Part shown: positions 1-44,779 of the stretch, piece after piece
Numbering within the stretch: position 1 is the stretch's first letter
Layout of the letters: every line of letters begins with the position of its first letter
Origin: Myxococcota bacterium
Lineage (GTDB): Bacteria; Myxococcota_A; Polyangia; Polyangiales; Sandaracinaceae
Reading direction: 5' to 3'
Length of the DNA stretch: 44,779 bases
Assembly (NCBI GenBank): GCA_036149055.1
Contig: JAYZQJ010000120.1
Location: 1-44,779, forward strand
The notes under the pieces: generated by a model
Seen by the model: the letters and a program-made list of their open reading frames with translations, nothing else
The model's database searches: none
Told to the model about the DNA's origin: nothing
Position numbers and translations under genes: made by a program

Positions 1-44
1 GGGGGCGCCCCCGCCCGCCGGCCCGCGGCGGGGGGGGCGGCGCG

Positions 45-97
<53 letters not shown>

Positions 98-98
<1 letters not shown>

Positions 99-994
99 TA
101 AAAGTAATAGAGCGCCGTCAGCGAGCCGAGGAAGATGTCCCACGGCTCACCCTGCACGCTCGTGCCGAAGCCCCACACGTCGAGCGACGATGCCGGCGCG
201 CCGGCCCGGCTCTCGCCGATGCCGACCGAGCGGTAGTCGAAGTACAGGCCCACGCCCGCCTGGAGCGAGAGCTGCGGCACGTCGATGAAGCCGAAGTGGA
301 TCTCCGCGCCGACGCGGCCGCCGATCTGGAAGAGGAAGCCGTTTCGGCCCTGATCCTGGTCCGAGCTCGCGCCGAAGAAGGTGCCGCCGACGCCCCCGAT
401 GTTCAGCTCGGGGATGATCAGGAACTTGTAGTGCTCGGCGTGGAAGATCGCGAGCGGCACGCCGGCGTGGAAGGCGAACGCGAAGGCGTTGTCGGACGGA
501 GCCGACATGCTGCCGCTGCTGACGCTGCCGCCGGAGAAGCTGAGGCCGAAGCCGAGATCCACGCCCACCAGCTCCGAGATCCAGATCCGGGCGCCCAGGG
601 TGGGCGCGCTCAGGGTCCCGATCTCACCCATGCGGTTCACGGTCGGGACGCCGAGCAGGCCCATGAAGCCCACGCCCACGTGACCCACCGCGTGGCGCGC
701 GTGATCGCTCTGGCCGTCGGACGGCTCCGCGGCGCTCGACGCGGCGGGCGGCGGGCTCGTGGTGTCGACGGGAGGCGGCGTCTCGGCCTGCGCCTGCTGC
801 CCGGTCGGGCCGCCCTGATACCAGGGCTGCTGCTGGGGCGGCGGCTGCTGCTGCTGGGGCGGCGGGCTCTGGGTGTCGTCGGGCGGCGGGACCCAGACGC
901 CCCCCGCCTCGGGATCGATGTCCTGGGCGGCGGCCACGCTCGCGAGGCCGAGGGTGAGGAGGGTGGAGATCGCGGTGAAACGAAGCTTGTTCAT
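98..994 (-). CDS. Secreted outer-membrane beta-barrel-like protein with Pro/Gln-rich N-terminal linker
   Basis: ATG at 994 preceded by GAGGA; signal peptide MNKLRFTAISTLLTLGLASVAAA; PPPQQQQ tract; alternating hydrophobic/Gly strands; C-terminal aromatic LYYF typical of BAM substrates. Confidence 0.7.
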
Positions 995-1128
995 GTCGCT
1001 GGTCCTCGGGAGGTCGGGCACGTCCGGGGTCGCGGTCATCTACGGCGCGCTGCGCCCAGCCTTCCCCCGACGGCCGCACGCGCTTAGCACGTCCGCTTCA
1101 TCCCAGTCACACGTCGCCGATCGGATAC

Positions 1129-3138
1129 GTGTATGATGACGGCGTGACTGAAGAACGAAGGCGCGCCAGCCGCCTCTCCACCTCCGCCCGGATCCTGTGG
1201 CGGGCCGAGGGGGACGACTTCCTCCAGCTCGATCGGGTCCGAGACGTCAGCGAATCCGGGGCCTTCGTGGTCACCGACGCGGTCCCGGCCGAGGGCGCGG
1301 TGCTCGACGTGGAGCTGCACGACGAGGCCGGCACCACGCTCGCCTCGGGGCGCGCGCGGGTGGTGCGGGTCGCGCCGGACGGAGTCGGGATCGCGTTCGT
1401 CGATCTCACCGTGGACGCCTCCAAGGTGTCAGAGACGATGCCACCTCCCATGCCGCCGCCGCTCCCCTCGAAGCCGCCGGCGGTCGAGCAGGAGTGGCGG
1501 GCCCCGGAGCTCGAGCCGCTCTCGGTGCCGCGACCCGAGGGCGTGGTCATCGGTATCGATCTCGGTACGACCAACACCTGCGCCTCCTACGTCGTCGACG
1601 GGCGCCCGGTGATCATCCCGGGGCGCACGGGGGGCAACACCATCCCCTCGATGGTGAGCTTCGACGCCGACGGGCGGATCCACGTCGGCCAGCGCGCGGC
1701 GGACCGGCAGATCCTGCATCCCCGGCGCACCGTCTACGGCTCCAAGCGCCTGATCGGGCGCACCTGGCAGGAGGACGTCGCCGCCGACGCGCAGGGCCAC
1801 TTCGCCTTCCCGCTCGCGGAGGCGGAGGGCCAGCGCTTCGGCATCGACCTCGGGGACCGCGTGGTCAGCATGGACGCGATCGCGGCCCAGGTGCTCCGCG
1901 ACGTGCGCAGCACCGCCGAGGACTTCCTCGGGCACCGGGTCGGCGCGGCCGTCATCACGGTGCCGGCCTACTTCAGCGAGGTCCAGCGCGAGGCGGTGCG
2001 CCGCGCGGCGGCGATGGCCGAGCTGACCGTGCACCGCATCGTCAACGAGCCCACCGCGGCCGCGGTCGCCTACGGGCACGCGCGAGGAGAGGAGTCGCGG
2101 GTGGCGGTCTGGGACTTCGGGGGCGGCACCTTCGACTTCTCGGTCGTCGACATCCGGCACGAGCGCTACGAGGTGGTGGCGACCGGGGGCGACAACTTCG
2201 TCGGCGGAGGCGACTTCGACGACACGCTCGCCGGCGCGATCTTCGAGCGCTTCCTGGCCGACGCCGGGATCGAGGAGATGGAGCCGAGCCCGCAGCAGGT
2301 GGCCCGGCTGCGCGAGGTGGCGGAGCTCTGCAAGCGCGCGCTCAGCGTGCAGACCGAGTTCGACGTGCGGCTGCCGGAGTTCTCGCGCGAGCCGCGGCGC
2401 GACCTCTTCGTGACGGTGACGCGCGAGGAGCTCGAGGCGTGGACGCGGCCGCTCGTCGAGCGCACCCTGACCATCGCCCGCGGCGTCCTCCTCTCGGCCT
2501 CGATCCTGCCGGAGGAGATCGACGACGTGGTGCTGGTCGGCGGGACCACGCGCATCCCGGCGGTGCGCCGCGCGGTGGCCGAGCTCTTCGGCCGTCGCCC
2601 GAGCCAGCGCATCAACCCCGACGAGGCGGTGGCGCTCGGCGCGGCGCTGCTGGGGCACGAGATCGCGGGCGGCGGGCCCGTCCTGCTGGATCTGCTGCCG
2701 ATGACGGTGGGGCACGCGCTCGACGGGCGGCTCTTCGAGCCGGTCGTGAAGCGGAACGCGCGCCTGCCCTGCGACGAGGTGCTCACGCTGACCGCCGACG
2801 CGGGAGGCCTCGTGCAGCTGCCGCTCTTCCAGGGCGAGTCGCCCGACGTGGCGCAGGACGAGTACCTCTGCACGGTGGTGGTCGAGGACGCGCGGCTCGG
2901 CGGCGGGGAGCGGGCTCAGGTGCGGCTGAGCTTCGACGAGCACTGCGTGATGGCGGTGGACGCCTTCCACGAGCGCTCCGGCGCCCCGCTCGCCCTCCGG
3001 CTGGATCGAGAGCGACCCCTCGAGGAGATCCTCGCGGCGCTCGGCGCCTTCGACGGCCCCGACCGGGGCGCGACCTGGCAGCTGCCGGAGACCCGCATCA
3101 GCAAGGTGCTCGGCAAGCTCTTCGGCTGGTTGCGGTGA
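1129..3138 (+). CDS. PilZ domain-Hsp70 (DnaK-like) fusion protein
   Basis: N-terminal RRRASR (RxxxR) and DVSESG (DxSxxG) PilZ motifs; Pro-rich linker; Hsp70 motifs GIDLGTTNT, TVPAYF, NEPTAAA, DFGGGTFD, VGGTTRIP, NPDEAVALGAA. Short substrate-binding region with no evident full lid. Start could be GTG 1144. Confidence 0.9.
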   Translation: MYDDGVTEERRRASRLSTSARILWRAEGDDFLQLDRVRDVSESGAFVVTDAVPAEGAVLDVELHDEAGTTLASGRARVVRVAPDGVGIAFVDLTVDASKVSETMPPPMPPPLPSKPPAVEQEWRAPELEPLSVPRPEGVVIGIDLGTTNTCASYVVDGRPVIIPGRTGGNTIPSMVSFDADGRIHVGQRAADRQILHPRRTVYGSKRLIGRTWQEDVAADAQGHFAFPLAEAEGQRFGIDLGDRVVSMDAIAAQVLRDVRSTAEDFLGHRVGAAVITVPAYFSEVQREAVRRAAAMAELTVHRIVNEPTAAAVAYGHARGEESRVAVWDFGGGTFDFSVVDIRHERYEVVATGGDNFVGGGDFDDTLAGAIFERFLADAGIEEMEPSPQQVARLREVAELCKRALSVQTEFDVRLPEFSREPRRDLFVTVTREELEAWTRPLVERTLTIARGVLLSASILPEEIDDVVLVGGTTRIPAVRRAVAELFGRRPSQRINPDEAVALGAALLGHEIAGGGPVLLDLLPMTVGHALDGRLFEPVVKRNARLPCDEVLTLTADAGGLVQLPLFQGESPDVAQDEYLCTVVVEDARLGGGERAQVRLSFDEHCVMAVDAFHERSGAPLALRLDRERPLEEILAALGAFDGPDRGATWQLPETRISKVLGKLFGWLR

Positions 3139-3148
3139 GGGCGGCCGC

Positions 3149-4498
3149 TCACCCGAGCTGCTTGGCCTGACGCAGGAGCGCGATGGCCTCGTCGCGCCGG
3201 CCGGCGTCCGCGGCGGCCCAGCCGGCGTGCCGGAGGTGGAGGGCGAGCGCGCGCCGGGCGTCGGGCTCGCGGCGGGCGGCGGCGCGGCGGAGGAGCGCGA
3301 GCGACAGCTCGGGATCGGTGTCGTACAGCGCGTCCGAGAGATCGAGGTAGCCGCGGGGCGGGGGCTCTCCCGGCGCCTCCATCGCGGCGCGGGCGAGGCG
3401 CGCGGCCCTGGCGCCCGCGGTCCCGGCCGCCCGGATGGCCGCGGTCCAGAGCGGCGCCTCGACGCGCGCCCCGGCCTCGAGCGAGCCGATGGCCTCGTCG
3501 AGGTGGGCCGACAGCTCCTCGGGGTGCGCCTCCGCCGCGTGCAGCGCGGCGAGCCCGAGCCAGCCGGGGAGGGCGCGCGGGTCCTCGGGGCGCGGGCCGG
3601 GCGGGGCGCCCTCGAGCGCGGCGCGAGCCCGCGGGAGGAACGCCTCGGCCACCGGATCGGTGTGGGCGGCGGCCGCCGCCGACAGCGAGGTCAGCGCGTC
3701 GAGCTGCTCGCGCGCCACCGCGGCGCCCACCGGATCGGGGTGCCGGGCGAGCACCGCGCGCGCCCGATCGACCTCGACCGGATCGAGCGCGCTCGCCCAG
3801 GCGTCGACGTGGGCGGCGGTGATCGCGACCGCCATCGGATCGCCGCCCTCGGCCAGCCGCTCGAGCGCGTCCAGGGCGGCGGCCCGTCGGTAGCGCCCGG
3901 GCGCGGCGAGGGCCGCGACCGCCACCGCGAGGCGATCCGCGGGCGGCGCGTCGTCCGCGGGGAGCAGGCCGGCGGCGAGGCGCGCGGCGGCGTCCCGATC
4001 GCCCGGCTCGCCGCGTCGCCAGAGCACCCGGACCTCGCGGATCGCGGCCGCGCGCCGGAGCTTGGGCTGCTCGAGCCCCCGCCGCGCGGCCCGGCGGTAG
4101 GCCTCGAGGGCGGCCGGGAGCTCGCCGAGGGCCTCCCGCGCGCGGCCCACCGCGTAGGCGGCGCTCGCCTCGTCGTAGGTCCCCGCGCACCGGCGCAGCT
4201 CGGCCTCGGCCACCCGCGCCGCCGCCCCCGGTCGGCCGTCGATCAGCGCGCGCACGAGCAGCCGCGCGTCGCGGTGTCGGGCCCCGCGCTCGTCGGCCCA
4301 GCGCTCGCAGAGCCCCTCGAGCGTCTCGGGCTCGAGCTCCGCGGCCAGCCCCATCGCCCGCGCGAACGCCTGCGAGCGGCCGGCGCCCGGCGGCATCGGA
4401 TCGAGCAGCGGCAGCAGGGCCCGGAGCGCGGCCCGCTTGCCGAGCCCGCGCTCGAGCCGGTCGACGCCCCCGAGGGCGAGCTCGTCGAGGAGTCCCAA
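3149..4498 (-). CDS. Ala/Arg-rich helical repeat (TPR-like) hypothetical protein
   Basis: TTG start with GGAG upstream, 15 nt after the Hsp70 stop; TPR-like segments such as AAYAVGRAREALGELPAALEAYRRAA and AGRRDEAIALLRQA. Confidence 0.65.
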   Translation of the reverse strand: MGLLDELALGGVDRLERGLGKRAALRALLPLLDPMPPGAGRSQAFARAMGLAAELEPETLEGLCERWADERGARHRDARLLVRALIDGRPGAAARVAEAELRRCAGTYDEASAAYAVGRAREALGELPAALEAYRRAARRGLEQPKLRRAAAIREVRVLWRRGEPGDRDAAARLAAGLLPADDAPPADRLAVAVAALAAPGRYRRAAALDALERLAEGGDPMAVAITAAHVDAWASALDPVEVDRARAVLARHPDPVGAAVAREQLDALTSLSAAAAAHTDPVAEAFLPRARAALEGAPPGPRPEDPRALPGWLGLAALHAAEAHPEELSAHLDEAIGSLEAGARVEAPLWTAAIRAAGTAGARAARLARAAMEAPGEPPPRGYLDLSDALYDTDPELSLALLRRAAARREPDARRALALHLRHAGWAAADAGRRDEAIALLRQAKQLG

Positions 4499-4513
4499 GC
4501 TCAGCGCTCCATC

Positions 4514-7078
<2,565 letters not shown>

Positions 7079-7119
7079 CTCCCGGGGCGATCCTTACCGC
7101 CTGGAGGCGTCCGCGTCGA

Positions 7120-7491
7120 TCAGCGCAGCCACGGATCGTCGGCCGGGGCCACGTCGGGGATCGGCGCGCGGGCCTCGCGCTCCAGGCCGAGGGCGCGGAC
7201 GAGCGAGGGGCGGAGCACGAGATCCGACAGCTCCAGGGCCCGGTGGGCGCGCCGCGGGGCGGGGGGCGGCGGCGGGGGCGCGCCGGCCGCGCCGTGGGAG
7301 TCCGGGTGGGCCTCGAGCGCGGCCCGCAGACGATCGCGGGGGTGCATGGTGAGCGCCTCCCACGCGGCCCGGATCGTGGCGCGCGTCTCCTCGTCGGGCG
7401 CGTCCTCGGCCAGCTCCCGCAGCCGCTCGGTGATCGCCTGCGGGCCCTGCATCGGGTCCAGATCCCAGCGCTCGAAGGGGTTATCCGCCAT
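7120..7491 (-). CDS. Small J-domain-like (DnaJ-like) protein, canonical HPD replaced by APD
   Basis: NPFERWDL..QAITERLRELAEDAPD..TIRAAWEALT.HPRDR aligns by eye with the J-domain consensus DYYEILGV..EIKKAYRKLA..HPD..EINEAYEVLSDPEKR; lies immediately upstream of the Hsp70. Confidence 0.6.
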   Translation of the reverse strand: MADNPFERWDLDPMQGPQAITERLRELAEDAPDEETRATIRAAWEALTMHPRDRLRAALEAHPDSHGAAGAPPPPPPAPRRAHRALELSDLVLRPSLVRALGLEREARAPIPDVAPADDPWLR

Positions 7492-8701
7492 CGATCTTCC
7501 TCCCCTTGGCCTCGAGCCGGAGCTTGGCGTCGGGCAGCCGCTTGAGCTGCGGGTAGAGCGACTCCGCGCGCCGCACGTCGGCCTCGGCCCGGTCGAGCGT
7601 CTCGGCCTGGTTCCAGGGCGAGACGGTGTCGAGCGCGCGCATCGCCCGGTGCACGAGCAGGTCGGCGAGGATCAGGCTGCCGTTGCGGTGGGTCGGGCAG
7701 AGGGCCACGGCGCGCTCGGCGTCCCGGAGCTGCTCCTCGAGGGTCGGCGCGACCTCGGCCGAGAAGACGTACATCTGGGCGCAGGGCGCGGCGTAGGCGA
7801 GCTTCGAGGGGTCGCGCTCGATGCGCCGCGCGAGGCTCTCGGTGGGCTCCGAGAGCGGCCGGAGCAGGGCCCGCACGTCGTCCCACCGGCGGTCGCGGTA
7901 GCGGTCCCAGAGCACCGAGGTCACCCGCTGCACGAGGAAGCGCTCGACCTGCTCGTCCGCGTCGGCCCAGCGCCAGACCGCGACCGCGTCCCAGAGCAGC
8001 GCGACCAGCTCGTCGGTCGGGGCGTCGCGCGTGATCGCCTCCTCGAGCGACCCGTCGACCCGGGCCACGGCCGCGTCCACCGCGGCGGCCCGGGCGCGGC
8101 GGGCTCGCGCGACGGCCTTGCGGGTCACGGCCTCGTCGGCCCGGCCGAGGGTGCACGCCTCCTCGACCCGGCCGAGGACCCGGAGCGCCGCCGCCGCGCG
8201 GTCGGTGAGCTCGCGCGCCCCGGCGAGCGCCTCGGCGCCGAGCCCGTCGATCGGCCCGAACGGCGCCTCGGCCGTCGCGCGCTCCACCTCTCGCGCCGGG
8301 AGCGCGTCCCGCGCCACCGCCCGGCCGACCTGGAGCAGGTACGTTTGCTCGGTGGCGAGGAAGAGCCACATGCCCAGCGAGCGGATCCGGGCGCGCTCGG
8401 CGCCGGTCGCGTCGGCGAGCCTGCCGTGGAGGAGCGCGAGGTGGTGGGCCAGGGCCGGGGAGAGGGCGGCCGGATCCGGCTGGGTGACCGCGCGCAGCAG
8501 CGGCGCGAGCTCACCGCGGTCGGCTCGCTCGATGGCCAGCGCGCCCTCGGTGCTCCGGCGGAGGCACACGAAGAGCCCCGCGGCCCGCGGGTGCGGGAGG
8601 GGCGCGTCCTCGCCCGCGAGCCCGCGCCAGAGCGAGGCCAGCCGGGCCTCGTCCTCGAGCCGCGTGAGCCGCGCGTCGTCTGCCTCTCGCCAGGCCTTCA
8701 C
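7481..8701 (-). CDS. Helical/TPR-like hypothetical protein (406 aa)
   Basis: Coding-like 3' part of ORF 7481..11521; GTG at 8701 overlaps the UPF0182 stop (GTGA); TPR-like DAERAVALCPTHRN and AEADVRRAESLYP; overlaps the next gene by 11 nt. Confidence 0.7.
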   Translation of the reverse strand: MKAWREADDARLTRLEDEARLASLWRGLAGEDAPLPHPRAAGLFVCLRRSTEGALAIERADRGELAPLLRAVTQPDPAALSPALAHHLALLHGRLADATGAERARIRSLGMWLFLATEQTYLLQVGRAVARDALPAREVERATAEAPFGPIDGLGAEALAGARELTDRAAAALRVLGRVEEACTLGRADEAVTRKAVARARRARAAAVDAAVARVDGSLEEAITRDAPTDELVALLWDAVAVWRWADADEQVERFLVQRVTSVLWDRYRDRRWDDVRALLRPLSEPTESLARRIERDPSKLAYAAPCAQMYVFSAEVAPTLEEQLRDAERAVALCPTHRNGSLILADLLVHRAMRALDTVSPWNQAETLDRAEADVRRAESLYPQLKRLPDAKLRLEAKGRKIDGG

Positions 8702-11466
8702 GGATCGGGAGTCTGCCCCGTCTCGCCCTCGTCGGTCGAGGGCTGCATCGCGCGCAGCGCCGCCTCGACCCGCTCGATCTCCTCGCCGTAGCGGGCCCAG
8801 TCCCCGCGTCGCTGGGCGGCCACCGCCTCCTCGAAGTGCCGCAGCGCGCGCACCCGGGGGTCGCCGGCCTCGTCCGGCGCGGGCGGCGGCGCGGTCTCCT
8901 CGGTGGGCGGAGGCGCGGCCTCGACCGGGGCGGCCGCGACCGGCGCGGCCTGACCGAACACCTGCGCGATCGCGAGGTCGAGGGTCTCGGCCATCGCGAT
9001 CCGGTTCTCGTGCACCACGATCACGCGCTTGAGCTGCGGGATCCGGCCGCCCTCCGAGCGCAGGTAGAGCGGCAGCACGTAGATCAGCGACTCCTCGATC
9101 GGGATCACGAGCAGGGTGCCGAAGTCCGCCTGGGAGCCGCGCTGGTCCCAGAGCGACAGCTGCTGCGAGATCTCGGCGTCCTGGTTGATGCGGTTGAGCA
9201 CCTGCTGCGGCCCGTAGACGAGGCGGTCGTTCGGGAACTCGTAGACGCGCAGCTGGCCGAGCTGCGCGCCGTCGTTGCGGGCCACCATCCAGGCGGCGAG
9301 GTTGTCCTTCCGCGCCGGGGTGAAGGGCAGCATGAGGATGAACTCGGGGTCCTCCTCGCCCGGCAGCCGCATCACCGTGTAGTAGGGCTCCATCGGCTCG
9401 CTCCGCTGCCCGCGGCGGAGCGAAGGGATCTCCCACTGGTCCTCCCGGTTGTAGAGCAGCTCGGGGCTGTCCATGTGGAAGGTCGACAGCATCTGCGCCT
9501 GCAGGTGGAAGACGTCGATCGGGTAGCGGAGGTGGCGCCGCAGATCCGCGGGCATCTCGTCCATGTCGGTGAAGAGGCGCGGGAAGATCCGCCGCCAGGT
9601 CGCGAGGATCGGGTCGTCCTCGTCCGCGACGTAGAGGGTGACGGTGCCGTCGTAGGCGTCGACGACCACCTTCACGCTGTTGCGCACGTAGTTGAGGCGG
9701 CGGTCGGGGGCGCGGCGGCTGTAGGGGTAGCGGTCGCTGGTGGTGTAGGCGTCGACGATCCAAGCGAGCGTGCCGTCCTCGCGCACGACGAGGTACGGGT
9801 CGGCGTCGAGCGCGAGGAAGGGCGCGAGCTGGGCGACGCGCTCCTCGACGCGGCGGTGCAGGAGCACCCGGCTCTCGGAGGAGAGGTCGTCGCTGAAGAG
9901 CACCTTGGCCTCGCCGGTGCGGATGGCGAGGGCGGCGCGGAGCAGGCGCGAGTCGAGCCGCACGCCCGCGCGCCCCTCGTAGTCGGCGTAGACGTTGGCC
10001 TCCGCCGAGGGGTGGTCGAACTCGCGGTTCGCCGTGCCGACGAAGGCGTAGTCGTTCGACAGCTCGCCGAAGTAGATCTGCGGCCGCGTCACCTCGACCC
10101 GCGGCATCGAGGAGACCGGCGGGATGTCCTGCACGAAGAGCACCGGGAGGCCCTCGTCGTCCGCGCGGTTCACCGGCCCGAGCGTGACCCCGTAGCCGTG
10201 GGTGAAGGTGAAGTGCTCGTTGATCCAGGTCCGGTTGGGCAGGCTCTCGCTCGAGAGCTCGCGCGGCGAGAGCATCGTCTGGCGCAGCTCGCCGTCGATG
10301 ACGTAGCGGTCGTTGTCGACGCTGACGAAGTCGTAGTAGGTGCGGATCTCCTGGATCTGCCCGAACGTGTCGAGGAGCGGGCGGTGATCCCAGAGCCGGA
10401 TGTTGTCGATCGTCTCGCGGTTGGCCTCGACGTCCGCCAAGGACAGGCCGAGCTCGCCGCTCAGCTCGCGGGTCTCCATGCCGCTCAGCCCGAAGGCGGC
10501 CCGGGTCGCTTCGATCTCGGTCTCGATGAACGGCCGCTCCCGCTCGAGCTCGTTCGGCTCGACGACGTAGGTCTGCACCATCGTCGGGTAGAGGCCGCGC
10601 CCCAGCACCCCCACCGCGAGGTAGAGGCCGATCGCGGCCCAGACGAGGACCAGCCGGCGCCGGGTCGCGCTGAAGAGCACGAGCGCGCCCGAGACGCAGG
10701 CCACCGCGAGCTGCGCCTGGATGAGGGGGAGGCGCGCGTTCACGTCGGTGTAGCCGGCGCCGGCCACGAGCCCCTCCTGCGAGATCACCAGCTGCGCCGA
10801 GGCGAGCCACGCCCCGAACGCGAGCACCCCGAAGAGCGCCGCGCCCAGCGCGCTGAGGTGCACGCGAGCCGCGCGGGTCCCCGCCGGTCGGCGCTCCTTC
10901 CAGCTGACGCTGCCGCGGGCGACGTAGAGGCCGAAGGTGGCCGCGAGCGAGAGGAGCGTGGCCCAGAAGAGGAACGCCCAGACCACGTCGAGGAAGGGCA
11001 GGGTGAAGACGTAGAAGCCGACGTCGCGGCCGAAGAGCGCGTCGACCTCGCCGAACGACTCTCCGTGGGCGAAGAGCAGCCACTCCCGCCAGCGCGCGGC
11101 CCCCACCAGCCCGACGAGGATGCCGAGCCCGAGCGAGACCGGCAGCACGAGCTTCGCGCTCGCGCCCTTCAGGTCGAGGGCCACCGTGCGGGCGCCCTCG
11201 CCGAGGTAGACGGGGGCCTGCCGATCCCGGACCGAGAGCTGCACCGCGAGGCGCAGGTTCCCGTAGAGCACGGCCGCGAAGCTCGCCCCCGCCGCGACGC
11301 CCAGCGCGAGCCGCGCCCAGAGCGGCGTGAGCAGCACGTCCGGGTGCCCCATCGTCTCGAACCAGCGCAGATCCACCCAGAGGCGGGCGAGCGCGGGGGT
11401 CGCGAGGACGGCGAGGGCGAGCGCGGCGGCGGTGAGGCCGAGCGTGATCCGGCGGGATTTCGACAT
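8698..11466 (-). CDS. UPF0182 family membrane protein
   Basis: LWVDLRWFET, DALFGRDVGFYVFTLPF, GYTDVNA, NIRLWD, QIQEIRTYYDF, DRY, FTHGYG, NYVRNSVKVVVDAYDG, HLRYP, GDWARYGEE motifs; multiple N-terminal TM helices. Confidence 0.93.
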   Translation of the reverse strand: MSKSRRITLGLTAAALALAVLATPALARLWVDLRWFETMGHPDVLLTPLWARLALGVAAGASFAAVLYGNLRLAVQLSVRDRQAPVYLGEGARTVALDLKGASAKLVLPVSLGLGILVGLVGAARWREWLLFAHGESFGEVDALFGRDVGFYVFTLPFLDVVWAFLFWATLLSLAATFGLYVARGSVSWKERRPAGTRAARVHLSALGAALFGVLAFGAWLASAQLVISQEGLVAGAGYTDVNARLPLIQAQLAVACVSGALVLFSATRRRLVLVWAAIGLYLAVGVLGRGLYPTMVQTYVVEPNELERERPFIETEIEATRAAFGLSGMETRELSGELGLSLADVEANRETIDNIRLWDHRPLLDTFGQIQEIRTYYDFVSVDNDRYVIDGELRQTMLSPRELSSESLPNRTWINEHFTFTHGYGVTLGPVNRADDEGLPVLFVQDIPPVSSMPRVEVTRPQIYFGELSNDYAFVGTANREFDHPSAEANVYADYEGRAGVRLDSRLLRAALAIRTGEAKVLFSDDLSSESRVLLHRRVEERVAQLAPFLALDADPYLVVREDGTLAWIVDAYTTSDRYPYSRRAPDRRLNYVRNSVKVVVDAYDGTVTLYVADEDDPILATWRRIFPRLFTDMDEMPADLRRHLRYPIDVFHLQAQMLSTFHMDSPELLYNREDQWEIPSLRRGQRSEPMEPYYTVMRLPGEEDPEFILMLPFTPARKDNLAAWMVARNDGAQLGQLRVYEFPNDRLVYGPQQVLNRINQDAEISQQLSLWDQRGSQADFGTLLVIPIEESLIYVLPLYLRSEGGRIPQLKRVIVVHENRIAMAETLDLAIAQVFGQAAPVAAAPVEAAPPPTEETAPPPAPDEAGDPRVRALRHFEEAVAAQRRGDWARYGEEIERVEAALRAMQPSTDEGETGQTPDP

Positions 11467-11521
11467 CGGAGCTCTGATCCAGACGTTGGCGCGACCGCGC
11501 GATCGGCCGCACCCTCAGCAT

Positions 11522-12064
11522 GTGGTCACCGGGAGGCCGAAGCGAAAGGGGAGGGCGTGGAAGAAAGCCACGCTCGTCGGCGCCGCGTTCGCGCTGCTGC
11601 TCGGCGCGCCTCTCCTCGTCTGCGGCCAGCGTCCGACCAGCCTACGCCCCGCGATCGAGGCTCGCTACCCGGACGTCCCCTGGGTGGAGGCGGACGCGCT
11701 GGCCGGGTGGATGCGCGCGGGCGAGGTCCACCTGCTCGACGCGCGTCAGCCCGAGGAGTACCGGGTGAGCCACCTCCGGGGGGCGGCGCGGATCGACCCG
11801 GACGCGCCCGACCTCGCCGCGCTCGACGTGCCTCGAGACGCGCGGGTGGTCGTCTACTGCTCGGTCGGCTGGCGGAGCGGCGGCGTGGCGGACCGGATGC
11901 GGCGGGCCGGCTGGACGGACGTGCACAACCTCGCGGGCGGTATCTTCGCCTGGGCGAACGCCGACCGGCCGGTCTACCGAGGCGAGCGCCGGGCCCGCGC
12001 CGTGCATCCCTACGACGCGACGTGGGGCCGGATGCTGCGCGCGGAGCTCAGAGCACCTCTTTGA
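11522..12064 (+). CDS. Rhodanese-like domain protein with N-terminal membrane anchor
   Basis: LLDARQPEEYRVSHLRGA, active-site loop VVYCSVGWRS, NLAGGIFAW. Start chosen at GTG 11522 (uncertain). Confidence 0.85.
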   Translation: MVTGRPKRKGRAWKKATLVGAAFALLLGAPLLVCGQRPTSLRPAIEARYPDVPWVEADALAGWMRAGEVHLLDARQPEEYRVSHLRGAARIDPDAPDLAALDVPRDARVVVYCSVGWRSGGVADRMRRAGWTDVHNLAGGIFAWANADRPVYRGERRARAVHPYDATWGRMLRAELRAPL

Positions 12065-12482
12065 GCCGCTCCTTGAGGGCGCTGGCGTCGAGGTCGGTCA
12101 GCTCCTTGTCGATCTCCGCGTCGACCAGCTTCGCGGTCGGCCCGTCGAGGTTCTTTCGGAGCAGCCCGAGGAAGCCCGGCTCGGCGACGAGCACCAGGCG
12201 GTGCACGCCCTTCTGCTGACGGAGCTTGCCGAGGGTGTCGGCGACCTCCTTGGCGAAGGTCTGCGCCTCGTGCTCCTTCGCGGAGTGCTCGGGGCGCATC
12301 GCGCGGCTCTGGGGCCCCATGCGCTCGTGCTGGGAGCCGGGGGAGTCGGTGACCAGGTCGCCCTCGTGCAGCCGGGAGGCCGGGTGCGCGAGATCCTGGA
12401 TCTCCTCGAGCGGCTCCGTGCGAGCGTCGAGCCGGAAGAAGCGGGCTTTGGCGCGCTGCGCCACGGTCACGAGGGTGCTCAT
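12048..12482 (-). CDS. Host attachment protein family (baeRF1-related)
   Basis: LVTVAQRAKARFF..HPASRLHEGDLVTDSPG..FAKEVA..LVLVAEPGFLGLLR..EIDKELT matches the Host_attach pattern; GAAGG RBS. Confidence 0.85.
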   Translation of the reverse strand: MSTLVTVAQRAKARFFRLDARTEPLEEIQDLAHPASRLHEGDLVTDSPGSQHERMGPQSRAMRPEHSAKEHEAQTFAKEVADTLGKLRQQKGVHRLVLVAEPGFLGLLRKNLDGPTAKLVDAEIDKELTDLDASALKERLKEVL

Positions 12483-12602
12483 GCCTTCGTAGGTGAGCCC
12501 GGCTCGGGCGTCGTCAACCAGGCGAGCGCGCGCCGGGCGGAGGGGGTAAGCTCCGGGGGCGGGCCGTCGTTCTCCCGCGTGGGGGGGCTACGGAATTCAC
12601 CG

Positions 12603-13463
12603 ATGCTCCAGCGACCCGGCTCAGGAACCCAGCTTCGCACCTGCACCTTCGGGTGTGTGCCCGTGCGCGACGACTTCGACACCCGCGCGCGCCTGAACGA
12701 CCTCGCCGAGGCGATCTCGCGCGCCCTCGGGATCCCGGTCCGCCCCCACCGCGCGCCCAGCCCCGCCGCGCTCGCCCACGCCTACCGCGCCGGGCGCGTG
12801 CAGCTCGCGTGGGTCTCGCCGGTGCTGGCGGCGACCGACGAGGCCTTCGCCGACGCGACGCCGCTGGTTCGCTCGGTGCGACAAGGCGTGTCTCGATACC
12901 ACGGGGTGCTCTTCGCGGCGCGCGACGGCAGGGTTCGCCGGCTCGACGACCTCGACGGCGCGGTGGCGGCGTGGGTGACCGAGTCGTCGGCCGCCGGCTA
13001 CGTCTTCCCGCGGGCCGCGCTCGCCCGCCGCGGCTTCGAGCCCCGCTCCACGTTCGGCGCGGAGCGACTGTGCGGCTCCCACGGCGAGGTGGTGCGCGCG
13101 GTCGAGGCCGGGCAGGCCGACGTCGGCGCGACCTTCGCGGTCTACCGCGAGGGCGACCCGGCGCGAGAGCTGGTCCGCGCGGGCTTCTCCGAGGACGGCA
13201 CCCGGCTCGATCGTTTCCGGGTGCTGCTCACGACCGACCCGATCCCCGCCGACGTGGTGGTCGCCGCCCCCTCCGCGCTCGTCACCGCGCGCGGCGACGT
13301 GCGGGGCGCGCTCGAGCGGCTCCACGAGGATCCCGTCGCCCTGAACGCGCTCAGCCACGTGCTCGGCGCCGAGCGGTTCGCGCGGGCGGAGCCGGGCGAG
13401 CTGCGCAGCCTGAGGGCGCAGCTCGGGGCCTCGATCGAGCTCGGCGGCGCCGCCGCCGGTTGA
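12603..13463 (+). CDS. PhnD/SsuA-like (phosphate/phosphonate) substrate-binding-fold protein, no signal peptide
   Basis: YHGVLFA, DLDG..AWV..SSAAGYVFP, GSHGEVVRAVEAGQADVGAT, TDPIPAD motifs. Confidence 0.8.
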   Translation: MLQRPGSGTQLRTCTFGCVPVRDDFDTRARLNDLAEAISRALGIPVRPHRAPSPAALAHAYRAGRVQLAWVSPVLAATDEAFADATPLVRSVRQGVSRYHGVLFAARDGRVRRLDDLDGAVAAWVTESSAAGYVFPRAALARRGFEPRSTFGAERLCGSHGEVVRAVEAGQADVGATFAVYREGDPARELVRAGFSEDGTRLDRFRVLLTTDPIPADVVVAAPSALVTARGDVRGALERLHEDPVALNALSHVLGAERFARAEPGELRSLRAQLGASIELGGAAAG

Positions 13464-13494
13464 CGGCTCGACGCCCGAATCGTACCCCCGCCGG

Positions 13495-15399
13495 GTGAGC
13501 GCCGGAGACGACCGTGCGGCGGAGGTGGCAGCGGCGGAGGTGGCTGCGGCGGAGGTGGCAGCGGCGGACGTGGCGGCGGCGGTCGTCGCGGCCGCGGAGC
13601 TCCGCGACGCGCGCCTCAGCCGGGACCAGCGGCGGCGTCGGGGCGTGGTGCACACCCCGCCCGAGCTCGCCCGGTTCATGGCGCGACGGGTCGACGCGGC
13701 GCTGCAGGAGCTCGGGCTCGCGGGCCTCGGCGACCGGCGGGTGTCGCTCCTCGACCCCGCGTGCGGCCCCGGGGTGTTCCTCGCGGCCGCCCTCTCGGAG
13801 GCGACCGGCCCCGGGCCGGGCGAGGTGCTCGGGCTGGACGTCGACGCGGGGGCGCTCGAGCTCGCCCGGGAGATCCTCGACCCCGCGTTCGCCCGCCGCG
13901 GCTGGCCGCTGTCGCTCCGCCGCGCGGACACGCTCTCCGCGCCGCCGCCGATCGACCCGGCGCGGGTCCCGGTCGTGCTGGGCAACCCGCCGTGGGCCGG
14001 CCGCACCGCCAACCGGGAGGCCGCCTACACCGAGGGGCTCCTCGACGACTTCCGGCGCGAGCCCGACGGCGGCCCGCTGCGCGAGCGCAAGATCGGCGTG
14101 CTCTCCGACGACTACGTGCGCTTCTTCCGGTGGGCGGCCGAGGCGGTCCGGGCGCGCCCGCGCGGGGTCGTCGCGCTGGTCACGAACGCCTCCTTCCTCG
14201 ACGGCCCCGTGCACCGCGGGATGCGCGCCGCGCTCCTCCGCTGGTTCGACGCCATCGAGGTGGTCGACCTCGGAGGGTCGGCTCTCTTGGCGAAGGCGGG
14301 GGAGCGGGACGGCAACGTGTTCGGCGTGCGGGTCGGGGCCGCGATCACGGTGGCCGTCCGCGGCGTGGCGTCTCGCGCCGTCTCCGCCGCCACTGTCTCC
14401 TCCGCCGCAGTGTCCTACAGCGCAGTCTCCTACAGCGCAGTCCGCGGCGACGCCGAGGCCAAGCTCGCGGCGCTCGACGCCGGGGCCCCCGCGCCCACGC
14501 CGCTGCGCGCCGCCCCGCCGCTGCACCGCTTCGTGCCCGGCCCGCCGGCCGATCCCCGCTACGACGCCTGGCCCGCGCTCCCGGCGCTGATGCCCTTCCA
14601 CCGCGAGGGCGTGCAGACCAACCGCGACGCTTTCTGCGTCGACGCCGATCCCGAGGCGCTGCGCGCGCGCCTCCGCGCGTTCGCCGAAGGCGCCCCGGGC
14701 CCGTTCCCGGGCAAGGCCGACGTGGCGAGCCGGCACTACGACCCGGACCGGGCCCGCGCCGCCGTCCGCGACGCGCTCGCCGCCGACCCGGACGGGATCC
14801 TGCGCCGCGTCGCCTACCGCCCGCTCGACGTGCGGTGGATCGCGCCGATCTCGACGGTGTGTCACCGCCCCCGACCGCCGCTGCGCGCGGCCATGGCCCA
14901 CTCGCCCTTGGCCCTGCTCACCGTGCGCAAGGACCGCGGGCAGCGCCCCTGGAGGCACGCGGCCGCGACGCGCCACCTGGTCGACAACTGCTTTCTCAGC
15001 TCGCGATCGAGCTGCCGGACCCGCGCGTTCCCGTCGCACCGCCCGGACGGCGAGCCCAACCTGGACGCCGCCGCGCTCGCCGCCTGGACGCCGGCGCTCG
15101 AGTGGAGCCCGGAGGACCTGATCCGCTACGCGCTGTGCGTGCTGGCGTCGTCCCCCTACCGCACGCGCTGGGACGGACAGCTGCGCGCCGATCACCCCCG
15201 GCTCCCTCCGCCGCCGGACGCGTCGGTCCGGAGCGCGTGCGCCGCCGCGGGGGCCCGCCTGGCGGAGGCCCTGGACGCCGGACCCGACGGCTCGGCGGTC
15301 GAGGTCGAGATCGGCCACCACCGGGCCCCGGGGGCGGGGCGCGTCGCGGAGGCCCTCGCGGGGTGCGACGCGATGACGCAGGGGTGGCTCGGTGATTGA
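13495..15399 (+). CDS. N6-adenine DNA methyltransferase with type ISP-like C-terminal specificity domain (no nuclease/helicase)
   Basis: GVVHTP (motif X), LLDPACGPGVF (motif I), GNPPW (motif IV), DDYVRFFRW, TNASFLDG..RGMR..L, NVFGVRVG, GVQTNRD, AYRPLDVRW, YALCVL.S..YR.R....L..DHPRLP. Confidence 0.85.
   Translation: MSAGDDRAAEVAAAEVAAAEVAAADVAAAVVAAAELRDARLSRDQRRRRGVVHTPPELARFMARRVDAALQELGLAGLGDRRVSLLDPACGPGVFLAAALSEATGPGPGEVLGLDVDAGALELAREILDPAFARRGWPLSLRRADTLSAPPPIDPARVPVVLGNPPWAGRTANREAAYTEGLLDDFRREPDGGPLRERKIGVLSDDYVRFFRWAAEAVRARPRGVVALVTNASFLDGPVHRGMRAALLRWFDAIEVVDLGGSALLAKAGERDGNVFGVRVGAAITVAVRGVASRAVSAATVSSAAVSYSAVSYSAVRGDAEAKLAALDAGAPAPTPLRAAPPLHRFVPGPPADPRYDAWPALPALMPFHREGVQTNRDAFCVDADPEALRARLRAFAEGAPGPFPGKADVASRHYDPDRARAAVRDALAADPDGILRRVAYRPLDVRWIAPISTVCHRPRPPLRAAMAHSPLALLTVRKDRGQRPWRHAAATRHLVDNCFLSSRSSCRTRAFPSHRPDGEPNLDAAALAAWTPALEWSPEDLIRYALCVLASSPYRTRWDGQLRADHPRLPPPPDASVRSACAAAGARLAEALDAGPDGSAVEVEIGHHRAPGAGRVAEALAGCDAMTQGWLGD
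13516..13590 (+). repeat. 15-bp in-frame tandem repeat (AAEVA x4 plus a degenerate fifth copy)
   Basis: GCGGCGGAGGTGGCA / GCGGCGGAGGTGGCT / GCGGCGGAGGTGGCA / GCGGCGGACGTGGCG / GCGGCGGTCGTCGCG. Confidence 0.9.
14380..14439 (+). repeat. 15-bp in-frame tandem repeat x4 (VSAAT VSSAA VSYSA VSYSA)
   Basis: GTCTCCGCCGCCACT / GTCTCCTCCGCCGCA / GTGTCCTACAGCGCA / GTCTCCTACAGCGCA. Confidence 0.85.
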
Positions 15400-15411
15400 C
15401 GTTCCCGCGGG

Positions 15412-16539
15412 GTGGCGACAACCTCTCGGCACTCCATGGCCGCCGGCAAGAAGCCGCGCCTGACGGCGAAGCTCCGCCGGGCGCCGACGAAGTACGAGCC
15501 GAAGGCCCGCCTCGCTGCGGGCGGCATGGCCGAGGTGTGGCGCGGCGACGCCGTCTTCGAGGACGGCGGCCGGCACGCGGTGGCCATCAAGCGCGTGCTG
15601 CCGGAGCTCGGCAAGCAGCAGGTCTATCGCTCGATGTTCGAGGACGAGGCGCGCCTCGGCATGATGCTGCAGCACGAGAACATCGTGCGGGTCTACGACG
15701 CGCGCGACGTCGGCGGCACGTTCATCATGATCATGGAGCTGGTCGACGGGACGTCGCTCAAGGACCTGCTCGAGCGGGCCCACGCGCGGAAGGCGGCGAT
15801 GCCGGCGGCGACCGCGCTCTTCATCGGGCTGGAGCTCGCCAAGGCGCTCGACTACGCGCACACCGCCCGGCACCCGGACGGTCACGCGCTGGGCATCATC
15901 CACCGCGACGTCTCCCCCCACAACCTGCTGCTCAGCCGCCACGGGCACGTGAAGCTCGCCGACTTCGGGCTCGCCGACGCCAACGTGCACGAGACCCACC
16001 TCGGCGACGGCATGCTCGGCGGCAAGCTCGGCTACCTCGCCCCCGAGATCATTCGCCAGGAGCCCACCACTCATCAGGTCGACGTCTTCGCCCTCGGCAT
16101 CGTGCTGTGGGAGATGCTCTGCGGCCGCCGCCTCTTCGTCGGCGACGACGACGCGGGCACCGTCCGGGCGGTCGCGCGGTGCGAGGTGCCGCCGGCCCGC
16201 GCCTACAACAAGGGCGTCACCGAGAGCGTCGAGGAGCTGCTCCGCGATCTGCTCGCGAGCCACACCGAGGAGCGCGTGCTCACCGCGGCGAGCGCGGTCG
16301 CCCGGCTCGAGTCCATCCTCCACGACATCGATCGCGAGGTCGGCCCGCGCGACGTCGGCCTCCTCGTGGGCCTGCACCTCGCCACCGCCGCCCGGGCCAA
16401 GCAGCCCGAGCCCCCCGCCGCCCTCGCCGAGCTGCTCGCCGCCGAGCTGGCGATGTTCGCCGAGGCCGCCGCCGAGGACGGAGCCGCGCCGCTCGGCGCG
16501 ACCCCGCTCGACCCCGATTCGTTTCTGTCGGGTTCCTGA
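15412..16539 (+). CDS. Hanks-type Ser/Thr protein kinase, cytoplasmic
   Basis: LAAGGMAEVW, VAIKR, HENIV, IIHRDVSPHN, VKLADFG, GKLGYLAPE, DVFALG; no TM segment. Start could be ATG 15436. Confidence 0.93.
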   Translation: MATTSRHSMAAGKKPRLTAKLRRAPTKYEPKARLAAGGMAEVWRGDAVFEDGGRHAVAIKRVLPELGKQQVYRSMFEDEARLGMMLQHENIVRVYDARDVGGTFIMIMELVDGTSLKDLLERAHARKAAMPAATALFIGLELAKALDYAHTARHPDGHALGIIHRDVSPHNLLLSRHGHVKLADFGLADANVHETHLGDGMLGGKLGYLAPEIIRQEPTTHQVDVFALGIVLWEMLCGRRLFVGDDDAGTVRAVARCEVPPARAYNKGVTESVEELLRDLLASHTEERVLTAASAVARLESILHDIDREVGPRDVGLLVGLHLATAARAKQPEPPAALAELLAAELAMFAEAAAEDGAAPLGATPLDPDSFLSGS

Positions 16540-16760
16540 GGTCCCTCTCTGCCGACGCCTCGATCCTCCCTACTCGCTGGAAGCGAGGAAGGTGGGAAAC
16601 GAGGAAGAGAGAGGGAGGAGTGGGCGGCGTCTCGGACGCTTCTTCTAGACAGGGAGGAGGCGAGGAGGAATGGGCCAGGGACAGAGGGGCGCCTCGGAGA
16701 CGTGCGCTAGACTGCTTGCATTGCCTCTCGGGTCGCGTCACGACGGGGGGGCACGGCGAG

Positions 16761-17600
16761 GCAAGCGCGATGAAGCTGGTGGATCTGATCGCGAGGAGTG
16801 ACGAGTCGGAGCTCCTGTCCTTGCGGTACGACGGCTTCGTGCTCGAGCAGGACCTGCTGCTCGGCGAGGACGCGGAGCCCGTGACGGTGCGGATCCCGAC
16901 CCATCGCATCTGGACCTGCTTGCCCACCGGAGAGGAGTCGAAGTCTTCGCGTACCTGCGCGTTCCGATACGACCGACTCGCCGACCTTGCCGTCCAGAAC
17001 AATCGCTACGTTCCCGCCAGCGACTTCGTCGGGGTCATGAAGGAGGCTCGCGCCAACCGAGCGATGGCCTACGGCACCAAGGTCGGAGAGTACGGTGTGC
17101 TCTCCCTCGCGAGCGCTCGGAGGATCGTCTCCTTCTTGGTCCGCGCAGATGACGCAGACGAAGTCGAGGTGCTGCCGCTGCGGGAACTGCCACGAAGCAC
17201 CACGCCGATGGCAAACGCGATGAAGCTGTCCGATCTGATCCCGAGGACTGGCGACGCGGAACTCCTGGGGCTCCGGTACGACGGCATCGCGCTCGAGCTG
17301 GACTTGCTGCTCGATGACGACTGGGATGAAGTCCGGGTGCGGATTCCGACCGACCGCATCGCGACGCGCCTGGCGCCAAGGTATCCGCAAGTGTGCTTTC
17401 TCCTGCACGACCGGCTCGAGGGCCTCGCCGTCTCCCGGGGCCGCTACGTTCCCGCCAGCGGCTTCGTCGGGGTCATGAAGGAGACTCGCTCCGACCGAAC
17501 GTTGGCCTACGGCACCAAGGTCGGAGAGTACTGCGGCGTGCTCTCTCTCCATGCCGGCTCGAAGCTCGTCTCGTGCTTGATCCGTACGGACGAGGTCGAG
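16761..17600 (+). repeat. Direct tandem duplication (about 16761-17172 vs about 17211-17600)
   Basis: Both copies begin GCAA(G/A)CGCGATGAAGCTG; 17004-17093 vs 17442-17531 differ at only 6 of 90 nt. Confidence 0.9.
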
Positions 17601-17627
17601 GTTCAGCTGCTGCAGGAGCCTTCATGA
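16770..17627 (+). CDS. Hypothetical protein made of two tandem homologous ~135-150-aa units
   Basis: ATG 16770 preceded by GAGG; unit 1 MKLVDLI..LRYDG..RIPT..RYVPAS.FVGVMKE..AYGTKVGEY; unit 2 starts at ATG 17220 with the same pattern; more A/T-rich codon usage than the flanks. Confidence 0.75.
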   Translation: MKLVDLIARSDESELLSLRYDGFVLEQDLLLGEDAEPVTVRIPTHRIWTCLPTGEESKSSRTCAFRYDRLADLAVQNNRYVPASDFVGVMKEARANRAMAYGTKVGEYGVLSLASARRIVSFLVRADDADEVEVLPLRELPRSTTPMANAMKLSDLIPRTGDAELLGLRYDGIALELDLLLDDDWDEVRVRIPTDRIATRLAPRYPQVCFLLHDRLEGLAVSRGRYVPASGFVGVMKETRSDRTLAYGTKVGEYCGVLSLHAGSKLVSCLIRTDEVEVQLLQEPS

Positions 17628-17703
17628 AGCACCCCGCTGCTGAGCCGAAGAGCTCGCCCTCGGATCACGGGCGACTCGGGGACCGGACCGAGCACGGGAG
17701 GCC

Positions 17704-18363
17704 GTGATGTTGCTGCGGGACATCTCCCTTTTTCTGAACGTCGACGAGTACGAACGGATCTACCGCAGCGACTTCCAGTTCCGATCACGGTATCTCTGCA
17801 ACTTCGTTCGACGCCGAATCAAGCCGTTGAGGTTTCGAACCGAGGGGTTCGGAAGCATCGCCGTCCAAGGCTGCCGTGAGCCGAAGGAAGGCTGTCCGAT
17901 CGAAGGAGAGAAGGTAGCGGCCCCAAGGGTGAGGTTCGATCGGCAGCGGTATGACTCGCTGCGTCCGGAAGAGTGTCACGAGCTCTTCATCGGAATGCTC
18001 TGGCAGGGGCTCGAGAAGTGTGCCCGCCATCACCGCATCCCTCTCCTGGAGATGGAGGCAGCGATCGACGAGTTCCGGGCCGGTGGCTATCGCAACGAGT
18101 GGACCTTCAAGAGGAGGACCTTTCGGTCCTACGGGCTCGAGGCTTCGTTGAACTGCAGCCTCGACATGGAGAAGTTCGTCCTGACGCTAGAGGTCGAGCG
18201 GAAAGGTGTAGTCGTCTACGACGCTCCGATCCTCGAAACCAAGCCCGACGAGCTCATCTTCGACTACCGGTTCAAGGACGTGGTCCTCGATGGTCAGGCC
18301 CTGGTGGTCATGAGCAAGTCCGGCGAGGCGACGTTCTCACTGGACCTCAGCGCGTTGGCCTGA
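17704..18363 (+). CDS. Hypothetical protein, possibly a polymorphic-toxin immunity-type orphan
   Basis: GGGAGG RBS, GTG 17704 or ATG 17707 start; globular aromatic-rich composition and atypical codon usage. Function is inference only. Confidence 0.7.
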   Translation: MMLLRDISLFLNVDEYERIYRSDFQFRSRYLCNFVRRRIKPLRFRTEGFGSIAVQGCREPKEGCPIEGEKVAAPRVRFDRQRYDSLRPEECHELFIGMLWQGLEKCARHHRIPLLEMEAAIDEFRAGGYRNEWTFKRRTFRSYGLEASLNCSLDMEKFVLTLEVERKGVVVYDAPILETKPDELIFDYRFKDVVLDGQALVVMSKSGEATFSLDLSALA

Positions 18364-18390
18364 AGCCGCGACAAGTATTGCCGCGGCTTC
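18362..18390. terminator. Hairpin between convergent genes (putative terminator)
   Basis: GAAGCCGCG-A-CAA GTA TTG-C-CGCGGCTTC, overlapping the TGA of 17704..18363. Confidence 0.55.
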
Positions 18391-18504
18391 CACGCGCGTG
18401 AGCGCGTGAGATGGGGTGGGAGCCCGAGCCGGCTTCGCCGGTCGGGCGGGAGGGGGCGCATGCCCCCTCCGGAAAGTGAGTCCTCGCCAGGGCGGACCGG
18501 CCGC

Positions 18505-19665
18505 TCAGCGGACGCGGAGGCCGGTGGGGGCGACGCGAAACAGGGCGGAGGTGATGGCGTGCGGCGCGCGGGCGGCGTCTTCGGTGACGCGGGCGCGGAG
18601 GGCCTCGGCGAGGGCGGCGGTGTCGGCGCTCGCCCAGAGGGCGTCGCGGTGGGGCGCGGCGACGAGGAAGGGCGTGCCGAGCTCGGGGGCGAGCACGTCG
18701 TGCAGGGTGGGGAGGAGGAGGCGCGCGCCGTCGAGGCCGTCGCCGGTGCGGGCCACGACCAGGGGGCCCTCGGAGGTGTCGACCCGGGCGAAGCGGGCGC
18801 GCTCGGAGCGGGCGGCGAGGTTGCGGGCGGCGAGGGAGAGGGCGTCGTCGAGGCTCCACTTCGCGCGATCGAGCTCGTCGGCCCGGAGGTAGCGGGCGCG
18901 GTCGTCGTAGTGCGCGATGAGGGTCACCTCGAGCGCGCCGTCGAAGAGCGGCCGGGCGGCGAGCTGACCCCGGCCCTCGGCCGCGAGCTTGTCGGCGAAG
19001 CCGGGCGCGACGAGGCGAGGCAGGACGCGCGGCTCGAGCTCCGCGAAGTCGGAGGCGTCGCCGCCCCGGCCCGGCAGCATGGACACGAGCTTGTCGATGG
19101 CCTGCACGGCGGCGGCCTCGCTCTCGCCCTCGGTGGCCCGGAGCACGCGCGCGAGGTCGAGCTCCACGCCGTCGTCGAGGCGCAGGTCGGGGCCGAACTG
19201 CGCGGCGATCCGCTCGGCGCCGATCCGGGCGACCAGGAGGCGGGTGGCCCGGCCGACGCCGGCGCGCCCCGCCGCCTCGTCCTCCGCGCGGCCGACCTCC
19301 TCGGCGAGCACGCTCCGGGCGTCGGGGCCCTCGAGCGCGCGGTCGATCGCGGCGAAGGGATCGAAGAAGCCGTGGGCGCCGAGCCGGACCCGGTGCGCGC
19401 CCTCCCGGCTCACGTGGGCGCCCTCGCCGACGTGGGCCAGCAGCAGCAGGGCGAGCAGGGCGCCGGCGCCCTCGACGAAGGTCTCCTCGTCGCGCGGGTC
19501 GACCTCCTCGCGCTCGGCCCAGTCGTCGACGGCGTCGGCCAGGCGACGGAGGCCGTCGGCGCCCTCCGGCATGGGCCGCGGCGCCCCCGGGTGAGCGTCG
19601 AGGAAGGCGCGGGCGGCCGGCAGCAGCGGGCCGGCGACCGGCGCGAGCCGCGCGAGCCAGGCCAT
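18505..19665 (-). CDS. Hypothetical protein with DUF1444 (YtpQ)-like C-terminal domain
   Basis: ATG 19665 overlaps the acyl-CoA dehydrogenase stop; VLPRLV..ARYL..LAARNL..GDGLDGARLLLP..LVAAPHRDAL resembles DUF1444. Confidence 0.6.
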   Translation of the reverse strand: MAWLARLAPVAGPLLPAARAFLDAHPGAPRPMPEGADGLRRLADAVDDWAEREEVDPRDEETFVEGAGALLALLLLAHVGEGAHVSREGAHRVRLGAHGFFDPFAAIDRALEGPDARSVLAEEVGRAEDEAAGRAGVGRATRLLVARIGAERIAAQFGPDLRLDDGVELDLARVLRATEGESEAAAVQAIDKLVSMLPGRGGDASDFAELEPRVLPRLVAPGFADKLAAEGRGQLAARPLFDGALEVTLIAHYDDRARYLRADELDRAKWSLDDALSLAARNLAARSERARFARVDTSEGPLVVARTGDGLDGARLLLPTLHDVLAPELGTPFLVAAPHRDALWASADTAALAEALRARVTEDAARAPHAITSALFRVAPTGLRVR

Positions 19666-20834
19666 CAGACGCCCTTCAGCAGGTGCCGCGCGATCAGCAC
19701 CTTCTGGATGTCGCTCGCGCCTTCGTAGATCCGCAGCGCGCGCACGTCTTCGTAGAGCCGCGCCACCGCGCTCTCGTGCATGACCCCGCGCCCGCCGTGG
19801 AGCTGGACCGCGCGGTCGATGACCCGGAACGCGGCCTCGGTGGCCACGAGCTTCGCCATGCTGCCCGCCTTCGCCTCGGCGTCGCGGTCGGCGTCGCCCG
19901 CGTCGGACTGCGCCGCGCAGCGGTAGACGAGGAGGCGCGCCGCCTCGAGGTCGCAGGCCATGTCCGCGAGCCCCATCTGCACGGCCTGCTGCTCGGCGAG
20001 CGGGCCGCCGAACTGCCGCCGGCGCGAGACGTGGGCGAGGGTCTCGTCGAGCGCGCGCTGCCCGAAGCCGAGGGCCGCTGCGCCCACGGTGGGCCGGAAG
20101 CGGTGCAGGGTGCCGAGGGCGACCCGCATGCCGTCGCCCTCGTCGCCGAGGCGGTCGTCGGCCGGCACGCGCACGCCGTCGAGCCGGAGCTCGCCGATCG
20201 GGTGGCCGCCGAGCACCCGGGTGGAGGTGCGGGTGAGGCCCGGCGCGTCGCCGGGGACCACGAAGGCGCTGACCCGCCGCCGCTCGCCGGCCGGGGCGGT
20301 CGCCGCGAAGAGGGTGAAGACGTCGCCGATCGGCGCGTTGCTGATGAGGACCTTGTGGCCGCGCAGGACGTAGGCGTCGCCGTCGCGCTCGGCGGTGGTG
20401 CTGAGCCCCGAGAGATCCGATCCCGCCTCGGGCTCGGTGAGCGCGAAGCCGGCCACCGCCTCGCCCGAGAGCACCCGGGGCAGCCACCGAGCGCGCTGCG
20501 CGTCGGTGCCGTGCTCGCTGATCGCGTAGCTGCCGAGGCCCTGCATCGCGAAGGCGAGCTCGAGGAGCGGCGAGGCGTGCCCGAGGCGCTCGCGCGCGAG
20601 GCACACCGCCCGCCACTGCACCGCGTCGAAGGCGCCGCCGTCCCGCCCGTTCAGGACCAGCGCGAGCACCCCGCGCTCGCCGAGCAGGCGCACCATCGCG
20701 CGCAGCGAGGCGTGCGGGTCGCCCGACTCGAGCGCGGCGCCGTCCTCCGCCGCGGCGCCGGGCGATCGCCAGCCGGCCTCGATCACGGCCTCGTCGAGGA
20801 ACGCGCGCTCCAGCAGCGCGTCCGAGGGGATCAC
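19665..20834 (-). CDS. Acyl-CoA dehydrogenase
   Basis: FAMQGLGS, GFALTEPEAGSD, GHKVLISNA, RRQFG, DRAVQLHGGRGV, RALRIYEGASDIQ; GTG 20834 overlaps the upstream stop. Confidence 0.93.
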   Translation of the reverse strand: MIPSDALLERAFLDEAVIEAGWRSPGAAAEDGAALESGDPHASLRAMVRLLGERGVLALVLNGRDGGAFDAVQWRAVCLARERLGHASPLLELAFAMQGLGSYAISEHGTDAQRARWLPRVLSGEAVAGFALTEPEAGSDLSGLSTTAERDGDAYVLRGHKVLISNAPIGDVFTLFAATAPAGERRRVSAFVVPGDAPGLTRTSTRVLGGHPIGELRLDGVRVPADDRLGDEGDGMRVALGTLHRFRPTVGAAALGFGQRALDETLAHVSRRRQFGGPLAEQQAVQMGLADMACDLEAARLLVYRCAAQSDAGDADRDAEAKAGSMAKLVATEAAFRVIDRAVQLHGGRGVMHESAVARLYEDVRALRIYEGASDIQKVLIARHLLKGV

Positions 20835-21628
20835 TCGAACCTCGGATCGCGCTTCTCGGTCCAGGCGTCGTAGGCCTCGCGGAAGTCCGGATGCTGCATG
20901 CAGATGGCCTGGGCCTGCGCCTCGGCCTCGATCCCGGTGGCGAAGTCGACGTGCGCCTCGTACTCGAGCATGCGCTTGGTCATCGCGTGCGCGAACGCCG
21001 GCCCCTTCGCGAGCCGCTCCGCGAAGGCGCGCGCCTCGGCGCTCACGTCGTCGCACACCTGGTTGACGAGCCCGATCTGCTCGGCGCGCTCCGCCTTCAC
21101 GAACTCGCCGGTCAGGAGCAGCTGGCTGGCCCGGCCGAAGCCGACGATCCGGGGCAGGAGCCAGGCCGCGCCCATGTCCGCGCCGCTCAGCCCGACCTTG
21201 GGGAAGAGGTAGGCGATGCGGGTGTCCGGCGCGGCGAGGCGCACGTCGCAGGCGAGGGCGATCACCGCGCCGGCGCCGCAGCACACGCCGTGCAGCGCGG
21301 CGATCACGGGCGGGCGGCTCTGCCGGATGGCCTGCACGAGCGCGCCGGTCATGCGGGTGAACTCGAGCAGCCCGCGCATGTCGCGCGAGAAGAGCTCGCC
21401 GATGATGTCCTCGACGTCGCCCCCGGAGCAGAAGCCGCGCGGCCCCTCTCCCTGGAGCACGACGGCGCGGACCTCGGGGTAGCCGTCCTTCAGCGCGCGG
21501 AACAGGTCGCGGAGCTCGGCGTAGATCTCGAAGGTCAGCGCGTTGATCCGGTCGGGTCGGTCGAGGGTGATCGTCGCCACCCCGGCGTCGTCGAGGGACC
21601 AGCGGAAGGAGCGCGGAGAGAGGGTCAT
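20831..21628 (-). CDS. Enoyl-CoA hydratase/isomerase family protein
   Basis: ITLDRPDRINALT, FCSGGDV, PVIAALHGVCCGAG, LFPKVGLSGADMGAAWLLPRIVG. Confidence 0.93.
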   Translation of the reverse strand: MTLSPRSFRWSLDDAGVATITLDRPDRINALTFEIYAELRDLFRALKDGYPEVRAVVLQGEGPRGFCSGGDVEDIIGELFSRDMRGLLEFTRMTGALVQAIRQSRPPVIAALHGVCCGAGAVIALACDVRLAAPDTRIAYLFPKVGLSGADMGAAWLLPRIVGFGRASQLLLTGEFVKAERAEQIGLVNQVCDDVSAEARAFAERLAKGPAFAHAMTKRMLEYEAHVDFATGIEAEAQAQAICMQHPDFREAYDAWTEKRDPRFE

Positions 21629-21647
21629 CGGGGGATCGCCTTCTTCA

Positions 21648-22043
21648 TCAGGGGAGGACGGCGGTGGCCTCGATCTCGACGAGCGCGCCGTCCTCGAGCA
21701 GGTCGGCCACCTCGACGAGGGCCATCGCCGGAAAGTGCTTGCCCATGTGCTTGCGGTACGCGGCGCCGATCGCCCTCGTCTCGGCGAGGTAGCGGCGCTT
21801 GTCGGTCACGTAGAGGGTCAGCCGTCCGATGTGCTCGGCCTCGCCGCCCGCCGCGCGCACGACGTCCATGACGTTCGCGAGCGCCTGGTCGAACTGCGCG
21901 GTGAGCTCGTCGGACACGAGCTTCGACTCGCGCGTCCAGCCGATCTGGCCGGCGACGAAGAGGGTGCGGCTGCCGGTGAGGACGACGCCGTTGGAGTAGC
22001 CGCGCGGGGGCGCGAGGCTGTCGGGATTCACGATCTCGGCCAC
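21648..22043 (-). CDS. RidA/YjgF family protein
   Basis: NPDSLAPPRGYSNG, FVAGQIG, QFDQALAN, FPAMALVEV..L....LVEIEATA; GTG start at 22043. Confidence 0.9.
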   Translation of the reverse strand: MAEIVNPDSLAPPRGYSNGVVLTGSRTLFVAGQIGWTRESKLVSDELTAQFDQALANVMDVVRAAGGEAEHIGRLTLYVTDKRRYLAETRAIGAAYRKHMGKHFPAMALVEVADLLEDGALVEIEATAVLP

Positions 22044-22091
22044 GGGCGCGAACGTACCCGATCCGCCTTCGTGTGCTAAGGCTCGGAGGAC

Positions 22092-22367
22092 ATGGCGAAG
22101 CGGAAGAAGCGTCGCGGCGGGAGCCGGAGCAAGCCGGCCGAGGCCGAGGAGATCGAGGCGACGGAGGAGGAGGAGGCCGAGGGCGTCGAGGAAGACGACG
22201 ACGCGGCCGAGGCGTCCGCCCCCGAAGAGGCGCCCTCCCGACCCCTCTCGCCCGGCGTGCCCGACCCCGACGGAGAGAACGTCTCGACCGGCGGCGGCCT
22301 GGTGATGATGGGGATCGTCTTCGGGCTGATCGTGCTCGCCGTCGCCGCCCAGTACTTCATGGAGTAG
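22092..22367 (+). CDS. Small protein with basic N-terminus, acidic tract and C-terminal TM helix
   Basis: GGAGGA RBS before ATG; KRKKRR, poly-E/D, GLVMMGIVFGLIVLAVAAQY. Confidence 0.65.
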   Translation: MAKRKKRRGGSRSKPAEAEEIEATEEEEAEGVEEDDDAAEASAPEEAPSRPLSPGVPDPDGENVSTGGGLVMMGIVFGLIVLAVAAQYFME

Positions 22368-22600
22368 CTGGCCGCCCGGCCGAAATTGGTCGGGATCTCC
22401 AGCGCCTTCGCTGGCATCGGCAGTGCATCTCCTCACGGGTGGCGCTGCCGGGTGGCCTCGGGAGTGTCATAGAGGTGCGCGGAACGAGGGGTTCTCGGTC
22501 TGCGCCCGTTGACGCAGTGCGTAAGAGCCTTCGCACTCCCGGCCGGGAGCCGCGTAGGGATCTGCGCACTCGAACCCCCCAGGAACGCGGAGAGAGCGAG

Positions 22601-23587
22601 ATGAGCGAGATGAGGTCAGGTCGCGAGCTCATTGCCGCCACGAAGCCCTTCCAGAAGGAGAGCAAGGCGCGCAGCTGGTTCCACGTGCTGGAGACCTTCG
22701 GCGTGATCGCCGGGCTCACCGCGCTGGCGGTCGTGATGCCGCAGTGGTGGGTGAAGCTGCCGGTCGCGCTGCTGAACGGTCTCGTCGTCGTGCGCGCCTT
22801 CATCCTCTACCACGACTTCATGCACAACTCGCTGCTGCGCGGCTCCAAGCCCGCGAAGTGGGTGATGTACGCCTACGGCGTGCTCGTGCTGACCCCGCCG
22901 AAGGTCTGGCGTCAGACGCACAACTACCACCACGCGCACACCGCGAAGATCGTCGGCTCGCACGTGGGCAGCTACCTGATGGTCACCACGGAGATGTGGT
23001 CGCAGATGAGCCGCAAGGAGCGGTTCATGTACAAGCTGATCCGCCACCCGCTGACCATCCTCTTCGGCTACTTCACCATCTTCCTCTACGGCATGTGCCT
23101 CAGCTCGTTCTTCCGGAACCCGAAGAAGAACTGGGACTCGATGCTCGCGGTGGTGGTGAACCTCGCGCTGACGGTGTCGCTCTGGTGGGCGTTCGGCTTC
23201 GAGGTCTTCTTCTTCGCGTACTTCGTGCCGCTCTTCGTGGCGACCGCGACCGGCGCCTACCTCTTCTACGCGCAGCACAACTTCCCCGAGATGGACGTGC
23301 AGCCGCGGCACGAGTGGGAGTACACCCACGCCGCGCTCCACTCCTCGAGCTACATGAAGACCGGCCCGATCATGGGCTGGCTCACGGGCAACATCGGCTA
23401 CCACCACGTGCACCACCTGAACCCGGGCATCCCGTTCTACCGCCTCCCCGAGGCGATGAAGGGCATCCCCGAGCTCCAGACCCCGCACGCCACGTCGCTG
23501 CACCCGAAGGACATCGTCGCCTGCTTCCAGCAGAAGCTCTGGGACCCCGAGCAGCAGGTCATGGTGGGGTACCCCAAGGGGACGTGA
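22601..23587 (+). CDS. Membrane fatty acid desaturase (Bacillus Des/delta-5-like)
   Basis: Three His boxes HDFMH, HNYHH and HHVHH; LFYAQHNF; IPFYRL; TM segments; GGAGAG upstream of the ATG. Confidence 0.92.
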   Translation: MSEMRSGRELIAATKPFQKESKARSWFHVLETFGVIAGLTALAVVMPQWWVKLPVALLNGLVVVRAFILYHDFMHNSLLRGSKPAKWVMYAYGVLVLTPPKVWRQTHNYHHAHTAKIVGSHVGSYLMVTTEMWSQMSRKERFMYKLIRHPLTILFGYFTIFLYGMCLSSFFRNPKKNWDSMLAVVVNLALTVSLWWAFGFEVFFFAYFVPLFVATATGAYLFYAQHNFPEMDVQPRHEWEYTHAALHSSSYMKTGPIMGWLTGNIGYHHVHHLNPGIPFYRLPEAMKGIPELQTPHATSLHPKDIVACFQQKLWDPEQQVMVGYPKGT

Positions 23588-23605
23588 CCCCGGGTCCCCG
23601 ACCCG

Positions 23606-23625
23606 GCCCCGTGCCCCTGCCCGCG
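23606..23625 (+). repeat. 20-bp intergenic motif, copy 1 (GCCCCGTGCCCCTGCCCGCG)
   Basis: Identical to 44626-44645; lies 18 nt after the desaturase stop. Confidence 0.6.
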
Positions 23626-23692
23626 AAGCCGTCGTAGACGCACTGATCTCGCCGACAGGCCGCCTCCGCCGCGCGCTGCTAGAGTCCGCGCC

Positions 23693-24871
23693 GTGCCACA
23701 CCGGCGGCAGCGGTTCCTCGCCCTCGGCGCGATGGTCACCATCGCCCTCCTCGCCGCGGGCGCCATCTGGTGGGCCATCGCCCCCCGCAGCCAGCATCAC
23801 CTCGACCCGCTCTTCACGGGTGAGGTCGAGGATCAGCCCGCGTGGCCGCCGCCGGCGCCGGCCGACTTCGCCACCGAGGTGGCGACCAGCCGCGCGCTGC
23901 GCGCCCTGACCGAAGACCTCCAGTTCGACTCCGGCATCCCCGACGCCGGGCTCCCCCGGCTCGAAGGCGACGTGCCCGGGCTCCAGGTCCGCACCGGCTG
24001 GGCCGAGGGGCTCTACTACGTCGAGGCGGTCTTCGGCCGCGGCGTCGGCTTCGACGATCCCATGCCGATGGCGGTGCTCATCCACGGCCGCGGCGACCGG
24101 GCCCGGATCCCGGGCGGCCCGTTCTGGGGCCTCGGCGCCCCGCTCCGGGTGATCGTGCCCCAGGCCCCCGATCCCCTCGGCGAGGGCTTCGAGTGGCTGC
24201 CGGTCCGCGTCGGTCAGAACCTCGTCGATCGCCTGACGACCAGCATGCTCCAGCGCGCCGGACAGATCGCGCGCATGCTGCACGAGCTGACGGTCACGCT
24301 GCCCACCGTCGGCAAGCCGATGGTGGTGGGCTTCTCCCAGGGCGGCCTGCTCACCTTCACGCTCGCCGTCCAGCACTCCGACATCGTGCAAGCGGCCTTC
24401 CCGCTGGCCGCCTGGCTGCCGCCGGCCCTCGTGCCCGCCTACAAGCGCACCGACGTCGGCTACCCGCGCATCCGCGGCATGCACGGCACCTCCGACACCG
24501 TCATCTCCGTCGGCCCGACCGAGGAGGTCTACGCCCTGCTCGACGAGCGCGAGTTCGACGCGGAGCTCGTGCTCTTCGACGGCGTCGCGCACGAGATGAG
24601 CGAGGAGATGAACGCGCAGCTCCACGCCTGGCTGGCCGAGGAGCTCGGCGTCGTCGTCGACCGAGCGCTCCGGCAGGGGCTGCTCGACGGCGGCGTCCGC
24701 CCGTGCCCGCCTCCGGGCTGGCCCGTCGGCGCGGGCTGGCCCGACGCCGGCCTCCCCGAAGCCGGCTGGCCCGACGGCGCCTTCCCCGACGCCGGCCCCT
24801 GGTGGGACTGCCCCGACGGCGCGATCGGCGACGCCGGCCCGGCCGCCGACGCGGGTTCCGCGGTCCCCTGA
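23693..24871 (+). CDS. Membrane-anchored alpha/beta hydrolase (phospholipase/carboxylesterase) with C-terminal GWPDA-type repeats
   Basis: N-terminal TM; LIHGRG, GFSQGG nucleophile elbow, HGTSD, GVAH (Ser-Asp-His triad). Confidence 0.85.
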   Translation: MPHRRQRFLALGAMVTIALLAAGAIWWAIAPRSQHHLDPLFTGEVEDQPAWPPPAPADFATEVATSRALRALTEDLQFDSGIPDAGLPRLEGDVPGLQVRTGWAEGLYYVEAVFGRGVGFDDPMPMAVLIHGRGDRARIPGGPFWGLGAPLRVIVPQAPDPLGEGFEWLPVRVGQNLVDRLTTSMLQRAGQIARMLHELTVTLPTVGKPMVVGFSQGGLLTFTLAVQHSDIVQAAFPLAAWLPPALVPAYKRTDVGYPRIRGMHGTSDTVISVGPTEEVYALLDEREFDAELVLFDGVAHEMSEEMNAQLHAWLAEELGVVVDRALRQGLLDGGVRPCPPPGWPVGAGWPDAGLPEAGWPDGAFPDAGPWWDCPDGAIGDAGPAADAGSAVP

Positions 24872-24890
24872 GCTCGGGTACCCTGCGCGG

Positions 24891-26111
24891 ATGCGTGGCC
24901 TGCCGTGCGTGCTCGTGTCCGGTCTGCTCGTCGCCTGCGCGGCGGAGGTGCCCGAGGGGCCCATCGCGCCGCCGCCGGGCGGAAAGGCCGACGTCTGGGG
25001 AAGCGACGACCGGACCGAGACCGGCGCCGGGAGCGCGGCGGTGCGGGAGCTGGCGCGGACCGGGGCGATGCTGCTCGCCGCCGGCTACCTCGAGACCCGC
25101 ACCGACGGCGCCGGCCGGATCACCGGCTATCGGTTGAACGAGCACACCCAGACGCTCCAGGCGCGCTACGGCCTCTGTCCCGACGTCCGCTTCGCCGACC
25201 AGCCGGCGGTGGGCTTCTGCTCGGCGACCCTGGTCGCCCCGGACCTGGTGCTCACCTCGGGCCACTGCCTCTCGCGCACCGGAGGCAGCGCCGAGACCGC
25301 GCGCTGCGAGGACGTGCGGGTGATCTTCGACTTCGTGGTGGATGGCGGAGACGTGCGCTCCTTCGGGGTCGACGACGTCTACGCCTGCGCCCGCGTCGAG
25401 GCGCTCCGCAACGAGGACAGCCCGGAGAACCTCGACTGGGCCCTGGTGCGGCTCGACCGACCCGTCGAGGGGCGCGCGCCCGCCGCCCTCCTGCGTGGGA
25501 CGCCGCGGGCGGGCGAGGCGGTGATCCAGATCGCCCACCCGTCGGGCCTGCCCCAGAAGCTCGCGCCCGGCACGGTGACCGACGCCTCGGACTTCCTCAC
25601 CTACGGTCGGCACGAGGACGTCTCGTTCTCCTACGACGCAGACCTCTTCGGTGGCGCCTCGGGGGGCAGCGTCTTCGTGACGGCGCGCGGAGCGCTCGCG
25701 GGCGTGCCGGCGGCGTTCAGCGGTCGCGACTACGTGAGCCGGCCGGACGGCCTGTGCAACGTCGTCGGCGTGTGCGGTGACAACACCACCTGCACGACGC
25801 CTCCGCTCGCGTGCGCCACGTCGACCATCCTCCGCCACCTGGAGCGCGACGCGCCCCACCTGCTCGAGGAGCTCCGGCTGGTGGGCGAGGCGGACCCGCC
25901 GCCTCCGCCGTGCGCTCACTCGTGCGCGGACTACCGCTACGCGGAGGGGGAGTGCGCCCACGACTGGCGCTGCGTCGACGGCTGCCTGGAGCCGACGTCG
26001 TGCGCCGACGTCTGCGAGCGGGAGTGCCGCGACTACCTGTTCGCCGAGGGTCAGTGCTACGGCGCCTGGCGCTGCACGGACGGCTGCCTCGAGCCCGCCG
26101 AATGTGATTGA
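24891..26111 (+). CDS. Trypsin-like serine protease lipoprotein with two C-terminal Cys-rich repeats
   Basis: Lipobox LVAC; CSATLV, LTSGHC (His), DWALVRL (Asp), GASGG (Ser). Confidence 0.88.
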   Translation: MRGLPCVLVSGLLVACAAEVPEGPIAPPPGGKADVWGSDDRTETGAGSAAVRELARTGAMLLAAGYLETRTDGAGRITGYRLNEHTQTLQARYGLCPDVRFADQPAVGFCSATLVAPDLVLTSGHCLSRTGGSAETARCEDVRVIFDFVVDGGDVRSFGVDDVYACARVEALRNEDSPENLDWALVRLDRPVEGRAPAALLRGTPRAGEAVIQIAHPSGLPQKLAPGTVTDASDFLTYGRHEDVSFSYDADLFGGASGGSVFVTARGALAGVPAAFSGRDYVSRPDGLCNVVGVCGDNTTCTTPPLACATSTILRHLERDAPHLLEELRLVGEADPPPPPCAHSCADYRYAEGECAHDWRCVDGCLEPTSCADVCERECRDYLFAEGQCYGAWRCTDGCLEPAECD

Positions 26112-26126
26112 GCAGCCGTCGGCGCA

Positions 26127-26894
26127 TCACTCGAGGAGGAGCGCCTGGGCGCCGCGGCCGAAGGTGCCGCGGCCGTCGCAGAGGCGGGTCTCGGCGAGGC
26201 CGACGCCGGTGGGGGTCGCGTGGGTGCGGGCGTCGAGGCCGATCCACTCGCCCTCGGGCGGGCGGAAGAGGTGCACGGTCAGCTCCGGGTTGATGAAGGT
26301 GCGCGTGCGCCAGTCGAGCACCGGGCTGACCCCGTTGCCGCTGTCGGCGGCGACGAGCGCGCGGGTGAGCGGGGAGGGCGCCTCGCCGGGGAGCAGCGGG
26401 ATCCGCATGCGCAGCCAGAACGCGGTCGGGCCCTCGCCGAAGACGCCGGCGACCCGGCGCAGCTCGACCGCCGTGTGGTAGCCGATCGGCGTGTCGAAGA
26501 ACGGGAAGACGAAGGGCTCGCCTCCCTCCGGCGGCGGCAGACGAGGGGTCTCCTGCGCCGGGGCCGCGATCTCGGCGGAGCGCACCGCGACCAGCGACGC
26601 CTCGGCCACCGCCCGATCGTCGACCATGAGCCGGCCCCGGATGCGCTGCACGCGGCGCCCTCCGGCGGGCGGCTCTGCCTCGATGTGCACGACCCCGAGC
26701 GGGATCGGGCGCAGCAGCTCGACCGTCACCCGAGCGACCTCGAGGCCGTCGGGCAGCGCGGCGGCGAGGTCGCGAGCGAGCAGCGCGCTCGGCGGCCCCG
26801 CGTGCTGATGGTCGCGGCTCCACGGGCCGCGGCAGGCCTCGGTCGCGCGGTAGCGCCCGGCCTCGAGCGCCTCGTAGAAGCTCGACGGAGTCAT
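26127..26894 (-). CDS. Acyl-CoA thioesterase family protein (double hotdog, TesB-like)
   Basis: GPWSRDHQHAGPPSALL, VELLRPIP, AADSGNG, FINPELTVHLFRPPEGEWIG; ATG 26894 overlaps the upstream stop. Confidence 0.85.
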   Translation of the reverse strand: MTPSSFYEALEAGRYRATEACRGPWSRDHQHAGPPSALLARDLAAALPDGLEVARVTVELLRPIPLGVVHIEAEPPAGGRRVQRIRGRLMVDDRAVAEASLVAVRSAEIAAPAQETPRLPPPEGGEPFVFPFFDTPIGYHTAVELRRVAGVFGEGPTAFWLRMRIPLLPGEAPSPLTRALVAADSGNGVSPVLDWRTRTFINPELTVHLFRPPEGEWIGLDARTHATPTGVGLAETRLCDGRGTFGRGAQALLLE

Positions 26895-28045
26895 CAGCCG
26901 GCGGAGAGCTGGGGGCGCTGCTCTCTCAGGCTGCCCGGGCCGTCGATGAAGTAGGCCATCGCGCTGCGTCCGATCGCGAGCGTGCCCGCGCCCGCGACGC
27001 CCGCGCCGACCAGGCTGCCGGCGCCGGGGACCAGCTTGGCGAGCTGCTGCGCGCCCCAGCGGAGGCCCATGCCGGCGCCGCCGACCACGCCGACCGAGGC
27101 GAGCCACTCGCTCGCCGCCTTGCGATCCCACGGGCGGCCGCTGAGGTAGGCGATCCCGGTGACCATCGCCGCCTGGAGCGGGAGCAGGACGAACGCGTCG
27201 GCGAACGGGATCGGGGCCAGGCCCACCGTGACCGCGAGCGCCGAGCAGCTGTTGACCAGCGCGCGCCCGACCCGGCGCCGCGCCTCGCGCCCGACCTCGA
27301 ACGCGCGCACCGCCTCGAGCTGCGCCGCCTCGGGGAGCCGCTCCACGATCGCCTCGCCGACCGCCTCGACGTTGTAGCGCGGGGCGCTCACGTCGCGGTT
27401 GGGCAGGGCGCTGACCGCGAGGAACGAGTCGTCCGGCTGGCCGAGCTCGGCCAACGCCTTGCGGACCGCCTGCAGCGACAGCTCGATCCCCTGGGTCTTC
27501 TCCTGCGGGTAGGGCAGCGGCACGAAGCCGGGCGGCACCGCGTCGGCCTTGGTCACGACCACCACGATGGGCGCCTTCTCGCCGTCGGCGTCGAGGTGCT
27601 TCTGCAGCGCCTCGAGCGCCTCCTTCAGCGCCGGCGCGTCCTCCCGCTCGCGGCCCGCCTCGAGCACGCCGAGCAGGAGATCGGGGCGCTGCTCCTCGAA
27701 GCCCCGCCGGGCGAGCTCCAGCAGCGCCGCGCGTCCCTCTCCGGAGGGCAGCTCCATCCAGTCGAGCCGCCGTCCGTCGGCGTCGATGTGCACCCACCGG
27801 CCCGGGTCCGGCGCCGGCATCACGCCGCGCTCGCCGAAGGTCATCGCGTGGATCAGCGCGTTCGCGAGCGCGGTGCGCCCGCTGCCCGCCGGCCCCACCG
27901 CCGCGATCCGGGGCGCCCGGCGATCGTAGAGCAGCCGGCGGAGGGCGTTGAAGTCGCGCTTGACCGAGGAGACGAAGGGCAGCCGGTCGACCACCTTCAC
28001 CCAGTCCTCGATCTCCTCGTGCTCCCGCTGCCAGACGTCCTTCAT
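26894..28045 (-). CDS. Era/MMR_HSR1-like GTPase fused to a DUF697 (YcjF-like) domain, degenerate G1/G3
   Basis: GPAGSGRT (G1), TKAD (G4), VSA (G5); C-terminal PIPFADAFVLLPLQAAMV and Gly-zipper KLVPGAGSLVGAGVAGAGT; GGGAG RBS before ATG 28045. Confidence 0.75.
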   Translation of the reverse strand: MKDVWQREHEEIEDWVKVVDRLPFVSSVKRDFNALRRLLYDRRAPRIAAVGPAGSGRTALANALIHAMTFGERGVMPAPDPGRWVHIDADGRRLDWMELPSGEGRAALLELARRGFEEQRPDLLLGVLEAGREREDAPALKEALEALQKHLDADGEKAPIVVVVTKADAVPPGFVPLPYPQEKTQGIELSLQAVRKALAELGQPDDSFLAVSALPNRDVSAPRYNVEAVGEAIVERLPEAAQLEAVRAFEVGREARRRVGRALVNSCSALAVTVGLAPIPFADAFVLLPLQAAMVTGIAYLSGRPWDRKAASEWLASVGVVGGAGMGLRWGAQQLAKLVPGAGSLVGAGVAGAGTLAIGRSAMAYFIDGPGSLREQRPQLSAG

Positions 28046-28246
28046 CGCGACTCCCGATCTCGCCCCGGAGGGCGCCGATGGCAAGGCTCCATGGCAACCG
28101 CGGGGGCCGGCGTCCCCTTCCACCGGCTACTCCAGCAGCCACCTGACCACTGTTCAAGTGCGCGAGATCATTGTGCCTGGATCCGGTACGCTCCGTGCAC
28201 TAGAGCGCACCCAGCGCTTTCGCCCGGCGCATCTCCGGAGGTCCTC

Positions 28247-30310
28247 GTGCTCAACCGCTCCCCGCTTCTCTTCGCTCTCCTCGCCCTCGGCTGCGCGCCG
28301 AGCGCCCTCGACGAGGCCGTCGCCGAGACCGGCGTCGAAGGCCCCTGGGGTGAGGTCCCCGCCGACGGGAAGTACGACGGAAGCGCCGCCCGCGGCCCCC
28401 GGGTCTCCGCCGGGGTGGACACCGAGGTCTGGTCGGTGCGCAACGCCTGGGCCGACACCGACACCGCCGACGCGCGCGCCGCGGGCATGGCGTGGGGCGC
28501 GGACTCGGGGCTCGACTGGGAGCAGAAGTTCGATCTCTGGGTCGCGAGCTTCGAGCTCGAGGATCGCCACCACGGCTCGGGCGAGACCTTCATCGTCACC
28601 ACGCCCTACGGCGACCGGCGCTTCCACGCGCCCACCCTCGAGTGCGCCGAGGTCGCCTTCCTCCTCCGCGCCGCGTTCGCGAGCTGGTACCACCTGCCGT
28701 TCTTCGTGCAGGGCTGGGACTCGCAGGGCCGCCAGGCGCTCTACGCCGGTCACTTCGGCTTCATCAACGGCGACGGCGAGCGGGTCGGCAAGTTCCCGCG
28801 CTTCCGCACCAGCTACCGCGACTACGAGGGCGACTGGAGCCCTGGCCAGCCCTGGCCGAGCGACAGCCGCCTCCGCGGCTACCGGCTGGGCGACGACGAC
28901 GCGGTCGAGTTCCTCTCGACCGACGGCCAGGAGGTCGGCGCGGGCGCGTACTTCGACGAGATCTTCCTCAACAAGCGCGTGGGCTACTTCATGCGCCTGC
29001 TGCTCCTCTACTTCGGCAGCACCAACCTCGCCGACGGCGCCAACATGTTCCACGTCCGCGCCGAGGCGGTCGAGGCCGGCGACGTGCTCCTCAAGCGCTG
29101 GCAGCGCCGCGGCATCGGCCACGTGATGCCGGTCATGCGGGTCGAGCGTCACGCCGAGGACGCCCTCGAGGTGTCGATCGCGAGCGGCTCGATGCCGCGC
29201 CGCGAGCCGGTCTGGGAGGATCCCAACCGCGCCCGCTCCAGCTTCACCGCGAGCGCCACCGGCGGCGAGGGGGAGAGCAGCGACGGCGAGCCCTACGCGG
29301 CGCTCGGCGGCGGCCTCAAGCGCTGGCGCACCGCGGTGCTCCGCTCGGGCCGCTGGCGCAACGAGGTCATCGAGCGTGACCGCGAGGACTTCATCAACGA
29401 CGCCGACCACGAGGCGATCGCGGCCCGCCCCGGCCGCTTCGAGGAGATCCTCCGCAGCCTCTCGCCCGAGGAGCGCCGCGACGTGGCCCTCCAGGCGGTC
29501 GACGCCGCGCGCGAGCACCTCCGCAACTACCCCGCGAGCTGCGCCGCGCGCATCCGCCGCGAGGACGCCTTCGACAGCCTCTACGAGGTGATGGCCGAGC
29601 AGGGCCAGGACCGGGCCACCGTCGACGCGACCTACCGCACCCTCGAGGACTACGTCTTCTCCGCGCTGGTCTACGAGCAGTCGCGCACCTGCTGCTGGAA
29701 CCGCAGCACCGCGGGCATGCACGAGATCATCATGAGCTACGCGCAGCAGGAGCAGGCGGACGCGGCCGAGATGGGCATGTGCGTCGCGCCCAGCGTGTTC
29801 CGCGCCGAGACCGACGGCTACGCCCGCTGGCAGGCCCACGCCGAGGCGCTCGGCCGCGCCGGCGAGTGGAACGCCTGGAGCGAGGACGAGGCGTGCGCCC
29901 AGCGCGACGTGCCCGAGGACACCGTCGACGCGGAGCGCGCCGGCACCGCCTACTGCGCGCTCGGAGAGCCCGTCGAGCCGCCCCCGGCCGGCCTCGGCTG
30001 CGACCCCGCGGGCGCGCTCACCCGCAGCGACGCGACCGCGCTCGCGGTGGGCGACTGGCTCGAGGCGCGCCTGTGCAGCGGCGAGGAGGACTGGTTCCGC
30101 GTCGACGCGAGCGGCGAGGTGACCATCACCATCAGCTTCGAGCACGCGGCCGGCGACCTCGACCTCGAGCTCGTCGACGCGAGCGGCGCCCGCCTCGGCT
30201 CGAGCGCGGGCGTGCAGAACGAGGAGACGGTCACCGCGAGCGGCCCGCTCTTCGTCCGCGTCTACGGCTACTCCGACGCCGCCAACGACTACCGCATCCG
30301 CGCGGAGTGA
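28247..30310 (+). CDS. Large lipoprotein with putative papain-like Cys/His domain and C-terminal PPC (pre-peptidase) domain
   Basis: GGAGG RBS then GTG; lipobox LALGC; ECAEVAFLLR...GDVLL..GIGHV; C-terminal EEDWFRV..GDLDLEL..NEETV..VRVYGY..Y.I. Confidence 0.75.
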   Translation: MLNRSPLLFALLALGCAPSALDEAVAETGVEGPWGEVPADGKYDGSAARGPRVSAGVDTEVWSVRNAWADTDTADARAAGMAWGADSGLDWEQKFDLWVASFELEDRHHGSGETFIVTTPYGDRRFHAPTLECAEVAFLLRAAFASWYHLPFFVQGWDSQGRQALYAGHFGFINGDGERVGKFPRFRTSYRDYEGDWSPGQPWPSDSRLRGYRLGDDDAVEFLSTDGQEVGAGAYFDEIFLNKRVGYFMRLLLLYFGSTNLADGANMFHVRAEAVEAGDVLLKRWQRRGIGHVMPVMRVERHAEDALEVSIASGSMPRREPVWEDPNRARSSFTASATGGEGESSDGEPYAALGGGLKRWRTAVLRSGRWRNEVIERDREDFINDADHEAIAARPGRFEEILRSLSPEERRDVALQAVDAAREHLRNYPASCAARIRREDAFDSLYEVMAEQGQDRATVDATYRTLEDYVFSALVYEQSRTCCWNRSTAGMHEIIMSYAQQEQADAAEMGMCVAPSVFRAETDGYARWQAHAEALGRAGEWNAWSEDEACAQRDVPEDTVDAERAGTAYCALGEPVEPPPAGLGCDPAGALTRSDATALAVGDWLEARLCSGEEDWFRVDASGEVTITISFEHAAGDLDLELVDASGARLGSSAGVQNEETVTASGPLFVRVYGYSDAANDYRIRAE

Positions 30311-30435
30311 GCCCGGGGCGGTCTGCCGGGGCGGGGTGGTAGCGGCGGTCTGGTAGGGCGGGGCGAAACGCCTCGCCCCGCGGTCGCCGCGCCCCGAACG
30401 CTGGACGTGGCACGCGTCGCGCACACGTCGCGGGC

Positions 30436-31359
30436 GTGTCAGCGCAACGCAGTGACGGTCGCGTCGGCGTCGAGGTGGAGCTCGGGGGCCTGGAGCTCGA
30501 GCGCGCCACCCGCATCGCCGCCGAGGTCCTGGGCGGAGAGATCTCGCCCATCTCACGCTACGAGCAGCGGATCGACACCCGCTGGGGCGAGTTCCGGGTC
30601 GAGCTCGACTCGCGCCCGCTGAAGGAGATCGCCAAGAGCTGGGGCTCGCACCCGGGGCGGCTCACCGCGCTGACCGCCGACGCGATCGAGGCGGTCGCGA
30701 TCGAGTGGGTCCCCTGCGAGCTCGTCTCGCCTCCGATGCCGCGGGGGGATCTCCCGGTGATCGACGAGGTCTGCCAGGCGTTCGCGGAGGCGGGCGGGCG
30801 CGGCACCTTCGACGCGCTGCGCTTCGCGTTCGGCGTGCACTTCAACCCGGAGATCGTCGCCCCCGACGCCGACCGGATCCGCGCGCACGTGCAGGCCTTC
30901 GCGCTCCTGTACCGGGAGCTGCTCGAGCGCCTGCCGGTCGATCCGTCGCGCCGCTTCACGCCGTTCATCGACCCGTACCCCGCCGAGTACGTGCAGCTGC
31001 TCATGCGGCCGGGCTACGCGCCGGACCTCGCCGGCCTCGTCGACGACTACCTGCGCTTCAACCCGACCCGGAACCGCGCCCTCGACATGCTCCCGCTCTT
31101 CGCCCACCTCGACGAGGCGAGGGTGCGGGCGGTGGTCGACGACCCGGCGGTGAAGCCCCGGCCGACCTTCCACTATCGCCTCTGCAACAGCCGCGTCGGC
31201 GACGAGGGCTGGTCGCTGATGAACGAGTGGCGCACCTGGCGGGCCATCGAGGCCCTCGCCGCCGACCCCGAGCGGCTCGAGGCGGCCCGGCGGAGCTGGC
31301 GCGAGCGGACCGAGCCCGACCTGCTCGACGGGCTCAAGGGCGCGATGGGGCTGTCGTGA
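30436..31359 (+). CDS. Putative amidoligase enzyme (Amidoligase_2, COOH-NH2 ligase)
   Basis: RVGVEVELGG, CELVSPP, AFGVHFNPE, YLRFNPTRNRALDMLPLF, RPTFHYRL.NSRV. Confidence 0.85.
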   Translation: MSAQRSDGRVGVEVELGGLELERATRIAAEVLGGEISPISRYEQRIDTRWGEFRVELDSRPLKEIAKSWGSHPGRLTALTADAIEAVAIEWVPCELVSPPMPRGDLPVIDEVCQAFAEAGGRGTFDALRFAFGVHFNPEIVAPDADRIRAHVQAFALLYRELLERLPVDPSRRFTPFIDPYPAEYVQLLMRPGYAPDLAGLVDDYLRFNPTRNRALDMLPLFAHLDEARVRAVVDDPAVKPRPTFHYRLCNSRVGDEGWSLMNEWRTWRAIEALAADPERLEAARRSWRERTEPDLLDGLKGAMGLS

Positions 31360-31384
31360 CCGTGACGGAGACGACGAGGACGTC

Positions 31385-32095
31385 GTGAGGCCGACCATCC
31401 TGGTCAGCGCCCCGAGGCGGCGTGGGCGCATCGCGTATCACCTGACCCGCATGCTCGTGCGGGGCGCGGGCGGCGAGGTGCGGCGCGTGCGCCCGCGGAC
31501 CGGCGAGATCCCCTGGGACGGCGCGCGCGGCGTGATCCTCGGGGGCGGCGAGGACATCGATCCGCGCCGCTATCGCGAGGAGGCGCAGGTGGAGGCGCGG
31601 CTCGACCCCGAGCGCGACGCGCTGGAGTGGGCGCTGCTCGACGGAGCGCTCCGGCGAGGGCTGCCGGTGCTCGGCATCTGCCGCGGCGCGCAGCTCCTCA
31701 ACGTCTACCTCGGCGGCACCCTCCATCAGGATCTGCAGGCCGAGTTCCCGCGCCACTCTCCGCGCCGGCAGCTCTTCGCGCGGAAGCGGATCGAGGTCGA
31801 CGCCAAGAGTCGCCTCCACCGCGCGCTCTCCGCGACGACCCTGCGGGTCAACTCGCTCCACAGCCAGGGCATCGCGTCGCTCGGGCGAGGGCTGCGGATC
31901 TGCGCCCGCGACGCGCTCGGGGTGATCCAGGGCGTCGAGCGGAGCGCGGGCCCGCTGTGTCTCGGGGTGCAGTGGCACCCGGAGCTGCTGCCCGCGCGGG
32001 TGGAGCAGCGGCGGCTGTTCGGGGCGGTGGTGCGGGCCGCGGTCGGGGACGCGACGCAAGCCAGCTCGGACGTCAGCAGCGCGCGGCGAACATGA
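31385..32095 (+). CDS. Peptidase C26 / gamma-glutamyl-GABA hydrolase family (class I glutamine amidotransferase)
   Basis: GGGEDIDP..Y, RDALE, PVLGICRGAQLLNV..GGTLHQ, VNSLHSQ, GVQWHPE. Confidence 0.9.
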   Translation: MRPTILVSAPRRRGRIAYHLTRMLVRGAGGEVRRVRPRTGEIPWDGARGVILGGGEDIDPRRYREEAQVEARLDPERDALEWALLDGALRRGLPVLGICRGAQLLNVYLGGTLHQDLQAEFPRHSPRRQLFARKRIEVDAKSRLHRALSATTLRVNSLHSQGIASLGRGLRICARDALGVIQGVERSAGPLCLGVQWHPELLPARVEQRRLFGAVVRAAVGDATQASSDVSSARRT

Positions 32096-32237
32096 CTGCG
32101 CGCGCCTCGCCGGCGGGACGCCGCGGCCAGCGCGCCAGTCGCTCCTCCGAAATGCTGAAGCATTTCGTCGTCGGCCCGCCGCGCTGGACGCGACGTCGCG
32201 CTCGACGATCCATCACGCGCATATTCGCCGCGCGCTG

Positions 32238-33026
32238 CTAGAAGCGCAGCGCCGCGTCGAGGCCGACGACGTCCGGGCCGACGACCGGGCGGAGCGCCAC
32301 CGGCTGCGACTCCGCGTCGAGCCCGAGGATCACGAGCACCACGCCGATCGCGGCCACGCCGACGCCCGCGCCGACGAGGATGTCGGTGAGCAGCGCGTAG
32401 CGGCGGACCTCGTCGCGGAGCCGGATCTGCTCGTCGCGATCGTCGGCCGCCTCGAAGTCGCCGTTGGCGGCGAGGGCCAGGCCCCCGAACACGCCGCCCA
32501 CCGCGGCCCCGAGCGCGCCGGTGCCCACGAGCACCCAGCCGACCGGCACCAGCGGCGACGACGCGCGCGGCGCCGGGGTCGCGGGCGCGGGCTCGACGTC
32601 CACCGCGGCGCTCGCGTCGGGAGGCTCGACCACCGGCTCGGGCTCGGGCTCCGGCTCCTCGGGGGGCCGCAGCGCCTCGATCTCCGCCCTCAGGCTGCTC
32701 CGCGCGGACAGCGCCCGGGTGCGCATCTCCGAGGTGGTGCCCGGCAGCTCCAGCAGGCGGTCGTAGGCCGCGATCGCCTCCTCCCGCATGACCGCGCGCT
32801 CGTAGGAGCGGGCGATGTTGTAGGCGAGCTCGGGCTCGGGGCGGATCGCGTAGGCCGCCTCGAACGCCGCCGCCGCCTCCGCGTAGCGCCGCGCCTGGTA
32901 GTGCTCGAGGCCCGCGTCCAGCTGGGCGTCGAAGGAGACCTCCGCGTCGGCGTCCTGCGCCCGCGCCAGCCCCGCGCCTCCGCCCCCGACGAGGAGAGCC
33001 AGCGTCAGCGCCGCGATCGTCCTCAT
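32238..33026 (-). CDS. Secreted TPR protein with C-terminal hydrophobic hairpins
   Basis: ATG 33026 overlaps the upstream stop (ATGA); signal peptide; YQARRYAEAAAAFEAAY..PELAYNIARSYE TPR; C-terminal Gly-rich TM-like segments ending ..ALRF. Confidence 0.85.
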   Translation of the reverse strand: MRTIAALTLALLVGGGGAGLARAQDADAEVSFDAQLDAGLEHYQARRYAEAAAAFEAAYAIRPEPELAYNIARSYERAVMREEAIAAYDRLLELPGTTSEMRTRALSARSSLRAEIEALRPPEEPEPEPEPVVEPPDASAAVDVEPAPATPAPRASSPLVPVGWVLVGTGALGAAVGGVFGGLALAANGDFEAADDRDEQIRLRDEVRRYALLTDILVGAGVGVAAIGVVLVILGLDAESQPVALRPVVGPDVVGLDAALRF

Positions 33027-34354
33027 CGCTCCCCCACGCAGCCGCTCGGGACCACCGCCGGCGCGCCCTCGAGGTCGGTCACCCCGTCGACGAACCAGCA
33101 CATCTCGAGCAGCTGCTCGTCGGTCGGCATGGCGCCCGGCGCGACGCGCTGCCGGCCGGTGTTGTCGGTCACCGGGCCGAGGAACGGCAGGTAGCGCGCC
33201 CGATCGGTGTCGGCCGAGAGATCCGGCACGAGCCCCTCGACGTCGACCCGCACCGCCGAAGGCACGTTGCGATCGTTGATGTTCAGGTAGACCGTGCTCT
33301 GGCTCGGATCCGCGCGCATCTGCTCCCAGGGCTGGATGTCCGGGCGCCAGGTGCCCGCCTCCATCTCCTCCAGCAGGCGCGTCACCAGCGGGCCCCAGTT
33401 CCAGTAGGCGCTGGCGATGCAGGTCTCCTCCGCGAAGGAGCAGCTGTCGGGGTTGTCGTAGCCGATGGTGTAGAGCGGGCGCTCGGTGGTGCTGCGCGCG
33501 TTCACGGTCTCGATCGGGATCGTGGTGTCCGTGTGCGCGAAGACGACGTCGACGCCGGCGTCGACCAGATCGTTGGCCGCCGCCGCCTCTTCCTCCGGAT
33601 CGAACCACGCGAAGACCCAGCGCACGACGATCTCGGCGTCCGGGTTCACCTCGCGCACCCCACGCGCGAACGCGTTGATGTGACGGACGGTCTCCGGGAT
33701 GACGATGGGACCGACGATGCCGACCCGGTCGACCTCGGTGGTCCGCCCGGCGAGCTGCCCCGCCTGGTACATCACCTGGTACATCCGGCCGAAGTAGCTG
33801 CCGAGGTTCGGCCCGCTGACGAAGCCCGAGCAGAGCAGGAAGTTCACGTCGGGGTGACGCAGGGCCGCGCTCTGCACCGGGACGAGGAAGTCGAAGCTGG
33901 TCGCGATGATGACGTTGTCACCGCGGGCCACGAACTCCTCGATGCGATCGGGCGCGTCCACCGTCGAGACCGACGGCGCGAACATCGCGGTGGCGGTGTC
34001 GATGCGCTCGAGGAAGTGCACCCGGCTGTCGTCGTGCGCCTTCGTCCAGCCGTGGTCGCCCACCGGCCCGACGTACAGCATGCCGACCTGCAGCGGCGAG
34101 CGCGGCGGCGGCGAGAGGAGGTCGCAGGTGCCCCCTCCGCCGCAGGTGGCGTTCTCCGGGCAGGGCTGGGCGGCGTCACACTCTCGCGTGCAGCGTCCCT
34201 CGCGGCACAGGCCGCTCTGACACTCGAACCCCTCGGCGCACACGCCCCCGAACGCGGTCTCGCCGGTCTCGCTCAGCTGCGGATCCAGGAGCAGCGAGCA
34301 CCCCCCGAGCGACAAGAGCGCGCCGAGCAGCGCGGCCCCCAACGGCTTGCTCAT
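33023..34354 (-). CDS. BMP family ABC-type substrate-binding lipoprotein with N-terminal Cys-rich domain
   Basis: Lipobox LGGC; Cys-rich CAEGFECQSGLC..; VGMLYVGPVGDHGWTKAHD, IIATSF, INAFARG, WFDP..E, WNWGP. Confidence 0.88.
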   Translation of the reverse strand: MSKPLGAALLGALLSLGGCSLLLDPQLSETGETAFGGVCAEGFECQSGLCREGRCTRECDAAQPCPENATCGGGGTCDLLSPPPRSPLQVGMLYVGPVGDHGWTKAHDDSRVHFLERIDTATAMFAPSVSTVDAPDRIEEFVARGDNVIIATSFDFLVPVQSAALRHPDVNFLLCSGFVSGPNLGSYFGRMYQVMYQAGQLAGRTTEVDRVGIVGPIVIPETVRHINAFARGVREVNPDAEIVVRWVFAWFDPEEEAAAANDLVDAGVDVVFAHTDTTIPIETVNARSTTERPLYTIGYDNPDSCSFAEETCIASAYWNWGPLVTRLLEEMEAGTWRPDIQPWEQMRADPSQSTVYLNINDRNVPSAVRVDVEGLVPDLSADTDRARYLPFLGPVTDNTGRQRVAPGAMPTDEQLLEMCWFVDGVTDLEGAPAVVPSGCVGER

Positions 34355-34373
34355 GAGACGCACCCTACTCCCA

Positions 34374-36050
34374 TCAGTCCACGACGGGAATGCGGGTCCG
34401 TCGCTCGTCGACCAACGAGGACCGGCGCGTGGGCGGCGCCGCCTCCGACTCCGCGCGCGGGCGGCGCGGACGCTGGCGCCTGACGCGGGGCGCGGGCTCC
34501 GGCGTCGCCTCCACCGGCGCCTCCACCGGCGCCTCGGGCTCCGGGGGCAGCGTCGGCCGCAGGGCCACGTGGACCTCGATCTCGTCGCCGAGCAGCGCGT
34601 GCCGCGCCTCGCCCGGCTCGTAGCCCTCGAGGCGCAGCTGGAAGACCTGGCTCGCGCCCTCGGGGGTGTGCGGCAGCTCGCGGGTGAGCGGCGTCACCCC
34701 GAGGCGCACCCCGCCGGAGCTGACCTCGGCGCCGCTCGGCTCGCTGGTGATCGTGACCCGCGCGGTGGTCGCGGCCGGCGGCTCGGGGGCGGGCGGCGGG
34801 TCCGCGACCGGGGCCGGCGCGACCGGGCGCTCGTCCTCCAGGAAGCGGGGCACGGCGAGCGCCGCGAGCAGGCCGCCGAGCCCGAGCAACACGAGCACCG
34901 CGAGCCACGGCGCCCCGCGACGACCCTCCGGCTCGGCGTCGGCGTCGAGGTCGAGCTCCGGGTCGCTGTCCAGCCCGAGCGAGCCGACCCGCACCCCCGA
35001 CGACGAGGCGAGCGCGTCGTGGGCGCCCGTCCGGTTGGCGTCGGCCGGGCCGGCCTCCTTGAGCGCGCCGATGACCTCGTCGATCGTCGCGTAGCGATCC
35101 TCCGCGTGCTTCTGCATGCAGCGCTGGACGATCGCGTCGAGGGCCGCCGGGGGCTCCCAGGCCGGCCGCTCGGAGAGCTCGTCGAAGACCTCCGCGAGCC
35201 GCGGGGTGGGCCGCCGGAGGTGCTGGGTGAGCACCTCCATCGGGCTGCGCCCGAGGAACGGGGGTCGGCCGGTCAGCATCGCGAAGAGGCAGGCCCCGAA
35301 CGAGTAGATGTCGGCCCGCGCGTCGACCGGCTCGCAGAGGATCTGCTCGGGCGACATGTAGCGCGGCGAGCCCAGCACCATCTCCGAGTCGGTGAGATCC
35401 TCCTCGACGTCCGCGCGGTCCTCCTCGAAGACCTTCACCAGCCCGAAGTCGAGCACCTTGACCGCGTCGGGCTCGGCGTCCTCGTCCAGGGACTCTCGCA
35501 GCACGAAGACGTTGCCCGGCTTGAGGTCGCGGTGGGCGACGCCCTCGCGGTGGGCGGCGCGGAGCGCGCGGGCGACCTGCATCGCCACCCGGGCGGCGCG
35601 CTCCGGCGGCAGCGGCCCCTCGCGCGCGATCAGCTCCTTGAGCGGCTCGCCGTCGAGCAGCTCCATCGCCATGAACAGGTCGCCGGTCTCCGACTCGCCG
35701 TAGTCGTGCACCACCACGATGTTCGGGTGGGCGAGCTTCGCGCAGATCGACGCCTCGAGCAGGAAGCGCTGCCGGAAGTCTCCGTGGACGTTCGGCGGAG
35801 GGACCAGCACCTTCACCGCCACCGAGCGCTCGAGCGGCAGCTGCGTCGCGCGGTACACGCGCCCCATGCCGCCCTTGGCGATCAGCGCCTCGAGGCGGTA
35901 GCGCTCGTTCAGCGTGCGCGGCAGCGTCGGCTCGGAGAAGGTCCCCGATCGGGTCACCGCGCTCCGGTCCGAGGCCCCCTCGCCCCCGCCGCCCCACTTC
36001 GACGTCTCACCCATTCGCTGCTCGGCCCCTCGTAGGAGCTTGCCCTTCAT
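34374..36050 (-). CDS. Membrane Ser/Thr protein kinase with extracytoplasmic PEGA domain
   Basis: IAKGGMGRVY, VAVKVL, HPNIV, HRDLKPGN, KVLDFG, GSPRYMSPE, TM WLAVLVLLGLGGLLAAL, PEGA ITSEPSGAEV..GVTP..LEGY. Alternative starts 36014 and 36074. Confidence 0.92.
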   Translation of the reverse strand: MKGKLLRGAEQRMGETSKWGGGGEGASDRSAVTRSGTFSEPTLPRTLNERYRLEALIAKGGMGRVYRATQLPLERSVAVKVLVPPPNVHGDFRQRFLLEASICAKLAHPNIVVVHDYGESETGDLFMAMELLDGEPLKELIAREGPLPPERAARVAMQVARALRAAHREGVAHRDLKPGNVFVLRESLDEDAEPDAVKVLDFGLVKVFEEDRADVEEDLTDSEMVLGSPRYMSPEQILCEPVDARADIYSFGACLFAMLTGRPPFLGRSPMEVLTQHLRRPTPRLAEVFDELSERPAWEPPAALDAIVQRCMQKHAEDRYATIDEVIGALKEAGPADANRTGAHDALASSSGVRVGSLGLDSDPELDLDADAEPEGRRGAPWLAVLVLLGLGGLLAALAVPRFLEDERPVAPAPVADPPPAPEPPAATTARVTITSEPSGAEVSSGGVRLGVTPLTRELPHTPEGASQVFQLRLEGYEPGEARHALLGDEIEVHVALRPTLPPEPEAPVEAPVEATPEPAPRVRRQRPRRPRAESEAAPPTRRSSLVDERRTRIPVVD

Positions 36051-36143
36051 ACCATCTCCGCGTCTGTCTGACATGGGCCAAAGACGCACGACGCCCGCGT
36101 TCGGTTGTTGGAAAACGGTAGCGCCGGGAATACCTTGAGCCGC

Positions 36144-36608
36144 ATGGCCATCACCCAGAGCATCCTCGTCGCCACCGACTTCTCGGATGCAGCGAATTAC
36201 GGCCTCGAGAAGGCCGGAGAGCTCGCGCGTGAGGTCGGCGCGAAGGTCACCGTCTGCCACGTGCTCGACCCCTCTCCGCTGGCGCCCATCGCCACCCGCG
36301 GCGAGGCGGCGAAGCAGCTCGCGGTCGAGCAGGACGTGGAGAAGGCGATCCACGCGGCGCTGACCGAGGTGGTCGAGAAGCACTACGGCGACATCGAGAA
36401 GACCAAGACGGCGCTGATCATCAGCCCCAACGCCGCCGACGGGATCTGCCACTACGCGCAGAAGGAGGACGTCGACCTGATCGTCATCTCGACGCACGGT
36501 CGGACCGGCCTCGCGCACCTGCTGATCGGGAGCGTGGCCGAGAACGTCGTGCGCCACTCGCCTTGCCCCGTGCTGACGGTGCGCTCTCCCGTCCAGGGCG
36601 AGCGCTGA
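36144..36608 (+). CDS. Universal stress protein
   Basis: ILVATDFS, DLIVISTHGRTGL..LLIGSVAENVVRHSPCPVLTVR. Confidence 0.93.
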   Translation: MAITQSILVATDFSDAANYGLEKAGELAREVGAKVTVCHVLDPSPLAPIATRGEAAKQLAVEQDVEKAIHAALTEVVEKHYGDIEKTKTALIISPNAADGICHYAQKEDVDLIVISTHGRTGLAHLLIGSVAENVVRHSPCPVLTVRSPVQGER

Positions 36609-36666
36609 ACGGAGTTCGGGCGGGCGCTCGACCGACCCCCGCCCGGCGTGCATCCTCCACCCGATC

Positions 36667-39600
36667 ATGAGATGGGCGCTGACCAAGCTGGCCCTGCTCG
36701 GGTGGCTGCTCGGCGTGCTCTGCCTCGCCGCGCCCGCGCACGCCCAGCCCGCGTGGGATACGCCCTCCCCGCGCGGCTTCACCGAGGTCCCGCGGAGCGG
36801 CGGCCTGGTCGAGCTCGGCTTCTGGCAGGCCTCGCGGGACGACACCGCGCTCGCGTCCTTCTCGGTGCTCGGCCGCCTCGGCCTCGTGCTCGAGCGCACC
36901 ACCGAGATCCGCTTCACCTACGGCTTCACCTACGGCGACCTCGACGAGGAGATCTTCGGCCAGGCGGAGGCGTGGACGACCGGCAACCCGATGATCTCGG
37001 TGCTGCCGGTGATCGGCGACCAGAACGTCCGCCTCCGGCTCGGCGGCGGCATCGCGATCCCGGTGATCCAGGACCGCGACGCCGAGCGCAACGCGGCCTT
37101 CTTCGCCTCCGGCAGCCGCGGGCTGAGCGAGGTGTGGCTCTGGGCGCCGGAGCGCCTCGGCCTGGTGCCGGAGCTCAGCCTCGAGTGGGTGCCGGGCGAG
37201 CCCTTCTACTTCGAGGGCTCGGTGCGCCCCGGGGTCATGATCGCGCTCGACGACGACGTGGGCCTGCTGCCGCCCGAGGACAACGAGGACGGCGAGAACA
37301 TCGACCCGATCGACCTGGTGGTGGAGACCACCCTCGGCGCGGGGCTGCGCCACGAGCACGTGCTCGGCGGGGTCCGGCTGCGCGCGATCTTCAGCCCCAC
37401 GCTCGCGATGGAGAGCGTGCAGACCTCGGCCGAGGTGTTCGCCCGGGTCACCGGCATGATCACCGACTCGATCGAGCTGTTCGGCGAGGCCCGCCTGAAC
37501 GTGGCCCTCGACCCGAACCTCGGCTTCGGCTTCACGGAGCTCGGCTTCTGGGGCGCCTTCCTCTCGATCGGCGCCGCGGCCGCACCGGCCGAGATCCCGC
37601 CCGGTCGCTACGGCGTGGAGAACCTCGAGGTCCGGGGCGCCGAGCAGATGGACGCGCTCGCGCTGACCGCCTGCCTCGGCACCCGCGAGCGCTCGACGTT
37701 CAACATCGACTTCGGCCTCCGCGGGCAGCCCTCGTGCGGCGAGCCGCCCTTCGACGCCGGCCACGCGGTGGTCGACTTCTGGCACTGGCCGTGGACCGAG
37801 TGGCCCCTGTACGACGAGAGCGTCTTCGAGCGCGATCTGGAGCGGGTCGAGCGCTGGTACCGGGCCCGCGGCTTCCTCGACGCCCGCGTGACGGACACGG
37901 TGGTCGACCCGCCCGCGGCCACCGCGGCCGACCGCGACGTCGAGAGCTGCGGCGCGGGCGACGAGAGCGACTGCACCGTCGACATCGTCGTGACCGTCGA
38001 GGAGGGTGAGCCGGCCCGGGTCGCCCGGATGTCGATCCGGGGCATCGACGCCCTCCCCGACCGGATGCGCGACCGGCTCCGCGCCCAGCTGCGGTTCACC
38101 CGCGGCGATCGCTTCGACGAGGCGCTCTACGAGCTGACCAAGCGCGACATGCTCCGCGTGCTCGCCGACGCCGGCTACGCGCACGCACGGGTCGAGGGCG
38201 CGGTGAAGCTGAACCGCAGCCGCCACGAGGCCTACCTGATCTTCGTGATCGACGCCGAGCTGCCCAACGTCATCGGCCGGGTGTGCGTGTCGGGCTACGA
38301 GAACCTGCCGCCCGACATCCTGCTCACGGTGGCCGACCTCTCGGCAGGGGAGACCTTCAGCCTGGCCGGCCTCGAAGAGGCGCAGCGCGCCCTCTACGCG
38401 CTCGGCGCCTTCAGCAGCGTGGAGGTGTCCCCGGAGACCCGAGAGGAGGCGGAGCCGGAGGACGACGACGCGATGGTGCCGAGCGCCACCGACCGGCCGG
38501 TCGTCGACGCGGAGGACGTCGAGGTGCAGGTGGGCGACGTCGAGCGCTTCTGCCAGGACGGCCCCGAGGAGGTGCGCGAGGGCCACGAGCCGGTCGACAT
38601 CCAGATCGAGGTCTCGCCGGGGCGCGCCTTCCGGTACGGCTTCGGCGGCGGCTTCCAGGCGGGCCAGGCGGTGACGTTCGGCACCGTCACCACCTCCACC
38701 AACCAGCAGAACGCCGCCCAGTGGGACATCCACCTCAGCGGCACGCTGGAGCACCGCAACCTCTTCGACCGGCTCGTGCGCTGGCGCTTCGAGCTGCGGC
38801 CCCGGCTCATCTTCGAGATGCCGGTGCTCAACTTCACGCCGGCCCAGAACCCGCCCTTCGGTCTGCAGGCGGTCACCCAATTCCGCATCCCGGGCTTCCT
38901 CGAGGCGCGCACCAACGGGCTGATCCAGCTCACCTACGACCTGGGCCCGATGCCGTTCACCGGCTTCTTCCGCTCGGAGCTCGACGGCGTGGTCGGCCTC
39001 GACCGCACCTGGTTCGAGGGCCGCCTCTACACGGCCGCCTTCGTGCACGGGAACTGGTTCTTCCCCACCGACGTGCAGCCGGTCGACCCCACCCAGCAGC
39101 TCCCCGAGACCGGCGCGCTCTGGCTCGAGGAGGAGATCCGGCTCGATCTCCGGGACGACCCGCGCAACCCACGCAACGGGGCCTACTTCGCGGTCACGTC
39201 GCAGCAGAGCGTCCAGCCGCTGAGCTCGTGGGACATGATCGCCGTCAACGCCGAGGCCCGAGGGTACGTGTCGATCTTCGACGTCGTCTTGGCCGGGCGC
39301 TTCGCCATCGGCGTGATGCACGTCCAGAGCGCCGACCCGGATCTCCTCGCCGACAACGTCTACCAGCTCAACGTGCTCGGCCCGACGCGACTGCACCTCG
39401 TGGGCGGCGGCGCGTCGAGCAACCGCGGCTACCTCCCCGGCCTGCTCGGCGACTCGGTGCAGCGCTACGTGGACGTGCCCCGCTCGACCACCCAGCTCGA
39501 GCGAGGGCTCGACCGCACGCAGCGCCCGGTGCGCATCTCCGGCGGCACCCGCAGCTGGGAGGCGTCCATCGAGGTGCGCGTCCCGATCACCGCGGCGTTC

Positions 39601-39909
39601 GGCGTGGTGGGCTTCGCCGACGCCGGCGACGTCGCGCGCCCCGCGCTCGGCTCCACCTCGAGCGACGCGCCGTTCCGCTTCGACCACCCGCAGCTCTCCT
39701 TCGGGGTCGGCATCCGCTACCGCACCATCGTCGGCCCGCTGCGGCTGGACGTGGCCTACGCGCCGCCCGAGCTCCGGGTGCTCGGCGCCGACTCGTCGCT
39801 CCCGCCGGTCTGCGCGGTCGACACCGCCAACGAGTGCAACCCGCGCAACTTCCTGTTCGCGCGTGACTTCCCGGCCGCCATCCACATCACGATCGGAGAG
39901 GCGTTCTGA
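36667..39909 (+). CDS. Omp85/TamA-like outer membrane protein with additional N-terminal domain
   Basis: Signal peptide; POTRA motifs DLERVERWYRARGF, VEEGEP, GYAHARV, LYALGAFSSV; barrel motifs GGGASSNRGY, GFADAGDV, GVGIRYRTIVGPLRLDVAY, HITIGEAF. Upstream of a tamB-like gene. Confidence 0.88.
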   Translation: MRWALTKLALLGWLLGVLCLAAPAHAQPAWDTPSPRGFTEVPRSGGLVELGFWQASRDDTALASFSVLGRLGLVLERTTEIRFTYGFTYGDLDEEIFGQAEAWTTGNPMISVLPVIGDQNVRLRLGGGIAIPVIQDRDAERNAAFFASGSRGLSEVWLWAPERLGLVPELSLEWVPGEPFYFEGSVRPGVMIALDDDVGLLPPEDNEDGENIDPIDLVVETTLGAGLRHEHVLGGVRLRAIFSPTLAMESVQTSAEVFARVTGMITDSIELFGEARLNVALDPNLGFGFTELGFWGAFLSIGAAAAPAEIPPGRYGVENLEVRGAEQMDALALTACLGTRERSTFNIDFGLRGQPSCGEPPFDAGHAVVDFWHWPWTEWPLYDESVFERDLERVERWYRARGFLDARVTDTVVDPPAATAADRDVESCGAGDESDCTVDIVVTVEEGEPARVARMSIRGIDALPDRMRDRLRAQLRFTRGDRFDEALYELTKRDMLRVLADAGYAHARVEGAVKLNRSRHEAYLIFVIDAELPNVIGRVCVSGYENLPPDILLTVADLSAGETFSLAGLEEAQRALYALGAFSSVEVSPETREEAEPEDDDAMVPSATDRPVVDAEDVEVQVGDVERFCQDGPEEVREGHEPVDIQIEVSPGRAFRYGFGGGFQAGQAVTFGTVTTSTNQQNAAQWDIHLSGTLEHRNLFDRLVRWRFELRPRLIFEMPVLNFTPAQNPPFGLQAVTQFRIPGFLEARTNGLIQLTYDLGPMPFTGFFRSELDGVVGLDRTWFEGRLYTAAFVHGNWFFPTDVQPVDPTQQLPETGALWLEEEIRLDLRDDPRNPRNGAYFAVTSQQSVQPLSSWDMIAVNAEARGYVSIFDVVLAGRFAIGVMHVQSADPDLLADNVYQLNVLGPTRLHLVGGGASSNRGYLPGLLGDSVQRYVDVPRSTTQLERGLDRTQRPVRISGGTRSWEASIEVRVPITAAFGVVGFADAGDVARPALGSTSSDAPFRFDHPQLSFGVGIRYRTIVGPLRLDVAYAPPELRVLGADSSLPPVCAVDTANECNPRNFLFARDFPAAIHITIGEAF

Positions 39910-42900
39910 GGCGCGCGGCCAAACGCGTCGGGGCCACCGTCGGGTGGACGCTGGTGGGGCTGCTCGCGCTGCTGGCGAGCCTCGCCTATCACCTGCAGCT
40001 CCCGCTCGCCGGCGTGGTCGCGGTGGACACGCTGACCGCCCTGCTGAACCGGGAGATCCAGGGCGAGCTCGAGATCGGCGAGCTGCAGAACGTCAGCTGG
40101 GCCAAGCTGGTCGCGCGCGACGTGGTGGTGCGCGACCCGCAGGGCCGCGAGGTGATCCGCGTCGGCCGGGTGGCGGCGTGGCCCGACTTCTCGTCGCTCT
40201 TCGACGGCGTGATCCGCGTCGACCGCGCCCGGGCCCGCGACGGCACGGTGACCCTGTACGTGTCGGGCGAGGAGGAGGACAGCGTCTCGCTCGTCGACGC
40301 CTTCCAGCTGGCGACCCCCGGGCCGCCGAGCGCGCGGCCGCCGCCTCGGGTGGTGGTGGACGGCGTGGAGATCGTCAACGTGCTCGTGCAGGGAGACGCG
40401 CCCGGCTACGAGGGCATGCGCTTCGAGGACGTCGCCATCGTCGGCCGCGTCGAGGCGCAGCGCGACGTCCGCTTCATCGTGCACGACGGGAACGCGCGCA
40501 TGACCGGGCCCTACCCCGGCACCACCCACGTCGAGCGCATCGTCGGCCACTTCGACTCCGACATGGAGAGCGACGGCCTCGACTTCTTCGCGCGCGCGCG
40601 GCGTCACGACTCCCGGGTCCGCGCCCGCATCGAGCTGGTGCGCCCCGACGAGGAGGCGCCGCCGGTGATGGACCTGACGGTCGCGATGGAGCCCATCGAG
40701 ATGGCGACCCTCGCCGAGATGGAGATCGTCCCCGGGCTCGACTCGCTGCGCGGCACCTATCACGGGCACGCGCGCCTCTGGGGCCCGACCGACGACCTCG
40801 AGCTCCGGGCCGAGCTGCGCGGCGAGCCCGGCCACGTCTACGTGCAGGGCCAGCTGCCGAGCGAGGGCACCCTGGCGCTCGAGGCGTGGACCGACGGAGA
40901 GCTCGCGATCGCGGAGCTGGTGGCCGGCGGGCCGGCGCTCGACGTGGGCGGGCGCGTCCGCCTGGAGCTCGAGCCCGAGGATCCCCCCGGCTCCGGCGAG
41001 CGAGTCCAGAGGCTGCACGCCGAGGTGCGCCCGCTGAGCATCGAGGGCTATCAGATCCCCGGCTTCACGCTCGACGGCCTCCTGCAGGAGGACCAGATCC
41101 AGCTGACGCGCCTGCACGCCGACCTGGCGGGCGGCGGCGCCGACGTCAACGGCGAGATCGGCTTCGACGGCCGGCTCGACGTGCACGTCACCGCGCGGGT
41201 GCCGGCCATCCAGAACGAGCCCAACCTCCGGCGCCTCGCCCCCGACGCGCGAGGCTCGGCCTTCGTCGTGCTCGACGTGCGCGCCGACCCCGGCTTCGAG
41301 AACCTCCGGTTCGACGGCCGGCTGCGCCTCCGCGGCGCCCGCTACGGCACCGTGCGCGCCGACACCCTCGACGTCGCCGGCCAGGTGATCCCGGGCAGCG
41401 GCCCCGCCCCGACCCTGCGCGTCGACGGCACGGCGAGCGGCCTCCGGATCGGCGACGTGTCGCTCGGTGACGCCGAGGTCTCGATCCACGGCGGCCGAGG
41501 CGGCTACGAGGTCAGCGCCCGCGCCGCCGACCCGCAGGCGGGCACGCTGGTCCTCGTGCAGGGCCGCGCGACGTCGACCGAGCGCGGGCTGACCCTCGAC
41601 GCGCCGACCCTCGCGCTCGACTTCGGCGAAGGCGCCCCGCTCCGCGGTCGGCTCGGGCTGCGCTTCGCGCCCGGGCGCTCGATCACCCTCGACCCGCTGG
41701 TGCTCGAGCGCAACGACGAGCGCGTCGTCGCCCAGGGCACCTACCGCTTCAACGGGCCCGACGACTTCGACGTGCAGATGCTGAACGTCGACCTCGCGCA
41801 GCTCGCGCCCCTCGCCCCGGAGGCGCTCGAGGGGCTCGGCGGGCGGGTCGACGGGCAGCTGCAGGTGCGCGGGGACCTCGACCGACGACCGCAAGGAGAG
41901 CTGACCGCGCGGATCCGCGACGGCTCCTTCCGGGACGTCGACGACGTGAACGGCACGGTCCAGCTCTCCCTGGAGGGCACCACCCTCGGCACGAACGTGC
42001 AGCTCGACCTCGGCGACCAGGGGAGCGTCGCGCTGCAGGGGCCGATCGAGGTGACCGAGCGCGCGCTCCGCGATCCGTCGCGGCTGGTCGACGAGGCGAC
42101 GCTGGACGGCCTTCGGGTGGAGGCGGGGAACCTCGACCTCCGGCTCCTCGCGCGGCTCGGCGTGCTGGAGGAGATCCCCGTGCTCGGCCGGGTGACGACG
42201 AGCATCGAGCTCGGCGGCAGCGCGCGCACGCCGGGGCTGCGCGACGCGGTGGTGGTGCTCGACCGCATCGGCCTGCCGGGCTGGGACCCGCTCCGCGCGA
42301 AGCTCCGGCTGAGCTACGGCGAGGACCAGGTCGTGGTCCGCCAGCTCTGGATCGCGGACACCCAGGGCGAGATCGTCGAGGCGGAGGCCTCCCTCCCCTT
42401 CGCCCTGAACGACGTGCCGGAGGACTTCCGCGGCTTCTGGCGGCAGCTCTCGGCCCGCGCGTGGAGCGCCTCGGTGCGGGTGGCGCAGCGGCGGCTCGAC
42501 GGCTGGCCCCGGCCCCTGCGCGACTACGTGCCGGCCGGGCTGAGCGCGTCGCTGAGCCTGACCGCCCAGGGCGGGCCCGAGGGACCGCACGCGGACTTCT
42601 CCGCCGTCGGCCGCTACGTCGAGGCGGCCACCGCCGATCCCTGCGCCTCGGAGCTCCGGCCGCTGACCACGGTGCGCGGCACGCTCGACGGGGAGATCGC
42701 CGAGGCGCGCATCTACGGCTTCTTCGGCGGGTCCCGGGCCGGCCTCGACGCCACCGCCTTCGCGGTCCTCCCCCTCGACCAGTGGGTCCGCGCCGGCGAC
42801 GTGCCGGAGTTCCCCTCCACCGAGGTGACCGCCACCGTCTCCGACGTCTCGTTCGAGCAGGTCCCGTGGCTGTGCGGCGTGGGCTCGGGCCCGATCCGGG

Positions 42901-44600
42901 CGTCCCTCACCGCCAAGGACGTCTTGACCGACACCCCGGTGGTCGGGGCGGTGGTCGACCTGCCGCGCCTGCAAATCTGGGAGCTCGGCGGCGAGCGGGG
43001 CCAGGCGCGGCTCAGCCCCGAGTACCGCGTGCACGTCCGGGCCGGCAGCTCGCCCGAGCGGGACGCGGTGACCGCCTGCACGGTGCTCGGCCTCGCGAGT
43101 CAGCCGGGCACCACCGGCGAGCAGTGCCGCGAGGTCGCCGAGGCGGCGAGCGGGGAGATGGTCAGCCGCATCCGGGTGCCGGTGAGCTGGACGGCGGGCG
43201 AGCTGATGCCGTCCTACGTCGACGGCGGCGAGATCGTGAGCTGGAGCGACTTCGCGAGCGTGCACATGGAGCCGGTGCTGACCTTCATCCCCGGCATCGT
43301 GTCGGGCGACGCGGTCATGGACGGCAATGTGCAGGTCATCGGCCCCTGGGAGCGCCTCCGCCTCAGCGGCGAGCTCGACCTGGACGAAGGCCACCTCCAG
43401 ATCGAGGGCCTCGGCCAGCACCTCCACGACATCTCGGGGCGGGTGGAGCTCCACGGCGACGAGGCGATCTTCCCGGCGGATCGTCCCTTGCGCGCCTTCG
43501 ACTCGGGCGGGCGCGCGGTCGCCAGCGGTCGGGTCGGCTTCGAGGGCCTGGTGCCGCGGGAGCTGGACCTCTCGGTCGCGGCCGACGCGTTCCCGATCCG
43601 GCAGGAGGGCATGGTCCTCGCCTGGCTCAGCGGCAGCGCGGTCATCGGCGGCCAGATCACCGACGACCGCACCCAGACCCGCATCCGCACCCGGGACTTC
43701 ACGGTGCGCCTGCCGCAGCAGCAGGCGGGCAGCCTCCAGTCGCTCGAGCCCCACCACGAGGTGCTCGTGGTCGGCGGACAGCGCCCGGTGGGGGCGGCGG
43801 TCGTCGCGCGCGAGAGCTACCCGCTCGAGGTCACCATCGACGCGAGCGACCCCTTCTGGATCCGCCGCGACGACTTCTCGGCGCTGGTCCGCGCCCAGCT
43901 CGAGGCGACCTACCGCGACCCCGAGCTCCGCGTCTCCGGCCTCGCGACCCTGGTCCGCGGCACCTTCGAGATCTTCGGCAAGCGCTTCGAGCTTCAGGAC
44001 GGCGGCACGCTGAGCTTCGACGGCGGGCCCGAGCTCGACCCGCGCGTGAACATCACCGCGCTCTACGAGGTCCCCGGCCGGAGCGCGACGGTGACCGTGC
44101 ACGTGACCGGCTCGCTCACCGAGCCGCAGGTGCGCTTCGAGTCGAGCGAGGGCGGCGACCGGGCCCAGATCATCGCGCTGCTCGTCAGCGGCGGCCGCGG
44201 CGACTCCGGGACGAGCGAGCTGGACGCGAGCCAGGAGGCCGCGAGCTTCCTCGCCGGCCTCACCGCCGGCATCCTGACCCTGGGCCTGCGCCAGGAGTTC
44301 GGGGACGTCATCCCCGTGCTCGCGATCGAGAGCCAGGGCGTCGGCGGCACCCGCATCCGCGCCGGCTTCAACGCCAACGACCTCATCCCCGACTTCCTGC
44401 GCAACTTCGTCACCGGCATGTACATCGAGGGCTTCCTGAGCGCGGCCGCCGACGGAACGAACGCGGCCGGCTCCTCGAGCGGCTCCGGCGGCGTCGGCGG
44501 CGGCGTCAGCATCGAGCTGACCCTCCCCGAGAGCTTCCTCCTCCGCGGCACCTACGTCCCCGTCGACAACGGCTCCCTCGACGTCCTCTGGGAACCGTAA
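39906..44600 (+). CDS. Translocation/assembly module TamB-like protein
   Basis: N-terminal signal anchor, long beta-rich body, C-terminal GTFEIFGKRFEL..LSFDG..DPRVNITA..VTGSLTEP (DUF490-like). Start is either CTG 39906 (proposed) or GTG 39954. Confidence 0.85.
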   Translation: MRRAAKRVGATVGWTLVGLLALLASLAYHLQLPLAGVVAVDTLTALLNREIQGELEIGELQNVSWAKLVARDVVVRDPQGREVIRVGRVAAWPDFSSLFDGVIRVDRARARDGTVTLYVSGEEEDSVSLVDAFQLATPGPPSARPPPRVVVDGVEIVNVLVQGDAPGYEGMRFEDVAIVGRVEAQRDVRFIVHDGNARMTGPYPGTTHVERIVGHFDSDMESDGLDFFARARRHDSRVRARIELVRPDEEAPPVMDLTVAMEPIEMATLAEMEIVPGLDSLRGTYHGHARLWGPTDDLELRAELRGEPGHVYVQGQLPSEGTLALEAWTDGELAIAELVAGGPALDVGGRVRLELEPEDPPGSGERVQRLHAEVRPLSIEGYQIPGFTLDGLLQEDQIQLTRLHADLAGGGADVNGEIGFDGRLDVHVTARVPAIQNEPNLRRLAPDARGSAFVVLDVRADPGFENLRFDGRLRLRGARYGTVRADTLDVAGQVIPGSGPAPTLRVDGTASGLRIGDVSLGDAEVSIHGGRGGYEVSARAADPQAGTLVLVQGRATSTERGLTLDAPTLALDFGEGAPLRGRLGLRFAPGRSITLDPLVLERNDERVVAQGTYRFNGPDDFDVQMLNVDLAQLAPLAPEALEGLGGRVDGQLQVRGDLDRRPQGELTARIRDGSFRDVDDVNGTVQLSLEGTTLGTNVQLDLGDQGSVALQGPIEVTERALRDPSRLVDEATLDGLRVEAGNLDLRLLARLGVLEEIPVLGRVTTSIELGGSARTPGLRDAVVVLDRIGLPGWDPLRAKLRLSYGEDQVVVRQLWIADTQGEIVEAEASLPFALNDVPEDFRGFWRQLSARAWSASVRVAQRRLDGWPRPLRDYVPAGLSASLSLTAQGGPEGPHADFSAVGRYVEAATADPCASELRPLTTVRGTLDGEIAEARIYGFFGGSRAGLDATAFAVLPLDQWVRAGDVPEFPSTEVTATVSDVSFEQVPWLCGVGSGPIRASLTAKDVLTDTPVVGAVVDLPRLQIWELGGERGQARLSPEYRVHVRAGSSPERDAVTACTVLGLASQPGTTGEQCREVAEAASGEMVSRIRVPVSWTAGELMPSYVDGGEIVSWSDFASVHMEPVLTFIPGIVSGDAVMDGNVQVIGPWERLRLSGELDLDEGHLQIEGLGQHLHDISGRVELHGDEAIFPADRPLRAFDSGGRAVASGRVGFEGLVPRELDLSVAADAFPIRQEGMVLAWLSGSAVIGGQITDDRTQTRIRTRDFTVRLPQQQAGSLQSLEPHHEVLVVGGQRPVGAAVVARESYPLEVTIDASDPFWIRRDDFSALVRAQLEATYRDPELRVSGLATLVRGTFEIFGKRFELQDGGTLSFDGGPELDPRVNITALYEVPGRSATVTVHVTGSLTEPQVRFESSEGGDRAQIIALLVSGGRGDSGTSELDASQEAASFLAGLTAGILTLGLRQEFGDVIPVLAIESQGVGGTRIRAGFNANDLIPDFLRNFVTGMYIEGFLSAAADGTNAAGSSSGSGGVGGGVSIELTLPESFLLRGTYVPVDNGSLDVLWEP

Positions 44601-44625
44601 GGCGCAGAACGCGCCCTCCCCCCGT

Positions 44626-44645
44626 GCCCCGTGCCCCTGCCCGCG
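44626..44645 (+). repeat. 20-bp intergenic motif, copy 2
   Basis: Identical to 23606-23625; lies 25 nt after the tamB stop. Confidence 0.6.
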
Positions 44646-44669
44646 GACGAGCCGGGTCCAAGACCACGG

Positions 44670-44700
44670 CAGGCGACGAGCAGGCGACGAGCAAGCGACG
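44670..44700 (+). repeat. 11-bp tandem repeat CAGGCGACGAG (2 full copies plus a partial third)
   Basis: CAGGCGACGAG CAGGCGACGAG CAAGCGACG. Confidence 0.7.
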
Positions 44701-44779
44701 TCGCCGCACGCACCCTCGCCGGTCCGATCCCGCGGCAGCGGGCGGCCAGCTCGCGCGCGACCGCTTACAGTGGGCGCGT

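Follow-up and report, generated by a model that had tools for sequence, protein, structure and literature searches.

A four-gene cassette of Sandaracinaceae with an atypical Hsp70, an HPD-less J-like protein and two TPR-like proteins

Organization of the locus

The window analysed here, a stretch of 44,779 nucleotides from a Myxococcota bacterium of the family Sandaracinaceae, contains five ORFs that all lie on the minus strand and have a coding-like GC3 (0.94-0.98). Read from upstream to downstream, they encode a UPF0182 membrane protein (922 aa; 8698..11466), an all-helical protein designated TPR1 (406 aa; 7481..8701), a J-like protein (123 aa; 7120..7491), an atypical Hsp70 (854 aa; 4514..7078) and TPR2, a TPR-like solenoid protein with a TTG start (449 aa; 3149..4498). 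The UPF0182 and TPR1 genes share a GTGA (8698-8701), the overlap between TPR1 and the J-like gene spans 11 nt (7481-7491), and the last two gaps are of 41 nt (7079-7119, J-like/Hsp70) and 15 nt (4499-4513, Hsp70/TPR2). A previous sequence-only reading had described five tightly packed, co-directional genes, and this was confirmed when ORF coordinates, overlaps and gaps were re-derived. It had also stated that grpE and a canonical dnaJ are absent from the operon, which is correct; canonical J proteins are encoded elsewhere in the genome.

The UPF0182 protein matched PF03699 with 921 bits and has N-terminal TM helices, six hydrophobic segments being over threshold within residues 9-289. No membrane or signal-like segment was found in TPR1, the J-like protein, Hsp70 or TPR2, and neither TPR1 nor the J-like protein had a Pfam match. 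In RNA runs, analysed as contigs only, depth was present in 27-30 of 30 bins across the locus, flanks included. RNA contigs bridged Hsp70 and TPR2 in three runs, but the divergent UPF0182/rhodanese region was bridged as well in one case, so that these contigs speak neither for nor against co-transcription. A scan for promoters and terminators returned 0 and 0, in GC-rich DNA where such a scan is uninformative.

Features of the encoded proteins

The match of Hsp70 to PF00012 (255 bits) was limited to residues 9-384, i.e., to the nucleotide-binding domain (residues 1-385; 5924..7078). Residues D12, K76, P132, D136, E160, D183 and T188 were each found in 62/62 homologues sharing 38-75% identity, and the actin-like domain with its phosphate motifs and catalytic Asp/Lys/Glu/Asp/Thr places the protein in the Hsp70 superfamily. 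It is not a canonical DnaK, as defined by a short hydrophobic interdomain linker and R167. The latter is lost in all 62 homologues, the equivalent position (Gly156 here) being G in 49, A in 11 and S in 2; across 53 long Hsp70s, this column holds Arg in only 2 and Glu in 25. The linker leucines are also lost, Q378 is mostly lost, and the protein missed the NCBIfam DnaK cut-offs (264 bits vs 648, and 260 vs 822). The two canonical DnaKs of the same genome, encoded elsewhere, retain both Arg and linker; the cassette-type Hsp70 is present in one copy.

In place of the interdomain linker, the model shows a confidently predicted beta-sandwich (about residues 386-480; 5639..5923; pLDDT 90-95), and 107-132 residues separate positions 384 and 492 in the homologues. 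This insert of about 100 residues had a single Ig-like structural match (6mvf_A; Z 7.9, rmsd 3.3 over 84 residues). It is followed by a predicted substrate-binding beta domain (about 485-595; 5294..5626), modelled less confidently (pLDDT about 70, pTM 0.38), which resembled Hsp70 substrate-binding domains in structural comparisons (Z 11.6-12.0, rmsd 1.7-2.9) and the DnaK one with Foldseek (E 5.7e-7). The alignment to canonical sequences covered only 48 columns of this domain; the equivalents of DnaK P419 and K414 are kept, as P521 in 62/62 and R/K516 in 59/62. Three predicted helical bundles stand in the place of the lid (about 602-845; 4529..5275), with a conserved LPxLGLV tail at the end (G847 and L/V848 in 62/62, V849 in 58/62).

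The J-like protein is likely homologous to the four-helix J domain, although its scores lie below firm thresholds: comparison with 10 canonical J domains by hhalign gave 61% (E 8e-5; controls ≤1.3%), DNAJC8 gave E 0.039, the Atlas lead was DnaJ (0.86), and with the Pfam DnaJ profile the best E among homologues was 0.0018, E being <1 in 3/62. The putative J-derived core (about 7321-7482) is followed by a Pro-rich tail. An HPD between helices II and III was found in 0/62 homologues and was likewise missing from 11 distant J-like proteins. The sequence-only reading had labelled this protein by an APD. This tripeptide is not a conserved substitute of HPD, as it occurs in 5/62 homologues only and the HPD loop is deleted in the alignment. 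A second (H)P motif is present at positions 62-64 (H in 35, P in 60 and D in 11 of 62); it follows helix IV, which is not the J site, and was also rejected as an HPD. Longer, fused J-like forms were absent among 8000 candidates, which is weak evidence.

According to a published account (PMC8215388), HPD on the J side and R167, Q378 and linker L391 on the Hsp70 side are the J-trigger contacts, and HPD is described there as indispensable for stimulating Hsp70 in all systems that were tested. Since R167, the linker leucines and mostly Q378 are lost from this Hsp70 and the HPD loop from the J-like protein, the trigger interface is gone from both partners.

A helix-pair solenoid fold was predicted for the C-terminal half of TPR1, whose AF2 model has a pLDDT of 95.7, and for TPR2, with Pfam scores under the cut-off (for TPR2, TPR_2 at E 0.013) and TPR look-alikes of TPR2 in the Atlas. 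The last ~160-200 residues of the TPR1 model are folded like a 3-TPR domain, and the scores against the TPR domains of FKBP52, PP5 and PfFKBP (Z 9.1-9.7, rmsd 3.3-3.5) are middling for helical repeats. When TPR1 was scored in a predicted complex with Hsp70 386-854 and the J core, the value was 0.75, and 0.76 with the Hsp70 half swapped, so that this gives no verdict on binding.

Distribution of the cassette and comparison with known systems

We surveyed synteny in 79 distinct loci, each gene being tallied over its own subset. The J-like gene was upstream of Hsp70, and TPR1 near it, each in 64 of 68 myxobacterial/bradymonad loci, while TPR2 was immediately downstream in 49 of 73. TPR1 and J were missing beside Hsp70 in L038, L102 and L131 and inverted in L091; TPR2 has moved or been lost in part of the window's family. 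The conserved unit consists of four genes, TPR1, J-like, Hsp70 and TPR2, and UPF0182 is outside it. TPR2 is related to a gene downstream in Bradymonadales (hhalign 97.7%, E 1.6e-12), and no homology was detectable to TPR1 or to the giant TPR, GrpE-like or Zn-ribbon/TPR proteins described below. The convergent PilZ-Hsp70 gene was not seen next to the cassette in any of 25 related loci.

The cassette Hsp70 was present in 25/31 genomes of the window's family and in 22/26 of a second one (f33); outside these, it was patchy (17/81 and 1/201 in two surveys). Named carriers among the matches listed include Polyangium, Sandaracinus, Labilithrix, Nannocystis and Lujinxingia, and none of these matches (at least 80 named loci) was titled Myxococcus, Corallococcus or Anaeromyxobacter. 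Putative FtsH-like, HolA-like and Acc/FolC-like neighbours were stable within clades. Plasmids gave no match to the cassette; one search of viral contigs gave none and another a single 15-residue match, taken as chance.

Actinobacteria, Ktedonobacter, KSB1 and Syntrophobacterales sporadically carry homologous TPR-J-Hsp70 cassettes that also include a kinase and a GrpE-like gene and that in many cases have EACC1-caspase genes next to them. TPR1 and J homologues were upstream of the same type of Hsp70, in the same order, in 17/28 non-myxobacterial loci, and the longer form reads kinase - giant TPR - J-like - GrpE-like - Hsp70 - Zn-ribbon/TPR. TPR1 aligned with the C-terminal portion of the giant TPR (hhalign 96.0%, E 4.9e-9, 380 columns), and three loci (L114, L165, L177) have two Hsp70 genes each. 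Homologues of the Hsp70, J-like and TPR genes do co-occur across Myxococcota and other phyla, and synteny and hhalign homologies bear out the earlier proposal that this Hsp70 belongs to a dedicated cassette, with J-derived and TPR partners of its own. Our literature search found no description of the four-gene cassette.

The sequence-only reading had likened the system to E. coli HscC, a comparison that is sound for specialisation and fails for the J partner. Like HscC-DjlB/DjlC and HscA-HscB (PMC8215388), the cassette pairs a paralogous Hsp70 gene with one for a dedicated J-type partner, lacks GrpE in its myxobacterial form and has altered substrate-binding loops. However, DjlB and DjlC are described there as functional J domains that stimulate HscC; they are membrane-anchored and have an HPD, whereas the cassette J-like protein has neither HPD nor hydrophobic segment. 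The cassette Hsp70 differs from HscC in its size (854 aa), the lack of R167 and linker, the ~100-residue beta-sandwich and the three bundles replacing the lid. With the canonical DnaK-DnaJ-GrpE system it shares the catalytic residues, the SBD-beta fold and the P419/K414 equivalents, but not the trigger interface or the DnaK scores.

Kaur et al. 2020 (PMC7159879) reported operons with Hsp70, GrpE, DnaJ-type and TPR domains, the HSP70/GrpE theme of GAP1-N2 GTPase conflict systems, in bacteria with complex life styles; some of these operons have two Hsp70 genes. Those systems have a linked GTPase, GAP1-N2 and FNIII, whereas none of the three was found among 12 window proteins or 44 neighbours within 7 kb in 14 distant loci. 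In the published DnaK-fused forms of EACC1-caspase modules (PMC7159879, PMC12642450), the DnaK-like domain is joined to the protease, 50% identical to DnaK and lidless, whereas the cassette Hsp70 stands alone with an enlarged helical end. TPR1 followed by the J-like protein also recalls a split form of TPR+J co-chaperones such as P58(IPK)/DNAJC3, which was among the weak Foldseek matches (E 3e-3, TM about 0.2). The cassette differs in having two polypeptides, no HPD and a TPR match confined to the C-terminal part of TPR1, and the relation is put forward as a resemblance.

Possible roles of the cassette

We consider it somewhat probable that the four genes encode a dedicated Hsp70 machine of the cytoplasm, which works without the canonical J-domain trigger and for which UPF0182 is dispensable. 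Hsp70 would still bind and hydrolyse ATP and, depending on its nucleotide state, hold or release a single specific client or a small number of them; it would serve as a switch or holdase and not as a general foldase. TPR1 and the J-like protein may act as a split TPR+J co-chaperone recruiting the client, and TPR2 as an accessory scaffold, possibly bound to the conserved LGLV tail. The cassette would be a streamlined relative of the longer form with kinase and giant TPR, UPF0182 having come in upstream once, in one subclade. Points counted against this explanation are the moderate J homology, the less confident SBD model, the genes detached in some genomes, the patchy spread, as for accessory or defence genes, and the position of UPF0182, which is always directly upstream where present in the family. 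A wider proposal, which we hold only tentatively and judge rather doubtful, is that of a cross-phylum Hsp70 class devoid of the HPD/linker/R167 trigger and controlled in another way through the beta-sandwich, the split TPR/HPD-less J pair and the tail; it would be a nucleotide switch that in some phyla gates kinase/caspase signalling, and Polyangia and Bradymonadales would have domesticated it without GrpE.

In the sequence-only reading, UPF0182 was what the Hsp70 machine serves or signals through; FtsH-linked membrane-protein quality control would be one setting for this. We find such a role improbable. The link is not peculiar to this genome: UPF0182 borders the cassette in five genomes, from four genera, and in 5/5 family genomes that have it, it lies directly upstream of TPR1, either 2 nt away or joined by a GTGA-type junction. 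A preprint (bioRxiv 10.1101/2025.11.14.688347) ties UPF0182 by phenotype to FtsH/YccA in actinobacteria, 10 bradymonad-type loci carry a putative FtsH-like gene a few kb upstream in the opposite orientation, and membrane proteins are the presumed targets of HscC. However, the five genomes all belong to one 9-genome subclade (placed with a quick tree, no bootstrap), in which 4/9 lack UPF0182 and retain the Hsp70. UPF0182 was not found in 21/25 cassette-bearing relatives of the family, in 29/29 more distant carriers or in 17/19 named myxobacterial carriers, the two exceptions being one weak fragment and a full copy whose contig exceeds that of the cassette in length. It was beside the cassette in 2/56 loci of the synteny survey, and in other families UPF0182 occurs without the cassette Hsp70 in 13/29 genomes and with no cassette gene at 8/8 loci. 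Topology does not fit either, the large soluble domain of UPF0182 being periplasmic according to the same preprint and the machine cytoplasmic. UPF0182 is most likely a local neighbour or passenger, and the cassette gives it no functional context, contrary to what had been hoped; because the link extends to five genomes and four genera, the two may loosely share a role in the quality control of membrane proteins.

A stress or conflict role of the cassette is also possible. In the explicit form of a sensor or threshold switch against phage or lethal stress, in which TPR proteins sense, Hsp70 gates, a caspase-like CHAT protease with EACC1 kills, and the myxobacterial effector is encoded elsewhere, we regard it as unlikely, though less so than the reading centred on UPF0182. 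A convergent EACC1-like and CHAT pair flanks 9/11 actinobacterial loci (Pfam: CHAT E 2.5e-28 and 3.9e-24; EACC1 E 1e-3 and 1e-4, just below cut-off), a CHAT protein is encoded downstream in a Calditrichia locus, and EACC1-caspase is presented in PMC12642450 as a protease-activated pore module. The cassette is very sporadic in Streptomyces, and a methyltransferase resembling type ISP/IIG is encoded 2 kb past UPF0182. Yet the pair is on the opposite strand and the actinobacterial loci may represent one event; the profiles were themselves built from 5 of the 11. CHAT, EACC1 and GrpE-like profiles matched no myxobacterial-type named locus, the scanned genes of the window included no EACC1 gene with a caspase/CHAT gene after it, and the core proteins matched no PADLOC system (just OloA at E 0.012 and generic kinases). 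The high prevalence in two families, the stable contexts and the lack of plasmid matches also argue against it. That same prevalence and the named carriers would agree with a machine that assembles or chaperones a structure specific to Polyangia and Bradymonadales as gliding predators, and specialised DnaK systems linked to pili, as in cyanobacteria, are reported in the literature. We give this little credence, since homologous cassettes occur in the non-predators Streptomyces, Ktedonobacter and Syntrophobacterales, Myxococcus, Corallococcus and Anaeromyxobacter are missing from the matches listed, and no motility or secretion genes recur nearby. Finally, a canonical system deprived of HPD, R167 and linker would be crippled (PMC8215388), and the myxobacterial form has no GrpE, as might be expected of a decaying operon. 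The catalytic residues are invariant and the substrate-binding domain and tail conserved; decay is therefore largely refuted and very improbable, the same losses being shared across phyla.

As both sides of the J-trigger interface are lost together while the ATPase site is invariant, the preferred machine offers a natural test of alternative Hsp70 control, and the linker insert a natural case for asking how an inserted domain affects allostery. Judging by record titles, cultured carriers exist in Polyangium, Lujinxingia, Ktedonobacter and Streptomyces.

Gene order and distribution of the cassette

The five minus-strand genes and their junctions were confirmed as the sequence-only reading had described them: UPF0182 (8698-11466; Pfam UPF0182, 921 bits), TPR1 (7481-8701; no Pfam match, all-helical model), the J-like gene (7120-7491; no Pfam match, probable J-domain homology by profile alignment), the Hsp70 (4514-7078) and TPR2 (3149-4498; Pfam TPR, below threshold). 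GC3 was 0.94-0.98 across all five ORFs. Pfam HSP70 covered only residues 9-384 of the Hsp70, which scored far under the DnaK and HscA cut-offs. Two DnaKs of canonical type are encoded elsewhere in the genome, as are canonical J proteins; each gene of the cassette (TPR1, J-like, Hsp70, TPR2) is present as a single copy.

Among 31 genomes of the same family, 25 carried an orthologue of the Hsp70 (three truncated at contig ends; one of these 25, G023, unpublished), against 0 of 29 from other families in this sample. Phylum-wide, a profile of the Hsp70's C-terminal half matched 29 of 300 genomes, with 22 of 26 in one other family (f33). In GTDB genomes, a motif search returned at least 121 stretches, 80 with flanks; titles among the matches listed included Polyangium, Polyangiaceae, Labilithrix, Sandaracinus, Nannocystis, Lujinxingia and Bradymonadales. 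Within the family to which one Polyangium genome belongs, the cassette occurred patchily (at least 17 of 81, with up to 72 candidates per genome scored).

Synteny was assessed in 79 loci (86 with a C-half score above 200 bits, minus 7 duplicates), which come from kindred genomes and are not independent events. Where there was enough DNA, the J-like gene lay upstream of the Hsp70, in the same orientation, in 64 of 68 loci, and 64 of 68 also had TPR1 (upstream and co-oriented in 60). TPR2 or a homologue directly followed the Hsp70 in 49 of 73; the bradymonad gene at this place is a TPR2 homologue (97.7%, E 1.6e-12).

Outside the myxobacteria, 17 of 28 loci with this Hsp70 type (Streptomyces, Actinospica, Actinomadura, Pseudonocardiaceae, Ktedonobacteraceae, KSB1, Syntrophobacterales) had upstream genes for a giant TPR, an HPD-less J-like and a GrpE-like protein, as counted with profiles built from some of the same loci. 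Most also had a Zn-ribbon/TPR gene downstream, and 10 a kinase gene within the fetched DNA. The other 11 were mostly planctomycete loci with different neighbours, or short contigs. By profile alignment, TPR1 and the C-terminal part of the giant TPR are homologues (96.0%, E 4.9e-9), and so are the myxobacterial-type and distant J-likes (97.2%). Six of ten GrpE-likes scanned matched Pfam GrpE, one above cut-off. In 9 of 11 actinobacterial loci, an EACC1-like gene and a CHAT gene lie alongside as a convergent pair. This long form is rare: among 201 genomes of one carrier's genus, the carrier alone matched.

Some distant loci held two tandem long Hsp70 copies (L114:4798-8788, KSB1; L165:4855-8642, Calditrichia; L177:4861-10121, Syntrophobacterales), which suggests a heteromeric pair. 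Clp-type AAA+ genes and Clp_N repeats ending CHAT proteins were seen beside others (L141:6691-10944, L119:12917-14041, L103:2500-4536), hinting at a link to proteolysis. In the assemblies of L093:6881-9698, L140:6590-9251 and L176:5144-7500, the Hsp70 is split over two frames, by either a frameshift or an assembly error.

The Hsp70 and its partner proteins

In 62 aligned Hsp70 orthologues, the phosphate-binding and catalytic residues were invariant. At the position of DnaK R167 all 62 had G, A or S; at that of Q378 most had H and 2 had Q. In place of the short interdomain linker stood 107-132 residues. The modelled C-terminal half comprised a confident beta-sandwich insert (pLDDT 90-95), an SBD-beta (substrate-binding) domain (pLDDT about 70; Z 11.6-12.0 vs Hsp70 SBDs) and three helical bundles, whose mutual arrangement in the model is tentative (pTM 0.38). 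A C-terminal LPxLGLV tail is conserved. The wider family of this architecture counted 178 representatives at E <0.001; in 53 long members aligned, the R167 column held Arg in 2 and Glu in 25.

The J-like core aligned with helices I-IV of canonical J domains (61%, E 8e-5; controls ≤1.3%), with about nine residues, the HPD loop among them, deleted. At the loop, HPD was found in 0 of 62 homologues and APD in 5, so that APD, proposed as the J-like motif, was not borne out. J domains trigger hydrolysis through contacts made by HPD, R167, Q378 and linker L391, according to PMC8215388. With the loop deleted in the J-like protein and the R167, Q378 and linker positions changed in the Hsp70, both sides of this trigger are, as judged from the alignments, lost. 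TPR1 was all-helical (pLDDT 95.7), its C-terminal part resembling 3-TPR co-chaperone domains with middling Z, and TPR2 resembled TPR solenoids.

UPF0182 and the cassette

Four of 31 family relatives have UPF0182, directly upstream of TPR1 in each (across a contig break in two), so this genome is not alone in showing the link. UPF0182 was not found in 21 of 25 family carriers of the cassette, in 29 of 29 more distant carriers or in any non-myxobacterial locus fetched, and was present in 2 of 56 loci of the synteny pool. Of 19 named myxobacterial carriers, one encodes a full UPF0182, on a contig that exceeds the cassette's in length, and another shows a weak fragment. Conversely, 13 of 29 genomes of other families had UPF0182 without this Hsp70, and the 8 UPF0182 loci fetched from them held no cassette genes. 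On a quick tree, one clade of nine genomes (SH-aLRT 99) includes all five linked ones; UPF0182 is missing from the remaining four, which are 95-100% complete. A single arrival followed by several losses is the simplest reading. A preprint (10.1101/2025.11.14.688347) gives the UPF0182 family seven TM helices and a periplasmic dome, tied to FtsH regulation; no hydrophobic segments were found in the other four proteins. Because of this topology, the sparse distribution and the single clade, UPF0182 is most likely a co-oriented neighbour. The earlier interpretation is supported in part: its dedicated, conserved Hsp70 cassette stands, and its claim on UPF0182 should, on present evidence, be dropped.

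A gene for an FtsH-like AAA protease, so called from its sequence, lies on the opposite strand a few kb upstream of the cassette in ten bradymonad-type loci (L087:519-2495 and nine more), probably as clade synteny.

Proposed mechanism and neighbouring genes

The order, residues and folds of the cassette are the observed part of its mechanism. Beyond these, we lean towards a cytoplasmic, client-specific Hsp70 that would still cycle nucleotide, with TPR1 and the J-like protein acting as a split TPR+J co-chaperone whose control would replace the HPD trigger; the Hsp70 would hold and then release a partner rather than refold bulk protein. The main rival, a conflict switch, is unlikely. A machine in service of UPF0182 is improbable given the many carriers without that gene, and a predation-specific role is equally so. 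Decay of a chaperone operon, with its trigger lost and its catalytic residues kept, is highly improbable.

The literature searched, most subscription papers and supplements being outside its scope, does not describe the cassette, and the source data of PMC7159879 and the tables of PMC8265645 may list its genes. The Hsp70 systems in PMC7159879 require a GTPase, and none was seen with this cassette; the DnaK fusions published in PMC12642450 are lidless and fused to the protease. The cassette is a variant of specialised Hsp70 systems, previously undescribed in the literature searched.

A second Hsp70 with a fused N-terminal PilZ domain (1129-3138, plus strand; PF07238, E 3e-10) is convergent with TPR2 across a 10-nt gap and keeps Arg at the R167 position; its gene was not beside the cassette in 25 related loci. 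A type ISP/IIG-like methyltransferase with specificity domain (13495-15399, plus strand) is only 634 aa long and gave no nuclease or helicase match; a Ser/Thr kinase gene (15412-16539, plus strand) follows it. Close relatives again have these two genes near the cassette, and in this region a short N-terminal repeat differs by 15 nt in one RNA-run contig. A Pfam scan upstream of UPF0182 gave a rhodanese-domain gene and a phosphonate-binding-type protein (both within 11327-13463, plus strand) and a baeRF12/Host_attach gene (12048-12482, minus strand); synteny of the rhodanese gene extends to close relatives. The 313-aa product of 98-1039 (minus strand), which had no match in Pfam and was found close to the cassette in 5 related loci, looks like a beta-barrel of the outer membrane, with a C-terminal Phe.
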